Shown here piece by piece: positions 1 through 64,000 of a stretch of DNA of 64,000 nt. Each line of letters begins with the position of its first letter. Position 1 is the first letter of the stretch. The position numbers were made by a program, and so were the translations under genes. Location of the stretch: positions 1,568,001-1,632,000 of the forward strand of contig CAWCAG010000005.1 of NCBI GenBank assembly GCA_963793425.1, given 5' to 3'. This stretch comes from an uncultured cyanobacterium. Its GTDB lineage: Bacteria > Cyanobacteriota > Cyanobacteriia > Cyanobacteriales > CAWCAG01. The notes beneath the pieces were generated by a model that saw only the letters and a list, made by a program, of their open reading frames with translations, was not told the DNA's origin and ran no database searches.

Positions 1-19
1 GATAACTAAAAATATTGCT

Positions 20-1021
20 ATGAATTGGCCCCTCGTTTCTATTGTTATACCCACCTATGGCAGAGAAGAGCCTTTAAGGGATACTTTAAAAGATGTATTG
101 AAGCAAGATTATCCTAATTTTGAAATTTTAGTTGTAGATCAAACTCCTAGCCATGAGCCAGAAACCCAGCAGGTTTTGGCTGAGTTATCTACTGGGGGTA
201 AAATTAATTTATTTAAAGTTGACTGGGCGAGTTTACCGGGGGCCAGAAATTACGCTGTGCGTCGGGCAAAAGGAGAAATTATTATCTTCATTGATGATGA
301 TGTGCAGATGCCAGAAGGTTATATCAAAGCCCATGCTAAAAACTATAGTAACCCTGAAATTGGTGCTGTAGCAGGGCGGGTTTTTGATCGTATGAAGCTA
401 GCTGATTATCAGAAGTTTGCTAACGAAGGGGATGCTTATGAAATTGAAGACTTGCCCCCAGAAGCAATGGATGCTGGTATCGCTTGGTATCACATCGACT
501 TGGTACATACAACTAAGCCTCAACGGGTAATTTCCACCAGGGGCTGCAATATGTCTTTTCGTCGGGAAATTTTTACTAAACATGGTGTTTGGTTTGATGA
601 ACGCTTCCGGGGTTCAGCAGTACGGGAAGAGTCTGATTTTTGTTTGAGGATTAGGAAAACTGGCTACCAAATTTGGTACGATCCTGAAGCTGATTTAGTC
701 CATTTAGGGGAAGAAACGGGGGGCTGCCATGATATTAGTACGCGATCGCTTAAATATCAGTTTACGTTTTACCACAACCATTTTTTAATGGCCCAAAAGA
801 ATTTAACACCGGGGCAACAATTACGTTTGTACAGCAAGTTGTTTGATTGTCACGTTTTAGGTAATCCTCCTTGCAACAAAAGTGGTTCCCCTTTAAAGGT
901 TGCTAGTCGGGGTTTATTCTATACTTTAGGCTTTTTTGATGCTTTGAATACTCGCATTAAATCTGCTTGGGATGATGGGCAGATTTATAGTCGCCAGGAT
1001 AAGAATACAAGTAATAAGTAA
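20..1021 (+). CDS. hpsN: GT2 glycosyltransferase, hormogonium polysaccharide biosynthesis protein HpsN-like
   Basis: GT-A fold (SIVIPTY, FIDDD, GCNMSFRR, REESDF); directly upstream of an HpsO-like gene as in cyanobacterial hps loci. Confidence 0.8.
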   Translation: MNWPLVSIVIPTYGREEPLRDTLKDVLKQDYPNFEILVVDQTPSHEPETQQVLAELSTGGKINLFKVDWASLPGARNYAVRRAKGEIIIFIDDDVQMPEGYIKAHAKNYSNPEIGAVAGRVFDRMKLADYQKFANEGDAYEIEDLPPEAMDAGIAWYHIDLVHTTKPQRVISTRGCNMSFRREIFTKHGVWFDERFRGSAVREESDFCLRIRKTGYQIWYDPEADLVHLGEETGGCHDISTRSLKYQFTFYHNHFLMAQKNLTPGQQLRLYSKLFDCHVLGNPPCNKSGSPLKVASRGLFYTLGFFDALNTRIKSAWDDGQIYSRQDKNTSNK

Positions 1022-1040
1022 TAAGTAATAAGTAATAAGT
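1009..1040. repeat. Heptamer tandem repeat (AAGTAAT)x4.5, STRR-like
   Basis: Directly visible, overlaps the hpsN stop codon. Confidence 0.85.
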
Positions 1041-1115
1041 TTTGAAGAGACTGTTTATTCTTCGGTCTTACTTGTTAGCGATTAGCCATTAGCCATTAGC
1101 AAATAACAATTATCA

Positions 1116-2288
1116 ATGAAAATACTCGTTGCTAGCCATAGTTATATTGTTGACCTTAACTGTGAAAAGTTGAGAAAATTAGCTCATTTACAACCAAATG
1201 TTGAAGTTACAGCAGTAGTACCCAAACGCTGGAAACCGGGGGGAGTACAGAATAAAATCATTGAAACTAAATATTGGCAAGATGGTAATTTTCGGGTTGT
1301 ACCAGTTGCTAACTTTAGTGAAAATAATCAGGCATTACTAACTTTTGGTATCGATATAGTTAAATTGTTGCGGGAATTCAAGCCTGATATTATTCAAGTA
1401 GAACAGGGAGCAAAGGCTTTAGGTTATGCTCAATTAATTACTTTAAATAAGTTATTAGGTTTAAAAGCGAAAAATTGCTTTTTCACTTGGTGGAATTTAC
1501 CTTATCAAGCTAAGTTTCCTATTTCTGTTCTCGAATCTTACAATCTCAACAACACCGATGGGTTGATTTCTGGCAATCAAGATGGTGTAGATATTTTACG
1601 AGAACATGGCTATCAAGGCGCTGTTAAAGTAATGCCTCAATTGGGAGTAGATGAGAGTTTATTTAAACCTCAAGCTCAACCAGAATTAGCAGCTAAATTA
1701 GGCATTGAATCAGAAGAGTTTGTTATTGGTTTCGTGGGTAGGTTTGTTCAGGAAAAAGGCATTTTAACCTTAATTAAAGCTTTATCTAAATTGAAAGAAA
1801 AAAGCTGGAAACTGTTACTATTAGGTAGAGGGGAATTAAAAGAAACTTTACAAGAAAAAGCGGCGATCGCCGGAATTAAAGAACGATTAATTATGGTAGA
1901 AAGTGTCCCTCATGATGCAGTTCCTTACTATATTAATCTTATGAATACTTTAGTTTTACCCTCAGAAACCACCTATGAATTTAAAACCTTAACTGCGGCA
2001 GGTTGGAAAGAACAATTCGGTCATGTTCTCATTGAAGCAATGGCTTGTCGAGTACCTGTAGTTGGTTCTGATTCAGGAGAAATTCCTCATGTAATTGGTG
2101 AGGTGGGTTTGGTGTTTCCAGAAGGAAATGCCGAGGCTTTAAGCAAGGCTTTGTTATCTTTAATAGAAGACTCAAATTTGACGCACAAGCTAGCTAACAA
2201 AGGTTATGAAAAGGCAATGAAACAATATACTAACCAAGCTTTAGCTAAGCAACAATTACAATTTTATCAGAATTTATTAGCTAGCTAA
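1116..2288 (+). CDS. hpsO: GT4 glycosyltransferase, HpsO-like
   Basis: MKILVASHSYIVDLNCEKL N-terminus, GFVGRF and EQFGHVLIEAMA GT-B motifs. Confidence 0.8.
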   Translation: MKILVASHSYIVDLNCEKLRKLAHLQPNVEVTAVVPKRWKPGGVQNKIIETKYWQDGNFRVVPVANFSENNQALLTFGIDIVKLLREFKPDIIQVEQGAKALGYAQLITLNKLLGLKAKNCFFTWWNLPYQAKFPISVLESYNLNNTDGLISGNQDGVDILREHGYQGAVKVMPQLGVDESLFKPQAQPELAAKLGIESEEFVIGFVGRFVQEKGILTLIKALSKLKEKSWKLLLLGRGELKETLQEKAAIAGIKERLIMVESVPHDAVPYYINLMNTLVLPSETTYEFKTLTAAGWKEQFGHVLIEAMACRVPVVGSDSGEIPHVIGEVGLVFPEGNAEALSKALLSLIEDSNLTHKLANKGYEKAMKQYTNQALAKQQLQFYQNLLAS

Positions 2289-2340
2289 TATCGTTGATCC
2301 GACAAATATTTGATGATTTATTCTTTTTTAGGCGCACAAA

Positions 2341-3273
2341 ATGCAAACAGTTAACTTAGGAAAACATGGTCCTGCCGTCACTGCTTTAGGGATTGGTACT
2401 TGGTCTTGGGGAGACAAGTTATTTTGGAACTATGGTAGCGATTATGGCCCTTCCCAGGTTAAAGAAGCTTTTGAGGCAGCGATCGCAGCGGGAATTACTT
2501 TTTTTGATACGGCTGAGGTTTATGGTATCGGTAAGTCAGAATCCTTGTTAGGAGAGTTTACGGGGCAACAACAAGGTTCCATTGATATTGCCACAAAATA
2601 TGGCCCTTTGCCCTGGCGTTTGACAGGGGATTCTGTAGCTGAGGCCCTAAGTAATAGTTTAGAACGTTTACAATTAAAACAAGTCACTCTTTACCAGGTT
2701 CACTGGCCTTTCAGCTTTTTTATGACCCAAGAAACCTTAATGAATGCTTTAGCTGATGAGGTGAAAAAAGGTCGTATTTTAACAGTAGGAGTGAGTAATT
2801 ATTCAGCAGAAGAAATGTGCCAAGCCTCTGATATTTTGGCTAAAAGAGGTGTTCCTTTAGCAGTTAATCAGATGCAATATTCTTTGTTACATCGTAACAT
2901 TGAAAGCAATGGTGTTCTGCAAACAGCAAAAGATTTAGGCATAACAATTCTTGCTTACAGTCCTTTGGCACAAGGTTTACTCACAGGCAAATATGATCCA
3001 GCTAACCCTCAAACTCCTGAAGGTGCAAGACGTTTTGATTCTCGTTTTAGCAAAGGCGGTTTAGCAAAGATTGCTCCAGTTTTAAATGCTTTAAAAGAGT
3101 TGGGAGCAAAGTATAATAAAACTTGCGCTCAAGTAGCCCTAAATTGGTTAATAAATCAAGGTGATGTTATTCCTATTCCTGGAGCGAAGAATGCTCAACA
3201 AGCTACTCAAAATGCAGGTGCTTTAGGTTGGAGTTTGGAAGCGGGAGAAGTAGCTTATTTAAGTAATAAATAG
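2341..3273 (+). CDS. Aldo/keto reductase
   Basis: LGIGTWSWG, FFDTAEVYG, IATK, YQVHWP, GVSNY, AYSPLAQG, IPIPGAK motifs. Confidence 0.93.
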   Translation: MQTVNLGKHGPAVTALGIGTWSWGDKLFWNYGSDYGPSQVKEAFEAAIAAGITFFDTAEVYGIGKSESLLGEFTGQQQGSIDIATKYGPLPWRLTGDSVAEALSNSLERLQLKQVTLYQVHWPFSFFMTQETLMNALADEVKKGRILTVGVSNYSAEEMCQASDILAKRGVPLAVNQMQYSLLHRNIESNGVLQTAKDLGITILAYSPLAQGLLTGKYDPANPQTPEGARRFDSRFSKGGLAKIAPVLNALKELGAKYNKTCAQVALNWLINQGDVIPIPGAKNAQQATQNAGALGWSLEAGEVAYLSNK

Positions 3274-3311
3274 CTAGTTGCTAGTTGCTAGTTGCTAGTT
3301 GCTAGTTGCTA
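3273..3311. repeat. Heptamer tandem repeat (GCTAGTT)x5.5, STRR-like
   Basis: Directly visible after the aldo/keto reductase stop; same unit at 16141 and about 42200. Confidence 0.9.
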
Positions 3312-3352
3312 ATAGTTGTCACTTAGTCACCCCGTCTCTTTATCTGTTTAAG

Positions 3353-3380
3353 AAAAAGCGCCTGAAACAATTCAGACGCT
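3353..3380 (-). terminator. Intrinsic terminator of the atp operon
   Basis: AGCG(T/C)CTGAA stem followed by a U-tract on the minus strand, about 25 nt after the gamma-subunit stop. Confidence 0.65.
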
Positions 3381-3404
3381 CTACTTATACAAACGTTATG
3401 TTAG

Positions 3405-4352
3405 TTAACCAGCCGACTCTGCACCGGCAACAACTTCCAGAATTTCTTGAGTAATCGCTGCTTGCCTTGCCTTGTTGTAGGACAAAGTAAGAGTACTCAC
3501 TAATTCAGTGGCATTCTCGCTAGCACTATTCATCGCTGTCATTCGTGCTGCTAACTCGCTGGCTGCAGACTCTTGTAAAGCACGAAGCAACTGATTGTTC
3601 AAATATAGCGGCAGAAGAGCATTAAGGATTTGCGCTGGATCTTGCTCAAAAATCATATCCCTAGGAAAGCTACGCATTTGAGACGTAACTTTTTCCCGTT
3701 CAACCTCAAAATCTCCACCACTGGTAGTTAGGCGAAAGATTTCATCGTCTTTAGGCTCCAATCCTTGGGGAGTTAAAGGTAGAAGGGTTTGTACCACGGG
3801 TCGAGAACTGATCAGAGAAACAAACTTAGTGTAAATCAACTCTACCCGATCTACTTCCTCAGAAAGAAATAAAGAAAGTAGTTGGTCGGCAATTTGGGAT
3901 GCTTCAGAAGCAGAAGGAATTTGCTCTAAGCCAGTGTAAGTACCATCAATGGGTGCTTTACGTCGCTCAAAGTATTGGGTGGCTTTACGCCCGACTAGGA
4001 CGTATTTATAAGCAACCCCTTCTGCTTCTAGTTCCTTGGCTCTGGTTTCAGCTTTTTTGATGACGTTACTGTTATAGCCACCGCATAAACCGCGATCGCC
4101 AGATACGACCAACAGTCCTACGGAGTCAACTTCCCTTTGCTTTAATAAAGGCAAGTCAACATCTTCAAATTTAAGCCGATTTTGCAAACCGTAAAGCACT
4201 TGAGCCAAACGGTCAGCAAAAGGACGAGTGGAGTTAACCTGCTCTTGAGCGCGGCGCACTTTAGCTGCTGCGACAAGACGCATCGCTTCGGTGATTTTTT
4301 TGGTATTTTTGACCGTCTGAATGCGATCGCGAATAGTTTTCAGATTAGGCAT
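3405..4352 (-). CDS. atpG: F0F1 ATP synthase gamma subunit (cyanobacterial atpC)
   Basis: [35 protein letters not shown]. Confidence 0.99.
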
Positions 4353-4398
4353 TGGTCATTGGTCACTTGTCATTGGTCATTTTTTCTGAGGGAAAAAG

Positions 4399-5919
4399 TT
4401 AAGCAGCAGCCAAGAAGGTTTGCTTATACTCTAAGATTGCTTCTTTAAGAAGACTTTCTGCTTCATCAGTCAATTTCTTCTCTGAAGCAATAATCTCAGT
4501 ATATTTGCCCTTGCTATTATTCAAATAATCTCGCATACCCTGAGCAAAGTTAGGGACTTTCTCCGGTTCAATATCATCAAGATAGCCATTTAAACCAGCG
4601 TAAACTACAGCCACCTGTTCTGCGACAGAAAGCGGATCATATTGGGGTTGTTTGAGGACTTGGCGCAGACGCTCTCCCCTAGCTAATTGTTGTTGGGTAG
4701 CTTCGTCAAGGTCAGAGGCAAATTGGGAGAAGGCTTCTAATTCAGCAAATTGAGCTAATTCTAACTTTAATTTACCAGCTACTTGCTTCATCGCTTTGGT
4801 TTGAGCGGCTGAACCAACCCTAGATACAGAAATACCCGCGTTAATAGCCGGACGGAAACCAGCGTTAAATAAATCCGAAGAGAGGAAGATTTGCCCGTCG
4901 GTAATAGAAATTACGTTGGTGGGAATGTAAGCGGAAACGTCCCCAGCTTGGGTTTCAATGATAGGCAGTGCTGTCATGCTACCTTCTCCTAACTCGTTAC
5001 TGAGCTTCGCTGCTCTTTCTAGTAAGCGAGAGTGGAGGTAAAATACATCCCCTGGGTAAGCTTCCCTTCCTGGTGGGCGACGTAGTAACAAAGACATCTG
5101 GCGGTAAGCTTGGGCTTGTTTAGAAAGGTCATCATAAACAACCAAAGTTGCCTTACCGTTGTACATAAAGTACTCAGCAATAGCGGCTCCGGTGTAGGGG
5201 GCTAGGTATTGTAGAGTTGCCGGATCGTTGGCATTTGCTGCCACAACCACGGTATAATCTAAAGCCCCTCTTTCTTCCAGCACCCCAGCTACTTGAGCTA
5301 CGGTAGAAGCTTTTTGACCAATAGCTACATAAACACAAATAACATCTTCTCCTTTTTGGTTGAGAATTGTGTCTACTGCTACTGCTGTTTTACCTGTTTG
5401 TCTGTCACCAATAATTAATTCTCGCTGTCCTCTACCAACAGGAATCATCGCGTCGATGGCGGTAATGCCTGTTTGCATTGGTTCGTAGACAGAACGACGT
5501 TCAATAATACCAGGAGCAGAGGATTCAATCAGGCGACTATCGGTAGCATTGATATCTCCTTTGCCATCAAGGGGGCGAGCTAAAGAATCAACTACCCGAC
5601 CAATTATGGCTTCTCCTACAGGAATTTGGGCAATTTTCCCGGTCGCTTTAACAGAGCTACCTTCTTGAATGTCGCGACCATTACCCATTAATACTGCGCC
5701 GACATTATCTTCTTCTAAGTTAAGAGCAATGCCGATAGTACCATCTTCAAATTCAAGTAATTCCCCTGCCATCGCTTTTTCTAAGCCATAGATACGGGCA
5801 ATACCATCACCAATTTGTAGAACTGTTCCTACATTGGCAACTTGAACTTCTTGGTCATAGCCTTCAATTTGTTGGCGAATAATATTACTAATTTCGTCTG
5901 GTCTAATGCTGGCAACCAT
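4399..5919 (-). CDS. atpA: F0F1 ATP synthase alpha subunit
   Basis: GDRQTGKT Walker [22 protein letters not shown]. Confidence 0.99.
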
Positions 5920-5989
5920 TTTTTTAGTTAATAACTTACTTGTTTGTGGTTAATTTATTTGTCATTGCTCTTGAGGAGACAATAACGAT

Positions 5990-6547
5990 TTAGTTAGGAC
6001 TAGTTAAGCGCATACTAATACGACGCAACTGCCCTCGAAGACTGGCATCAAGAACTTGGGAACCCACTTTAATAATTACCCCACCAATTAAGCTAGGGTC
6101 AATTTCCGTTTGTAGTTCTACAGAATCAGCACTAGTCATATTTTTAACTTTGTCAGTGACAGCATTTTTTTGCTCTTCGTTTAATTCCGCCGCCGAGGTT
6201 ACTGTAGCTAAGACAGTTCCTTTAAGCTGGCGTAATTTTTCTAAGTATTGCTGACAAATCTCTTCTAAAAAGACGATGCGTTTACGGTCTATAAGCAGCA
6301 TCAAAAAGCTTTTGAGGTAGTTGTTAGTATCTTCCCCCAAAACTTGATTTAAGACCGCTTTTTTATTATCTTCTTTAACAACCGGATTGCTTAAAAACCC
6401 ATTTAATTCTGATGATTCTTTAAGTAAGTTTTCTAAAGCTTTAATATCTTCCCCTAAGCTATCGACAAGATCATTATCTTTGGCTAGGGCCATCAAAGCT
6501 TCTGCATAAGGCTCAACAATTTTAGAGCTTAGTAAGCTGTTTTTCAT
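5990..6547 (-). CDS. atpH: F0F1 ATP synthase delta subunit (cyanobacterial atpD)
   Basis: PYAEAL, IDPSLIGGVIIKVGSQVLDASLRGQL; operon position. Confidence 0.97.
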   Translation of the reverse strand: MKNSLLSSKIVEPYAEALMALAKDNDLVDSLGEDIKALENLLKESSELNGFLSNPVVKEDNKKAVLNQVLGEDTNNYLKSFLMLLIDRKRIVFLEEICQQYLEKLRQLKGTVLATVTSAAELNEEQKNAVTDKVKNMTSADSVELQTEIDPSLIGGVIIKVGSQVLDASLRGQLRRISMRLTSPN

Positions 6548-7098
6548 TAACTACCTCCTAGTTGAGCAATGCTACGGTCAATTAGTTTATGCTGGAGAGA
6601 ATCGTCATCGAGACGTTCTCTTAACTGTGACTCAACTCGCTCAACGGCTAAAGCAGCAACTTGCTGTTTTAACTGATCAATTGCCTTATCTCTTTCTGTG
6701 TTGACATCTTGAATCGCACCTTCTTTAATGCGCTCTACATCAACTTTAGCCTGAGCTAAGATACTTTCCTTGGCTTTTTTTGCACTTTCCTCTGCTGCTG
6801 CTTTAATGCGCTCTACTTCTGCTTGAGCCTGAGCTAATTTCTGCTGAGCATCAGCTAAAGCTGCGGCTGCTTCCTTGGCTTTGGTTTCTGCTTCAGTGAT
6901 TTCCGACTCTATTTCTGAGCGTCTTTCACTGAGAATGTTGCCTAAGAATTTACGACCAAAGAAATATAATACCCCGATAATAATTGCGAGGTTGAGCAAG
7001 TTAGTCTCTAAAATATCGAAATTCAGACCAAAGCTTTCTTCTGAGGCGACTTCTGCCGCCGCAGTAGCTAGGTATGAAAAATTCCCCATAATACCCAT
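6547..7098 (-). CDS. atpF: F0F1 ATP synthase subunit b
   Basis: FGLNFDILETNLLNLAI plus coiled coil; operon position. Confidence 0.97.
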   Translation of the reverse strand: MGIMGNFSYLATAAAEVASEESFGLNFDILETNLLNLAIIIGVLYFFGRKFLGNILSERRSEIESEITEAETKAKEAAAALADAQQKLAQAQAEVERIKAAAEESAKKAKESILAQAKVDVERIKEGAIQDVNTERDKAIDQLKQQVAALAVERVESQLRERLDDDSLQHKLIDRSIAQLGGS

Positions 7099-7158
7099 CT
7101 ACCCCTGCACTTGTGATTACTTTAATAAATTTAGGTCTGTGTTAGCTAAGCCAATTGA

Positions 7159-7650
7159 CTAACTAACTAATTCAGGTGTTAACAGCTTTTCTAAGATTTG
7201 GCGACTTAAAGCGTCTACATCTTGTTCTAGGGTTTGCAATGCCTCTGCTTTTTGAGCTTGAATCTCTTGAGCAGCTTGTTCCCTTTCAGCTTGCACTGCC
7301 TGCTGTGCCTCTTGAATTTGTTTTGCCGCTACTTTTTGAGCCTCTTCTTGAGTAGAGGCAATATTTTCTTGAGATTTGCGACGCACGTCTCTTAACTCTT
7401 GCTCATACTGTTGAGTGAGAGTTTTGATTTTTCCTTGTCGCTCTCCTGCCTCTGATAATTTTTTGCGTATATAATCAGCCCGGCTATCAATTGCTTGCCC
7501 TAAAGGTTTATAAAAAACGACATTGAGCAAGGCTACTAAAATTAGGAACTGTACTGCCATGAGAGGTAAAGTGGCATCAAAATCAAAAAGCCCCCCTTCC
7601 GCCGTTGTTTCAACGGCTTCAGCAGCCAGTAAAGTTGTCCAATATATCAT
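7159..7650 (-). CDS. atpF2: F0F1 ATP synthase subunit b' (cyanobacterial atpG)
   Basis: [17 protein letters not shown] motif; operon position. Confidence 0.96.
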
Positions 7651-7683
7651 TATCCCTTAGTTTTTGCTTCAAGCTGTATAATA

Positions 7684-7738
7684 AGCGGTCACTTGATTTG
7701 CTAGTGAGTTGATATATCTCTGAAATCAAATGACCGCT
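7684..7738 (-). promoter_or_regulatory. Long stem-loop just 3' of the subunit c gene
   Basis: AGCGGTCATTTGATTT...AAATCAAGTGACCGCT, 16-bp arms with one G-U pair. Confidence 0.6.
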
Positions 7739-7748
7739 GAGTAACGAT

Positions 7749-8009
<261 letters not shown>

Positions 8010-8106
8010 TTAATGAACTAAAACAATGAGTAAATCTCTGGAAATTTTTACTTCAATGAGTAAAATCACCAAGATTATGAGAATAAAGATTTAACGGAGA
8101 AACTAC

Positions 8107-8862
8107 CTAATCGTGTTCCTCTCCCCCATGGCCTTCCATTGCTTCTCCAATGTAAGCAGCAGCGAGGGTGGCGAAAATCAGTGCTTGAATGGCACTAGTA
8201 AATAGTCCTAAAGCCATTACTGGTAAAGGAATAAATAAAGGTACTAAGAGTACTAAAACTGCTACTACTAGCTCGTCTGCGAGGATGTTACCAAACAGAC
8301 GGAAACTTAAAGATAAAGGCTTAGTAAAATCTTCCAAAATATTAATTGGCAACAGTATTGGCGTTGGCTCAATATATTTGGCGAGATAACCCAAACCTCG
8401 CTTTTTAAAACCAGCGTAGAAATAAGCTAAAGAAGTAAGTAGAGCTAAGGCTACAGTGGTGTTGATGTCGTTGGTAGGAGCAGCTAATTCCCCTCCTGGT
8501 AGCTCAATTAGTTTCCAAGGTACTAAGGCCCCTAACCAGTTGGCTACAAAAATAAATAAGAATAAAGTTCCTACGAACGGAACCCAAGGGCGATACTCTT
8601 TTTCGCCAATCTGGTTTTTAGCCAGATCCCGCAGAAATTCCAAAGCATATTCCATAAAGTTTTGGAAACCTTGAGGGATTCTTTGGATATTCCTTGTGGC
8701 AGCCAATGAAGCAATTAATAGGAGGCCAATTACAATCCAGGAGGTGAGAAATACCTGACCGTGGACTTTTAAATTGCCGATTTCCCAATAAAAATGCTTG
8801 CCGACTTCTAATTCAGCGAGGGGGAAAGAATTGAGAATACTCCAACTATCTAAAATTTGCAT
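8107..8862 (-). CDS. atpB: F0F1 ATP synthase subunit a (cyanobacterial atpI)
   Basis: [30 protein letters not shown]. Confidence 0.99.
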
Positions 8863-8952
8863 TCTTGTGAACTTGTTTCCCCAGATATCAAAACGTTTGT
8901 ATCAAGGATTTCTTTAGTAACCGCATGATTAAGCTTTATAAGCAACTGCTTT

Positions 8953-9375
8953 TTACTTCTGCTCTGGCAAAAGTGTTGTTTGCAGTACATAGGCGATAAT
9001 TGCGGCTTTATAGGTCATAAATCCAAGAAAGATGGGTAGAACCTGTAGTTGTTGCCACTGGGTAGCAACGACGATTAGCCCAATGAAAAGCGCTATTCGG
9101 CTAGAACCAAGACGCTGTGAGCCTCCTGATCCTATTCTCTCAACTTTTTTGCCCAATAGCCTTAAATAAACTACCCCGACACAAGCTCCAATTAAGTAAT
9201 TTAGAGCGATGTTTAAGGAGTAAAAGTACCAGACAAATAAGCAAATAATTCCGGTAAAACCTAGAGTTATTAGCAGTAATGTCTGTAGCAGTCGATAATA
9301 CTCTCGCATGGAATTTGCTGAGATATCATCTTCTGGGGCTGAGTTTGTTTCGAGAGTTTGATTAGACGGATTCAC
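8953..9375 (-). CDS. atp1: ATP synthase protein I (Atp1)
   Basis: Small four-TM protein at the operon head; NSMREYY and FLGFMTYKAA motifs; GTG start. Confidence 0.9.
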   Translation of the reverse strand: MNPSNQTLETNSAPEDDISANSMREYYRLLQTLLLITLGFTGIICLFVWYFYSLNIALNYLIGACVGVVYLRLLGKKVERIGSGGSQRLGSSRIALFIGLIVVATQWQQLQVLPIFLGFMTYKAAIIAYVLQTTLLPEQK

Positions 9376-9509
9376 GCTCTATTTGCGCTTAGGCTAGTCC
9401 AGATTTTACGGCTCGATTAGAACACGAACCAGCAGCAATAATATCACGATATAGTGACAATTCTTAAATATTTGTGAAATAAAAGTTACGAGTTTAGGGG
9501 GGTTGCTAG

Positions 9510-10685
9510 TTAAATACCAAGAAGAACGAGTTGTCTTTTTTGAAGCGATCGCACTCCTTCTAAGCTTAGGGAGACTTGGCTTAAGATGTCTTCGACACTT
9601 TTATTTTCATCACAGCCTTGAAGAAATTCAAATTCCTCGGCTGATAATTGTGCCATTTGGTAGTTGTGGTTAAGGATGTTTTGGCTAGGCCAACCATTCA
9701 TACAGGGGTTTCTTTGGGGGATGACTGATTTGAGTAAAGAGTCATTAGACCAATCTACTTTTTCTAAGGGGGATTTAGCTAAGAAAAATTCGTAGTGAGT
9801 AATTTCGGGGTCTAACCTCTCAATCAATTGATAGCGCTCCATAGCACTTAATTTTTCTGCCCTAGCCATCAAATCAGGGGATTTCCCTAACAATCTCTCT
9901 AAGTCCCAATATTCAGGGTTAGAAAAGCCAACAAACTCTAAATCAGAAGCTTCGATCAATTCAAAAAGGTTTTCTAAGCGATAATCTGTTTCTTGGGGAT
10001 GAAGGTACATATCAGCAAAACATTCATCTTTGAAGTTTTCCATGGCCCAGCGTTCTTTTTCTCGCTGCACTAAACGATTATTTTCCGGCAGGTTGGCAAA
10101 AACTTCTCGCCCAACCTGAACTCCATCCTGATAATCTCCTTTTTTATTCCCTTGAAGCAAGGTGATCGCTTCTTGCATTAAGGTGATTTCCCAACGTCCT
10201 AACTCAGCGTAAACAAAGATATGTAACAAGCCGCCGGGGGCTAATTTTCGAGCGATCGCCGCAATACCTTTATGAGGGTCTGGCAGATGGTGTAAAACCC
10301 CCACGCAATTAATCAACTCAAATTCCCCTGGTAGTTGAGTCGCATCTTCAAGATTAAGCTGCTGAAATTCTACTCCTTTAGTTCCGGAACGACGACAGCG
10401 CTCTTTCGCCACAGCTAAAGCTCCTTCACTTAAGTCTATGGCAACTACCTCCGCTTCTGGATTGAGGTGAACCAGGTACTCCGTACCAACACCCGTACCG
10501 CAACCTGCATCTAAAATGCGAATTTTAGAATGATCAGGCTTACGTCCTGCACAAAAGTTATAGGCAGTTAACCACTTCCAGCGCCAGTTATAACCAGGAG
10601 GTGGTTCATCGATTAAAGGGTCAGGGGGAAAAGGATAAGTGTCGTAAAGTTTCTTAACCGCCTCGCGCTGAGTAGTTTCATTCAT
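9510..10685 (-). CDS. Class I SAM-dependent methyltransferase, conserved in cyanobacteria
   Basis: ILDAGCGTG, INCVGVLHHL, FADMYLHPQE. Confidence 0.9.
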   Translation of the reverse strand: MNETTQREAVKKLYDTYPFPPDPLIDEPPPGYNWRWKWLTAYNFCAGRKPDHSKIRILDAGCGTGVGTEYLVHLNPEAEVVAIDLSEGALAVAKERCRRSGTKGVEFQQLNLEDATQLPGEFELINCVGVLHHLPDPHKGIAAIARKLAPGGLLHIFVYAELGRWEITLMQEAITLLQGNKKGDYQDGVQVGREVFANLPENNRLVQREKERWAMENFKDECFADMYLHPQETDYRLENLFELIEASDLEFVGFSNPEYWDLERLLGKSPDLMARAEKLSAMERYQLIERLDPEITHYEFFLAKSPLEKVDWSNDSLLKSVIPQRNPCMNGWPSQNILNHNYQMAQLSAEEFEFLQGCDENKSVEDILSQVSLSLEGVRSLQKRQLVLLGI

Positions 10686-10929
10686 TGGTTAAATTAGATA
10701 GTGAAGAGTGGGCAGTAGAAAGTAGGGAGCTAGTAGTAAAAGTTTATTAAGTCTGAACCATATATTTTTAGCGATAAGTAATTTTTCTACCCAATAAACA
10801 ACATACTTCTTAACAAAGCCCCTCAGTAAGCACGAAAAGTTTTAATCTAAAAGCTGACTACAGTGCTGACTTAAACATTAAACATATCGTTTTTAGCAAA
10901 TTGTCCGGAGAATTTCTCTTCCTTCATAA

Positions 10930-13743
<2,814 letters not shown>

Positions 13744-13769
13744 TTTGTAATCTTTAAGCTTTGAATTAG

Positions 13770-13806
13770 AAATAGGGACGAAGTTTATTCTTCGTCCCTA
13801 TTTTTT
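13770..13806 (+). terminator. Intrinsic terminator of apcE
   Basis: AATAGGGACGAAG / CTTCGTCCCTATT perfect stem plus T-tract. Confidence 0.9.
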
Positions 13807-14218
13807 AAGGTAGAGGTGTTCCTGGTATTGCTATATATGATAAGTTTTAGTTGGGTTAAGCTAGCTTAGCTATTAAATATCTTGAATTTACATAACTTCA
13901 ACTTTACAAATGTCAAGCCCAAAAATTTGCTTTAAATGACGCATTTGTGTGGTTTTATGGGATAATTGAAAAAATCATACTAGTATTTTTGTGGTCAAAA
14001 ATAAAAGTAAAACGCTACAAGCTCGCTAAATCGTTGGTAAAGTCAATATTTACTCTCAAAATTTTATCTTTTTGAAGTGTATGAATGCACAAATTTTGAG
14101 AGGATTTTAAAAGTTTTTTTGACAAAAATGGCAACTTAATGTATGAAGTACCTTTTTCTTATAGTAGTTTGAAAGTTTCAGAAGAAGCAACAATAATCTC
14201 TATCGATTCTCAACTCAT

Positions 14219-14398
14219 CTAATCAACTACTTGTAAAATTCCATGACGTACACCGTAGAAAACTCTTTCAATTAAAGTTTTGTCTTCATCCGGCAGATTA
14301 TCTTCATGCAACAAAGAAGACATTAACTGCTTTTCGGGGAGGGAAATACGGCGAGAAGATAAAACTCTGGCAACTAATTCTTGGATATCAATTCTCAT
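14219..14398 (-). CDS. Small cyanobacterial hypothetical protein, 59 aa (not in the ORF track)
   Basis: Manual translation MRIDIQELVARVLSSRRISLPEKQLMSSLLHEDNLPDEDKTLIERVFYGVRHGILQVVD; resembles recalled small cyanobacterial proteins ending RVF-x-G-x-R-x-G-x-L-x-VVD. Confidence 0.7.
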   Translation of the reverse strand: MRIDIQELVARVLSSRRISLPEKQLMSSLLHEDNLPDEDKTLIERVFYGVRHGILQVVD

Positions 14399-14598
14399 TT
14401 TGTTTAGCTTGTTTGTTTGTCATTTACTACTATCTACTTTTTGCCGTTACATATCCGCGATCGCAACTACGTATTCTAGGTGACAATTTTCTTGAATATC
14501 TGTGATTTAGATCGCTGTTTCCTTTGATGCCTCAATAATTTTCCTCTTGTTAGTATTAACAATTACTTGCTTTTATTTAATAAGCCTAAGTAAGGAAA

Positions 14599-15759
14599 TC
14601 AAACTTTAATAAACCAACGTTGACGATACATAAAATAGAGAATTAACCACCAAAATGCTACGCTAACCAAGGCAAATAACAAAGAGCCATTAATTTCTCC
14701 TGCCCAAGAAGCAAAGAAAGTTTCATAAATCCAAGCATAGGTAGTTGGTGCATCTTCTCCAGAACCAACATTAGTACGGTAGAGAATGCGAACGATAAAA
14801 CCAGAGAGAACAAAAATAAAAATTGCATTCATTCCCATAACTTTAAAAGGAAAACTCCAGGAACGAATATTTCTCACTTCAATTAATTCATAGCAAGCTG
14901 CGAGTAGAAGTGAAGCCCAACCTGCGCTATATAAAACATAAGAACTAGTCCATAATTGTTTATTGAGAGGAAAAACTAATCCCCAAAACCAGCCTATAAA
15001 TAAGGCAGCAATACCAAATAGCACTAAACCAATAGTAGTGCGAGATTTAATGGGTTGATGACGTATCCAATCTCCAGCAAAGTAGCCTAACCAAACTGTT
15101 ACGATAGCAGGGAGAGTACTAAATAGTCCTTCAGGATCAAAACCATTGATATAGAGATGTTTTGTACCTAGAACCAGGCGATCAATATAAGTAGCTAAGT
15201 TCCCTTCCAAACTCAAATTTCCTGCACCATAATTGGGTACAGGAATTAGCATCATTGCCCCCCAATAGCCTAAAAGAATTACCCCTGATAAAATCCACAG
15301 AGCCTTTTTGTTTAAATTTAGTACAGCGATTCCAGCGAAGAAGTAAGCTAAACTAATACGCTGTAAAACCCCCATAATACGCAGGTTGGCTAACTCGCTA
15401 AGGGATTCTCCTTTAAAAAGAGCATTCATGACTAAAGAAGAAGCATTAAGAAACAAACCTAAAGCAAAAAGAATTAAACAACGTTTCAAGAGGCGCAAGT
15501 AGACTTCTTGAGGCGGTTTTTCCTCTTTAATGTATTTAGCTAAGGAAAATGCTATTGATGTTCCAGCGATGAAAAGAAAGGCAGGAAAGACAAAATCTGT
15601 AGGGGTAAAACCATGCCATTCTGCATGAAGCAAAGGGGCATAAACGTGTTCCCAACTGCCGGGATTATTAACCAAAATCATCCCCGCGATCGCCATACCT
15701 CGAAAAACATCAATTGAGGTGAGGCGTTGGGTTTTTTGGAGGTTTGACTTATCATTCAT
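14599..15759 (-). CDS. Membrane acyltransferase, heparan-alpha-glucosaminide N-acetyltransferase-like (DUF5009/NagX-type)
   Basis: RLTSIDVFRG, MILVNNPG, LLHAEWHG, TPTDFVFPAF, GVLQRI, DPEG, NKQLWTSS. Confidence 0.88.
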   Translation of the reverse strand: MNDKSNLQKTQRLTSIDVFRGMAIAGMILVNNPGSWEHVYAPLLHAEWHGFTPTDFVFPAFLFIAGTSIAFSLAKYIKEEKPPQEVYLRLLKRCLILFALGLFLNASSLVMNALFKGESLSELANLRIMGVLQRISLAYFFAGIAVLNLNKKALWILSGVILLGYWGAMMLIPVPNYGAGNLSLEGNLATYIDRLVLGTKHLYINGFDPEGLFSTLPAIVTVWLGYFAGDWIRHQPIKSRTTIGLVLFGIAALFIGWFWGLVFPLNKQLWTSSYVLYSAGWASLLLAACYELIEVRNIRSWSFPFKVMGMNAIFIFVLSGFIVRILYRTNVGSGEDAPTTYAWIYETFFASWAGEINGSLLFALVSVAFWWLILYFMYRQRWFIKV

Positions 15760-15807
15760 GCTAAAAGTTGCTTCTGAATAAGCTACATACTAACTCTCTA
15801 GTTGATA

Positions 15808-16106
15808 ATGAGTAAGTTTCGTAGCAAAAAACAAGCTTTTGGACATCCAGGTATTGAATCTCGTTGGACTCATGGTAGCAAGCAAGGAATCGGTACAGCT
15901 TATTCCATTTTTAGTAATGCTTGGCTTACATTGGTCAAAGGATGGAGGGGAAAATAAAACAAGAAACCTAAGCAACAGCCACATCTTTGGAGATTTATTA
16001 TGTTGATATTGCGATCGCAGCAGATTGGCAAGGGCATATTTCCTTTACTTTCTTAGATTTACCTGGGGGAGAAGAAGAAAGTTATTCTGTAGCGATCGCC
16101 GTTTAA
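15808..16106 (+). pseudogene. Glucoamylase (GH15) remnant: N- and C-terminal ends only
   Basis: 5' frame AFGHPGIESRWTHGSKQGIGTAYS...WLTL; 3' frame ATATSLEIYYVDIAIAADWQGHISFTF...YSVAIAV*; catalytic body absent. Confidence 0.75.
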
Positions 16107-16140
16107 TTAAGAAAATCCCAAGATAAAGATTTATCCAAAA

Positions 16141-16179
16141 GCTAGTTGCTAGTTGCTAGTTGCTAGTTGCTAGTTGCTA
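16141..16179. repeat. Heptamer tandem repeat (GCTAGTT)x5.5
   Basis: Directly visible. Confidence 0.9.
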
Positions 16180-16220
16180 AAATCTCAGACTTCAAAGGAT
16201 ATTTTGTTTTTTGGAATGTT

Positions 16221-17156
16221 CTAAGAGCCTCTTAACTCCTTTAATTTCCTATCAGCTACCTCTTGCTCATACTTAATTGCTTTAATACGAGAAGGAGGTA
16301 ATTGTTGTTCATTAGCTAAAGCAGTTTCAAAATCTTCAAGAGCTTTTTCTAACAAAGAGATATCTTGCTTATTTTTCCCTAATTTATAAAAGATTTGTCC
16401 GCGCAAATAAACAACCTCTCGATTATCAGGTATCGCTTTTAAAGATTGCTCAACATAACCTAAGCCTTTCTCATAATATTCAATTGCTTTGGCAGGATTG
16501 TCATCTTCCTTTTTATTACCTAAATCACGATAAGCAACAGCAATACCATGATTAACTAAAAATTCTGGTGCGGCTTTATTTTTAAACTTATCTATAGCTT
16601 GTTCGGCATTAGAAAATGGTAAATTAACTGCCAGCAAAAGTTCCATATAACCCTTCAACATATTCATTTCTGGATCGTTGGGGTCAATTGCTTCTGCTTT
16701 ATCGAGGTATTCAAAGACTTTTTGTAACTTAGTTACAGCGCCAATCGGACCATCATTTTTATATTGATAGGCTCCTTCTAAAAAATGCCCCACAGCTAAA
16801 TAAAGATTGCCTCGTAGAGAATCTTCATCTGTATCTACTAAATTATCTGCTGCTTGGATAGTTTTACTAGCATAACTATTCATAGTAGATAAGTCTTCGT
16901 TCATAAAAGCTAAAGCAGCTCTTAAAGCATAAACTAAAGGCTCATCAGGATCACTTTTTTCAGCTTCTTGTAAATCTTGAATTGCTTCTTGATATTTCCC
17001 TTCTCGAAACAAAGTATCAAAAGCTTCCTCTGTCTCATCTCCCATATTATAAGGGTTACCAGGGCGGAAAGGATCTCCTGCTGAGACTGGATTACTAAAA
17101 AGGGTGAGAGCGACAATTAAAGAACTAGCAAATGTAAAAGATTTTCGTGTGGACAT
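16221..17156 (-). CDS. Sll0314/Alr1548-family exported TPR protein
   Basis: Signal peptide then AGDPFR; LRGNLYLAVGHFLEGA; KGYMELLLAVNLPFS. Confidence 0.85.
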   Translation of the reverse strand: MSTRKSFTFASSLIVALTLFSNPVSAGDPFRPGNPYNMGDETEEAFDTLFREGKYQEAIQDLQEAEKSDPDEPLVYALRAALAFMNEDLSTMNSYASKTIQAADNLVDTDEDSLRGNLYLAVGHFLEGAYQYKNDGPIGAVTKLQKVFEYLDKAEAIDPNDPEMNMLKGYMELLLAVNLPFSNAEQAIDKFKNKAAPEFLVNHGIAVAYRDLGNKKEDDNPAKAIEYYEKGLGYVEQSLKAIPDNREVVYLRGQIFYKLGKNKQDISLLEKALEDFETALANEQQLPPSRIKAIKYEQEVADRKLKELRGS

Positions 17157-17404
17157 AATTGATTTGTTTCGTAAGTTAATTAGTTGAAGAAATTAGTTAA
17201 AAAGGTAAATTATCAGCATTTTTTCTGCTCTTTAGCTAAGAAAACAGATTACCTCCCTATTTTAGTTAATTTCCTACAGGATTTGACGCAACCCTCAATC
17301 TGCTAGTTCCAAAGGCATTTACCTTACCAAAAGCATATTCAATTGTGTTAATTTGTACGAATTGCCGTCGCCCTAGGCTTAGCTGATCACTGATAACTGA
17401 AGAA

Positions 17405-18073
17405 ATGCTTTATCTTAAAAATCTGGTATATCATCCCCCGGCGACTGCCCTTCCTATTCTCAAAGGCATTAATCTAGAATTAGCCCCCCAGGAATTAGGT
17501 TTGATTGTCGGTAAAAGTGGCTCTGGGAAAACCACTTTATTAGAAATTTTGGCAGGATTAGCAGAGAAAACCAGAGGCGGAATTTTCTGGCAAGACCAAG
17601 AGTTAACATCTTTAGATTTACAATACTTAGGGGGTTTGGTTTTCCAGTTTCCCGAAAGACATTTTTGCGGCAGCACTATTTTAGAAGAATTGCGGATCGG
17701 CCATCCTGAATTGCGTTTTCAACAGGTTAGGGAAGCTTTGCAGGAGGTGGGTTTACAACATCTTCCTTACGCAAATTCTCCCAATGCTTTGAGCGGAGGG
17801 CAGCAGCGCCGTCTCGCTTTAGCAGTACAATTAGTACGTCAACCTAATCTTTTGATGTTAGACGAACCCACAGCAGGTTTAGATTGGTCAATGCGACAAC
17901 AACTGGCTAATTTATTGGCTAAGCTGAAAAATCACTGGACTTTATTAGTTGTTACCCACGATCCGGGAGAATTAGCTAAGATTGCCGATCGTTGTTGGTT
18001 AATTGAGGAAGGAGAATTGGAAAGTGTCGAAGCTGATAGTTTGGTGAGGAAGAAGGTTCAAATAGTTGGCTGA
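17405..18073 (+). CDS. ABC transporter ATP-binding protein (ECF-ATPase-like)
   Basis: GKSGSGKTT, VFQFPE, LSGGQ, LDEPTAGLD, VTHD. Confidence 0.93.
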   Translation: MLYLKNLVYHPPATALPILKGINLELAPQELGLIVGKSGSGKTTLLEILAGLAEKTRGGIFWQDQELTSLDLQYLGGLVFQFPERHFCGSTILEELRIGHPELRFQQVREALQEVGLQHLPYANSPNALSGGQQRRLALAVQLVRQPNLLMLDEPTAGLDWSMRQQLANLLAKLKNHWTLLVVTHDPGELAKIADRCWLIEEGELESVEADSLVRKKVQIVG

Positions 18074-18354
18074 ATTTTACTGTCTTACAACAGAAAATTG
18101 CCCCGATTCATAACTTAACTTATTAAGTTACTGGGAGCTTATTATTCAAATTTAGAGCCTTCCCTAAAGAATATATAGTTTAGCTCTACTTGATCGCAGA
18201 ATGCACTAGCCCAATTATTCCCTAATTGTTCTAAAATCACCCGGTATTTACAGGAATTGGTATCATCTAAATTATAGAGAAAAAGCAAAGTAAATTGATC
18301 AACTTTTAACCTTAAAAAACGACAATTTATTTTCCCCAGCACAAAATATTTATA

Positions 18355-19083
18355 ATGAACAAGCAACCTGAAATCACAAAACATAGCGAACTACTCAATC
18401 GCTTAGTCTTGAACCGTCGCACCACAGATAAAATTGGTAACGTAGAAAAGATTTGGCTAGATCCTCAAGCCCATCGTGTACTTGGCTTAGTTTGTAAATC
18501 TGGTTTGCTTGGTATTCATAAAGACTTAGTTGCTTGGCAGCAAGTAGAAAAAATTGGCGAAGATGGCATCATAGTCAATCTGCCAACTGAAGAAAAAAGT
18601 AATGAAAAGCCTGAAAAAGATGAAATCTTAATCGGTCATGAAATTTGGACAGATGAAGGAACTAAGGTAGGTAATTTAGTAGATTATTTATTTATCCCCG
18701 AAACTGGAGAAGTTATTGGCTATTTGTTTGCTTCTAGTGGTTGGCGTGGTGTTGTAGAAGGAGTATATATGCTTACTCCTGTTGCTATTTCTAGTGTAGG
18801 AGATAGAAGAGTAATTGTCTTAGCAACTGCCTTAGAAAATCCTCGCCTATACCAAGAGGGAGTAAACCACAGAATTGAAGATATCAAAGATTATTTTCAA
18901 GAAGATTTAGCCCAAACCAAACAGGATTTACGAACTGCCATTGGCTTACCCAAAAGAGTAGTAGAGCAATTACAAGATGCCGCTGAATCAGCTACAGACA
19001 AAGTAAAAGATAGGTTCAAAGCTCAACCAGAACCTGATCAAAAAGAGGATGAGAAAATCAAGGATAGCGATCTTGAAAATTGA
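18355..19083 (+). CDS. PRC-barrel domain protein
   Basis: Two PRC-barrel repeats (IGNVEKIWLDP; EIWTDEGTKVGNLVDYLF). Confidence 0.85.
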   Translation: MNKQPEITKHSELLNRLVLNRRTTDKIGNVEKIWLDPQAHRVLGLVCKSGLLGIHKDLVAWQQVEKIGEDGIIVNLPTEEKSNEKPEKDEILIGHEIWTDEGTKVGNLVDYLFIPETGEVIGYLFASSGWRGVVEGVYMLTPVAISSVGDRRVIVLATALENPRLYQEGVNHRIEDIKDYFQEDLAQTKQDLRTAIGLPKRVVEQLQDAAESATDKVKDRFKAQPEPDQKEDEKIKDSDLEN

Positions 19084-19104
19084 ATATTAAAAAGGAAAAA
19101 TAGA

Positions 19105-19449
19105 ATGCAAAGTTTACTGATATTAGCTGTGATTATTGCCATAGTCTCAGTATTTTTCGCTTTACAAAACCCTGTGACTGTCACTATTAATTTTATTATT
19201 TGGCAGTTTCAAGGCCCTTTAGCATTATTCCTACTCTTGACTTTAGGGGCAGGTGTTGTTGTGGGTTTCCTCTTTTCTGTACCTGCGGTAGTGAAAAGGA
19301 AGCTAAAAACTTTAGGTAAAAATAAAAGAATTAATGAATTAGAAGACGAAATGAATGCTAAGCAAGAGAAAATATTTGAGCAAGAAAAGAGAATAAAATA
19401 CTTAGAGCAAACCTTACAACAAAAAAGCAACTTGACAGAAGAAATGTAG
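19105..19449 (+). CDS. LapA family (lipopolysaccharide assembly) membrane protein
   Basis: FFALQNPVTVTINF...PLAL two-TM pattern plus coiled coil. Confidence 0.8.
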   Translation: MQSLLILAVIIAIVSVFFALQNPVTVTINFIIWQFQGPLALFLLLTLGAGVVVGFLFSVPAVVKRKLKTLGKNKRINELEDEMNAKQEKIFEQEKRIKYLEQTLQQKSNLTEEM

Positions 19450-19500
19450 GTAAACAATCTAAGACTTAATCTTTGCTAATAGTTCAATGTTTGATGTTCA

Positions 19501-20181
19501 ATGATTCTATCTTCCTTAAAAAATAACCTCATCGTTTCCTGTCAAGCGCCAAAAAATTCCCCTTTACATAATCCCTTAATAATTGCAGCTATAGCAAAAG
19601 TAGCAATCAACTGTGGTGCAATGGGGGTACGGCTAGATACTCCTGATCATGTTCAAGCAGTCCGAGAAAACATTGGCGATGTACCAATTATTGGCTTGTG
19701 GAAACAGCAAATTCCTGGTTGCGAAGTTTATATTACTCCCCGCTTTAAAGATGCCGCTGCGATCGCTCAAGCGGGTGCTGATATTATTGCCATTGATGGG
19801 ACAGCAAGAGAACGTCCTAACGGGGAAACTTTAGAAGAATTAATTCCTCGAATTCACAAAGAATTAGACAAATTAGTCATGGCTGATGTTGATACCATAG
19901 AAAATGCGATTTTAGCAACAAAAGCAGGGGCAGATATTGTCGGTACAACCCTATATGGGTATACATCTCAAACCAAGGATTTATCTCCTCCTGGTTGGCA
20001 ATTACTTCAAGAAATGGTCACAAAATTAGCTATCCCCGCCATTTGCGAAGGGGGTATTGCTTCTCCAACTATGGCTAAAAAAGCGCTAGAATGGGGAGCC
20101 TATGCTGTAGTTGTAGGAACTGCCATTACGGGTATTGACCTCCAGATTCAAAATTACGTATCGATGCTTAGTTGTGACTAA
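19501..20181 (+). CDS. nanE: N-acetylmannosamine-6-phosphate 2-epimerase
   Basis: LIVSCQA, PIIGLWK, VYITP, VGTTLYGYT, CEGGI, VVVGTAIT. Confidence 0.93.
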   Translation: MILSSLKNNLIVSCQAPKNSPLHNPLIIAAIAKVAINCGAMGVRLDTPDHVQAVRENIGDVPIIGLWKQQIPGCEVYITPRFKDAAAIAQAGADIIAIDGTARERPNGETLEELIPRIHKELDKLVMADVDTIENAILATKAGADIVGTTLYGYTSQTKDLSPPGWQLLQEMVTKLAIPAICEGGIASPTMAKKALEWGAYAVVVGTAITGIDLQIQNYVSMLSCD

Positions 20182-20748
20182 ATGACTAATTCTTTGCAAT
20201 TCAGTATCATGTTTCTCTGTTTTTTGACTGCTGGGGCCTTATTTTGGGAAGGAAAGCGACCGAAAATAGAACCAGCGATCGCAGCCTCTTCTGAACAAGA
20301 ATTTATCCCAGCCAAACTAACTTCTTCATCTTTATTACAATTATCAGCCTCTCTAAGTAGTAGTTTAGTAGTTGATTTAAGCGATCGCACTGTATCTTTC
20401 TATGAGTTTGATAAATTAGTTACCAGCTATCCTGTAGCTATTGGTAAGGATGGTTGGGAAACCCCTACAGGTACTTTTTCAGTCAAAGACATGAATTCTC
20501 ATCCGGCTTGGTATCAACCCATCACTGGAGAAGTGATTCCCCCTGGTCCTGATAATCCTTTAGGATCAAGGTGGATTGGTTTTTGGTCTGATGGGGGAGA
20601 TGTTCACCAAATTGGCTTCCACGGTAGTAATCAAGAAGGTTCAATTGGAGAAGCTGCATCTCACGGCTGTTTACGAATGCGTAATGATGACATTGAAAAG
20701 ATGTACGAACAAGTTAGTGAAGGTACGATAGTTATTGTTCGTAAGTGA
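20182..20748 (+). CDS. L,D-transpeptidase (YkuD family)
   Basis: YPVAIGK, TPTG, NPLGSRW, IGFHG...SHGCLRM catalytic motif. Confidence 0.93.
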   Translation: MTNSLQFSIMFLCFLTAGALFWEGKRPKIEPAIAASSEQEFIPAKLTSSSLLQLSASLSSSLVVDLSDRTVSFYEFDKLVTSYPVAIGKDGWETPTGTFSVKDMNSHPAWYQPITGEVIPPGPDNPLGSRWIGFWSDGGDVHQIGFHGSNQEGSIGEAASHGCLRMRNDDIEKMYEQVSEGTIVIVRK

Positions 20749-20754
20749 TATCAG

Positions 20755-22461
20755 TTAAAACCCCAAATTTGCCTTACCTATCTCCGCCGCCGCAAAAACT
20801 TCCTCATCCGACATCTCTTCCCAAGCCGTATCGCCAATTTCAGCGTAGAAAGTTTGGTCATAGGGACGGGTACGCACTACCACAGGCATCGGCACGGCAT
20901 GGCCCAGCACAAGGGCTTGCTGTTTAGAATCAAGTTTAGCCAAAACAGAACGCAAACCACTAGCCCCGGAAACTCCTGTAAAGATGGCATCAATGTCCTT
21001 ATCATCGTTAAGCAAACAGGTGATGCGAGTACCTACTTGGGACATCACCTCGTTATCAATACCAGAAGGACGCTGATCGACGATTAATAGAGTAACAAAA
21101 TATTTACGCATTTCCCTGGCAATAGTACCAAAAATAGTTTGGTTAACAATCGCTGAATCGAGGAAGCGATGGGCTTCTTCAATGGTAATTACTAAAGGGC
21201 GAGGACGATCTTGAGGATTCTTGCTTTGGAGAAATTTATCTGCTTTCCTAACGTAATTGTGATGAATGCGCCTAGTCATCATATTAGTAACCAGCATATA
21301 AGAAAGCAGATTAGATTGAGAACCAAACTCAACCACAACGTGCTTCCCAGCATCAAGGGATTGCAGAATTTGGTCAATATAATTGCGGGGACAACTCGAA
21401 CGCATATACTTCAAACTATCGAGGCGCATCAGCTTACGTTGCAGTGCCATGATCGAACCTTTATGACCCTGCCTTTCCTCGCAAAACATCTCAATATCCT
21501 CATTAGTCATAGTCAAGAGGCTAATGATCCAATGTTTACCATATTCTGCAAGGAGAATATTCGCATTATCAATACTAGCATCGGATAAACTTAATTCACG
21601 ACTAACTAATCTTAGGTCTTCAAGCTCAATTTGATCGTAACCGAGATAAAGTTCTTGAGCATCTCTCACCCCTCGCCTTTTAGTAGCTTCCGGGTCTAAA
21701 GTGTAAATTTCTACCTGTCCTGGAAAAAGCTGCCGTAGCCCCTTAACAGTACTAAATTGCTTCCCTTCACTAACTGCCTCCCAACCATACTCTGAGTGCA
21801 TATCAAACATCAAATTAACGGCTGCTTGCTTACGGATAATGCCGGAAATTAACAGGCGAGTGAGAAATGATTTACCCGTACCAGATTTACCAAAAACTCC
21901 GTTGCTGCGTTCAATAAAACGGTCTAAATCCAAACAAACTGGCACATCCATATCTAGGGGTTTACCAATGGAAAAGTTTTTCCGCAGAGGGTCATCTTCC
22001 CAACCAAAGACAGCCCGGAAATCCCCTTCACTGGCTTCATAAACTTGGCTAAAATGACTGGGGATAGTTTTAACTGGTAGTAATTCTATTTCGCTACTGG
22101 TTTGGGCTTGGAAGGAAGCCAAGGAAGTATCCTTTGGGAATTCTTGGGATGTTCCTGTGGTGGGGGTAAACATCAACATCGGTGAAAGATTCACCATCCC
22201 ATAGGTTCCACTCCCGGCTAATACTTCCCGCAAAAAGTCATCCTGGGGACTGGGGGGATTGGCCATGATCCTTTGACTGGCGGTTCCTAAAGTCACATCG
22301 GTGAGGAGGCAAAAAAAGCGCGATCGCATCCCCTGTACAACCAGGAATTTACCCACCCGCATATCTTCTACCAATACGTCTGGGTGCAAGCGTATTTCTA
22401 AGCCCTGGCTAAGGGAACCTTGAATTACTGAACCAAGGGGTTTATCAGAGTTGGTCATCAA
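20755..22461 (-). CDS. HerA-like (DUF87) ATPase
   Basis: HAS-barrel-like N-terminus, GKSGTGKS, FDMHSEY, IEEAHRF, REMRK, DQRPS. Confidence 0.88.
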   Translation of the reverse strand: MMTNSDKPLGSVIQGSLSQGLEIRLHPDVLVEDMRVGKFLVVQGMRSRFFCLLTDVTLGTASQRIMANPPSPQDDFLREVLAGSGTYGMVNLSPMLMFTPTTGTSQEFPKDTSLASFQAQTSSEIELLPVKTIPSHFSQVYEASEGDFRAVFGWEDDPLRKNFSIGKPLDMDVPVCLDLDRFIERSNGVFGKSGTGKSFLTRLLISGIIRKQAAVNLMFDMHSEYGWEAVSEGKQFSTVKGLRQLFPGQVEIYTLDPEATKRRGVRDAQELYLGYDQIELEDLRLVSRELSLSDASIDNANILLAEYGKHWIISLLTMTNEDIEMFCEERQGHKGSIMALQRKLMRLDSLKYMRSSCPRNYIDQILQSLDAGKHVVVEFGSQSNLLSYMLVTNMMTRRIHHNYVRKADKFLQSKNPQDRPRPLVITIEEAHRFLDSAIVNQTIFGTIAREMRKYFVTLLIVDQRPSGIDNEVMSQVGTRITCLLNDDKDIDAIFTGVSGASGLRSVLAKLDSKQQALVLGHAVPMPVVVRTRPYDQTFYAEIGDTAWEEMSDEEVFAAAEIGKANLGF

Positions 22462-22497
22462 AATAATACTAACCTGCCAGGAATACTTTTGTACTTA

Positions 22498-23361
22498 TTA
22501 ATTTAGCGTATCAGGATCTATTCCTAACTCCCTTAATTTAGCGGCTAACTGTTCTGCTTTTAATTCTGCTTCACTAGCTCTTAATTTAGCTTCAATTGCT
22601 TCTTGCTGCGCCTCCAAGATTTCCTGTTGCGCCTCAAAAGCCTCAAGTCTTGCCTCAATCGCCTCTTCTTGTGCGGCAATCACCTTTTCTTCAGGTATAG
22701 GAATTAATTCTCCTTCTAAAGTTAACCAGCGCAGCCATAACTTTTCTATATCCTTAAATTCCCCTCGCCAAGTACCCAAACTTAAACCCAACTCCGGCAC
22801 AACCAAGCGCCCCTGGTTTAACTCAAATTCTTGGTATTTTCCTTCCCTAAGTTGAAATACTTTGAGTTGGTTTGTATAACGACTAAAGACGATGTAGTAA
22901 GGAACTTGTAATATCTGTTCGTATACTTCCCATTTTGTGGGTGGTTCCCCTCGTTTACTAGTAGTCTCTCCTAAATCTTCAGCTTCTGTACCAGGAGATA
23001 ACAATTCTACTACCACCAAGGGGTTAGCTTCCTCTTGCCAAGTTACATAACTTAAGCGCATATCTTCCCCTTTATACAATCTCGGTACACCCACAACCCC
23101 AAACCAGTCAGGGCGTTTATACCACCGAGTATGCTGAAGATCGTAGTAAAGATTCATATCTGTGGCACTGTAGATTAAATCTTTAGCCCAAGTGGTGGGG
23201 ATAAAGGTTAAATAAAGTAATAGAGGTTGAAAAAAATGAAATTCGTCAGGCAAACCGGGTTCCTCTGGATTCTCACTCGGAAGATCGTACATCGTCGGTA
23301 GACCATTTTGAGAAGTGAGAATCTGTTGGTTTAAGTTAGGAAACGAAGCTGAAGAAGTCAT
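22498..23361 (-). CDS. Uma2 family putative endonuclease
   Basis: LPTMYDLPSE, RPDWF, VELLSPGT, KWEVYE, C-terminal LAAKLRELGIDP. Confidence 0.92.
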   Translation of the reverse strand: MTSSASFPNLNQQILTSQNGLPTMYDLPSENPEEPGLPDEFHFFQPLLLYLTFIPTTWAKDLIYSATDMNLYYDLQHTRWYKRPDWFGVVGVPRLYKGEDMRLSYVTWQEEANPLVVVELLSPGTEAEDLGETTSKRGEPPTKWEVYEQILQVPYYIVFSRYTNQLKVFQLREGKYQEFELNQGRLVVPELGLSLGTWRGEFKDIEKLWLRWLTLEGELIPIPEEKVIAAQEEAIEARLEAFEAQQEILEAQQEAIEAKLRASEAELKAEQLAAKLRELGIDPDTLN

Positions 23362-23453
23362 TATTAAAAAGCCGATAACTATTGCCAGTCGCCGTAGAAA
23401 CAGATAATAACTGATAACTGTACGGCTTTACCGTTGCCTTTAAGCATCATTGA

Positions 23454-24323
23454 TCAGCAAAGCACATCTACTGTTTCCCAAGCAGCGCCGCGAGTTAAAC
23501 GTATTTGTGCTAAAGCAAAAATAGTGGGAATAATACGGCCATAATTAGTGGCGATCGCCCGCCAGCCTAAATCAGCCATAAAACAGCCCCATAACAAAGG
23601 CCCTACCATGGCAAAAACTCCTCTCATTGCTGCGTGGCGGGCTGTGGTTATAGCCATACCTCTCCTTGCTGCTTGCATCGCTAGATGGCTCTGAAACTGA
23701 GCTGTAGCAGCCGCACCGCCTTTAATCATAGCGTTCCTAGCCACTTGATAACTAGCAAAATGAATAGCAAACTGGCGGGCGATTTGCTGTAGTATCAAAG
23801 GTTTAAGCACTGAACTAACAGCGACAACACTACTACCTTTGAGGAAAATATTAATGGGGTTATGTTGCAATTGTATAGGTAGAGGTTCAGGGAACTTAGA
23901 CTGAGCTAAGGATTTCTGTACCTTAGCTGTTAAACAACGCTTCTCCTGTGGTGGTAATTTTTGCCAAGCTTTACCCACTAAATGTAAAAATATTTCTGCT
24001 TCAATATCTGTAGTAGATAACTTTTCAGAATAGGGAATTTTTAGGTAACGACAAACTTGAATAAGTATTTGTCTATAACTGACTTCTTGGGCTTGCCCTC
24101 GCAAAACAGTCAAGCCGTCAGCAGCTAAGTAGCGAAATCGCTGTTCTAGGCTGTCTAACCAAATTTCTCTATCCTTGCTTTGCACATCTATTGGATCTAC
24201 GCTCTGGAAATAATCGAGGGGATTAAATTTACGACAAAAAAGAATATGGGTAAGCTGTTGTAATTCTTCTTCTGTGCCTAATTCCAGCGCGGGCCTGAGT
24301 TCGTCCAACGTTTTTCCCTCCAC
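23454..24323 (-). CDS. YaaW family protein
   Basis: LDELRxALEL, RKFNPLDY, RFRYLAADG, ATNYGRIIP; true start probably the TTG a few codons in. Confidence 0.8.
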   Translation of the reverse strand: MEGKTLDELRPALELGTEEELQQLTHILFCRKFNPLDYFQSVDPIDVQSKDREIWLDSLEQRFRYLAADGLTVLRGQAQEVSYRQILIQVCRYLKIPYSEKLSTTDIEAEIFLHLVGKAWQKLPPQEKRCLTAKVQKSLAQSKFPEPLPIQLQHNPINIFLKGSSVVAVSSVLKPLILQQIARQFAIHFASYQVARNAMIKGGAAATAQFQSHLAMQAARRGMAITTARHAAMRGVFAMVGPLLWGCFMADLGWRAIATNYGRIIPTIFALAQIRLTRGAAWETVDVLC

Positions 24324-24430
24324 AACACCGGATTTTTTAAGTTCTGGGTTCTATTCTACTACTTGATAATTGTTAATTGCTAATTGCTAATGGTTTTTCC
24401 CTGCCCTTAACCCCTAAGTCCCTATAAGCC

Positions 24431-24439
24431 TGTTATAAT
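24431..24439 (+). promoter_or_regulatory. Extended -10 promoter of ssrA
   Basis: TGTTATAAT 15 nt upstream of the mature tmRNA 5' end. Confidence 0.7.
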
Positions 24440-24454
24440 AATTAAGTATCACAA

Positions 24455-24849
24455 GGGGCCGTCACGGTTTCGACAAGTTAGTGAAAACTTATCTGTGATT
24501 CAGGTCGAGAGTGAATCTCCTCTCGTAAATACAAGATTCAAAAACAATGTAAATGCGAACAACATCGTTCCTTTTGCTCGTAAGACAACCGCTGTTGCTG
24601 TTGCCTAAAAAAAACCTCTTATAGGTCCGAGCATCTGTAGTCTGACTCCGTTAAGGGCTGTAGATATAACCCCAACGGATGCTTTTTTTACTTTGCCTCT
24701 GGTCAGGTAAAAAACTAAGAACTTACTAGAGCATCCTATCGTCCGGGATAAAGGCCGATCCCCGCCTTGAGGGTTAAAAGGGCTAAGCCTGTGAACGAAT
24801 AGAAAGTCAATAACTAATTTGGACAGCAGTTCGACTCTGCTCGGCTCCA
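24455..24849 (+). ncRNA. ssrA: tmRNA (one-piece); tag ORF 24555-24608 ANNIVPFARKTTAVAVA*
   Basis: 5' GGGGCCGTCACGGTTTCGAC, 3' GCAGTTCGACTCTGCTCGGCTCCA, G3-U acceptor pair, cyanobacterial ANNIV tag. Confidence 0.97.
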
Positions 24850-24864
24850 TTCTGTATAAATACT

Positions 24865-24902
24865 AAATGCGCTTTGCTTCTACTGATGCAAGGCGCATTT
24901 TT
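24865..24902 (+). terminator. Intrinsic terminator of ssrA
   Basis: AAATGCGCTTTGC / GCAAGGCGCATTT stem plus T-tract. Confidence 0.85.
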
Positions 24903-25036
24903 GCTGACCTAAATTAAGTAATAACTAGGGAATGTCAGTAAAAAAAGCTAATCTCTACTCTATCGATCCGGAATGTTTCCCCTATCCTAGGAAAGAGTAT
25001 CGGACACACCTAAGCTGGTGTTAACAACAGAAAGCT

Positions 25037-25999
25037 ATGGGATTGTACTCATATTCTTTTGTCAAAATGAACCAAACACCAAAAATAGCCATCCCTGAGA
25101 CAGGATTACTCTCAATCCTGAACAAAATAGAATCCCAACTGTTAGAAAGTGAAGTTTGTCGCCAAGCAATAGCAAAGTTAAAACCTCTATTTGGTAAAAA
25201 TAGCCAACTAGCTGAAACCGTGGTTCAAACGGTAGGGCGAGAGGCAATTAAGCTTACTATCAAGCAAGTAGCGGCACAGAGCCAAACCTTAGCTCAAGCA
25301 ACTTCACCTAGCCAAATTCCTGAAGCACAGATGTCTTTATTTCCTTCTGAGGAATCTTGCTCAGAAGAATTGAGACTTCCTGATGGGTCAAGCAAACGCT
25401 TAGAAAGACCTATTGGTGCAACCATACCTTTACCAAAAAAACATACCAAAGTAAAGAAATTGGCAAGACAAGAAGAAATGCAATATAGAGAGCAGCAATT
25501 TCGCAAAGTTGGTCATCTCTTAAAAGAAGCTCGCCAAGCCCAGTCTATCTCTATTAGGCAACTAAATAACCAAACCTTAGTTCCTCTTCATCAAATTGAA
25601 GCAATCGAAGCAGGAATAGCTCATAATCCAGCAGAAGATATTTATGTTCGGGGTTTTGTGCGCCGTCTTGGTAATGCTTTAGGCTTAAATGGAGTTAAGC
25701 TGGTTTCCTTCTTACCAAAACCCAAGGAAGATTCCGTTCTTCCTTCTTGGAACTGCTCTAAGTCTGGTTCCGGAATGGATATTAAATTAGCTCACCTCTA
25801 TGTCGGCTATACCGCTATGGTGGCAGGTTCTTTGGGAGGTTTAGCTTGGATGGGTAACCAAGGAGCGCCCAGCGTCTCTGTGGAACCAGAAGTTCCGGCT
25901 ACTTCAGAAGAATCTATATCTTCTTCCTCAAGGTATAGCAATGCTACCCCTGAACCAAAAACCAATGTTGCACCACCGGAAACTTTGGGGGGATTTTGA
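25037..25999 (+). CDS. RodZ-like helix-turn-helix membrane protein with N-terminal extension
   Basis: VGHLLKEARQ...QIEAIEAG...EDIYVRGFVRRLGNALGL, then HLYVGY TM segment. Confidence 0.8.
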   Translation: MGLYSYSFVKMNQTPKIAIPETGLLSILNKIESQLLESEVCRQAIAKLKPLFGKNSQLAETVVQTVGREAIKLTIKQVAAQSQTLAQATSPSQIPEAQMSLFPSEESCSEELRLPDGSSKRLERPIGATIPLPKKHTKVKKLARQEEMQYREQQFRKVGHLLKEARQAQSISIRQLNNQTLVPLHQIEAIEAGIAHNPAEDIYVRGFVRRLGNALGLNGVKLVSFLPKPKEDSVLPSWNCSKSGSGMDIKLAHLYVGYTAMVAGSLGGLAWMGNQGAPSVSVEPEVPATSEESISSSSRYSNATPEPKTNVAPPETLGGF

Positions 26000-26146
26000 T
26001 TAGTTGAAAGTGAGGTTAGGGTAAAAAAAAGAGAAAAGATTGTTTTTTATTATTTGATGACTTTCTCTCTGTTGTTAATCACCTTGATAGTTATTGTTCC
26101 TCTTAACATTTGCTCCTGAATTTCTCAATCTCCCTAACCAAATCTT

Positions 26147-27253
26147 TTAACCTAATACCAGATTATCGCGGTGAATTACAGTTTCTGCGCCCACGTAGCC
26201 CAGAATTTCTGGTATTTCTTCGGAACGATGTCCTTTAATAAGTTGAATTTCTGCACTGCTATAATTAACAATGCCTCTGGCAATTTCTTGATTTTGCCCG
26301 TTAATTAACTGTACTGCCTCGGAAGCTTGGAAGTCCCCTTCCACTTGAGTAATTCCTGGGGCTAATAAAGACTTACCCCCTTGACAAATCGCTTTTACTG
26401 CTCCTGAATCGAGGTAAAGCTTGCCTATAGGTACTAAACCGTGGGCAATCCAACGCTTACGAGCTTTTTCACTACGGGGTTGAGGCTCAAATTGAGTACC
26501 GATGAGGTTGCCTTGCAAAATTTGAGCCATTTGCTGAGGGCGAGAACCTTTCGTAATTACTGTTCTTACCCCTGCACCAGTGGCAATGCGGGCTGCAGCT
26601 AATTTAGTTACCATACCTCCAGTCCCCCATTGAGAACCACTAGAACCCACTTCTACCTTTAATTGAGCTAATTCTTCTGCGCTAACTAAGCTAATGGGGA
26701 GGGCTTGAGGAAATTGACGGGGATCGGCGGAGTAAAGTCCGTCAACGTCAGTTAATAGAAAGAGCCAATCTGCTTCTACTAAACTAGCAACTAGGGCTGA
26801 AAGGGTGTCATTATCACCAAATTTAAGCTCTTCTACAGCGACTGTATCGTTTTCATTAACAATGGGAATCACCCCTAATTGCAGCAATTCCTGAAAAGTA
26901 TTACGAGCATTAACATAGCAACTTCTAGACATTAAATCGCGACGAGTGAGCAAAACTTGGGCGATAGGTTGTTGCAAGGTGGTGAATAAATCATCATATA
27001 CTCGCATTAATCTTCCCTGTCCTACGGCAGCTACAGCTTGTTTTGTAGCCATAGTCTTGGGTCTTTCTTTTAGCCCTAAACGAGTGCAACCAACCCCTAC
27101 TGCCCCAGAAGAAACTAAGATAATGCGCTCCCCCGATGAGTGCAAATGAGTGAGGGTTTCTACTAACGAACCGATAGTAGCTAGGGCTAATTGTCCTGTG
27201 TTTGGATGAGTCAGGCTGGATGTACCAATTTTAATAACTAGGGTTCGAGACAT
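26147..27253 (-). CDS. proB: Glutamate 5-kinase
   Basis: [36 protein letters not shown] domain. Confidence 0.98.
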
Positions 27254-27846
27254 TGCCCCTTCCTTAATTCGGCTAAATCTTCAGGAGTATTGCAGTTAAA
27301 TAAAATTTCTTTGTCTTTGAGCGGTAATTCTTGAACAGGATGCTGATCTAACCAGCCTTGAAAAGACCTCCCTCCGGCTTCTAAATAAGCTTGTAGCTGG
27401 GGTAAGCAGCTAGAGCGATAAAAACCGCATAAAGGTTGCCAACCCTGCTTATCTCTTGGCAGAAGGGCAATTGTTTCTGGGGAGATACTAGTTAAACTTA
27501 TTACCCCTTGATTTAATATCCCTGGCTCTAATTTAGGCAGATCACAAGCAAGCACAAGCACCCAATCAGTCTTTACCTGGGGCAAAGCTTGGGAAAGGGC
27601 AACCAAAGGGCCATCAGGAGATTTTTCTTTGATAAAATCACAACCTTCCGGGACAATTTCTTGATATTTTTCTGGACAAGAGGTAACCACATAAACTTGC
27701 TCACTACATCCCTTAGCAATCTGACAAGTGCGGTGCAACATTGGTTCAGTATTAACAGGGAGAAGAGCCTTATCTTGACCCAAACGAGAACTCTTTCCTC
27801 CAGCTAAAATCAGAGCAGTAAGAGAGGGGGCAGATGGGAATTCCAT
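27238..27846 (-). CDS. mobA: Molybdenum cofactor guanylyltransferase
   Basis: [30 protein letters not shown]. Confidence 0.95.
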
Positions 27847-27940
27847 AATGGCAGATCAGGGAAATTTTTAACTGAATAGAGACGATTTTGCCCCTTAGTT
27901 GCTAGACTTTGGTTAGCCAGCCTTTGACCTTTGATCAACT

Positions 27941-28321
27941 ATGGCAGATAAAGACCCTTTTCAAGAAGAAAACCTCAAGCAATTACAACTCTTTATTTAT
28001 CTAGTCCCTGTGCTAGGTCTTCTACCTTCTTTATGGACACTGTACAGTAGCAAGGGGAGCAAGGAGCAAAAAAAAGTCAGTCGTTTATCTGTAACCTTAG
28101 CCTCAACTTGGCTTCTTGCTTACTCTTTATTATGGATGGGGTCAGCCCAAACGACAGAATTTGCCACAATGCGTTTATTATTTATCAATAGTATGTTAAC
28201 CTCTGGTTACTTTTTGGTATGTCTGGGTTTGATGGTGCGTCTGTGGAAGCGTAAATCTCCTCGCCTTCCTCTTTTTAGTAGGATTGCTGAGGGTTTTGTC
28301 CGTAAATATTTATCATCATAG
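27941..28321 (+). CDS. Cyanobacterial membrane protein of unknown function
   Basis: Three hydrophobic segments; upstream of an LCP gene. Confidence 0.7.
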   Translation: MADKDPFQEENLKQLQLFIYLVPVLGLLPSLWTLYSSKGSKEQKKVSRLSVTLASTWLLAYSLLWMGSAQTTEFATMRLLFINSMLTSGYFLVCLGLMVRLWKRKSPRLPLFSRIAEGFVRKYLSS

Positions 28322-29786
28322 GGATGCTTTTGCCCCTAACAACTCAACCGCCTTCAAACTTTATTTTTTGTGTGTGAGGAAGCCAGTGCCAGCAAACAAG
28401 ATTTCGGGTAAAGCACCGAGAAGTACCCGTGCCAAGAAAACAACTCACTATGTTAAAAAAAAGCAACCTCCTAAAGCCCGTTGGTTGTGGATTTGGCTTG
28501 GTTTAACAGGGGTGGCGATGCTGTCAGCAACTGCTGGGGCGATTTTGGCAGTTTCGATTAATGCTACTCCTTTGTTACAAGCTGAATTAACTCCAGAGGA
28601 GGAAGCGATTTTTGGTAAAGGCGGCTCTATTTCTCGTAAGAGTTTGCGTTTGCCGGAGTTGACGCGGCCAGTTAATATCCTGCTGCTGGGTACTAAGGTA
28701 CTAACCTCAGATTTAGATGAACCTCCAGAAGAAGAAGGCTACCACGCTTTAGTTAATTCTTTTGATGGGCTATCAGATACCATGCTTTTGTTGAGGTTTG
28801 ACCCCAAGGAAGAAAACCTCACTTTATTATCAATTCCCCGCGACACCCGCGCTTATATTGAAGATCACGGTACAACAAAAATTAATGAAGCGAATTATTA
28901 TGGTGGTCCAGCTTTAGCAGCAAAATCTATTAGTGAACTGGTGGGGGGAGTAGAGATTGACCGCTATATCAGGGTCAACGTTCAAGGGGTAGAAAAGCTA
29001 ATTGATGCCTTGGGAGGGGTGACAGTTTATGTCCCCAAGGATATGAAGTATCAAGATGATAGCCAACACCTCTACATCAACCTTAAAAAAGGGAAACAGC
29101 ATTTAGATGGGGAAGAGGCGATGCAGTTTCTCCGCTTCCGCTACGATGAATATGGAGATATCGGTAGGGTACAAAGGCAACAAACCTTAATGCGGGCAAT
29201 TGTAGAACAAAGTCTTAATCCTGGGGTAATAGTTAGAGTCCCAAAGATTATTGAGGTAATTAAGTCTCACATTGATACTAATTTGAGTGTAGAAGAATTA
29301 GTGGCTTTAACCGGTTTCGCTTCGCAAACAGACCGTTCCAAGGTACAAATGATGATGTTACCTGGAGAGTTTAATGGTACAGGAAGAGAGGGAGTTAGTT
29401 ACTGGATTCCCCATGAAAATGAGATTAGAGATTTAGCGACTCAATATTTTGATCGTGATCGAGACAGAGATGAGGAAGAAAACGAAAAAGAAAATACGAC
29501 AGATCCTGCTAATATTACTGTAGCAATTCAAGATTCTACTGATAGCCCAAGAGCAGTAAGAAGACTAGTAGAAGAACTACAAGAATTAGGTTACAACGAT
29601 GTTTATATTGATAAAGATTGGCCAGAACCTTTAAAAGTGACTCGTATTATTGCTCAAAACGGTGATAATGCTGGGGCCGCAGTGGTTAAGGCTGATTTGG
29701 ATATAGGGGAGATCCGGGTGGAAAGTACAGGATCTTTACGTTCTGATGTGACAATTCAGTTAGGGAAAGATTGGTTGAAAAGGTAG
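28284..29786 (+). CDS. LCP (LytR-CpsA-Psr) family protein with LytR_C domain
   Basis: TM anchor, SDTMLL, LSIPRD, KINEA, RFRYD-GDIGRVQRQQ; true start probably a GTG near 28374-28386. Confidence 0.93.
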   Translation: MLRVLSVNIYHHRDAFAPNNSTAFKLYFLCVRKPVPANKISGKAPRSTRAKKTTHYVKKKQPPKARWLWIWLGLTGVAMLSATAGAILAVSINATPLLQAELTPEEEAIFGKGGSISRKSLRLPELTRPVNILLLGTKVLTSDLDEPPEEEGYHALVNSFDGLSDTMLLLRFDPKEENLTLLSIPRDTRAYIEDHGTTKINEANYYGGPALAAKSISELVGGVEIDRYIRVNVQGVEKLIDALGGVTVYVPKDMKYQDDSQHLYINLKKGKQHLDGEEAMQFLRFRYDEYGDIGRVQRQQTLMRAIVEQSLNPGVIVRVPKIIEVIKSHIDTNLSVEELVALTGFASQTDRSKVQMMMLPGEFNGTGREGVSYWIPHENEIRDLATQYFDRDRDRDEEENEKENTTDPANITVAIQDSTDSPRAVRRLVEELQELGYNDVYIDKDWPEPLKVTRIIAQNGDNAGAAVVKADLDIGEIRVESTGSLRSDVTIQLGKDWLKR

Positions 29787-29832
29787 GGAATGGCTAACTG
29801 CTAGTGGCTAACTGCTAATTACTCCGCTTTCT

Positions 29833-31125
29833 TTGTTAACCATGACTAAAAAAAAATGGTATGAGTGGCTTTGGCGATCGCTGCAACTAGGGGTACTAAT
29901 CTTCCCTTTAATTCCTGTTGTAGGAGTTGTGGCCATTGGGATTAGTTTGCTAGGTAGCTTATGGCATAATTTTCCCCAAATTAAATACAGTCGTCTCAAT
30001 TGGGGACTCATTGTCCTAACTTTAGGATTAATAGTTAGCTGTTGCTTAGCTAACCAACCCCTAGAAGCTTTCCTCGGTTTAGCTAATATAATTCCCTATT
30101 TCCTATTGTTAGCTGCCTGTAGTACTTTGATTAAAACCCCAGGCCGGTTGCGTCGTTTGGCTTGGTTGATGGTGATTCCCTCTTTGCCCGTCGGGATTTT
30201 AGGTTTAGGACAGTTATTCTTAGGTTGGTCTACCCCAGAACAATTCTCAGCTATAGTAGGTTGGACATTAGCCACTAAAGGCAATCCAACCGGGAGAATG
30301 GCTTCTGTATTTATGTACGCCAATATCCTAGCTATTTATCTTTTGATTGTTTTTAATCTTAGTTTGGGTTTGTGGATAGAAGCCTTTCAGGTTTGGTACA
30401 AAAGAAGGCAAGGGAGGCAGTTGTGGTTTTTAACTGTTGTATTAATTTTGAATGGAATCGCCATTATTCTGACCCATTCTCGTAACGCTTGGGGTATTGC
30501 GGGAATTAGTTTTTTGGCTTTTGCTATCTATCTTGGTTGGTGTTGGTTGGTTTTGGCCACAACAACCGCCGCAGTTATAGTAGCTTGGGCTTCTTGGTTG
30601 CCTGTTTGGGGACAAAGTTTTTTACGCCAAATTGTCCCTGTTTATGTCTGGGGAAGACTATCAGATCAAGTTATTACCAATCGTCCCTTACCCACCTTGA
30701 GGGCAACTCAATGGCAATTTGCTTGGGATTTAGCCCTAAAATGTCCTTGGAGTGGTTGGGGGCTACGTAACTTTACCCCTCTTTATGAAGCCCAAACTCA
30801 ACATTGGTTAGGACATCCCCACAACTTCTTTTTGATGTTAGCAGCAGAGACTGGTTTTCCGGTGACTATTTTGTTTTGTATTATAGTTGGCTATATTATG
30901 GCTAGAGCAGCTTCTTTATTAACAAAATATCATAAAAATAGTCTACGAACTCAAGATAGGTTGATTATTTTTACTTATTTAGTAACTTTTAGTAGCTGTG
31001 TTTTATTTAACCTATTTGATGTCAGTTTGTTTGATTTTAGAGCTAATACTTTTGTCTGGATTATATTAACTGCTTTATTAGGTATATCTAAAGATTCTTT
31101 TACTCAGAAAAAGTTTTATGGCTAA
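29833..31125 (+). CDS. O-antigen ligase family protein
   Basis: Polytopic; GRMASVFMYANILA, LTHSRNAW, GWGL, HPHNFFL. Confidence 0.88.
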   Translation: MLTMTKKKWYEWLWRSLQLGVLIFPLIPVVGVVAIGISLLGSLWHNFPQIKYSRLNWGLIVLTLGLIVSCCLANQPLEAFLGLANIIPYFLLLAACSTLIKTPGRLRRLAWLMVIPSLPVGILGLGQLFLGWSTPEQFSAIVGWTLATKGNPTGRMASVFMYANILAIYLLIVFNLSLGLWIEAFQVWYKRRQGRQLWFLTVVLILNGIAIILTHSRNAWGIAGISFLAFAIYLGWCWLVLATTTAAVIVAWASWLPVWGQSFLRQIVPVYVWGRLSDQVITNRPLPTLRATQWQFAWDLALKCPWSGWGLRNFTPLYEAQTQHWLGHPHNFFLMLAAETGFPVTILFCIIVGYIMARAASLLTKYHKNSLRTQDRLIIFTYLVTFSSCVLFNLFDVSLFDFRANTFVWIILTALLGISKDSFTQKKFYG

Positions 31126-31594
31126 ACAAGAAATTAGCAATATTGATAACTTCCTACAAATATCAGATTCAGTCGCTACTAGCGGGCAACCGACACCAGA
31201 ACAAATTCAGGCCATTGGAGAAGCAAAATACCAAGTCGTAGTTAATCTTGCTTTAGCAACTTCTACAAATGCCCTCACTAACGAACAAGAAATTGTTGAA
31301 GCTATGGGTATGGAATATGGCCATATTCCTGTAATCTGGGAAAATCCTACTTTAGAGGATTTGCGCCGTTTCTTCGAGATTATGAGTAGCCGTAGCCATG
31401 AGAATGTTCTTGTTCATTGTGCTGCCAATATGAGAGTCTCCGCCTTTATGTATCTTTATCGCTTGATTGAGCAAGATATTAACGAAGTAGATGCTAAAAA
31501 AGACTTAGATAAAATTTGGCAGCCTAATCGGGTTTGGCAAGATTTTATAGAGGAAGCAATTACTCATAATGAGCAAATTTCTTTCTCTTCCTAA
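31118..31594 (+). CDS. Protein tyrosine phosphatase-like protein (DUF442-type)
   Basis: TSGQP, VVNLA, HIPV, HCAANMR. Confidence 0.85.
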   Translation: MAKQEISNIDNFLQISDSVATSGQPTPEQIQAIGEAKYQVVVNLALATSTNALTNEQEIVEAMGMEYGHIPVIWENPTLEDLRRFFEIMSSRSHENVLVHCAANMRVSAFMYLYRLIEQDINEVDAKKDLDKIWQPNRVWQDFIEEAITHNEQISFSS

Positions 31595-31603
31595 TTCACA
31601 AGT

Positions 31604-32176
31604 TTAAACCTTTGATTCATGGGACATATGCTTGAGCCAATTAAAGCGAGTTTGAGCTAATTCAGAATGTTCTAATGCTCTAGGATTAAGTTCATCTTTT
31701 CCGGCAAAAGATTTTTGCTCTTCTTGAGTTCTTTCTAGTTCAATGCCATAACCCAAACGCCTGACGGTTCCACGCATCCGATTTGCTAAACAAAGGGAAA
31801 TACCATGAAAAAATCGTGAAGCAAAACCTGTATCTTGTTCAAGTTTGGTTGTTAGTTGCAACCTGGGAATAGCAAGTATTTTAGAATCTTCTAATGCTTT
31901 AACAGTAGCAACAGGAGGACGAATATCCACGAAAGAAATTTCTCCTACCACTTCTCCACTAGATATTTTAGCTAGTTCCCGGTCACCTAAAGATTGAATA
32001 ATAACGCTGAAAGTACCACTCAAAACTATGTAGAGAGCATTTATTTTCTGCCCTTCATAGATTAGAGTATCTCCCTCTAAAATAGTTTCTTGTCTACTTT
32101 TTTGAATTATCCAGTCTAAATCATCGTTATTAAGTTCGCCTAATATTAACAGTGCTTTTGTCATACTGGTACTCAT
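31604..32176 (-). CDS. Cyclic nucleotide-binding domain protein
   Basis: LYIVLSG, GEVVGEISF, PPVATVKA. Confidence 0.88.
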   Translation of the reverse strand: MSTSMTKALLILGELNNDDLDWIIQKSRQETILEGDTLIYEGQKINALYIVLSGTFSVIIQSLGDRELAKISSGEVVGEISFVDIRPPVATVKALEDSKILAIPRLQLTTKLEQDTGFASRFFHGISLCLANRMRGTVRRLGYGIELERTQEEQKSFAGKDELNPRALEHSELAQTRFNWLKHMSHESKV

Positions 32177-32762
32177 TCTTTTGACCCCGTACTATTTATG
32201 TTTACGGCGGTACTAGCATCTTGGTTTTGAAAATATAAGATTTAGATGCACAACCCTGACTTTTTGCTTATAGCAGTTTCCTCTATATGCTGTACCTATA
32301 CTTAAATGCTATTGTAGTAGCTTTGAGTTTTGAACTCTGAAGTTTTTTTCTCTAAGCAGTTTCTAAGTGTAGCATTCAATTTGCAATTTAGTCCTCTGTC
32401 CTTTGTAAGGCAGTTTCTCTCCTTAGTTATCTACAAAATTGCTTATTTTTAACCTCTGATGCCTCTAACATAAGCAGCAGTTAGAGAAAGGATCTTTATG
32501 AATAGATAAAGCTCGTTCTGAGTCTAATTTAGAGATTGCGTACTCTGCCTACATAACCATTGGCAAAAATTAAAGCGGCTTTTTCTGCGATCGCTCTTCG
32601 TTTACCTAAAATTATCCCAACTAACAAACCAGATGTTGCCGCAGCTAAGAGAATATGAAAATGAATAGTTTATTTTTCTTCTGGATAACTATTTTTACGG
32701 AAGTATATCTTTGCTATTTACTTAAAGCTTTAATTTTTAAGACTTTGTTGGTTTTAATAAAA

Positions 32763-33726
32763 TTATTCAGCAGCAGGTAAAAACATTCCTGCTTCAATTT
32801 CTTGGCGTACTTCTGGGCTAACAACACCTTTATTTAAACATTTCGCTAGTAATTTTTTGGCTTCTTGATATTGTCTGAGTAATTGTAGTTGTTCTCTGTT
32901 AAACTGCCAATCATGACCAATATTGCGATGTTTGATTGTGACTGCTGTTAATTACCTCCTGTAAAGATGTTTCAGGAGAATTATCAAATTGTTGAATGAT
33001 ATAGGTTAATAAATTCGGTTGCCTTTCCTTCTCGGCAAACTCTTTGAGAGTAATAAACAACGGCACTAATTCAGCTTGCAATTCGCCAATTAAGCACTGC
33101 ATAGCCAAGTATTTTAAGAAAGTAGTCTTTCCCGCCCCTGGTTTTCCCCAAACCATTAACTTGGAATGCCTTTTAACTGCTTCTAAACCTGCAACCCTTT
33201 CTTCTTTGACTTTGCCAAATCCTAAACGCTCAAAATTTTCTGCTTCTAACTGACAAGCTTGTTGTAACTCTACTAGACCAAATCTTTGCTTAGTCGTAAT
33301 CTTCTCCAGAATATTAACATCAGTGTAGATGTCATCTAAATCCATATCCTGAGTCATATCCAACACTTTTATTGTGCCGCAAAGTTGTTTGATTAAGGGG
33401 CGAATCTGTTCACGAACTTTTTTAACCGTTGCGTTTATGTCTTCTTCTTTCTTTTCAATAACTCCAGGCTGATCTTTCTGACATTTCTTCTGTAATAGAT
33501 CATGTAATAAACGCCGTTTGTTAGGTCTTCTTTGATTAAAGCTAAACTTTCGATAAACTCCAGTTAAGCGAGTCCGCAAAGCATTATCACTAATATGAAG
33601 TTCGTCGGCAATTTGCTTGAGATTTTTGTTATCACTAAGAACAGCAATGAAAGCTTCTTCCTGCTCCTCAGAAAGCTGATATAGCCGCGCCATCTCTTTT
33701 AAAAAATCAAGGGGAAGGGGTTGCAT
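32763..33726 (-). pseudogene. HTH-NACHT NTPase with large internal deletion; C-terminal helical domain left out of frame
   Basis: N-terminal HTH, Walker A GKPGAGKTT; breaks near 32950 before Walker B; shifted frame reads KHRNIGHDWQFNREQLQLLRQY...VSPEVRQEIEAGMFLP to a stop at 32763. Confidence 0.85.
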
Positions 33727-33774
33727 TCTGGTTTTGTGAATAACCTCAACTACATATTGAATATAGCGTTATTA

Positions 33775-33814
33775 CTTAAGTCAGCCTAAGTCAGTCTAAG
33801 TAAGCCTAAGTTTG
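33775..33814. repeat. Four phased 10-bp direct repeats (TAAGT core), candidate operator
   Basis: cttaagtcag cctaagtcag tctaagtaag cctaagtttg in the divergent intergenic region. Confidence 0.75.
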
Positions 33815-33877
33815 AGCGAAAACTCTCAAGTCTAGTTGCGACAGTGAATATAGTTCACCTCACAAAAGGTAAAAATT

Positions 33878-34096
33878 ATGCAAATTGATTGGCTAGGTTT
33901 TATTGTTCTTTTCCTGTTAACTAAATCTGGAGAAATCATACTCGAACAGTTGCTAACTAAGTTTTGGCAATGGGTACTCAGTGAAACGAACATCAAACAA
34001 CTTATACTTAGCTGTAAACTGCAAATCTTGGTTATCTATCTTGACTGGTTGTTAGAAAGAACCCCGGTTGAGAAATTAGGTAACAAGGATACTTAA
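33878..34096 (+). CDS. Small hydrophobic hypothetical protein divergent from HTH-NACHT
   Basis: AAAGG RBS, ATG, 72 aa, followed by hairpin AAGTGGGCA-AA-TGCTCACTT. Confidence 0.6.
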   Translation: MQIDWLGFIVLFLLTKSGEIILEQLLTKFWQWVLSETNIKQLILSCKLQILVIYLDWLLERTPVEKLGNKDT

Positions 34097-34310
34097 GATA
34101 CACTATAAAAAGTGGGCAAATGCTCACTTAATAGCAATTTTCTTGAGTGTCCCTAACTTTACTCAACAACTCAGAATTTCACCTATGGCATTACGAATTT
34201 AGATATGGAGTTAACCAACATCTTCAACCCACCCAATAGCGAAGGTTTCTCCCCTACTGGTTTGTCAAAGCAATATTTTAGGGTAGCTTTTATGAGTAAA
34301 GGTTGATTCT

Positions 34311-34352
34311 TTACCCCTTACCCCTTACCCTTTGCCCCTTACCCTTTACCCG
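34311..34352. repeat. Heptamer tandem repeat (TTACCCY)x6
   Basis: Directly visible upstream of tpiA. Confidence 0.8.
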
Positions 34353-34474
34353 TCAATTTCTAATTGACAGACTACTACTCCCTACTCCCTTTCCTAACAA
34401 CCAATTTCACTGAATTCCCTCAAAGTTATAAACTAAACTTTGCAATCTGTTTAGACAAAAGAAGATATTAAGCT

Positions 34475-35200
34475 GTGAGAAAAGTAATTATTGCGGGAAA
34501 TTGGAAAATGAACAAGACTCAGGAAGAGTCTTTGAATTTTTTACAATCATTCCTCAAAGAAATCAACGAAGCACCTACAGATAGAGAAATTGTTCTTGGT
34601 ACGCCCTTCACTGCCTTGGGTATAATGTCCAAAAATCTTCATGGTAGTAGAGTACGTTTAGCTGCCCAAAACATTCACTGGGAAGAATCTGGAGCTTATA
34701 CAGGGGAAATTTCCGGCCCCATGCTCAAAGATACAGGCATTATGTATGTGATCGTCGGCCATAGCGAACGCCGTCAATACTTCGGAGAAACTGACGAAAC
34801 TGTCAACTTGCGTTTAAAAGCAGCCCAACGCAATGGCTTTATTCCCATTCTCTGTGTGGGGGAAACGAAAGAACAAAGGGACACAGGAGAAACTGAAGCA
34901 GTAATAGAAGGGCAGCTAAAGAAAGACTTAGTAGATATTGATCAAAGTCAGCTTGTAATTGCCTACGAACCAATTTGGGCGATAGGTACAGGAGAAACCT
35001 GCGCTAGCAAAGAAGCAAACCGTGTTACTGGTTTAATTCGCTCTCAACTAGATTACAAAAACACCACTATTCAATATGGCGGCTCTGTGAAACCAAATAA
35101 TATTGACGAAATAATGGCTCAACCAGAAATTGATGGGGTGTTGGTGGGAGGAGCAAGTTTAGATCCTGTCGGTTTTGCCCGCATTGTTAACTATATGTAG
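34475..35200 (+). CDS. tpiA: Triosephosphate isomerase
   Basis: [35 protein letters not shown]. Confidence 0.99.
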
Positions 35201-35275
35201 AGAATAGGGAATAGGAAGCGGGGAGTAGGCAGCCGAGAGAAAATGTTGTCATGAGCTAATGCTACTTTTCTTAAA

Positions 35276-35308
35276 AAAAAGGGACACTGTTAAACGGTGT
35301 CCCTTTTT
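35276..35308. terminator. Bidirectional intrinsic terminator between tpiA and sps
   Basis: A-tract GGGACACTGT-TAA-ACGGTGTCCC T-tract. Confidence 0.9.
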
Positions 35309-35322
35309 AATCGCTATTTATT

Positions 35323-36597
35323 CTAAGCGGTGGCTTTAGCTGGCTTCAAAGCAGCGTTGTTTTCTGCAATTAACTGCACATACAACTCGTTCAACTGAGA
35401 AGCTACTCCTTGCCAACTAAACTTCTCTTCCACCCTCTTTCTCGCATTTCCACCCAATTGATCCCGCCATTGGGAATCATCTAGGATGCGATTAATTGCT
35501 TTAGCAAAAGCTTCTGCATCTTGAGGAGGAGCAAGTAAACCTGTTTCTTCGGAAACTACGGTATATTGTAACCCTCCTACATCGCTAGCAATCACAGGAG
35601 TACCACTTGCCATCGCTTCAATAGCTACTAAGCCGAAAGGTTCATAGTGACTTGGCACGACAGAAACATCCGTAGCTGCGTAGTATAGGGGCAATTCTTC
35701 ATCACCAATGCGACCAGGGAATTCTGTTTTTTGCTCAATTCCGAGTTCAGCAACAATTTCCTCAATTCTTTCCCTCTCTATACCGTCGCTTTGTCCAGGA
35801 CGAGAACCACCACCAATAATCAACTTGAGATCGTTTTTATCTTGCCACTCAGACTGACCAACTGCTCGCACTAATGTTTCAATTCCTTTACGAGGATCAA
35901 AGCGCCCGACATAAAAAACCACCTTGGCTTGGGGATCAATACCCAGCTTTTCCCTCGCTTCAGCTTTGCTGATGCCGCCGAAATGCTCGATATCAGTGCC
36001 ACAAGGAATAATTGCAATGTTCCCTTGCTTGGAAACTAGCGATCGCATATGTTCCTTTTCTTGGGGACTTGTGGCAACTATACGATCCGCATTTTCTAAA
36101 CAGCGCTTTTCTACTGCTAAACGAGTGGTAGCAATCATCGGGATCGCAGATACAGACTCGTATTTAACTGCACCGAGAGAATGATAGGTGTGAGCTAAAG
36201 GGATGGCTAGTTTTTGGCTTAGTTCTAATCCTACCCACCCAGAAATCCAGTAATTACTGTGGATTAGCTCATAGTCAATATTTTCTTGCTCCATGAATTG
36301 CAGGAATTGCGCTACAAATTCCTCACGATAACCAAATATTTCTTGTCGCGGCACAAAGTCTTCTGGCCCCGCCGTTAAGCGGATTGTTCGACAGTTAGGA
36401 GCATGATTAATAATCTTAGGTTGGTCAGCGTGAGATTGGCGAGTGAACATATCCACACTCCATCCTTGCTGAGCCAATGCCTCTCCTACTTGACGAACGT
36501 AGACGTTCTGCCCACCTGCTTCTTCTTTACCTATTTCCACAGCGGGGTCGCCGTGGACAGAAATCAGGGCAATGTGCTTTTTATTTTTGGTATTCAT
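35323..36597 (-). CDS. sps: GT4 glycosyltransferase, single-domain sucrose-phosphate synthase type
   Basis: IALISVHGDPAVEIGKEEAGGQNVYVR, HTYHSLG, GRFDPRKG, SHYEPFGLVAIEAMA; matches recalled Anabaena SpsA/SpsB. Confidence 0.75.
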   Translation of the reverse strand: MNTKNKKHIALISVHGDPAVEIGKEEAGGQNVYVRQVGEALAQQGWSVDMFTRQSHADQPKIINHAPNCRTIRLTAGPEDFVPRQEIFGYREEFVAQFLQFMEQENIDYELIHSNYWISGWVGLELSQKLAIPLAHTYHSLGAVKYESVSAIPMIATTRLAVEKRCLENADRIVATSPQEKEHMRSLVSKQGNIAIIPCGTDIEHFGGISKAEAREKLGIDPQAKVVFYVGRFDPRKGIETLVRAVGQSEWQDKNDLKLIIGGGSRPGQSDGIERERIEEIVAELGIEQKTEFPGRIGDEELPLYYAATDVSVVPSHYEPFGLVAIEAMASGTPVIASDVGGLQYTVVSEETGLLAPPQDAEAFAKAINRILDDSQWRDQLGGNARKRVEEKFSWQGVASQLNELYVQLIAENNAALKPAKATA

Positions 36598-36929
36598 ATT
36601 TTTTTAGTCCCTAAACTTAATTGATTCAGGGCAATTCAGACTCTAAATGAAGATGATTGCAAGATTTGTTAAGGTTTACTGAGGTTTTTCTCCTTATGTA
36701 AGCCTCAACTAAATAAACGTAAGACTAATTACCTAACAATTTTAGTCAATTAATGCCATAAAAGCAAAAATCGCTAAGATTATATCTCAATTCATAAGCT
36801 ATCACAACTTTTATTTACAACACTATGACAAAAGTCATATGTTTTTATTATCTAGGAAGTAGAAAACTTTTTGAATAGATTTACAGACAAATTAGGCAAA
36901 AGTATGTTACATTCTTAACTTGTCACCCT

Positions 36930-37021
36930 GGAGAGGTGGCTGAGCGGTTGAAAGCGGCAGATTGCTAATCTGCTGTACGGTTGGTAACTCCGTACCGAGG
37001 GTTCGAATCCCTCCCTCTCCG
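36930..37021 (+). tRNA. trnS: tRNA-Ser(GCT)
   Basis: GGAGAGG/CCTCTCC acceptor stem, GCAGA-TTGCTAA-TCTGC anticodon arm, long variable arm, GTTCGAATC; CCA not encoded. Confidence 0.97.
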
Positions 37022-37040
37022 TTGGCAATAGTTAATTTAA

Positions 37041-37295
37041 CTAGCTTTGTTCTTGGTGTTTCATCTCTTCAGTTTCACCAACTACCTCTAAATACTGCTC
37101 CTCTAAAAGGAAGTTCCCTACCTGAAAGCGGACTCCCCAATATCCTCCAGGGCGGCGATCAATAATCACTCCTTCTTCCCCTACGGCGATAACATGGGGT
37201 GGTCGTAACATCGGCATTGGTTCGGCGGTTTTAATGTATGGCGGCAAGGTAACTACCCGAACTTTGTGGCCAACAATGATTTCTTGTTTCGACAT
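37041..37295 (-). CDS. sipA: NblS/Hik33-interacting regulatory protein SipA (DUF3148)
   Basis: PPYIKTAEPMPMLRPP...RRPGGYWGVRF. Confidence 0.88.
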   Translation of the reverse strand: MSKQEIIVGHKVRVVTLPPYIKTAEPMPMLRPPHVIAVGEEGVIIDRRPGGYWGVRFQVGNFLLEEQYLEVVGETEEMKHQEQS

Positions 37296-37304
37296 ATTTT
37301 TAAA

Positions 37305-38426
37305 TTAAATGGTAATAGGAGAATCTACATAAATAGTAGGGGTTTGCAGCACAAACTCAATGCTACGAGCAGCAAGTTTTTTGGCAATGGTATTATTAGC
37401 CAGTTCTAGTAAACGTTTGCGTAACTGAAGAGAATTTTCATTAGAACCTAAGATGAAAAAGGTGATTCTTGCCCTTGTACCTTCTCCCTCTTCAGCTTCA
37501 AACAAGTGGATGTTGGTACTGCCAGGATCGATGCCGAATAAGGCATCAGTACTTTCTTTAATTATTTGCTCTACTAGAGCCTGTTCTTGTTCCGGTAAAG
37601 CTTGAGGAAAATCGAGATAAAGTAAGACCATTACCTTCTTCCCCCTGGTAACATTTTCAATTTCCCAACTTACCATAGTTGAGTTAGGGACGATCATTAA
37701 GGTACTTTTGGCTGCTGTACGAATTTTAGTGGAACGCAGACCAATAGATTCAACTCGACCAAATAAACCAGTGGGGACACGGATATATTCCCCAACCACA
37801 AAGGGGCGATCCAAGTATAAGACGACTGTGGCAATTAACTGTTCTAGGGTTTTTTGGGCTGCAAAGGCGATCGCTAAACCGCCAATACCCAAACCAGCAA
37901 GTAAACCTACTAAATCTATGCCTTGATTTTTCGCAAAGGCAACTACTGCCACAAAACCAATAACCACATTAGCTAAAGTTTCAGCAATTAATAATAGTTC
38001 ATCAACCTCCCGCCCCATTTTCCGAATCAAACTGATGCCGTATAACCGCACTATTTGCCGAAAAAGGCGAGATGTCAGCATTGCTATAGTGAAAATCAAA
38101 GCCAAATCGCTGAAAAAGCGTAGAAACCAATAAAAACCTTCATACTCTCGAATGAAGTTGAGAGAAAAAGCAATCAGAATAAATGTGCCAGTGATTCTTA
38201 ATAATTTTTCTAAAGGTTCTATGAGGTTTGCATAAATAGTCGAAAATTGTTCTGGGAAAAAACGGTGAATCGTGACCCTAATCAAAGAAGGAGTGTATCT
38301 TCCAACAACCAAAGATAGAAGAATAAAAACAAAAAAGATACCTAGTTTGACACCAAGGCGAATCAAAAAATCTTTTGTTGTCTGATCAATTTGTAAGAAT
38401 TCTTCAATAACAACTGCAATATCCAT
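37305..38426 (-). CDS. MscS family mechanosensitive channel
   Basis: GLGIGGLAIAFAAQ, DRPFVVGE, GRVESIGLRSTKIR, VPNS. Confidence 0.93.
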   Translation of the reverse strand: MDIAVVIEEFLQIDQTTKDFLIRLGVKLGIFFVFILLSLVVGRYTPSLIRVTIHRFFPEQFSTIYANLIEPLEKLLRITGTFILIAFSLNFIREYEGFYWFLRFFSDLALIFTIAMLTSRLFRQIVRLYGISLIRKMGREVDELLLIAETLANVVIGFVAVVAFAKNQGIDLVGLLAGLGIGGLAIAFAAQKTLEQLIATVVLYLDRPFVVGEYIRVPTGLFGRVESIGLRSTKIRTAAKSTLMIVPNSTMVSWEIENVTRGKKVMVLLYLDFPQALPEQEQALVEQIIKESTDALFGIDPGSTNIHLFEAEEGEGTRARITFFILGSNENSLQLRKRLLELANNTIAKKLAARSIEFVLQTPTIYVDSPITI

Positions 38427-38489
38427 AAATTATCTATCTATAGCAATTCTATTAGAGATTTTTATTTGCTCCCCACTTCCCGCCTATTG

Positions 38490-38508
38490 TGATGGGTGTC
38501 ACCCCTCA
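38490..38508. promoter_or_regulatory. Inverted repeat TGAtGGG-TGTCA-CCCcTCA (HetR-type GGG-N5-CCC box)
   Basis: Palindrome in the divergent mscS/hypothetical intergenic region; 14/15 identical to 59083-59097. Confidence 0.5.
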
Positions 38509-38628
38509 TATATAACGGGTTTCACGCAAAAAGTAAGATAAAGGTCATCTTGACATATCATGTACAGTCACTGAGATTATGAACTCCAGACGGCATAATT
38601 GTGATCATCCCGGTTTTATCTCTCAGGC

Positions 38629-39978
38629 ATGATGCAATTACAGGGTCTTACCCATACCATAGCTAACCAATATCCCTTAATTATGGATAGCCACAGCCAG
38701 GTGTACCAAGTCGAACAATCTCGGTTAAATAGCTCAGAGGAAAAAGACTATCTTGTTAATCCTCAACAGTTTGTTTGTCAATATTTCCTCAGCAAGGTGA
38801 GAAAATATTCCCCAGAAGAGATGTTAGAGGAGTTTAAGACTCTGTTCGTTGATCGTGCTAGCTCTTCTCAATCGGAAGTACATAAAGCTTTATATAAAAT
38901 TGTTGCTTTACAAGAGGAAGAAACTTTTCGGGAAACTTTAAAACGTTGCTGCTACATCCTGATTAATAACTGGAGTACCCAAAGGCAATACCAATATATT
39001 CAACAATTAGTTGAGCTTTTTGAGTCTCAGCCAGAAAATAAAAAGTGTGTTTCTCTCCACAAAAAAAGATTGCAGCAGTGGTTAGATAATTTTTGCCAAC
39101 TACAAGATTATCAAGACCTCAAAGTTTTTACAGCAAAATTCAATAAAAAAGAGAAGAAAACTTGGAGTGATCGCTACGCAAGTTACTTGTTAGCTTCTCA
39201 GTATACTGATGACAAAAAGTCTCCTGAACAAAAGGAAGCAGCTATGCTTGTTTCTCATCAGCTTAAAGAGCAGTTTAAGCTGGAATTAGCGATGTATACT
39301 GCTCATGCTAATTCCAAGACAGCTAGGGAAAGAAATCGAGAAAACCCTACTGCTTTAGGAGATAAAGTACTAGAGTTACTGCAAAGACTTCTGGTGAAAC
39401 GGAACTCTTTTAGCCATGAAAATTTAGCTAATATTTTCCTCAAACAAACTCAAGGGACACGCTACTACGAGTTTAAGAAGAGTTTAGTTAAGTATTTAAG
39501 TTTTGCTTTTGGTGGTAAAGATTGGACGAGAGATTTAAAGCGGGATCTCAATAAATATGTAAGAACCCTGTATCCAGAATATGATCAAGAAGTTTTGGAT
39601 GATTCTTTGTTACTAAGAACTTGTAATCGCTTAGTAGATTATTTTACCACCCAGAGTCAGGGAGAACCTTCGGTAAAATTTACTCAGTTGAGGGATGGTC
39701 AAAAGTTTATTCCCTTAGCAATAATCCTGTTGAGGATAGTTTTGATTTGTAAACAAAGCTATGTTCATTTAGAATCTCGTTTAGCTTATTTGATTCAGTA
39801 TCACCAAAAAACTGAAGGTAGTAACTGTGAAGAACTAGTTGCTTTTTTGGAAGTTTTAACTATTACTTTAACTATCTATGCAGAGAATGTTCGCTACAAT
39901 TTGCTTAAGATGGCAGCTAGTAGAAACAAGCAAAATGATGATGGTTCTCTAAGGGTATTTTCCCAAGTGCAGTGTTAG
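38629..39978 (+). CDS. Cyanobacterial hypothetical protein, 449 aa
   Basis: Long ORF; LKRCCYILINNW, RYASYLL, NPTALGD, LLRTCNRL motifs typical of a cyanobacterial family. Confidence 0.8.
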   Translation: MMQLQGLTHTIANQYPLIMDSHSQVYQVEQSRLNSSEEKDYLVNPQQFVCQYFLSKVRKYSPEEMLEEFKTLFVDRASSSQSEVHKALYKIVALQEEETFRETLKRCCYILINNWSTQRQYQYIQQLVELFESQPENKKCVSLHKKRLQQWLDNFCQLQDYQDLKVFTAKFNKKEKKTWSDRYASYLLASQYTDDKKSPEQKEAAMLVSHQLKEQFKLELAMYTAHANSKTARERNRENPTALGDKVLELLQRLLVKRNSFSHENLANIFLKQTQGTRYYEFKKSLVKYLSFAFGGKDWTRDLKRDLNKYVRTLYPEYDQEVLDDSLLLRTCNRLVDYFTTQSQGEPSVKFTQLRDGQKFIPLAIILLRIVLICKQSYVHLESRLAYLIQYHQKTEGSNCEELVAFLEVLTITLTIYAENVRYNLLKMAASRNKQNDDGSLRVFSQVQC

Positions 39979-40316
39979 TTACAGCTATTATTACTGTGTA
40001 GCTTCTAAGTTTTTTTAACTATCCTTGCTGTCTACGCCAGAAACACCCTTAATAGGAATCAGCTTGAAAAACTTGACAATCGGCAATAGCGTCAAGATAT
40101 CAAGATATAGAAACACTCATCTGCAAAAACTCAGCTTCATTTCATTTGATTCTGAAATACTTGCTTTATCAAGCTTCAGGGTTATTAACCGAAGTCAATC
40201 AAGACAACCTAACGAGGTGAGTCATTCAAAAACCTAGCAGATTGTATCTTAAACTTAAAAGAAAGCCCCTATTAATTTCTTGCCATCCCTAACCATTAGA
40301 ACAATGTTAGTGACTA

Positions 40317-41096
40317 ATGACTGAATCCCCTACAGAAACTTTGAGACTGAATAAAACTTACAACCCAGATGCTTTTACAACCCTCAGCAAAATCAAGACT
40401 AAAACTGAGATTGCTGTTGCTGCAAAAAAGCTTGATATGGTGTTCTATTCTGGCATAGAACATTTTCAGGCCTTAAGAAGGGTTAATTTTGAGGTTGAAA
40501 AGGGCGATCTTCAACTCTTGATGGGGCCTTCTGGTTCAGGTAAAACAACCTTACTATCTATTTTGGCCGGTTTGCTAACTCCGACATCAGGGCAAGTACA
40601 TTTACTGAATTCAGAAATTACGAAAATGTCCCAAAAGGAGTTAGCTAGATTTAGACGGGACAACATTGGTTTTATTTTTCAAGGTTTTAATTTATTTCCG
40701 GCTTTGAGTGCCGCAGAAAATGTGGAATTAGCTTATGAAATGAAGGGCTTAGGGAAAAAAGAAGCGAAAGAACAAAGCCAAATATTATTAACTCAAGTAG
40801 GTTTAGCTGATAAAGCTAATTTGCGGCCTAAAGACTTATCTGGGGGGCAAAAACAAAGAGTCGCGATCGCCCGTGCTTTGGTAGGAAATCCTCCTTTAAT
40901 TATGGCAGATGAACCAACAGCTTCCCTTGATTCTCATAGCGGGCATACGGTTGTGGAATTGTTACGTAGTTTAGCTAAAGAAGGAGGAAGTACAGTTATC
41001 ATTGTTACCCACGACAGCCGCATTATGGATGTTGCTGATAGTATTCTTTATTTAGAAGATGGGAGATTACGACAACCTGGAGAATTATCTTTGTAG
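40317..41096 (+). CDS. ABC exporter ATP-binding protein (DevA/LolD-like)
   Basis: GPSGSGKTT, IGFIFQGFNL, LSGGQKQR, ADEPT, VTHD. Confidence 0.93.
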   Translation: MTESPTETLRLNKTYNPDAFTTLSKIKTKTEIAVAAKKLDMVFYSGIEHFQALRRVNFEVEKGDLQLLMGPSGSGKTTLLSILAGLLTPTSGQVHLLNSEITKMSQKELARFRRDNIGFIFQGFNLFPALSAAENVELAYEMKGLGKKEAKEQSQILLTQVGLADKANLRPKDLSGGQKQRVAIARALVGNPPLIMADEPTASLDSHSGHTVVELLRSLAKEGGSTVIIVTHDSRIMDVADSILYLEDGRLRQPGELSL

Positions 41097-41206
41097 CCAA
41101 GTTGAGAAGTTTTTTTGAACAAATCTAAATTAAATAATTATCTCTAACTCCATTTACAATAGAAATTAAAGATTTGTAACCATTAGTAGACGAAGCAAGC
41201 AAACTC

Positions 41207-41386
41207 ATGAGTAATAGCGAAGATATAAAACCAACAGTAACTCCCAAGCTAACAGAATCTAAGTTTGGCTTTCACGATTATGCAGAGCGCTTAAATGGCA
41301 GGGCCGCCATGATTGGTTTTGTGATTGCCATTGCCATTGAGTATTTTACAGGTAAGGGGCTGCTATCGTGGTTAGGCTTGACGTGA
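41207..41386 (+). CDS. hli: High-light-inducible protein (Hli/SCP), 59 aa (not in the ORF track)
   Basis: MSNSEDIKPTVTPKLTESKFGFHDYAERLNGRAAMIGFVIAIAIEYFTGKGLLSWLGLT; ExxNGRxAMxG chlorophyll-binding motif. Confidence 0.95.
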   Translation: MSNSEDIKPTVTPKLTESKFGFHDYAERLNGRAAMIGFVIAIAIEYFTGKGLLSWLGLT

Positions 41387-41409
41387 TATTACTTTATGGA
41401 TAGTGATAG

Positions 41410-41721
41410 GTGATAAGTATAGGTGATAATGTAATGAACGCTTTGTGGCCCCGTTTTTTAAAGTCAGCTTACCGTAAAGACCCTGTTTCTAGCTTTATTT
41501 TTACTATAGGAGCAGTTGATGCCGTTATTGGTGGTGTGGGTGAACGCTGGACATTACTGGGTTTTGGTATCATGACGATTTTCCTGGCTATGGCTATTCG
41601 TTGGTGGCAAATTCAGCAATCTCAAGAAAGCTTAACTGAAGAAGCACCAAGGCGCTTTCTTCCCCCTAGTCCTAGTAACGCCCCTTTGCCTATGCTGAAA
41701 ACCAAGGAAAGGGATTGGTAA
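41410..41721 (+). CDS. Small cyanobacterial membrane protein
   Basis: MNALWPRFLKSAYRKDP...GAVDAVIGG; likely start at ATG 41434. Confidence 0.75.
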   Translation: MISIGDNVMNALWPRFLKSAYRKDPVSSFIFTIGAVDAVIGGVGERWTLLGFGIMTIFLAMAIRWWQIQQSQESLTEEAPRRFLPPSPSNAPLPMLKTKERDW

Positions 41722-41767
41722 TATTTTTTCTCTTCGATAGCTAATTGAGAGAAATTCAGGAGGTAAT

Positions 41768-42193
41768 ATGACAACTTTACTGGTTGATGAGTTATTAAAA
41801 ATTGGTCAAGTTGCTGTAGAAAGTGGTTTACCCGTAAAAACAATTCGTTATTATGAAGAATTAGGTTTGCTTAAACCATTGGTACAACGCTCTTCCTCAA
41901 GATATCGCCTCTTCCAACCACAAATAGTTGAACGGTTAGCTTTTATTAAAAGGGCGCAATCTTTAGGATTAAGTCTCCAAGAGATTCAAGAAATTCTGAC
42001 GATACGTGATAGTGGGGAGTTACCTTGTGATGTTGCTAAACAGATTTTAAGCAGTAAATTAGCGGCGATCTCTCAACAAATTGAAGCTTTGGAAATGCTC
42101 AAGCTAGAATTACAAAGTCTACTTTCTGTTTGGCAAGATCCCCCTATGGAGAAACAAGCGGAGAATACTATTTGTCCTAATATTCAAACGTAA
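41768..42193 (+). CDS. MerR-family heavy-metal-responsive transcriptional regulator
   Basis: KIGQVA, TIRYYEELGLL, LAFIKRAQSLGLSL, LPC and C-terminal ICP cysteines. Confidence 0.92.
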   Translation: MTTLLVDELLKIGQVAVESGLPVKTIRYYEELGLLKPLVQRSSSRYRLFQPQIVERLAFIKRAQSLGLSLQEIQEILTIRDSGELPCDVAKQILSSKLAAISQQIEALEMLKLELQSLLSVWQDPPMEKQAENTICPNIQT

Positions 42194-42258
42194 TTGCTAA
42201 TTGCTAGTTGCTAGTTGCTAGTTGCTGACTGTTGTTATTAGCAAATATTTAATGTTTA

Positions 42259-43356
42259 ATGATCAATGATGTTATGAATGTTTACACAAGAATAGTTTGG
42301 TTATTCATAGCAATGACTTTGCCTGTGGTTAATGTTGCTAACTCAGTTGAAGCCCAAGAATTGCCTTCTCCTCAACAGGAATTTGAATATGAACAGGTTT
42401 TTCCTACTGAACCTTGGTCAGAAGTAAGGTTGTTACGAACCCTTGAAGGTCATAATACCGCAGTAGATGCTTTAACTTTTGCACCAGACGACAAAGTTCT
42501 ACTTAGTGGTGGTAGTTATAATGATGCCCATTTGAGGTTGTGGTGGGTTAGAACTGGGACACAAATTGAAAGTATTAGGGCGCAACGTACTGCCGTAACC
42601 GCCTTGGCTTTTAGTCCTGATGGTCAAACCTTGGCTACTATAGGAGATGATTCTGGGGTTAACTTATGGGATTGGCCGAGTAAAGAATACACTAGACATT
42701 TTTTGAATCATACTCAAAACCTGCTTTCTATGGCTATTACTCCAGATAGTCAAGTATTGGTTACTGGAGGTTTACCAGGTATTAGGCTTTGGAATTTACG
42801 AACTCAACGCCCTATTTATACTTTGGTGCGTTTCGATCATTTTGCCTATGCTTTGCAAGTTAATCCTGCTGATGGCTATACCCTCGCTTCTGGGAATGAA
42901 AAAGGGGATATTACTTTTTGGAATCTCCGCACGGGAGGACGTAATTCTATTAACCAGGCACATCGGAATCGCATTAGTGATTTGACCTTTACCCAAGATG
43001 GTCAAACTTTGATTACTGCAAGCGATGACCGTACAATTAAGGTTTGGGACGTTGATAATTCTAGCAAAAGGTTAAGACTAAGATTCACCTTAACTGGCCA
43101 TACCTCAAAAGTTAGAGATATTGTACTTCATCCAGAAGGGAAAGTTTTGGCTAGTGGCTCTCAGGATGGTGTGAGAATTTGGAATATTGAAACTGGTCAA
43201 TTATTAAAACATTTTTATGCCCATGAAGACTGGGTACAATCTCTCGCTTTTAACCGCGACGGCACTATTTTAGCTACAGGGGGCTTTGATAACCTGATTA
43301 AGCTATGGGAAAACGCTGTACCTTCAGAAGAACCTACGGTTGTGGTTGAGCGTTAA
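42259..43356 (+). CDS. Exported WD40-repeat protein
   Basis: Signal-like N-terminus, about 7 GH...WD/WN repeats. Confidence 0.92.
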   Translation: MINDVMNVYTRIVWLFIAMTLPVVNVANSVEAQELPSPQQEFEYEQVFPTEPWSEVRLLRTLEGHNTAVDALTFAPDDKVLLSGGSYNDAHLRLWWVRTGTQIESIRAQRTAVTALAFSPDGQTLATIGDDSGVNLWDWPSKEYTRHFLNHTQNLLSMAITPDSQVLVTGGLPGIRLWNLRTQRPIYTLVRFDHFAYALQVNPADGYTLASGNEKGDITFWNLRTGGRNSINQAHRNRISDLTFTQDGQTLITASDDRTIKVWDVDNSSKRLRLRFTLTGHTSKVRDIVLHPEGKVLASGSQDGVRIWNIETGQLLKHFYAHEDWVQSLAFNRDGTILATGGFDNLIKLWENAVPSEEPTVVVER

Positions 43357-43380
43357 AAGAAAACACTACTATACAGATAA

Positions 43381-44229
43381 TCAAATCAGAAAAGCTTCAG
43401 TAACACTAACGTTTCCTAAAGCAACTTTAACACTAAATTTTTCTCCTGGTTCACCACTAAACTCTAGTTGAATATTTTTAGTACTTCTGGCTTGGGCTTG
43501 CATCACTGCTTCCCCCCGTTCATCTAGTACCATTAGTTGCAAGTCTTTGGGTAAATAGGTTTGTTTCCCTGCTGGATAGACTTGTACAGAAACATCCATT
43601 TCCGACTCTTGAGTTGGTGTCAAACCTATAATTAAAGCAACTTCTTCCCCTTGTTTTTCTAATCCTAAAATTTTCGCTCCTTCAACCATATTAGTAGGCT
43701 GCTGTCTAAACTTATGTTTGCCACGAAAGCTGAATAATAAATCGTTGCTTGGTCGTTGTAAAATGTCTTCTACTGCTTGCCAACCATGGTTAAATTGCTT
43801 TTCTAACCATTGACTAAGTTGAATTATTGGTTGCTCAATTGCTTCAGTTTCTTGAACTTCTTCAACACTAAGTATTTCTAATAATTCATCTAAGTATTCC
43901 CTCAATTTCGGAGCAAATTTCTGCAAACTGTGCTGATAAAAACCACTCAAAGTAGGTATGGAAATTCCTAAATCTCTTTCTATTTCTGACCAAGAATAGC
44001 CATTAAATCTTTGCAAAGCTATACAGCGAAAGATGGCAATCGCCTTTACTTCTTCACGCAAATCCGGAGAAAGATGATGGTAAGGAGGACGAAGACGGAT
44101 AAGTTGACCTGATTTTTGTAGTTGCATTAATAGTTGAGACACAACCTTACGCCGCTGTACATTTCCTGGAGGATATTTTTGAGCTTCTAAAGCTAAATGA
44201 TTTAAGGGATCTTCTAGTTCATTCATCAT
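43381..44229 (-). CDS. Shortened sigma-70-like N-terminal module fused to DUF1822
   Basis: LALEAQKYPPG...; SWSEIERDLGISIPTLSGFYQ HTH; LSQWL...GWQAVE...LPKDLQLMVLDE...IQLEFSGEPGEKFSV DUF1822. Confidence 0.7.
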   Translation of the reverse strand: MMNELEDPLNHLALEAQKYPPGNVQRRKVVSQLLMQLQKSGQLIRLRPPYHHLSPDLREEVKAIAIFRCIALQRFNGYSWSEIERDLGISIPTLSGFYQHSLQKFAPKLREYLDELLEILSVEEVQETEAIEQPIIQLSQWLEKQFNHGWQAVEDILQRPSNDLLFSFRGKHKFRQQPTNMVEGAKILGLEKQGEEVALIIGLTPTQESEMDVSVQVYPAGKQTYLPKDLQLMVLDERGEAVMQAQARSTKNIQLEFSGEPGEKFSVKVALGNVSVTEAFLI

Positions 44230-44576
44230 CCTGACAATACACCGAGAACTTTTATTCTCTTTGAGATAGGTTGTTTGCCTAGCCTCTATTTACTTCTCTG
44301 CTTAAAAATGAGGATTTTATGCGAGGGAGATGTTTTAGTTACAAAAGTTCATATTAGTTTGTCTATTTATCAGCATCATGAGTCCGATCTTATAATCCTG
44401 TTGAAACAGGGTAAGAAGAGGCAACTAAGCACTTTTTCTGTAACAAAGTTGTAGTTGGTTTGTATAAGTAAGTTTGCCTAGAGTAAAAATCAAGTTTTGT
44501 AAAAGATTGGTGGTATGTTGCATAAAATTCCTCTTTTATTCCTGAAAAGTTAATAGAAGCAAGAGGAATTTTTCTT

Positions 44577-45125
44577 TTGCTTGCTTTGGAAGAATCTGTA
44601 GAAGGGAATTATCGTGGGGCGATCGCTAACTATACTGAATCTTTGGGTGAACAGCCTAATCAGCCAGAAATATACAATAATCGAGGCTATGTTTATGCTA
44701 AATCAGGAAAATATCCTGAAGCGATCGCCGATTATAACCAAGCTTTAGCACTTAATCCTGGCTTTCCGGAAGCTTACTACAATCGAGGTAATGCTCACTT
44801 GCAAAGGGCAAATCTCCAAGGAGCATTAGCTGATTTCAATCATGCTTTGTACTACAATCCCAATTATTTATCTGCTTATAACTCTAGGGGAACTTTGCAA
44901 CAGCAACTAGGCAACTATCAAGATGCAGTTGCTGACTATACTCAGGCTTTACACCTTCAACCCAATGCACCCCAAACTTATTACTGTCGAGGTTTGGCTT
45001 ATTTAGGAATGGGAGATATCCCTAAAGCAAAGCAGGATCTTAATCAAGCAGCTTACATCTTCGGGGAGAGAGGAGGTGGGGCGAGTCAAAGAAAAGCCTT
45101 AAAAGTTTTAGCTAGGTTACCTTGA
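44577..45125 (+). CDS. TPR repeat protein
   Basis: Four to five YNNRG...AIADY TPRs; start codon uncertain (TTG). Confidence 0.85.
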   Translation: MLALEESVEGNYRGAIANYTESLGEQPNQPEIYNNRGYVYAKSGKYPEAIADYNQALALNPGFPEAYYNRGNAHLQRANLQGALADFNHALYYNPNYLSAYNSRGTLQQQLGNYQDAVADYTQALHLQPNAPQTYYCRGLAYLGMGDIPKAKQDLNQAAYIFGERGGGASQRKALKVLARLP

Positions 45126-45339
45126 TTAAAAATAATTACTGAGACGATTAGCTCCTCAATTCAGAATTTTGGATGATGGTTATTAGTAATTTCTCTGCTA
45201 TCTTTAATAAAACTTTATTAAGATAATTCTGTTTCTCCCTGGAAATTCTCGATTAGAGAAGAAAACTCTAATTAGAAAGATACCAGCTTTTCTTTTCCTT
45301 AAAACAAAACATTTGCTTCTAAGAGTTTAACAATTTTCT

Positions 45340-46251
45340 ATGTTTTCTATCTACATTTTGACCCACAATGAAGAGCTAGATATTGCTGCTTGTATTGAAT
45401 CAGCACTTTTATCAGACGATGTAATTGTGGTCGATTCCTATAGCAGCGATCGCACCTTGGATATTGCCAGCAGTTATCCAGTACGAGTGTTTCAACGCTT
45501 CTTCGATTCCCACGGCAAGCAGCGTAGTTGGATGTTAAACCATATTCCCACTAAATATGAATGGGCTTACATCCTAGAAGCTGATGAACGTATGACTCCG
45601 GAGTTATTTCAAGAGTGCTTAAGCGCAATCAAAAACCCAGACCGCATAGGTTATTATGTAGCAGAACGGGTTATCTTCATGAACCATTGGATACGCAACA
45701 GTACCCAGTATCCCCGCTACCAGCTACGTTTGTTGCAAAAAGGGAAAGTTTGGTTTGAAGATTATGGTCATGCAGAAAGGGAAGTTTGCCAAGGTGCTAC
45801 AGGCTTTTTAAAAGAGAATTATCCCCACTATACCTGTAGCAAAGGCTTTAGCCGTTGGTTAGATAAACACAACCGCTATTCTACTGATGAAGCTAAGGAA
45901 ACCCTTAATCAACTTCGCTACGGTAAAGTTAACTGGCAAGAATTATTCTTTGGGAATACGGAAGTAAAAAGAAGGCGGGCTTTAAAAAATCTTTCTTTAC
46001 GCTTACCCCTTCGCCCTCTCATTCGTTTCTTTTATATGTACTTCGTTTTGGGGGGTTGCTGGGATGGTAAAGCCGGTTTTACTTGGTGTATTTTACAAAC
46101 CTTTTATGAATCTTTAATCTTGCTTAAAGTTTGGGAATTACAAAGGCAAGAAGCAAGCCAAGCTCACCTTTTTGACCAAGAAGTTACTGTTGAAGAAGAG
46201 AAAATGTCTAAAGGTTATACTATGCCTTTGGCTGATTACGAATCTGTGTAG
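45340..46251 (+). CDS. GT2 glycosyltransferase (beta-1,4-glucosyltransferase-like)
   Basis: ILTHNEE, VVDSYSSDRT, LEADER, KHNRYS. Confidence 0.9.
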   Translation: MFSIYILTHNEELDIAACIESALLSDDVIVVDSYSSDRTLDIASSYPVRVFQRFFDSHGKQRSWMLNHIPTKYEWAYILEADERMTPELFQECLSAIKNPDRIGYYVAERVIFMNHWIRNSTQYPRYQLRLLQKGKVWFEDYGHAEREVCQGATGFLKENYPHYTCSKGFSRWLDKHNRYSTDEAKETLNQLRYGKVNWQELFFGNTEVKRRRALKNLSLRLPLRPLIRFFYMYFVLGGCWDGKAGFTWCILQTFYESLILLKVWELQRQEASQAHLFDQEVTVEEEKMSKGYTMPLADYESV

Positions 46252-46712
46252 TTGCTCTGAGAAAGATTAAAAATATCTGGGAAAACGGTTCGTCAAGGCA
46301 CACCTTTTCCACCATGCAAAGAATATCATCTCAAGGGAGCAAAAAGCAAGGGTGGCTTATTCATAAACAAAGCTTTTCTTTCTTCTAGCAAATCTTTTAA
46401 TCATTTAAACTCAAGCAACTTTTCTGAGCTTTTGTGAAGTGATGTTAAGGATGGTTTGACAACGTGTTTTCAAGGCTTTGCTTTTGTAGTAGGATTAAAG
46501 AGAAATTTTAAAAAATGATATGATTGCTTTTTCTGTGTAAATAAAAATCAAAATTCAACAAAACCACAGCATAATCAGGTTTTGCCTGAAGTTGAACCTT
46601 TTCAACAAAGCGATCCCACAAAACTACAATCGAGTTACAAAAACTTATTTTTTCTGCCGCCTTGACTGGCTATTGACAAAATAAACATTTAATGAACAAT
46701 GATAAATGATAA

Positions 46713-47069
46713 ATGAAAAAAGCTTGGCGTTGTGTAGAAAATTGTGGGGCTTGCTGTTATCTTAACCCTCAAGAAAGACCTGATTTAGAAGATTACTTAT
46801 CCTCAGAAGAACTACAACTATACTTAAGTATGGTGGGAGAAAGAGGCTGGTGTATTAACTTCGATCACAGCACAAAGAAATGTCAAATTTATGAGCAACG
46901 CCCTCGTTTCTGCCGTGTCCAGCCAGAGAACTTTCAGCAAATGTTCGGTATTGAGTTAAATGAGTTTAACGAATTCGCCATCGACTGCTGCCATGAGCAT
47001 ATAGAAGATATTTATGGTGAGGATAGTGAAGAGATGCTTCGCTTTGATACTAATCTATCTAGGGGATGA
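46713..47069 (+). CDS. YkgJ family cysteine-cluster protein
   Basis: CVENCGACC, WCINFD, CQIYEQRPRFCR. Confidence 0.9.
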   Translation: MKKAWRCVENCGACCYLNPQERPDLEDYLSSEELQLYLSMVGERGWCINFDHSTKKCQIYEQRPRFCRVQPENFQQMFGIELNEFNEFAIDCCHEHIEDIYGEDSEEMLRFDTNLSRG

Positions 47070-47088
47070 CTGATTAAAATATCGAACT

Positions 47089-47382
47089 TTATTCTGCTTC
47101 TTCTACTAAAAGTGCATCCGCCTCTTGTTGAGAAAGACTTAACCGAGTAGTACCAACCTTAATCTCAATAGGAGCATCGGGACAACCAAGGTGAAGTAGG
47201 GTTAATTCTGTATTAGGAGTTAAACCAATAGAAGTCAGTTTCCCTTGATAACCTCCGTAGGCTTTGTCATAACCAACTATCGTAACCACAGAACCTATTT
47301 CCATATCTCGGAGGTGTGTTGATATTTGTTCCATAATCAACTTTCGGGATATTAAAGGGGTTTTCACTGCCATCATCTGCAA
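47089..47382 (-). CDS. feoA: FeoA family protein
   Basis: LRDMEIG, KLTSIGLTPNT, PIEIKV, LSLSQQEAD. Confidence 0.8.
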   Translation of the reverse strand: MQMMAVKTPLISRKLIMEQISTHLRDMEIGSVVTIVGYDKAYGGYQGKLTSIGLTPNTELTLLHLGCPDAPIEIKVGTTRLSLSQQEADALLVEEAE

Positions 47383-47444
47383 AACTCAATTAAGAATATT
47401 TAGCAATAAGCTTCTTGTTAGTGTAAGCCATATTGCTGCTTTTG

Positions 47445-47461
47445 TTGAATATTATTATCAA
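47445..47461 (-). promoter_or_regulatory. Candidate Fur box upstream of feoA
   Basis: Minus strand TTGATAATAATATTCAA; core differs from the 7-1-7 consensus TGATAATnATTATCA at 2 positions. Confidence 0.55.
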
Positions 47462-47491
47462 TAATTTTTCAAACAAAATCCTTGATTTGTG

Positions 47492-47520
47492 TAGGAATCC
47501 CCTTTAAAAGGGGGTTCCTA
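47492..47520 (-). terminator. Hairpin after thrS
   Basis: TAGGAA(T/C)CCCCTTT / AAAGGGGGTTCCTA immediately after the stop. Confidence 0.7.
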
Positions 47521-47525
47521 GAAAG

Positions 47526-49376
47526 TTAGATTTGCTCCTTTTTTGTGATCGCCTCTACCATACGTTCTTGTAACTCTTCTAAAGTCAAAGAGCCAATATC
47601 TCCAGCTTGTCTGGTACGGATGCTGAGGTTGTTATTTTCCACCTCGCGATCGCCCACTACCGCAACCAGGGGAACTTTTTCTAATTCACCATTACGAATC
47701 TGTTTACCTAAACGTTCTCCACTAGAATCTATTTCAACCCGATAGCCAGCTTCAGCTAATTTCGCGGCAACAGATTTAGCATAATCTCTGTGTAAATCGC
47801 TTACAGGTAACAAACGCAACTGAACTGGAGCTAACCATAAAGGAAAATCTCCAGTATAGTTTTCAATCAAAATACCGAAAAAGCGTTCTAAAGAACCAAA
47901 AATAGCCCGGTGGATCATAATTGGTTGCTTCCGTGTACCATCAGCAGCCACATATTCCATTTGAAAGCGTTCTGGCAAAGTAAAGTCTACTTGAATGGTG
48001 GAACATTGCCACATCCTACCAATAGCATCTTCTATTTTGATATCAATTTTTGGTCCATAAAATGCCCCGCCGCCTTCATCAATCAAATATTCCCAACCTT
48101 TAGTATTGAGGGCATCTTTTAAAGCAGCAGTAGCAAGATCCCAAACTTCATCCTCACCCACATATTTCTCCGGGCGGGTAGAAAGGTTAACTTCGTACTT
48201 ATCAAAGCCAAAATCAGAAAGAATCTTCTCCGTTAAATTCAGTACCCCCAGAATTTCTGCGGAAATTTGTTCTGGCAAACAGAATATATGAGCATCATCT
48301 TGAGTAAAGCCCCGCACTCGCATCAAACCATGGAGAGTGCCAGAACGTTCATAACGGTATACAGTACCTAACTCTGCCCAGCGTAGAGGCAATTCCCGAT
48401 AGGAATGTAACTCATTTTTATAGGTAAGGATGTGGAAAGGACAATTCATGGGCTTAATTTGATAAGCCTGTTCTTCAACTTCCATCGAGTCAAACATACT
48501 TTCTCGATAAAAATCTACGTGTCCTGAAGTTTTCCAAAGATTCAAGTTAGCGATATGGGGAGTATAAAGTAATTCATAACCCCCTTGAACATGGGCATTA
48601 CGCCAATAATCTTCTATCAACCGTCGTATGGTTGCACCGCGAGGATGCCAAAAAACTAAACCACCACCAGCATCTTCTTGAATACTAAACAGTTTGAGCT
48701 GTTGCCCTAACTTACGATGATCTCGGCGTAAAGCTTCTTCTTTCTGTTTTAAATATGCCTGTAGCTGTTCAGGAGTTTCCCAAGCTGTACCGTAGATACG
48801 TTGTAATTGCGCCTTTTTCTCATCACCCCGCCAATAGGCCCCAGCTACACTTTCTAAAGCAAAAGCATCAGGATGAACCTCCCCTGTGAAGGTTAAATGA
48901 GGCCCAGCACAGAGATCCCACCAATAACCTTCTGGAGGCAACTTCAGCTTTTTGTAATATTTTTTAGTTTTCTCATCAGCATCAGGATCACCAATGAAAT
49001 AACGAGTGATAATATCCCCTATGGGAATACCTTCAAGAATTTCTTGCTTATAGGGTTCCGCTAACTTATCAATCTCTGCTTTCATCTCTTCGCGACTAAC
49101 TTCTTGCCGAATCACTGGCAAATTCGCTTTAATCAACTTACGCATCCGAGCAGAAATACGCTGCAAATCCTGGGGAGTAAAAGCTTCTTGACGGTCAAAA
49201 TCGTAGTAGAAACCTGTAGCTGTAGTAGGGCCTATAGTAACTTTAGTATCTGGGAAGAGGTTTTGTACAGCCATAGCTAGGACATGAGCGCAGGTGTGAC
49301 GAATGCGTTCAAGTTTTTGAGCATCTGCTATTTGAAGGCTATTCTCTGATTGAGGTTTTGTTAGTTGACTAACCAT
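47526..49376 (-). CDS. thrS: Threonine--tRNA ligase
   Basis: RHTCAH, DLCAGPH, RDHRKLG, KPMNCP, GAFYGPK, IHRA. Confidence 0.99.
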   Translation of the reverse strand: MVSQLTKPQSENSLQIADAQKLERIRHTCAHVLAMAVQNLFPDTKVTIGPTTATGFYYDFDRQEAFTPQDLQRISARMRKLIKANLPVIRQEVSREEMKAEIDKLAEPYKQEILEGIPIGDIITRYFIGDPDADEKTKKYYKKLKLPPEGYWWDLCAGPHLTFTGEVHPDAFALESVAGAYWRGDEKKAQLQRIYGTAWETPEQLQAYLKQKEEALRRDHRKLGQQLKLFSIQEDAGGGLVFWHPRGATIRRLIEDYWRNAHVQGGYELLYTPHIANLNLWKTSGHVDFYRESMFDSMEVEEQAYQIKPMNCPFHILTYKNELHSYRELPLRWAELGTVYRYERSGTLHGLMRVRGFTQDDAHIFCLPEQISAEILGVLNLTEKILSDFGFDKYEVNLSTRPEKYVGEDEVWDLATAALKDALNTKGWEYLIDEGGGAFYGPKIDIKIEDAIGRMWQCSTIQVDFTLPERFQMEYVAADGTRKQPIMIHRAIFGSLERFFGILIENYTGDFPLWLAPVQLRLLPVSDLHRDYAKSVAAKLAEAGYRVEIDSSGERLGKQIRNGELEKVPLVAVVGDREVENNNLSIRTRQAGDIGSLTLEELQERMVEAITKKEQI

Positions 49377-49465
49377 AAATTAGGAGGCTTACTACAGTTA
49401 CTACCCATGATAATTTAATTCTTCACCTCCGACTATTTCTTTCTAAGTAAGACAGATTTAACTAA

Positions 49466-50215
49466 TTAAGGCATCCACTCTAAAACAACACCAACACGAC
49501 TATCTTGTCCTTGAAGAGAATTTTGTCTTTCTATATCTGTAGATAAACGCAGATGAGGACTAACAGCATAACCGACAGAAAGAGTTGTTATGCCTACTTC
49601 TTCACTACTACCCGGAGAGACAAAACTTTGGGTTACGGCGATGTCTGCTGCTCCTGTACGGGATAAACTTAACTGTAATTTAGCTCCTAAATTGACACCA
49701 TCGGTAGCATAATCACCTGTGGTTAGATTACGATAGCCAACTACAGGGGCAACGTTAACATAGTTTCCTAAAGGGAATATGTAGTAATGCAAATCTGCCC
49801 CCCAAGAACTTCTTCCCCCGGCAAAACTACCGTGATAATCAGCGCTTACCGTTAAGCCCGTATCGCCAATAAAAACATCTTCTACTCCAACAATTATGCC
49901 CCCTTCAGAGTTAGTAGAGGGAAACTGAGAGTATCCTAGCCGCAGGCGGGTACGAAAACTAGGATCATGATGAATATCTTCAAGCACATTAGGTACATCT
50001 TCTAACCAACGTTGCAATACGGCGCTGCTTTCAATTACTTCTGGAGGTAAATCGAGGTCTTCTTCTAGGGCAATTTCTTGGGCATTAGCAGGGGAGGTTG
50101 CAGCTAATATAACTAAACTTATGGGAACAAGCAGCCATTTAAGTTGATTTCTTTGCTGAGAGAAGATGGGAATAGTTAACATTGGTTGTTTTACGATTAA
50201 GAAGCGATCGCTCAT
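49466..50215 (-). CDS. Exported, possibly outer-membrane, cyanobacterial protein
   Basis: Signal peptide (PANA/QE), VLQRWL...DPSFRTR, amphipathic beta strands; start moved to ATG 50215 to avoid the gst promoter region. Confidence 0.75.
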   Translation of the reverse strand: MSDRFLIVKQPMLTIPIFSQQRNQLKWLLVPISLVILAATSPANAQEIALEEDLDLPPEVIESSAVLQRWLEDVPNVLEDIHHDPSFRTRLRLGYSQFPSTNSEGGIIVGVEDVFIGDTGLTVSADYHGSFAGGRSSWGADLHYYIFPLGNYVNVAPVVGYRNLTTGDYATDGVNLGAKLQLSLSRTGAADIAVTQSFVSPGSSEEVGITTLSVGYAVSPHLRLSTDIERQNSLQGQDSRVGVVLEWMP

Positions 50216-50340
50216 TGTAACTGGAGTCTTGACTGCACAAAAGACAAAAAGTCTCTTCCTCTTCAGGGATGTTGAGCAACAATGGTGCAAAAGCGTTAAA
50301 TTGACAATGTTAACTTTTACAAACTGTTGGGAGAAATTCA

Positions 50341-51138
50341 ATGCTGGAACTGTACCAATTTGAGATGTCCCAATACTCAGAGAAAGTCAGGCTAATTCTA
50401 GACTATAAAGGACTCGACTACCGAAAAATCGAGGTAGCCCCCGGAGTAGGACAAATAGAACTTTACCAGAAGTCAGGACAGCGACAAGTTCCTGTTTTAA
50501 AAGATGGGGATATTTATGTGGCTGACTCCACAGAAATTGCCCTTTATTTAGACCGCAAATACCCCGATCCTCCCTTACTACCTATTGACCCTAAAGAAAG
50601 AGGACTATGCTTATTAATCGAAGAATGGGCTGATGTCTCCATTGGCGCTAAGGGACGTAAAGCTTTTGTCGGTGCATTAAATAAAAATGCCAATTTCCGG
50701 ACTTCAATCTTACCCAGAGATACCCCCGATTTTCTCAAAACATTGGTAGGATCTTTACCAGGAGAAGTTCTTGATGCTTTAGGCTCTGGAGTGGGTTTTG
50801 GTGGCAGTGCAGTTAAAGATGCTCAAAATGCTTTGAAACAAGATTTAGGCGCTTTGTGTTTGTTACTAGAAAACTCTCCTTATTTAGTCACAGATCGCCC
50901 TACCTTAGCAGATTTTGCTGTAGCGGGATTGAGTATCATCCTTAAGTTCCCGGTCGGAAATTATCTTGATATTCCTAGCGAATTACAAGGAAAAGGCATC
51001 CCTGGATTAGCTGATAATACAATGTACGAACCCTTTTTCACTTGGCGCGATCGCTTGTACTCAGAATATCGCCGCCTGATTATTCCTACGGTAAATACCT
51101 CTGCTGGTTCTGCACCAACTTCTATTGATATTGATTAA
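50341..51138 (+). CDS. Glutathione S-transferase family protein
   Basis: SQYSEKVR, QVPVL, DSTEIA, PTLADFAV. Confidence 0.92.
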   Translation: MLELYQFEMSQYSEKVRLILDYKGLDYRKIEVAPGVGQIELYQKSGQRQVPVLKDGDIYVADSTEIALYLDRKYPDPPLLPIDPKERGLCLLIEEWADVSIGAKGRKAFVGALNKNANFRTSILPRDTPDFLKTLVGSLPGEVLDALGSGVGFGGSAVKDAQNALKQDLGALCLLLENSPYLVTDRPTLADFAVAGLSIILKFPVGNYLDIPSELQGKGIPGLADNTMYEPFFTWRDRLYSEYRRLIIPTVNTSAGSAPTSIDID

Positions 51139-51411
51139 AGCAAGTTAATTTATTTTCAGGAAAAAAGCATTCAGAGATTGATTCCATATCTGGATGTTTT
51201 TTTTGAGCAAAAATAACTCTCAAATTAATTTGTTTGGGTACTTATGAGTAATCGGAAGTAGACAACAATCTAAGAAAGAGTGTTTTGAGTTGTTAACAAA
51301 CTATTTCAACTCAAAAGTGAGTGATATTATTTAAGTATTAATACAAGGTGCATAATTATGGTTTTACTGAAGAATATCCACCTCAACCAAGTTAAGTAAA
51401 GTAAAAATACT

Positions 51412-51539
51412 ATGAGTAAACACCTTCATTCCCTTAAAGTTCTCAGCGTAATAATTCTACTCCTTGGTTAGAATTATTAACCTCCGTCGGCTTAGATGAT
51501 TTTGTTGATCAGCCAATTGTAGAAATTGAGTTGGATTGA
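51412..51539 (+). pseudogene. DUF928-like gene remnant (signal peptide plus last 24 codons)
   Basis: MSKHLHSLKVLSVIILLLG joined out of frame to WLELLTSVGLDDFVDQPIVEIELD*, resembling the recalled DUF928 C-terminus; sits upstream of a CHASE2 gene as DUF928 genes often do. Confidence 0.6.
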
Positions 51540-53709
51540 ACAATCCGGAATTAAGAGCATTGAGTTGAGTGAGTTAGGAACCTATGACCAATATATGCGA
51601 TCTCGTCCTCAATTACCGAAGGATGAGCGCATTGTTATTGTCGGTATTGATGAGGCAGATTTACAAGAAATCGGTCAAGGAATTATTGCTGATGAGGTTT
51701 ATGCCCGACTCCTCAAAAAAATTAAAGACCAGAAACCAAGGGCGATTGGCTTAGATATTTATCGTGATTTACCTGTACCTCCAGGTGAAGAGGACTTAGT
51801 TAAAGTATTTGAGTCTACAGATAATTTAGTCGGTATTGAAAAAGTTATTGGTGACAACAAAAGAGAAAGGGTTGCACCACCCCCAGTTTTAGCTAAAAAG
51901 GGTCAGGTGGGAGCAAATAATGTGGTTACTAATGCAGGGCAAACCGTAAGAAGAGGTTTGTTGTCTTTGCACCGAGAGAATGGAGAGGTTGTTTTTGGTT
52001 TTGCTTTCTATCTAGCTTTACTTTATTTAGATGCTGAAGGTATTAGTCCAGAGAATTTGGCTAAAAGCGGAGATATTTGGCGACTTGGAGATTCGGTTTT
52101 TTCTCCTTTGGAAAGCTACGACGGTGGTTATGTAAATACTGATGCTGGAGGCTATCAAATTTTACTTAACTATCGGGGGGCAAAAAACAAGTTCTCTACC
52201 TATTCTTTAACGGAAGTTCTTAATGATCAAGTACCAAAAAATTGGGGACGAGATCGCATTGTGATGATTGGTGCGGTAGGTGAAAGTTTTAATGATAACT
52301 TCTTTACTCCCTTTTCAGGAGGACTATTTACTAGTCCTGAACCAATGCCAGGAGTAGAAATACACGCCCCACTTACTAGTCAAATTCTTAGCGCAGCTTT
52401 AAATAATCGTCCTTTAATTAGTACTTGGTCTGAACCTTTAGAGTTATTATGGATTTTGTTTTGGTCTGGAGTTGGTAGCGTTACTTTTTGGCAAGGACGT
52501 TATACAATTCAGCGTAAATATTTCTTGTTTTTGAAAGTTGTCGGAGTTATTATTGCTGTAATTGTGTTAGTAGGTAGCACTTATTTAGCCTTTCTTAATA
52601 GTTGGTGGTTGCCAGTTGTACCACCTTTATTAGCCTTAGTTGGTTCTGGTGTCACTATTACTGCTTATGTATCTCAAAATGCAGGTAAACTTCGCAAAAC
52701 ATTTGGACGCTATCTCACAGACGAAGTGGTAGCTAATTTATTAGAAAACCCTCAAGGTTTAGAGTTAGGAGGAAAGCGACAAAAGATAACGATATTAACC
52801 TCAGATTTACGAGGTTTTACAGCACTTTCTGAACGTCTTTCTCCTAAAGAAGTTGTCAAAATTCTCAACATTTACCTCGAAGAAATGTTGACAGAAATAG
52901 CCAATTATCGGGGGACTGTGGATAAATTTATGGGGGATGGCATACTAGTACTTTTTGGTGTTCCCACCCTCAGAGAAGACGATGCCCAAAGGGCCATTGC
53001 TTGTGGAATCGCTATGCAATTAGCGATGGCTAAAGTAAATAGCAAAATGAAGCAAATAGCTGGTCCTATTTTGGAAATGGGCATTGGCATCAATACAGGA
53101 GAGTGTGTAGCAGGAAATATTGGTTCAGAAAAGCATACTGAATATACAGTTATTGGCAACCAAGTAAATCTTACCTTTCGTATTGAAACCTATACTACAG
53201 GAAGCCAAATTCTTATTTCTGAATCTACCTTAGAAGAAGCTGGAGTAACTTCTGTAAAAATTAGTGGAGAAAAATGGGTACAATCTAAAGGTGTAAAAAA
53301 ACCTATTACTGTTTATGAAGTAGGAGGAATAGAAGGAAAATACAACCTATTTCTTAATAAAGAAGAAGAGTTATTTGTTCCTATTCCGGTGGAAATTCCT
53401 TTACTTTATCAAGTGGTTTCTGGTAAACAGCTTAATGAGGAAATTTTAAAAGGCAGTTTAGTGAGGATTTCTGCTAAGGGGGCAGAGATTCGCGCTGAAA
53501 AAGGAGCAATAAATTCTGTTCCTGAATCTTTGAGTAATATTAAACTGAATTTATTAAAAAAAGGCGACCATGCAGAAATCAGCGAAGATATTTATGCCAA
53601 AGTATTGGAAGAAAGCACCTCAGAAAGAACTTTTTGCATTAAGTTCACAGCCATGCCTCCTGCGGTATCAGAAAGATTAGATGCTCTTTACAAGTTTCTT
53701 ACTAGTTAA
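51526..53709 (+). CDS. CHASE2-domain class III adenylate/guanylate cyclase; N-terminal TM apparently missing
   Basis: CHASE2 (IGLDIYRDLPV, GVEIHA), 3 TMs, SDLRGFT, DKFMGDG, GIGINTG, GNQVN, C-terminal PilZ-like domain. Confidence 0.9.
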   Translation: MSWIEQSGIKSIELSELGTYDQYMRSRPQLPKDERIVIVGIDEADLQEIGQGIIADEVYARLLKKIKDQKPRAIGLDIYRDLPVPPGEEDLVKVFESTDNLVGIEKVIGDNKRERVAPPPVLAKKGQVGANNVVTNAGQTVRRGLLSLHRENGEVVFGFAFYLALLYLDAEGISPENLAKSGDIWRLGDSVFSPLESYDGGYVNTDAGGYQILLNYRGAKNKFSTYSLTEVLNDQVPKNWGRDRIVMIGAVGESFNDNFFTPFSGGLFTSPEPMPGVEIHAPLTSQILSAALNNRPLISTWSEPLELLWILFWSGVGSVTFWQGRYTIQRKYFLFLKVVGVIIAVIVLVGSTYLAFLNSWWLPVVPPLLALVGSGVTITAYVSQNAGKLRKTFGRYLTDEVVANLLENPQGLELGGKRQKITILTSDLRGFTALSERLSPKEVVKILNIYLEEMLTEIANYRGTVDKFMGDGILVLFGVPTLREDDAQRAIACGIAMQLAMAKVNSKMKQIAGPILEMGIGINTGECVAGNIGSEKHTEYTVIGNQVNLTFRIETYTTGSQILISESTLEEAGVTSVKISGEKWVQSKGVKKPITVYEVGGIEGKYNLFLNKEEELFVPIPVEIPLLYQVVSGKQLNEEILKGSLVRISAKGAEIRAEKGAINSVPESLSNIKLNLLKKGDHAEISEDIYAKVLEESTSERTFCIKFTAMPPAVSERLDALYKFLTS

Positions 53710-53816
53710 AGAATTAATTATTTCAACAATAGATTAGCTTTTGCCACTAAACAAAAAACTAGTGACCACAAACCTGTATCTGTGGTGATTGATACTAACA
53801 ATTTGCAGTCAACTCC

Positions 53817-54551
53817 TTAAGCTTTGCCTTGTCGCTGTTGTCTCAAAATTGCTCCTAAACCAAAACAACCAAACAACAATAAACCTGCCGCTGCATTAGA
53901 CTCAGGGACTTCTACTCGTCTTTGTTCAAAACGCTGGTCGATGAAGGAAATAAATCCTCTAGAATTACCTTCGGCGATAATATCAATTTGATTCTTAATC
54001 CTAACTTTCTGCAATTCTGAACTAATGCCTTGATCATTAGCTTCTAAGGCAGGATCTTGCAGGTCAGGTATTGCACTTTCTGATGTGGGATTGCTAACAT
54101 TAAGCTTGCCAATAGTGTCACCATTCATGTTCTCAATGGTTTCCGTGACGCTGGTTTGAGCATTTTGTCCGACAAAAGCACCGTTGAAAGCTAATCTCGC
54201 CCCACTAATGACGAAATCGGGGTCTAATACTTCGACATTGTAATCTAAGAGAACTTCTAAGCTGGAGTCGCGCATTGCAGCAAAGCCACTCTGAAAACGC
54301 AATCCAAAAGGATCATCTTCATAAGTTATAACATTAATGCTATCGCAACTGCCTGGTCTAGCCATACCTGAAGCGGAAATTTGGCAAGAGAAATCACTAA
54401 ACTTCTTATCGCCAACAGTAATGCTACCTTCTTCTGTACCGAAGTTAGCTAACAAATCTCCTAAGCTAAAAGTAGCTGAGTGAGCAGGAATGGTTGTTAA
54501 CCCGATTACTGAAGCTGTGGTAAAAGCAATGGTAAATGCGCTTTTTAACAT
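53817..54551 (-). CDS. PEP-CTERM sorted surface protein
   Basis: Signal peptide (PAHS/A), VPES, TM helix, basic tail. Confidence 0.85.
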   Translation of the reverse strand: MLKSAFTIAFTTASVIGLTTIPAHSATFSLGDLLANFGTEEGSITVGDKKFSDFSCQISASGMARPGSCDSINVITYEDDPFGLRFQSGFAAMRDSSLEVLLDYNVEVLDPDFVISGARLAFNGAFVGQNAQTSVTETIENMNGDTIGKLNVSNPTSESAIPDLQDPALEANDQGISSELQKVRIKNQIDIIAEGNSRGFISFIDQRFEQRRVEVPESNAAAGLLLFGCFGLGAILRQQRQGKA

Positions 54552-54629
54552 TATTGGTTAGTCCTTTCCTTAAGTCGTTCTTGTTACTGGAGTTTTTGAG
54601 TTGAAGCCTAATGATTAACTATGAAGCCA

Positions 54630-55391
54630 TTAGGGTTTATTTTGTTGCCGTTGCTTGCGCCAAAAAGAAGCTGTACCGACTAAACCTAAAGCAATTAATC
54701 CTGAAACTGTACCAGGTTCAGGAACTACTTCTTCGTCGTAGGTTTGAGTAATCATGCTGATTGAAGCCGTACCATCAAAAGCAGTGAGGAAAATATCTTT
54801 ACTTACTTCTGCTCTCTTGACTGGTCTGAGAAAATCAAAGTCTCCTTGCAAATCTGGTTCAAAATCCGGGTCGCTAAGGTCTGTTAGTTCATCGGAATTT
54901 GAGACGCTAAATTGCGCCACAATCTCGTCATCACTATCTGGATCACTAATCGTTTCTACGACAGCAGCTAAACCGTCTCCAGTGAAGCCCCCATCAAAAG
55001 CGATTCCAATGCTATCAATCATGCCGTTAGGATCGAGGGATTCGACGGTATAACCAAGTAGTACATCAATAAAAGCATTTTGTCCTGCAAAGAAATCTGC
55101 TTGGAATTTGATGCCTTCACCTAAAGTAATAACTTCTATGTCATCACAACTTTCAGGAGATGTCTCATCTCCAGCAAAAACAATATCACAGAAGAAGCCA
55201 CTAAATTCATGACCTGCGGCTGTTAAGGTTCCATTGCTATCGATCAGACTTTGTAAACTAACAGCCCCAACTGGTGCTGCTAACATCGCTGTTGTGGTAA
55301 CTGCTGTACCAAATATGGTTAATGCACTCTGACGAAACACCAAATTTTTCCCCTTTAAATCCATACTTGTAGATTTTGACCTGTTTACCAA
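54630..55391 (-). CDS. PEP-CTERM sorted surface protein, paralog of the neighbour
   Basis: Signal peptide, VPEPGT, TM helix, WRKQR tail; likely start at ATG 55364. Confidence 0.9.
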   Translation of the reverse strand: MVNRSKSTSMDLKGKNLVFRQSALTIFGTAVTTTAMLAAPVGAVSLQSLIDSNGTLTAAGHEFSGFFCDIVFAGDETSPESCDDIEVITLGEGIKFQADFFAGQNAFIDVLLGYTVESLDPNGMIDSIGIAFDGGFTGDGLAAVVETISDPDSDDEIVAQFSVSNSDELTDLSDPDFEPDLQGDFDFLRPVKRAEVSKDIFLTAFDGTASISMITQTYDEEVVPEPGTVSGLIALGLVGTASFWRKQRQQNKP

Positions 55392-55735
55392 AACAATTGG
55401 TTTAACAAATGCCTCAATATTCAGGTAACCAATGAGCCTTTTTTTATACTCTCTTTAAAGATATCTAATTTATCAAGGTCTGAATTATTCTTTGTCGAAT
55501 CTTTATTAAAAATCAGGGATAATCTTAACCTCATTACGTGTAAACCCGTAACATACAATAGCAGTCGAAAGGTTTTTACGTATTTACCTCTCTTTCTTAA
55601 GGAGTAAAGGAAATATCCTAGACCAGCAAAGAAACTCTAACCAGTAATTAAAGTTCATACCTTTTATAGGGTGAGAAGCCAGTCTTTAAGGGAATTAAAA
55701 TAGAAATATTCCTACGAATTTGACAGTGATTCCCC

Positions 55736-57133
55736 ATGACTCAGCCCGACAAGTTCAACAATATTGCTGCCAAGATTAGTCAGTGTTTAGCTCCCCACAA
55801 AATAACTTCAACAATGAGAATGCAAGATGGTTGCCTACAAATTGTTGTTGAAGCCAAACGAGTTCCTGATCAAGAGATAGTCATTTCTTCAATCCAAACA
55901 AAGTTGTTAGAACTCAATACCGATTCTTTACAAAAGATTGAGCTATACGGACTAAAAAAAGGAGATAAAATTCCTAGCTGGTATCAAGAGTTATCTCTCC
56001 AAAGTCCCTCTAATCTTGTGATACAAACTGAACCAGAACAACAATTTTCCTTGTTTAACTCCGTATTGGGAACTGTAGGGGAAACTGCTGAGCGAGCGAA
56101 AATGGCAGTGAAAGGAGGTGTAACGGGAGCAGCAGAAGTAGTGGCGGGTACAGCCACAGGAATGAGGAATGTGCTGGGTGGGGCAGCAGTCCAAGCAACT
56201 AAGGGCATGGGCTATGTGATTGATTTAGTCTCTAGTAATGCTCTGTTTGCTAAATTAACCAAAACTTTACCTGTAGATTGGTTAATTATTATTGATCGAG
56301 TTGATGTTAATAAAGCTGAAGCTGAAGTAAAGAAACTCCTCAAAAAGTATCCCCAAGATTCGCCGAGAGAAATTGCCCATCGTTTGATGGTGGAAAAGAG
56401 TATTTTGGTCGCCGGGACAGGAGTTGCTAGTAGTTTAGTCCCTGGAGCGGCTACAGCTATGTTTGCCCTAGATTTAGCCACAACCTTACTCTTACAAGCT
56501 GAGTTGGTTTATCAAATTGCCTGTGCCTATGGCTTAGATTTAGAAGAAGATGCCAGGAAAGCAGAAGTACTAGCTATTTTTGGTATCGGTTTAGGAGGAG
56601 GGCAAGCTTTAAAAGTGGGGGCTACATATGCTGCGAAAGCTAGTCAAGGTTTTTTACGCAATATACCCATCGCCGGGCCAGTTATTGGGGGCAGTAGTAA
56701 TGCAGTTATGCTCTATTCTTTAGGCTATGCGGCTTGTAGTTTTTATGAAGCCAAAGTCAATCCTTTGAATTCTGAAGCAGCTTTAGCCGCCTCCCAAGCT
56801 GAGGGGCAAAAATATTTAGAAGCGGCGATCGCTCAAGAAGTGATTATGGATCAAGTATTAGCTCATGTCGTTGCTGCAGCCCACCCAGACAAAAGTTGGG
56901 AAGAGATTCTACCGCAACTAGAAACCTTAAACTTAAGTCGTAAATCCTTAGAGGCGATCGCTGATAATATTGATTCGCCAGAGCCACTAGAAGCCTTGTT
57001 AGAGCAAGTTAACAGCGATTTTGCTGCACCTCTTTTAGCTCAATGTTACAAAATTGCTCAACTAGAAGCAGAAATAACTCCCCAAGAAAGCGAAATATTA
57101 GAGAAGATTAATCAAAAGTTGAATGATGGCTAG
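55736..57133 (+). CDS. EcsC-like domain protein
   Basis: YPQDSPREIAHRL, DLATTLLLQAELVYQIACAYGLDL, NIPIAGPVIG. Confidence 0.7.
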   Translation: MTQPDKFNNIAAKISQCLAPHKITSTMRMQDGCLQIVVEAKRVPDQEIVISSIQTKLLELNTDSLQKIELYGLKKGDKIPSWYQELSLQSPSNLVIQTEPEQQFSLFNSVLGTVGETAERAKMAVKGGVTGAAEVVAGTATGMRNVLGGAAVQATKGMGYVIDLVSSNALFAKLTKTLPVDWLIIIDRVDVNKAEAEVKKLLKKYPQDSPREIAHRLMVEKSILVAGTGVASSLVPGAATAMFALDLATTLLLQAELVYQIACAYGLDLEEDARKAEVLAIFGIGLGGGQALKVGATYAAKASQGFLRNIPIAGPVIGGSSNAVMLYSLGYAACSFYEAKVNPLNSEAALAASQAEGQKYLEAAIAQEVIMDQVLAHVVAAAHPDKSWEEILPQLETLNLSRKSLEAIADNIDSPEPLEALLEQVNSDFAAPLLAQCYKIAQLEAEITPQESEILEKINQKLNDG

Positions 57134-57268
57134 TTGAATGATGGCTAATGGCTAATGGCTAGTGGCTAGTGGCTAGTTGCTAATAGTTTTCTCCCTAGTT
57201 CCCTAGCTCCCCAGCTCCCTAGTTCCCTAGCTCCCTAGTTCCCTAGCTCCCTAGTTCCCTAGCTCCCT
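57129..57268. repeat. Composite STRR block: (GCTAATG/GCTAGTG)n then (CTCCCTAG/TTCCCTAG)n
   Basis: Directly visible; a similar two-part block lies at 62195-62272. Confidence 0.9.
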
Positions 57269-57278
57269 ATTCTGAAAT

Positions 57279-58304
57279 ATGTCCCGTTCCAAAGCTCTAC
57301 AATACTACGTCCTAACCCGCCTTTTCCTTGCCCCTTTGATGTTATTAACCATTACCACCTTGGTTTTTCTGCTATTGAGGGCAACTCCAGGAGATCCTGC
57401 TGATGCTATTTTAGGCGCACGCGCTCCGGAATCGGCTAAGGTGGCTTTGAGGGAAGATTTAGGACTGAATAATCCTCTTTGGTTGCAATATCTTAACTAC
57501 CTTAAGCAATTGCTCAGCTTAGATTTAGGCTCTTCTTTAACCAGTAGAGGTCAGTCAGTCTGGGAAACTATTCTACAGTATTTTCCTGCTACTGTAGAAT
57601 TATCCTTTTTTGGTATGGCGATCGCCGTGCTTGTCGGTGTAAGTGTAGGGATGCTTTCTGCTTCTCGACCAGGTACTATTTTTGATGTTGGAGGTCGTTT
57701 ATTTGGCATCATCACCTATTCTTTACCTTTATTTTGGGTAGGGATGATTGTACAGTTAATTTTCTCTGTGCAGTTAGGTTGGTTTCCTTTAGGAACCCGC
57801 TTTCCTGTGAGTAGTCTGCCGCCGGAAACTATTACGGGGTTATACACCGTTGATAGCATTTTAAGGGGAAATATCAGCCAATTATTAATAGCCCTCCACT
57901 ACCTCGCCTTACCTTGTATATCTTTAGGTGTTCTTCTTAGTGGCATATTTGAGCGCATTGTTAGGGTTAATCTTAAACAAACCCTACAAGCCGATTATGT
58001 TGAAGCAGCGAGGGCAAGGGGTATTTCTGAAAAGGCAATACTCTTTAACCACGCCCTGAAGAATGCTCTTATTCCTGTAATTACGGTATTGGGCTTAACT
58101 TTTGCTGCTTTGTTAGGAGGGGCTGTTTTGACAGAAGTTACTTTTTCTTGGCCTGGTTTAGGTAATCGTCTTTACGAAGCGATCTCCTTGCGGGATTATC
58201 CGACTGTACAAGGAATTATGGTCTTTTTCGGTGGCATTGTTGTAGTTGCTAGTATTTTAATCGATATTGTTAATGCCTATATTGATCCACGTATTCGTTA
58301 TTAG
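57279..58304 (+). CDS. Peptide/nickel ABC transporter permease (DppB-like)
   Basis: PGDPA, LDLGSS, FPATVEL, YVEAARARG (EAA loop), RDYPTVQG, DPRIRY. Confidence 0.93.
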   Translation: MSRSKALQYYVLTRLFLAPLMLLTITTLVFLLLRATPGDPADAILGARAPESAKVALREDLGLNNPLWLQYLNYLKQLLSLDLGSSLTSRGQSVWETILQYFPATVELSFFGMAIAVLVGVSVGMLSASRPGTIFDVGGRLFGIITYSLPLFWVGMIVQLIFSVQLGWFPLGTRFPVSSLPPETITGLYTVDSILRGNISQLLIALHYLALPCISLGVLLSGIFERIVRVNLKQTLQADYVEAARARGISEKAILFNHALKNALIPVITVLGLTFAALLGGAVLTEVTFSWPGLGNRLYEAISLRDYPTVQGIMVFFGGIVVVASILIDIVNAYIDPRIRY

Positions 58305-58398
58305 TAAAAAAGGAAGTGAAGCTAAGTAATAAGTGATAAGTCATAAGTAATAAGTTTTGATGTAAAGATAATTACTTCAGTTTGTCAGGGTTAAGTCT

Positions 58399-58998
58399 AT
58401 GCTAGTGTTAAATATTAAAAATGTTAAACGTTGTTTATTAAGTCATAAGACAGCGGGCGAGAGAAAGATAGTTAAGGGTATAGCTTATCAAAAAAAGCTA
58501 TACGTTAAGGGAGAATCGTACCCTCTGGATCGTGGTAAAGATGCTCTTCAACGCAGCCGAGAGATTTATTTACAAAACAAAGGCAAAGTAGAGTGTTTGG
58601 TAGTAGAAGGGAAAAAAGGTTTTACTCTTTGGTATCAAAATGATTATGCCAAAGTAGTTAAAAAGTCCAAAACCACTGATGTGGTTTCCAAGATTGATCT
58701 AAGAAAATTAGTGACTAAGATGCGGGATATTGACGGCATATCTATTCAAGATCGCCGTCACAAGCTTAAGGTTTATGACCGCTGTTTCATTGGTAGTGAA
58801 GCGATAGCTTGGTTTAGGAGAAAGTTAAAACTTTCCTCAGAACAAGCAATTAAGTTGGGGCAAAGATTAATGGATGAAGATTGGATTCATCACGTATTAG
58901 ATGAGCAAAATTTTGCTGATGATGATTATTTTTACCGTTTTTATTGGGATGAAACCCCAATAAATAGTGAGGAGCAGTCTGTTACTGGAAAGCTGTAA
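58399..58998 (+). CDS. DEP-domain protein
   Basis: IQDRRHKLKVYDRCFIGSEAIAW...AIKLGQRL...IHHVLDE..F.DD..FYRF. Confidence 0.85.
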   Translation: MLVLNIKNVKRCLLSHKTAGERKIVKGIAYQKKLYVKGESYPLDRGKDALQRSREIYLQNKGKVECLVVEGKKGFTLWYQNDYAKVVKKSKTTDVVSKIDLRKLVTKMRDIDGISIQDRRHKLKVYDRCFIGSEAIAWFRRKLKLSSEQAIKLGQRLMDEDWIHHVLDEQNFADDDYFYRFYWDETPINSEEQSVTGKL

Positions 58999-59260
58999 TC
59001 ATTGATTAGTAAAACTGCAAGTTACCCTGCTTGCCACTGCCTATCTGCCTCAATCAATAACGAAACAGCACCATATCTGGGGTGAGGGGTGATACCCCCT
59101 GGATAAAAAAGAATTAAGAAGATAGTATGTCTAATACGCTAGACATTACTAGTCAACTCTGGTTAAGGACATTATCTTAAGAAGTCAGCTCTTGCTAAAA
59201 ATAGTAGACTTTTGCTTTTTAAAATATGTTCCATTCCATATCTAGCAATTTCAGGGCAAG

Positions 59261-59315
59261 AAAAGAGGGTTATTAAACAACCTCTTAATCAGCTTAATTC
59301 AGATTGCATCTACCC
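59261..59315 (-). ncRNA. Putative sRNA unit 3 (NsiR1-like)
   Basis: TATATT-N7-GTAGATGCAATCTGA...AAGAGG stem CCTCTTTT. Confidence 0.55.
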
Positions 59316-59416
59316 AGAGAAATATAGCATCTTAAACAAAAAGGGTCTACCCCCGTAAAATCTATTTTCTAAAATTGACATGGATTACTTTACTAAACTT
59401 AACCTAGCCTCAAGGC

Positions 59417-59470
59417 AAAAAAAGGAAAGCTGTAAAAGTAAATCTCTCAGTTGTTAAGGTGAATCTACTA
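59417..59470 (-). ncRNA. Putative sRNA unit 2 (degenerate, NsiR1-like)
   Basis: TGCAAT-N7-GTAGATTCACCTTAA...imperfect GAGAG/CTTTC stem, then T7. Confidence 0.4.
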
Positions 59471-59585
59471 ACTAAATTGCAATAAGACAATTTGAAATCA
59501 GGGTCTTTAGCTCTTTCCTACCTTGGGTTTAGGGCATTAGCTACAAGAAAATGGGTCAAATAGTCCTTCATTTTATCTCATAAAG

Positions 59586-59639
59586 AAAAAGAGAGCCGTA
59601 AATTAGTGGCTCTCCCAAATCATCAGGGTGCATCTACTT
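59586..59639 (-). ncRNA. Putative sRNA unit 1 (NsiR1-like)
   Basis: TATAAT-N7-GTAGATGCACCCTGATGATTTGG-GAGAGCC...GGCTCTC-TTTTT. Confidence 0.65.
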
Positions 59640-59691
59640 ATCACATTATAACTATTTCAAAAAGGGGGGCGTAACCCCTTTTTTTTGGAAG

Positions 59692-61179
59692 TTACCCTTG
59701 CAGTTTTTTGCCTAGTAACTGATTAGTCAACTTCGGATCGGCTCTACCGCTAGTTTTCTTCATCACTTGACCTACAAAAAAGCCACGGATTTTTGTTTTA
59801 CCGCTGCGAAACTGCTCTACTTTGTCAGCATTGGCTCCTAAGATTTCATCAATAATTTTTTCGATTTCCGCTGTATCGGAGATTTGTACCAGTCCCTTCT
59901 TCTCAACTAACTCTTGGGCTGAACCACCTTTAACTAATAGTTCAGGTAGAATTTCCTTAGCGATTTTACCGCTAATAGTACCTTTTTCAATCAAACCAAT
60001 CAACTCAGCTAAGCTCTCAGAAGTGAGAGCAATTTCAGTGATATTTAACTTATTATTATTCAAATAAGCAGCAACATCTCCCATCACCCAGTTAGCAGCT
60101 TGTTTAGGATTAGCACCATTTTGCACTACAGTCTCAAAATACTCAGCTATAGTGCGGTCGTCGGTTAAAACCCTAGCATCATAAGCAGAAAGCCCCAAAC
60201 TATTTTCATAATCATGGCGTTTTTTGGCTGGGAGTTCTGGTAATTCAGCTTCCCACTGGGCTAATTGGGTTTGAGAAACTTCAATAGGAGGTAAATCCGG
60301 TTCGGGGAAATAGCGATAATCACTAGAACCTTCCTTAATTCGCATACTTACAGTACACTGGTTACCTTCTTGCCAAAGGCGAGTTTCTTGGAGGATGATT
60401 TCTCCTGTTTCCAATGCTTTGATTTGTCGTTCAATTTCGTAATCAATGGCTTTTTGAATAGCACTAAAGGAATTCATATTCTTGATTTCTACTTTAGTAC
60501 CAAACTCTTTCTGCCCTACAGGACGAACAGAAACATTGACATCACAACGCAAAGAGCCTTCCTGCATATTACCATCGCCAATGCCCAAATAGCGAACAAT
60601 ACGACGCAATTCCTGTCCATACTCTGCGGCTTCTTGTCCCGAACGAATATCCGGTTCAGAAACAATTTCTAATAAGGGAATCCCAGCCCGGTTAAAATCA
60701 ACTAAAGAACAGGTAGAACCAGATAGGCGATCGCTACCAACATGGACTAGTTTACCTGCATCTTCTTCCATATGCAGACGAGTAATGCCAATCTTTTTCT
60801 TGATTGGTTCCTCTCCTTGTTGATCTACTAATTCAATGTCTAGCCAACCATGTTCAGCAATAGGCAAGTCGTACTGAGAAATTTGATAGTTTTTCGGTAA
60901 GTCGGGATAAAAATATTGCTTACGGTCAAATTTGCTATAAGGGGCAATTTGACAATTGAGGGCTAAGCCGGCTTTAACCGCGTACTCTAGCACCTTTTCG
61001 TTTAAAACAGGTAAGACCCCAGGATAACCAAGGCAAATAGGAGAAATATTCGAGTTGGGGGGCTTGCCAAATTCTGTGGATTCGCGACTGAAAATTTTAG
61101 TTTTAGTATTAAGCTGACAGTGGGTTTCTAAACCAATTATCGCTTCGTACTTAGTTTTGGTTGCTGTAGCGCTGGTCAT
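59692..61179 (-). CDS. gatB: Asp/Glu-tRNA amidotransferase subunit B
   Basis: [51 protein letters not shown]. Confidence 0.99.
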
Positions 61180-61267
61180 AGATTTAGTTCCGGGCCGTAA
61201 ATCTTTTTTTTCTGAATTATCAATACTATTTTATCTTCACATTACTCAAAACCAATCAATCAGAAAT

Positions 61268-61317
61268 AGCAAAAAACCCTACACTAATTATCAAGTGCAG
61301 GGTTTTTGCTTTTTTTA
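61268..61317 (-). terminator. Intrinsic terminator after tRNA-Met
   Basis: GCAAAAAACCCT..CACT / AGTG..AGGGTTTTTGC inverted repeat. Confidence 0.7.
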
Positions 61318-61319
61318 TT

Positions 61320-61396
<77 letters not shown>

Positions 61397-61447
61397 TCGC
61401 CTTAACTAGTATAGACGCAAAGTGTTCTACTTGACAACTTTTATTTT

Positions 61448-62191
61448 TCAGCCATGATCATACAAATCCTCAACTTGCCTGTCAGTAAGCTTTTGCGCTG
61501 GAGTATCAAATAAAATACCTCCAGCTTTTAAACCAATAATACGTTGATAGTGGCTGCGGGCGAACTCAATATTGTGGAGACTCGTAATTAGGGTTTTGTT
61601 CATTTCGGCACTGAGATGGCGTAACAAGTCCATAATTTCTTGCGATCGCTGTTGATCTAAACTAGAAATTGGTTCGTCAGCTAAAATAACGGCGGGATTC
61701 TGCACTAAAATACGCGCGATCGCCACTCTTTGTTGCTGCCCCCCCGAAAGGCTATCAGTACGTTGGTGAATTTTCTCTGGTATGCCCACTTTTGTTAAAG
61801 CTTGGGTAGCTGTTTTTAGTTCCAGAGGATAAATTAAGGATAAAGCAGCTTTGAAGAAAGACCAATGCCCTAAATGCCCTGCATTAACGTTATGAATAAC
61901 CCGCAGATTATCTACTAAATGAAACTGTTGGTAAATAGTACCAATTTGTCTTTGAATGCGCCGTCTTTGTCTAATCTTTAAGCGGTTAAAATTACTTCCA
62001 AAAGCCCAAATTTCTCCTTGAGTTGGTTGCAAGGTTCCATTTAATAAAGCAATTAAAGTACTTTTGCCAGCCCCAGAAGCCCCCACCAAAGCAACTCTTT
62101 CCCCTGCTTGAATTTGGAGATTAATCTCTGTTAAACAAGGGAAACGATTGAATTTCTGAGTAACATTTTTTAGTTCAAAAATAGGGGACAA
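61448..62191 (-). CDS. Phosphonate-type ABC transporter ATP-binding protein (PhnC-like)
   Basis: GASGAGKST, YQQFHLV, NVNAGHLG, LSGGQQQR, ADEPISSLD, SLH. Confidence 0.88.
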   Translation of the reverse strand: MSPIFELKNVTQKFNRFPCLTEINLQIQAGERVALVGASGAGKSTLIALLNGTLQPTQGEIWAFGSNFNRLKIRQRRRIQRQIGTIYQQFHLVDNLRVIHNVNAGHLGHWSFFKAALSLIYPLELKTATQALTKVGIPEKIHQRTDSLSGGQQQRVAIARILVQNPAVILADEPISSLDQQRSQEIMDLLRHLSAEMNKTLITSLHNIEFARSHYQRIIGLKAGGILFDTPAQKLTDRQVEDLYDHG

Positions 62192-62194
62192 TTG

Positions 62195-62272
62195 GTAATG
62201 GCTAATGGCTAGTTGCTAGTTGCTAATTATTATATCTCCCCATCTCCCCAGCTCCCCAGCTCCCTAGCTCCC
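62195..62272. repeat. Composite STRR block (GCTAATG/GCTAGTT, then CTCCCCAG)
   Basis: Directly visible between the ABC genes. Confidence 0.8.
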
Positions 62273-62293
62273 CGTCCGTCCCTCCATTGGCTG

Positions 62294-63199
62294 CTATTTT
62301 ATTTTGCCAATTTCTCTTCCTACTTGTTCAATATTTTTGTAGTTAGCGTTGTTTGTTGTAATAAACTTCCCTGCACTGAAAAGGTCGAGAATTTCTTTTT
62401 CTTCTGGCACATTAGGATCTAAATCCAGGAAAGCTGCTTGTACTTTTTGGCTAAAATCTTCCCCGTATTCTTCTTCAACTTCAGGATTAATTACCCAATG
62501 ATAATCATAATAAGCGGGGGTACGCCAAATAACCTTAACTTTACTGGTATCTACTTCCCCAGCTTCAACTCGATCTTCCCATACTTGTTCATTAACTGCA
62601 CCAACTTGATAAGTGCCAGCTTCTACCAATTTAATAGTTTTGTCGTGATCTCCGGAAAAACCAACTTCTCCCTTAAAATCTTCTAACTTTACACTTGCTT
62701 GCTTAAGAAAATATTGTGGCATTAAACGCCCAGAAGTGGAAGACTCACTACCAAAAGTAAAAGTTTTATTCTTCAACTTTGATAGTTCAGAAATATCTTC
62801 AAACTTCTCTACGTTTGCTTCAGTGTTAGCAATAAAAAGACTATGAAATTCTTCATCAACATCCCGTTGTGCGATCGCCTTTGCCCCAGGTACTTGCAAT
62901 CTGGATTGAACCCCTGTCAACCCCCCAAACCAGACTAAATCTAAATCTCCTACTTTAAAAGCAGTTACCGCTGCTGTATAGTCAGTGACAGGTTTATATT
63001 CTACTGGTACATCTAGTTTTGCTTCTAAATATTCAGCTAGTTTATTATACTGACGCTGCAATTTATCTGGATCTTGATCTGGTATTCCTCCTACTACTAA
63101 AGGTTGAATTTCTCCTTCCGTTGAATTGTTAGAGGAACAAGCACTTAAGGGCAAAATTAGCAGCAACGCACTGATGATAAAAGCTTTTTTCATTACCAT
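62294..63199 (-). CDS. PhnD-family substrate-binding lipoprotein (putative selenate/phosphonate subfamily)
   Basis: Lipobox LSAC, IPDQDP, VWFGGLTGVQ, GSESSTSGRLMP, YYDYHW. Confidence 0.88.
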   Translation of the reverse strand: MVMKKAFIISALLLILPLSACSSNNSTEGEIQPLVVGGIPDQDPDKLQRQYNKLAEYLEAKLDVPVEYKPVTDYTAAVTAFKVGDLDLVWFGGLTGVQSRLQVPGAKAIAQRDVDEEFHSLFIANTEANVEKFEDISELSKLKNKTFTFGSESSTSGRLMPQYFLKQASVKLEDFKGEVGFSGDHDKTIKLVEAGTYQVGAVNEQVWEDRVEAGEVDTSKVKVIWRTPAYYDYHWVINPEVEEEYGEDFSQKVQAAFLDLDPNVPEEKEILDLFSAGKFITTNNANYKNIEQVGREIGKIK

Positions 63200-63309
63200 T
63201 TAATATCTATTTTTTACCAAATAAAAGAAGTTGCCATATATTATGGGTACAACAATAGTTGTTTTGTCAAATACAATTTTTCATACCTTATTGTTTTCCA
63301 TAAAAGTTT

Positions 63310-63747
63310 ATGAAGCGAATATCCCACCAGATCATTATTTTTCTAATTGCCTGGGGCTGTATCATGTCTCTCTCGTTTCTGCCAGGGAAGTCAGCTTCAA
63401 CAATACCGATGTTAGAGTTTCAACCTCCAGAAAAGGTAAACATTGCCCAGCAAATTGATTTTAAACGGCATTTTCAAGAATTAGAGATTGATGGTATAGA
63501 TCACCAAATAGATCCCGGCGATCGCTGTGATAACAACAGCTACACAAATCCTTTACCCCCAGACAAACTTCGCCGCCTTCCTGCTAATTTATTAGATGCT
63601 TTGCGCTGTTTAGAAACCAACCCAGTCTTTGCCAAAGCTTTTGGTAAACCTTTCATCGCTTCCTATTTGAAGTTAAAACAACAACAATGGCACGATTACA
63701 GTAATCAAATTACTCAGTGGGAGTTAAATAATACCCTTGATTGCTAA
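63310..63747 (+). pseudogene. In-frame chimera: class D beta-lactamase-like N-terminus plus GlnT-type glutamine synthetase C-terminus
   Basis: Signal peptide plus IAQQIDFKRHFQELEIDG, then IDHQIDPG...LPANLLDALRCLE...YLKLKQQQW...ITQWELNNTLDC. Confidence 0.7.
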
Positions 63748-63891
63748 TAAAATACTTAAGGCAACTTTATGGTTTTTATATATGTCAATAAGAACTAAAC
63801 ATTTCTCCCATTAAAAATTACTGGAGGAAATTAATACTACTTGCAAAATGGAAATATTGAAGTATAATTTCAACCAACCTATGATTGTTCA

Positions 63892-64000
63892 GTGAAGATG
63901 CTCAGTACCGAACAAGAAGAAAAACTTACCCAAATCGGCGCTCATCTTCGACAAAGAAGACTTGAGCTAGATGTTCCCTTAGAAGATATAGCCAATCACA
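63892..64000 (+). CDS. RodZ-like HTH protein, 5' part (runs off the window)
   Basis: (V)KMLSTEQEEKLTQIGAHLRQRRLELDVPLEDIANH. Confidence 0.7.
   Translation, partial: MKMLSTEQEEKLTQIGAHLRQRRLELDVPLEDIANH

Follow-up and report, generated by a model that had tools for sequence, protein, structure and literature searches.

A probable gatB-linked small RNA gene with the NsiR1 seed and a predicted HetR box in an uncultured cyanobacterium

Three seed-bearing units behind gatB

The window, a stretch of 64,000 nucleotides from an uncultured cyanobacterium, contains the gatB gene on the minus strand (59692..61179; NCBIfam gatB, 652 bits), which is the conserved upstream neighbor of the RNA class described below, and a gene with a Pfam DEP domain on the plus strand (58399-58998). 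A tRNA gene with a CAU anticodon (61323-61396, minus strand) is located just upstream of gatB. According to the ORF list, the gap between gatB and the DEP gene holds no open reading frame of at least 50 amino acids. A small peptide in this gap was considered and rejected, as a 23-codon frame across the promoter of unit 3 is shifted, as judged by eye, in the same-genus genome G001.

The sequence-only reading of this gap had proposed three tandem small RNA units on the minus strand. In line with this proposal, the three motifs are present, namely GTAGATGCA at 59637-59629 (unit 1), GTAGATTCA at 59468-59460 (unit 2) and GTAGATGCA at 59313-59305 (unit 3), with the claimed spacing of 169 and 155 nt and, where claimed, TATAAT, TGCAAT and TATATT as −10-like hexamers, each 7 nt 5′ of the seed. 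The host genome contains 99 GTAGAT[GT]CA sites, for which chance predicts approximately 0.0009 same-strand triples in a span of 450 nt across the whole genome, as compared to two observed. The second triple, on contig C7, includes a pair of DIF1-type NsiR1 copies. Thus, the three-motif arrangement is real and far beyond chance. An alignment of the regions downstream of gatB, as the earlier reading had recommended, revealed all three units in G001; directly behind gatB of genome G002, no such units were found.

Unit 1 (59584..59638, minus strand) is likely an intact gene for a small RNA of approximately 55 nt with the NsiR1 seed. It shares 16 identical 5′ bases with NsiR1, and a search with the Rfam model RF02399 gave 28.8 bits and an E-value of 0.01, which lends substance to the NsiR1 label given before, but the score remains below the gathering score of 39. 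Neither unit 2 nor unit 3 matches RF02399 at an E-value of 10, and no other Rfam family suited the units better than NsiR1. The −10 element TATAAT of unit 1 (59645..59650, minus strand), assigned by its sequence and the class consensus TGnTATACT, is predicted to direct transcription from 59638 or 59639. A predicted HetR box, GGG-TTACG-CCC (59667..59677, minus strand), corresponds to the consensus of PMC4649674 and is kept in G001; its center lies at approximately −34, so that it overlies the −35 position. This GGG-N5-CCC palindrome and the one at unit 3, both starting 40 nt before the seeds, had been overlooked in the earlier reading, as had a fourth that is described below. The terminator hairpin of unit 1 has a folding energy of −13.5 kcal/mol (z −4.3). 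Two of 54 bases in the body of the unit are changed in G001, and 74 of the 189 fourfold sites of gatB (39%). With its NsiR1 seed, terminator hairpin, sigma70-type −10 and palindrome, unit 1 is likely a trans-acting small RNA gene.

Unit 2 (59417..59481, minus strand) is an altered paralog with the seed GTAGATTCACCTTAAC. It has no HetR box, a poor −10 and an unstable hairpin, and the notion of three working transcription units is therefore not supported. Its −10-like hexamer is present where it had been placed but lacks the A at position 2; in G001 it reads CACAAT. Similarly, the hairpin with U-tract that had been ascribed to every unit was confirmed for units 1 and 3, but not for unit 2, which forms no stable hairpin (−1.9 kcal/mol, z +0.31). 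Among the class copies listed, 144 distinct ones served as the reference for the hairpins; their median energy is −15.7 kcal/mol, and even the weakest of them reaches −8.2 kcal/mol. Contrary to the view that the terminators are alike in structure only, their arms are also homologous in sequence (GGGAGAG...CTCTC). One of 52 bases in the body of unit 2 differs from G001, and its 19-nt seed had no exact match in metagenome contigs. As judged from its promoter and hairpin, unit 2 is probably weak or silent.

Unit 3 (59258..59329, minus strand) comprises the extended −10 TGCTATATT (matrix score 10.4), the altered seed GTAGATGCAATCTGAA, a hairpin (−9.0 kcal/mol, z −2.1) and a short U-tract. Its minimal HetR box GGG-GTAGA-CCC (59343..59353, minus strand) has a weak matrix score of 3.7 and has lost one C in G001. 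The stretch from box to seed differs from G001 in one of 56 bases, and the hairpin is formed there by different letters (−11.8 kcal/mol), which suggests that it is functional. Unit 3 is likely expressed, with a changed seed. Identity to the NsiR1 seed GUAGAUGCACCCUGAU amounts to 16/16 for unit 1, 13/16 for unit 3 and 12/16 for unit 2. Taken together, the locus consists of one intact member of the class and two diverged local duplicates.

Conservation extends to the spacer that separates units 2 and 3 (4 of 55 bases changed in G001), whereas the other spacers are changed by 24-38%. At 95% identity to G001, the best 180-nt window across units 2 and 3 ranks jointly 6th to 9th among 56 intergenic runs (median 85.6%). 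Selection on these two units is thus not proven, and their conservation may stem from recent exchange or from a general conservation of promoters.

A fourth, near-consensus HetR box without a seed behind it is located at 59083..59101 (core 59097-59087). Its score of 28.4 places it high among the boxes listed for the genome, and in G001 only its N5 spacer differs; it is a candidate relic of a unit or a candidate separate operator. Beside it lies an inverted repeat, ATGTCTA-N6-TAGACAT (59127-59146), both arms of which change in G001. Moreover, a plus-strand TAGTAT 36 nt from the start of this box, similar to the hetZ spacing of 38, could give rise to an RNA antisense to the units.

Kinship with NsiR1 and occurrence of the class

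In the host genome 11 matches to NsiR1 were obtained at an E-value below 0.01, eight of them above the cut-off. Four are strong copies of the class to which unit 1 belongs, unit 1 included, and two of these four pass the Rfam cut-off (41.9 and 39.3 bits). All four share a TAnnnT −10 and a GGG-N5-CCC palindrome that starts 38-40 nt 5′ of the seed, a layout that is also seen at unit 3. The other seven are of the DIF1 type, with TCCGGA or TCCTGA at −35. Six carry the TCCGGA-type motif (C5:1706640, C7:661152, C7:661264, C7:66766, C9:725126 and C9:482752) and the copy at C9:909673 has TCCTGA; one of the six (C7:66766, locus L007, C7:66713-66768) has the altered seed GCAGATGCACTTTGAT, which points to a drift of the seed in the DIF1 class as well. 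These scattered copies have no hetF-like gene next to them, and no HetR box was found at the DIF1-type copies of loci L001-L048. The DIF1-type copies of the host thus possess the same or nearly the same seed as the class, but differ from it by the TCCGGA-type −35, by the absence of a HetR box and by other terminator sequences. The DIF1 motif is read by sigma-HetZ (PMC13342950). In agreement with the earlier reading, none of the three units behind gatB has a DIF1 motif, and no hetF-type gene is adjacent, the neighbors being gatB and the DEP gene.

The 16-nt 5′ seed of NsiR1 from Nostoc/Anabaena sp. PCC 7120 (RF02399; PMC9045159) is identical to that of unit 1 and the class. Both RNAs are approximately 55-60 nt long, have a promoter and an intrinsic terminator for each copy (the hairpin of unit 2 excepted), occur in multiple copies with diverged peripheral ones, and are tied to HetR, in the class by prediction. 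They differ in the promoter, which in the class combines a sigma70-type −10 with a HetR box and in NsiR1 contains DIF1 for sigma-HetZ, in the home locus, which is behind gatB in the class and upstream of hetF for NsiR1, and in the terminator arms (GGGAGAG/CTCTCC versus CCCC/GGGG); in addition, the class has CCCUGAUGAU after the seed. Unlike NsiR1, the class extends to genomes that have hetR but lack heterocyst or nitrogenase genes, and to a small number that lack hetR. With respect to the Rfam cut-off, the DIF1 motif and the hetF array, unit 1 falls outside NsiR1 in the strict sense. NsiR1 arrays are known to contain diverged outer copies (PMC9045159). In Westiellopsis (locus L058), two weak NsiR1-like matches (1263-1317 and 1711-1765) flank a class copy behind gatB, suggesting that a triplet with diverged outer copies exists there as well.

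A scan of species genomes that was keyed on the seed and the terminator arm, and not on the promoter, yielded at least 158 class copies in at least 119 loci, including Nostoc, Anabaena, Scytonema, Leptolyngbya, Spirulina, Lyngbya, Microcystis and Chroococcidiopsis, among others. None of the 158 copies listed has DIF1; the HetR box is perfect in 111 and has at most one mismatch in 149, and a TAnnnT −10 is present in 146. The consensus of the class promoter reads TAGGGGGTG(T/A)CACCCCTCA, followed by TGnTATACT; it is close to the hetP site, and the flanks of the box match that site (CCCCTCA). In 62 of 110 listed loci (108 of which gave a flanking ORF) a gatB-like ORF lies directly upstream. Hence, the region behind gatB is not a different context for NsiR1, as had been supposed, but the conserved home of a distinct sister class. 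The seed is invariant and the terminator is 97.7% paired, a value reached in 12 of 500 shuffles; covariation is thin, with one of six terminator pairs changing on both sides. Each of ten loci tested scored 24-36 bits with the Rfam model, under the cut-off, which may explain why the class was overlooked.

These data suggest a phylum-wide second class, a HetR-box sister of NsiR1, that is apparently undescribed. No published description of a gatB-linked or HetR-box NsiR1 was found, and the primary papers on NsiR1 (2010, 2020) and on the HetR regulon are where one could be mentioned. A review places NsiR1 in heterocyst formers (PMC6596454); however, Table S3 of PMC4734099 gives homologs in 38 genomes, 27 of them heterocystous, and a 57-nt NsiR1-like RNA has been reported in Limnospira (PMC8400943). 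The occurrence of NsiR1 outside heterocyst formers is thus not new. As for PCC 7120, the seed appears in Table S3 of PMC4734099 only once, as NsiR1 itself, the transcription map in PMC10287535 has no unit between thrC and argJ, and none of the 26 selected HetR ChIP peaks given in PMC4192349 is near thrC-argJ.

The predicted HetR box and the possible direction of control

GGG-N5-CCC is the minimal HetR site according to structure and band shift (PMC4649674). The host genome encodes HetR and HetZ. No perfect HetR box was found within 1.5 kb upstream of its hetZ gene, nor was a hetP-family gene, and hence alr3234, found. No nitrogenase was detected, the only two PF00148 proteins being ChlB and ChlN. 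By gene content, we infer that the host neither fixes nitrogen nor forms heterocysts. As no nitrogenase was found, nitrogen step-down, under which the transcripts were to be sought according to the sequence-only reading, may be the wrong condition.

Among 301 genomes, the class pattern is present in 130 of 155 hetR-positive and in 2 of 146 hetR-negative ones, a 2×2 table that overstates the association with hetR because kin among these genomes are not independent. Of the two exceptions, G019 has no box and G051 has one. Conversely, hetR is absent from all five genomes picked for their box-less copies, including two Microcystis and one Chroococcidiopsis; together with G019 and G012, the latter with a decayed box, seven hetR-less genomes thus contain class copies without a perfect box. 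A further hetR-less genome, G449, has one match of the relaxed pattern. In G034, likewise without detectable hetR, the NsiR1 copies (locus L017 and others) have a DIF1-like TCCCGA promoter, and no box-type copy was seen.

It is improbable, in our estimate, that the palindrome is no HetR site, but the terminator hairpin of gatB or a binding site for some other factor that co-occurs with hetR, while the RNA gene itself is real. Such a reading would account for the position of the unit 1 palindrome 14 nt after the gatB stop codon and for its A/T flanks, with which it is called terminator-like and can also pass for a gatB terminator. GGG-N5-CCC is also common, with 639 sites in the host genome, and the assemblies G051, G039 and G011 have box-bearing copies and no detectable hetR; G039 and G011 are fragmented assemblies from families in which other members carry hetR, an explanation that does not extend to G051. 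However, the distance between box and seed is fixed, whereas that to gatB varies from 64 to 682 nt, and the box precedes each copy of the tandem arrays as well as copies far from gatB. In addition, a U-tract is usually missing, and the flanks match the hetP site. Moreover, loci L078 and L186 of hetR-less genomes have gatB upstream but no box, a finding that speaks against a gatB terminator.

HetR binding to the box could repress or activate the RNA. The class box starts 25-29 nt before the −10 (27 nt in 68 of 101 copies). The hetZ and hetP promoters (PMC4649674, PMC13342950, PMC4192349) share with the class the GGG-N5-CCC core, hetP-like flanks and an adjoining sigma70-type promoter. In three Anabaena-type genomes the box of the hetZ promoter starts 38 nt before a TATG(G/T)T −10, consistent with the transcription start that has been mapped 425 nt ahead of the gene. 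The class box is thus 11 nt closer to the −10 than that of hetZ, covers the −35, and would control a small RNA gene rather than a protein gene. HetR ignores the five central bases of its site (PMC4649674); nevertheless, the spacer of the class box is directional (TGACA 36 versus TGTCA 8), and 58 of 157 class copies display a TTGACA-like hexamer at the −35 position. Furthermore, hetR-less lineages have kept the RNA and the extended −10, with the box absent. The location of the box on the −35, the directional −35-like hexamer and the box-less copies in hetR-less genomes favor repression. As far as sequence comparison goes, we consider the chances that HetR represses the class RNA to be about even, and repression to be somewhat more probable than activation.

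In most class copies the −35 and the −10 are separated by 19 nt. This spacing, together with the lack of an effect of antisense depletion of NsiR1 on an alr3234 reporter in vegetative cells of PCC 7120 (PMC9045159), leaves activation open, a possible but rather doubtful reading. HetR would then replace or remodel the −35 contact, and the RNA would be an early direct output in parallel to hetZ, preceding the DIF1 copies in a coherent feed-forward loop. The near restriction of the class to hetR-positive genomes would be compatible with this reading, as would the box lying on the same helix face as that of hetZ, 11 nt nearer, and the 19-nt spacing, which is not the optimum for sigma70. In E. coli, HetR activates both PhetZ and PhetP, presumably via a host sigma factor (PMC13342950), it bends DNA by 34 degrees (PMC4649674), and the repression of alr3234 is confined to differentiating cells (PMC9045159). 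On the other hand, the box of the activated hetZ promoter is upstream of the −35 and not on top of it, a directional −35-like hexamer is retained inside the class box, and box-less copies persist in hetR-less genomes, by eye with no obvious new −35.

Further box-like sequences were observed in the host genome. Within the window, a strong HetR-type box, TGATGGGTGTCACCCCTCA (38490-38508), lies between a divergent 373-aa gene (MscS-channel-like, by eye) and a 449-aa ORF (38629-39978) that had no Pfam or NCBIfam match, making this region a candidate direct HetR target. At C9:228373-228389 (L204:1501-1517) an exact hetP-type 17-mer HetR site is located between a gene that by eye resembles shikimate dehydrogenase and a 196-aa ORF that belongs to no known family. 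In addition, a dispersed and tandem repeat family with GGGG-N5-CCCC in each unit and units of approximately 150, 200 and 310 nt occupies C1:274035-274968, C7:405658-406725 and C9:49148-50774, with single copies elsewhere.

Predicted targets and possible function

NsiR1 covers the start region of alr3234 and thereby blocks its translation (PMC9045159). According to Table S4 of that work, the site in PCC 7120 is AUCAUCAGGG, seven bases before the AUG. This is the exact complement of CCCUGAUGAU, which is present in unit 1 and in 87 of 153 distinct class copies listed, whereas the studied NsiR1 copy reads CCCUGAUAAC in its place (PMC4734099, Table S3). The sequence UCAUCAGGG precedes the AUG in six of seven alr3234-type genes, and the printed PCC 7120 site has the same letters. 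At alr3234-type sites, the predicted pairing energies are −20 to −24 kcal/mol for the class as compared to −16 to −19 kcal/mol for the DIF1-type seed, that is, 4.5-6 kcal/mol better; unit 1 reaches −23 to −26 kcal/mol. Units 2 and 3, whose divergent seeds might, according to the earlier reading, address other targets, lose this predicted pairing (−6 to −10 kcal/mol). Thus, in the Nostoc-type family only, the class RNA is predicted to pair better with the validated alr3234 site than the studied NsiR1 copy. Outside this family, TCAGGG occurs in only one of 21 hetP-like genes.

In the host genome, none of the developmental genes came near the top of 4338 ranked start regions; hetR ranks 3426th for unit 1, and hetZ is not among these regions, which are those of called genes. 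TCAGGG before start codons was not enriched (18 versus 20 and 9 in control windows), and a scan of 151 genomes for CATCAGGG-N5-8-ATG was discarded as noise. The ribosome-binding region of the neighboring DEP gene (58383..58401, plus strand) ranks 17th of 4338 for unit 1 and 9th of 4338 for unit 2. The site is kept in G001, partly kept in G002, and absent at the start of 18 more distant homologs, so that the DEP gene may be a weak candidate target at the genus level.

We assign little likelihood to the reading that the unit acts in cis, as a terminator or attenuator leader of the next gene, or that the seed binds a protein or another RNA. The next gene is argJ in 42 of the 110 listed loci and ffh in another 12, the target searches yielded no conserved mRNA site beyond the Nostoc-type family, and the RNA-binding protein PatR binds NsiR1 (PMC11797042). 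A cis function is, however, difficult to reconcile with the convergent orientation of the next gene here and in Microcystis, with arrays of up to seven copies and additional scattered sites, and with the translational repression exerted in trans by the same seed in Nostoc (PMC9045159).

In our best reading, unit 1 is likely the gene of a trans-acting small RNA that would block translation, and it is predicted to be bound by HetR and, with chances that we judge evenly poised, repressed by it. Housekeeping RNA polymerase would start at approximately 59638 from the sigma70-type −10, and a HetR dimer on the unit 1 palindrome would shut out the polymerase. With little HetR present, or with HetR inhibited, transcription would yield the 55-nt RNA, whose unpaired seed (CCCUGAUGAU and GUAGAUG) would bind target mRNAs across the ribosome-binding region and the start codon, as NsiR1 does on alr3234. 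Once HetR has switched on sigma-HetZ, this seed would come from the DIF1 copies at other places in the genome.

More tentatively, and on balance doubtfully, the gatB-linked HetR-box RNA could be the ancestral NsiR1 and an ancient, direct HetR output shared by filamentous cyanobacteria. HetR would repress it while switching on the sigma-HetZ copies, so that two promoters with opposite wiring would provide one seed, each in a different cell state, and the HetR-box paralog would be the cognate partner that shaped the alr3234 site in heterocyst commitment.

The role of HetR in cyanobacteria without heterocysts is a stated mystery (PMC11298460), and the class represents a candidate direct HetR target in 130 of 155 hetR-positive genomes searched that escapes gene-level RNA sequencing and mostly Rfam. 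Moreover, PCC 7120 may hold a thirteenth RNA with the NsiR1 seed, between thrC and argJ (by synteny with locus L112 expected approximately 200 nt upstream of argJ, near 2,479,700), with better pairing to alr3234 than the studied copies, which, if true, bears on the published NsiR1 experiments.

Elsewhere in the window, two adjacent ORFs on the minus strand (53817-55391) end, as judged by eye, in PEP-CTERM-like sorting signals.
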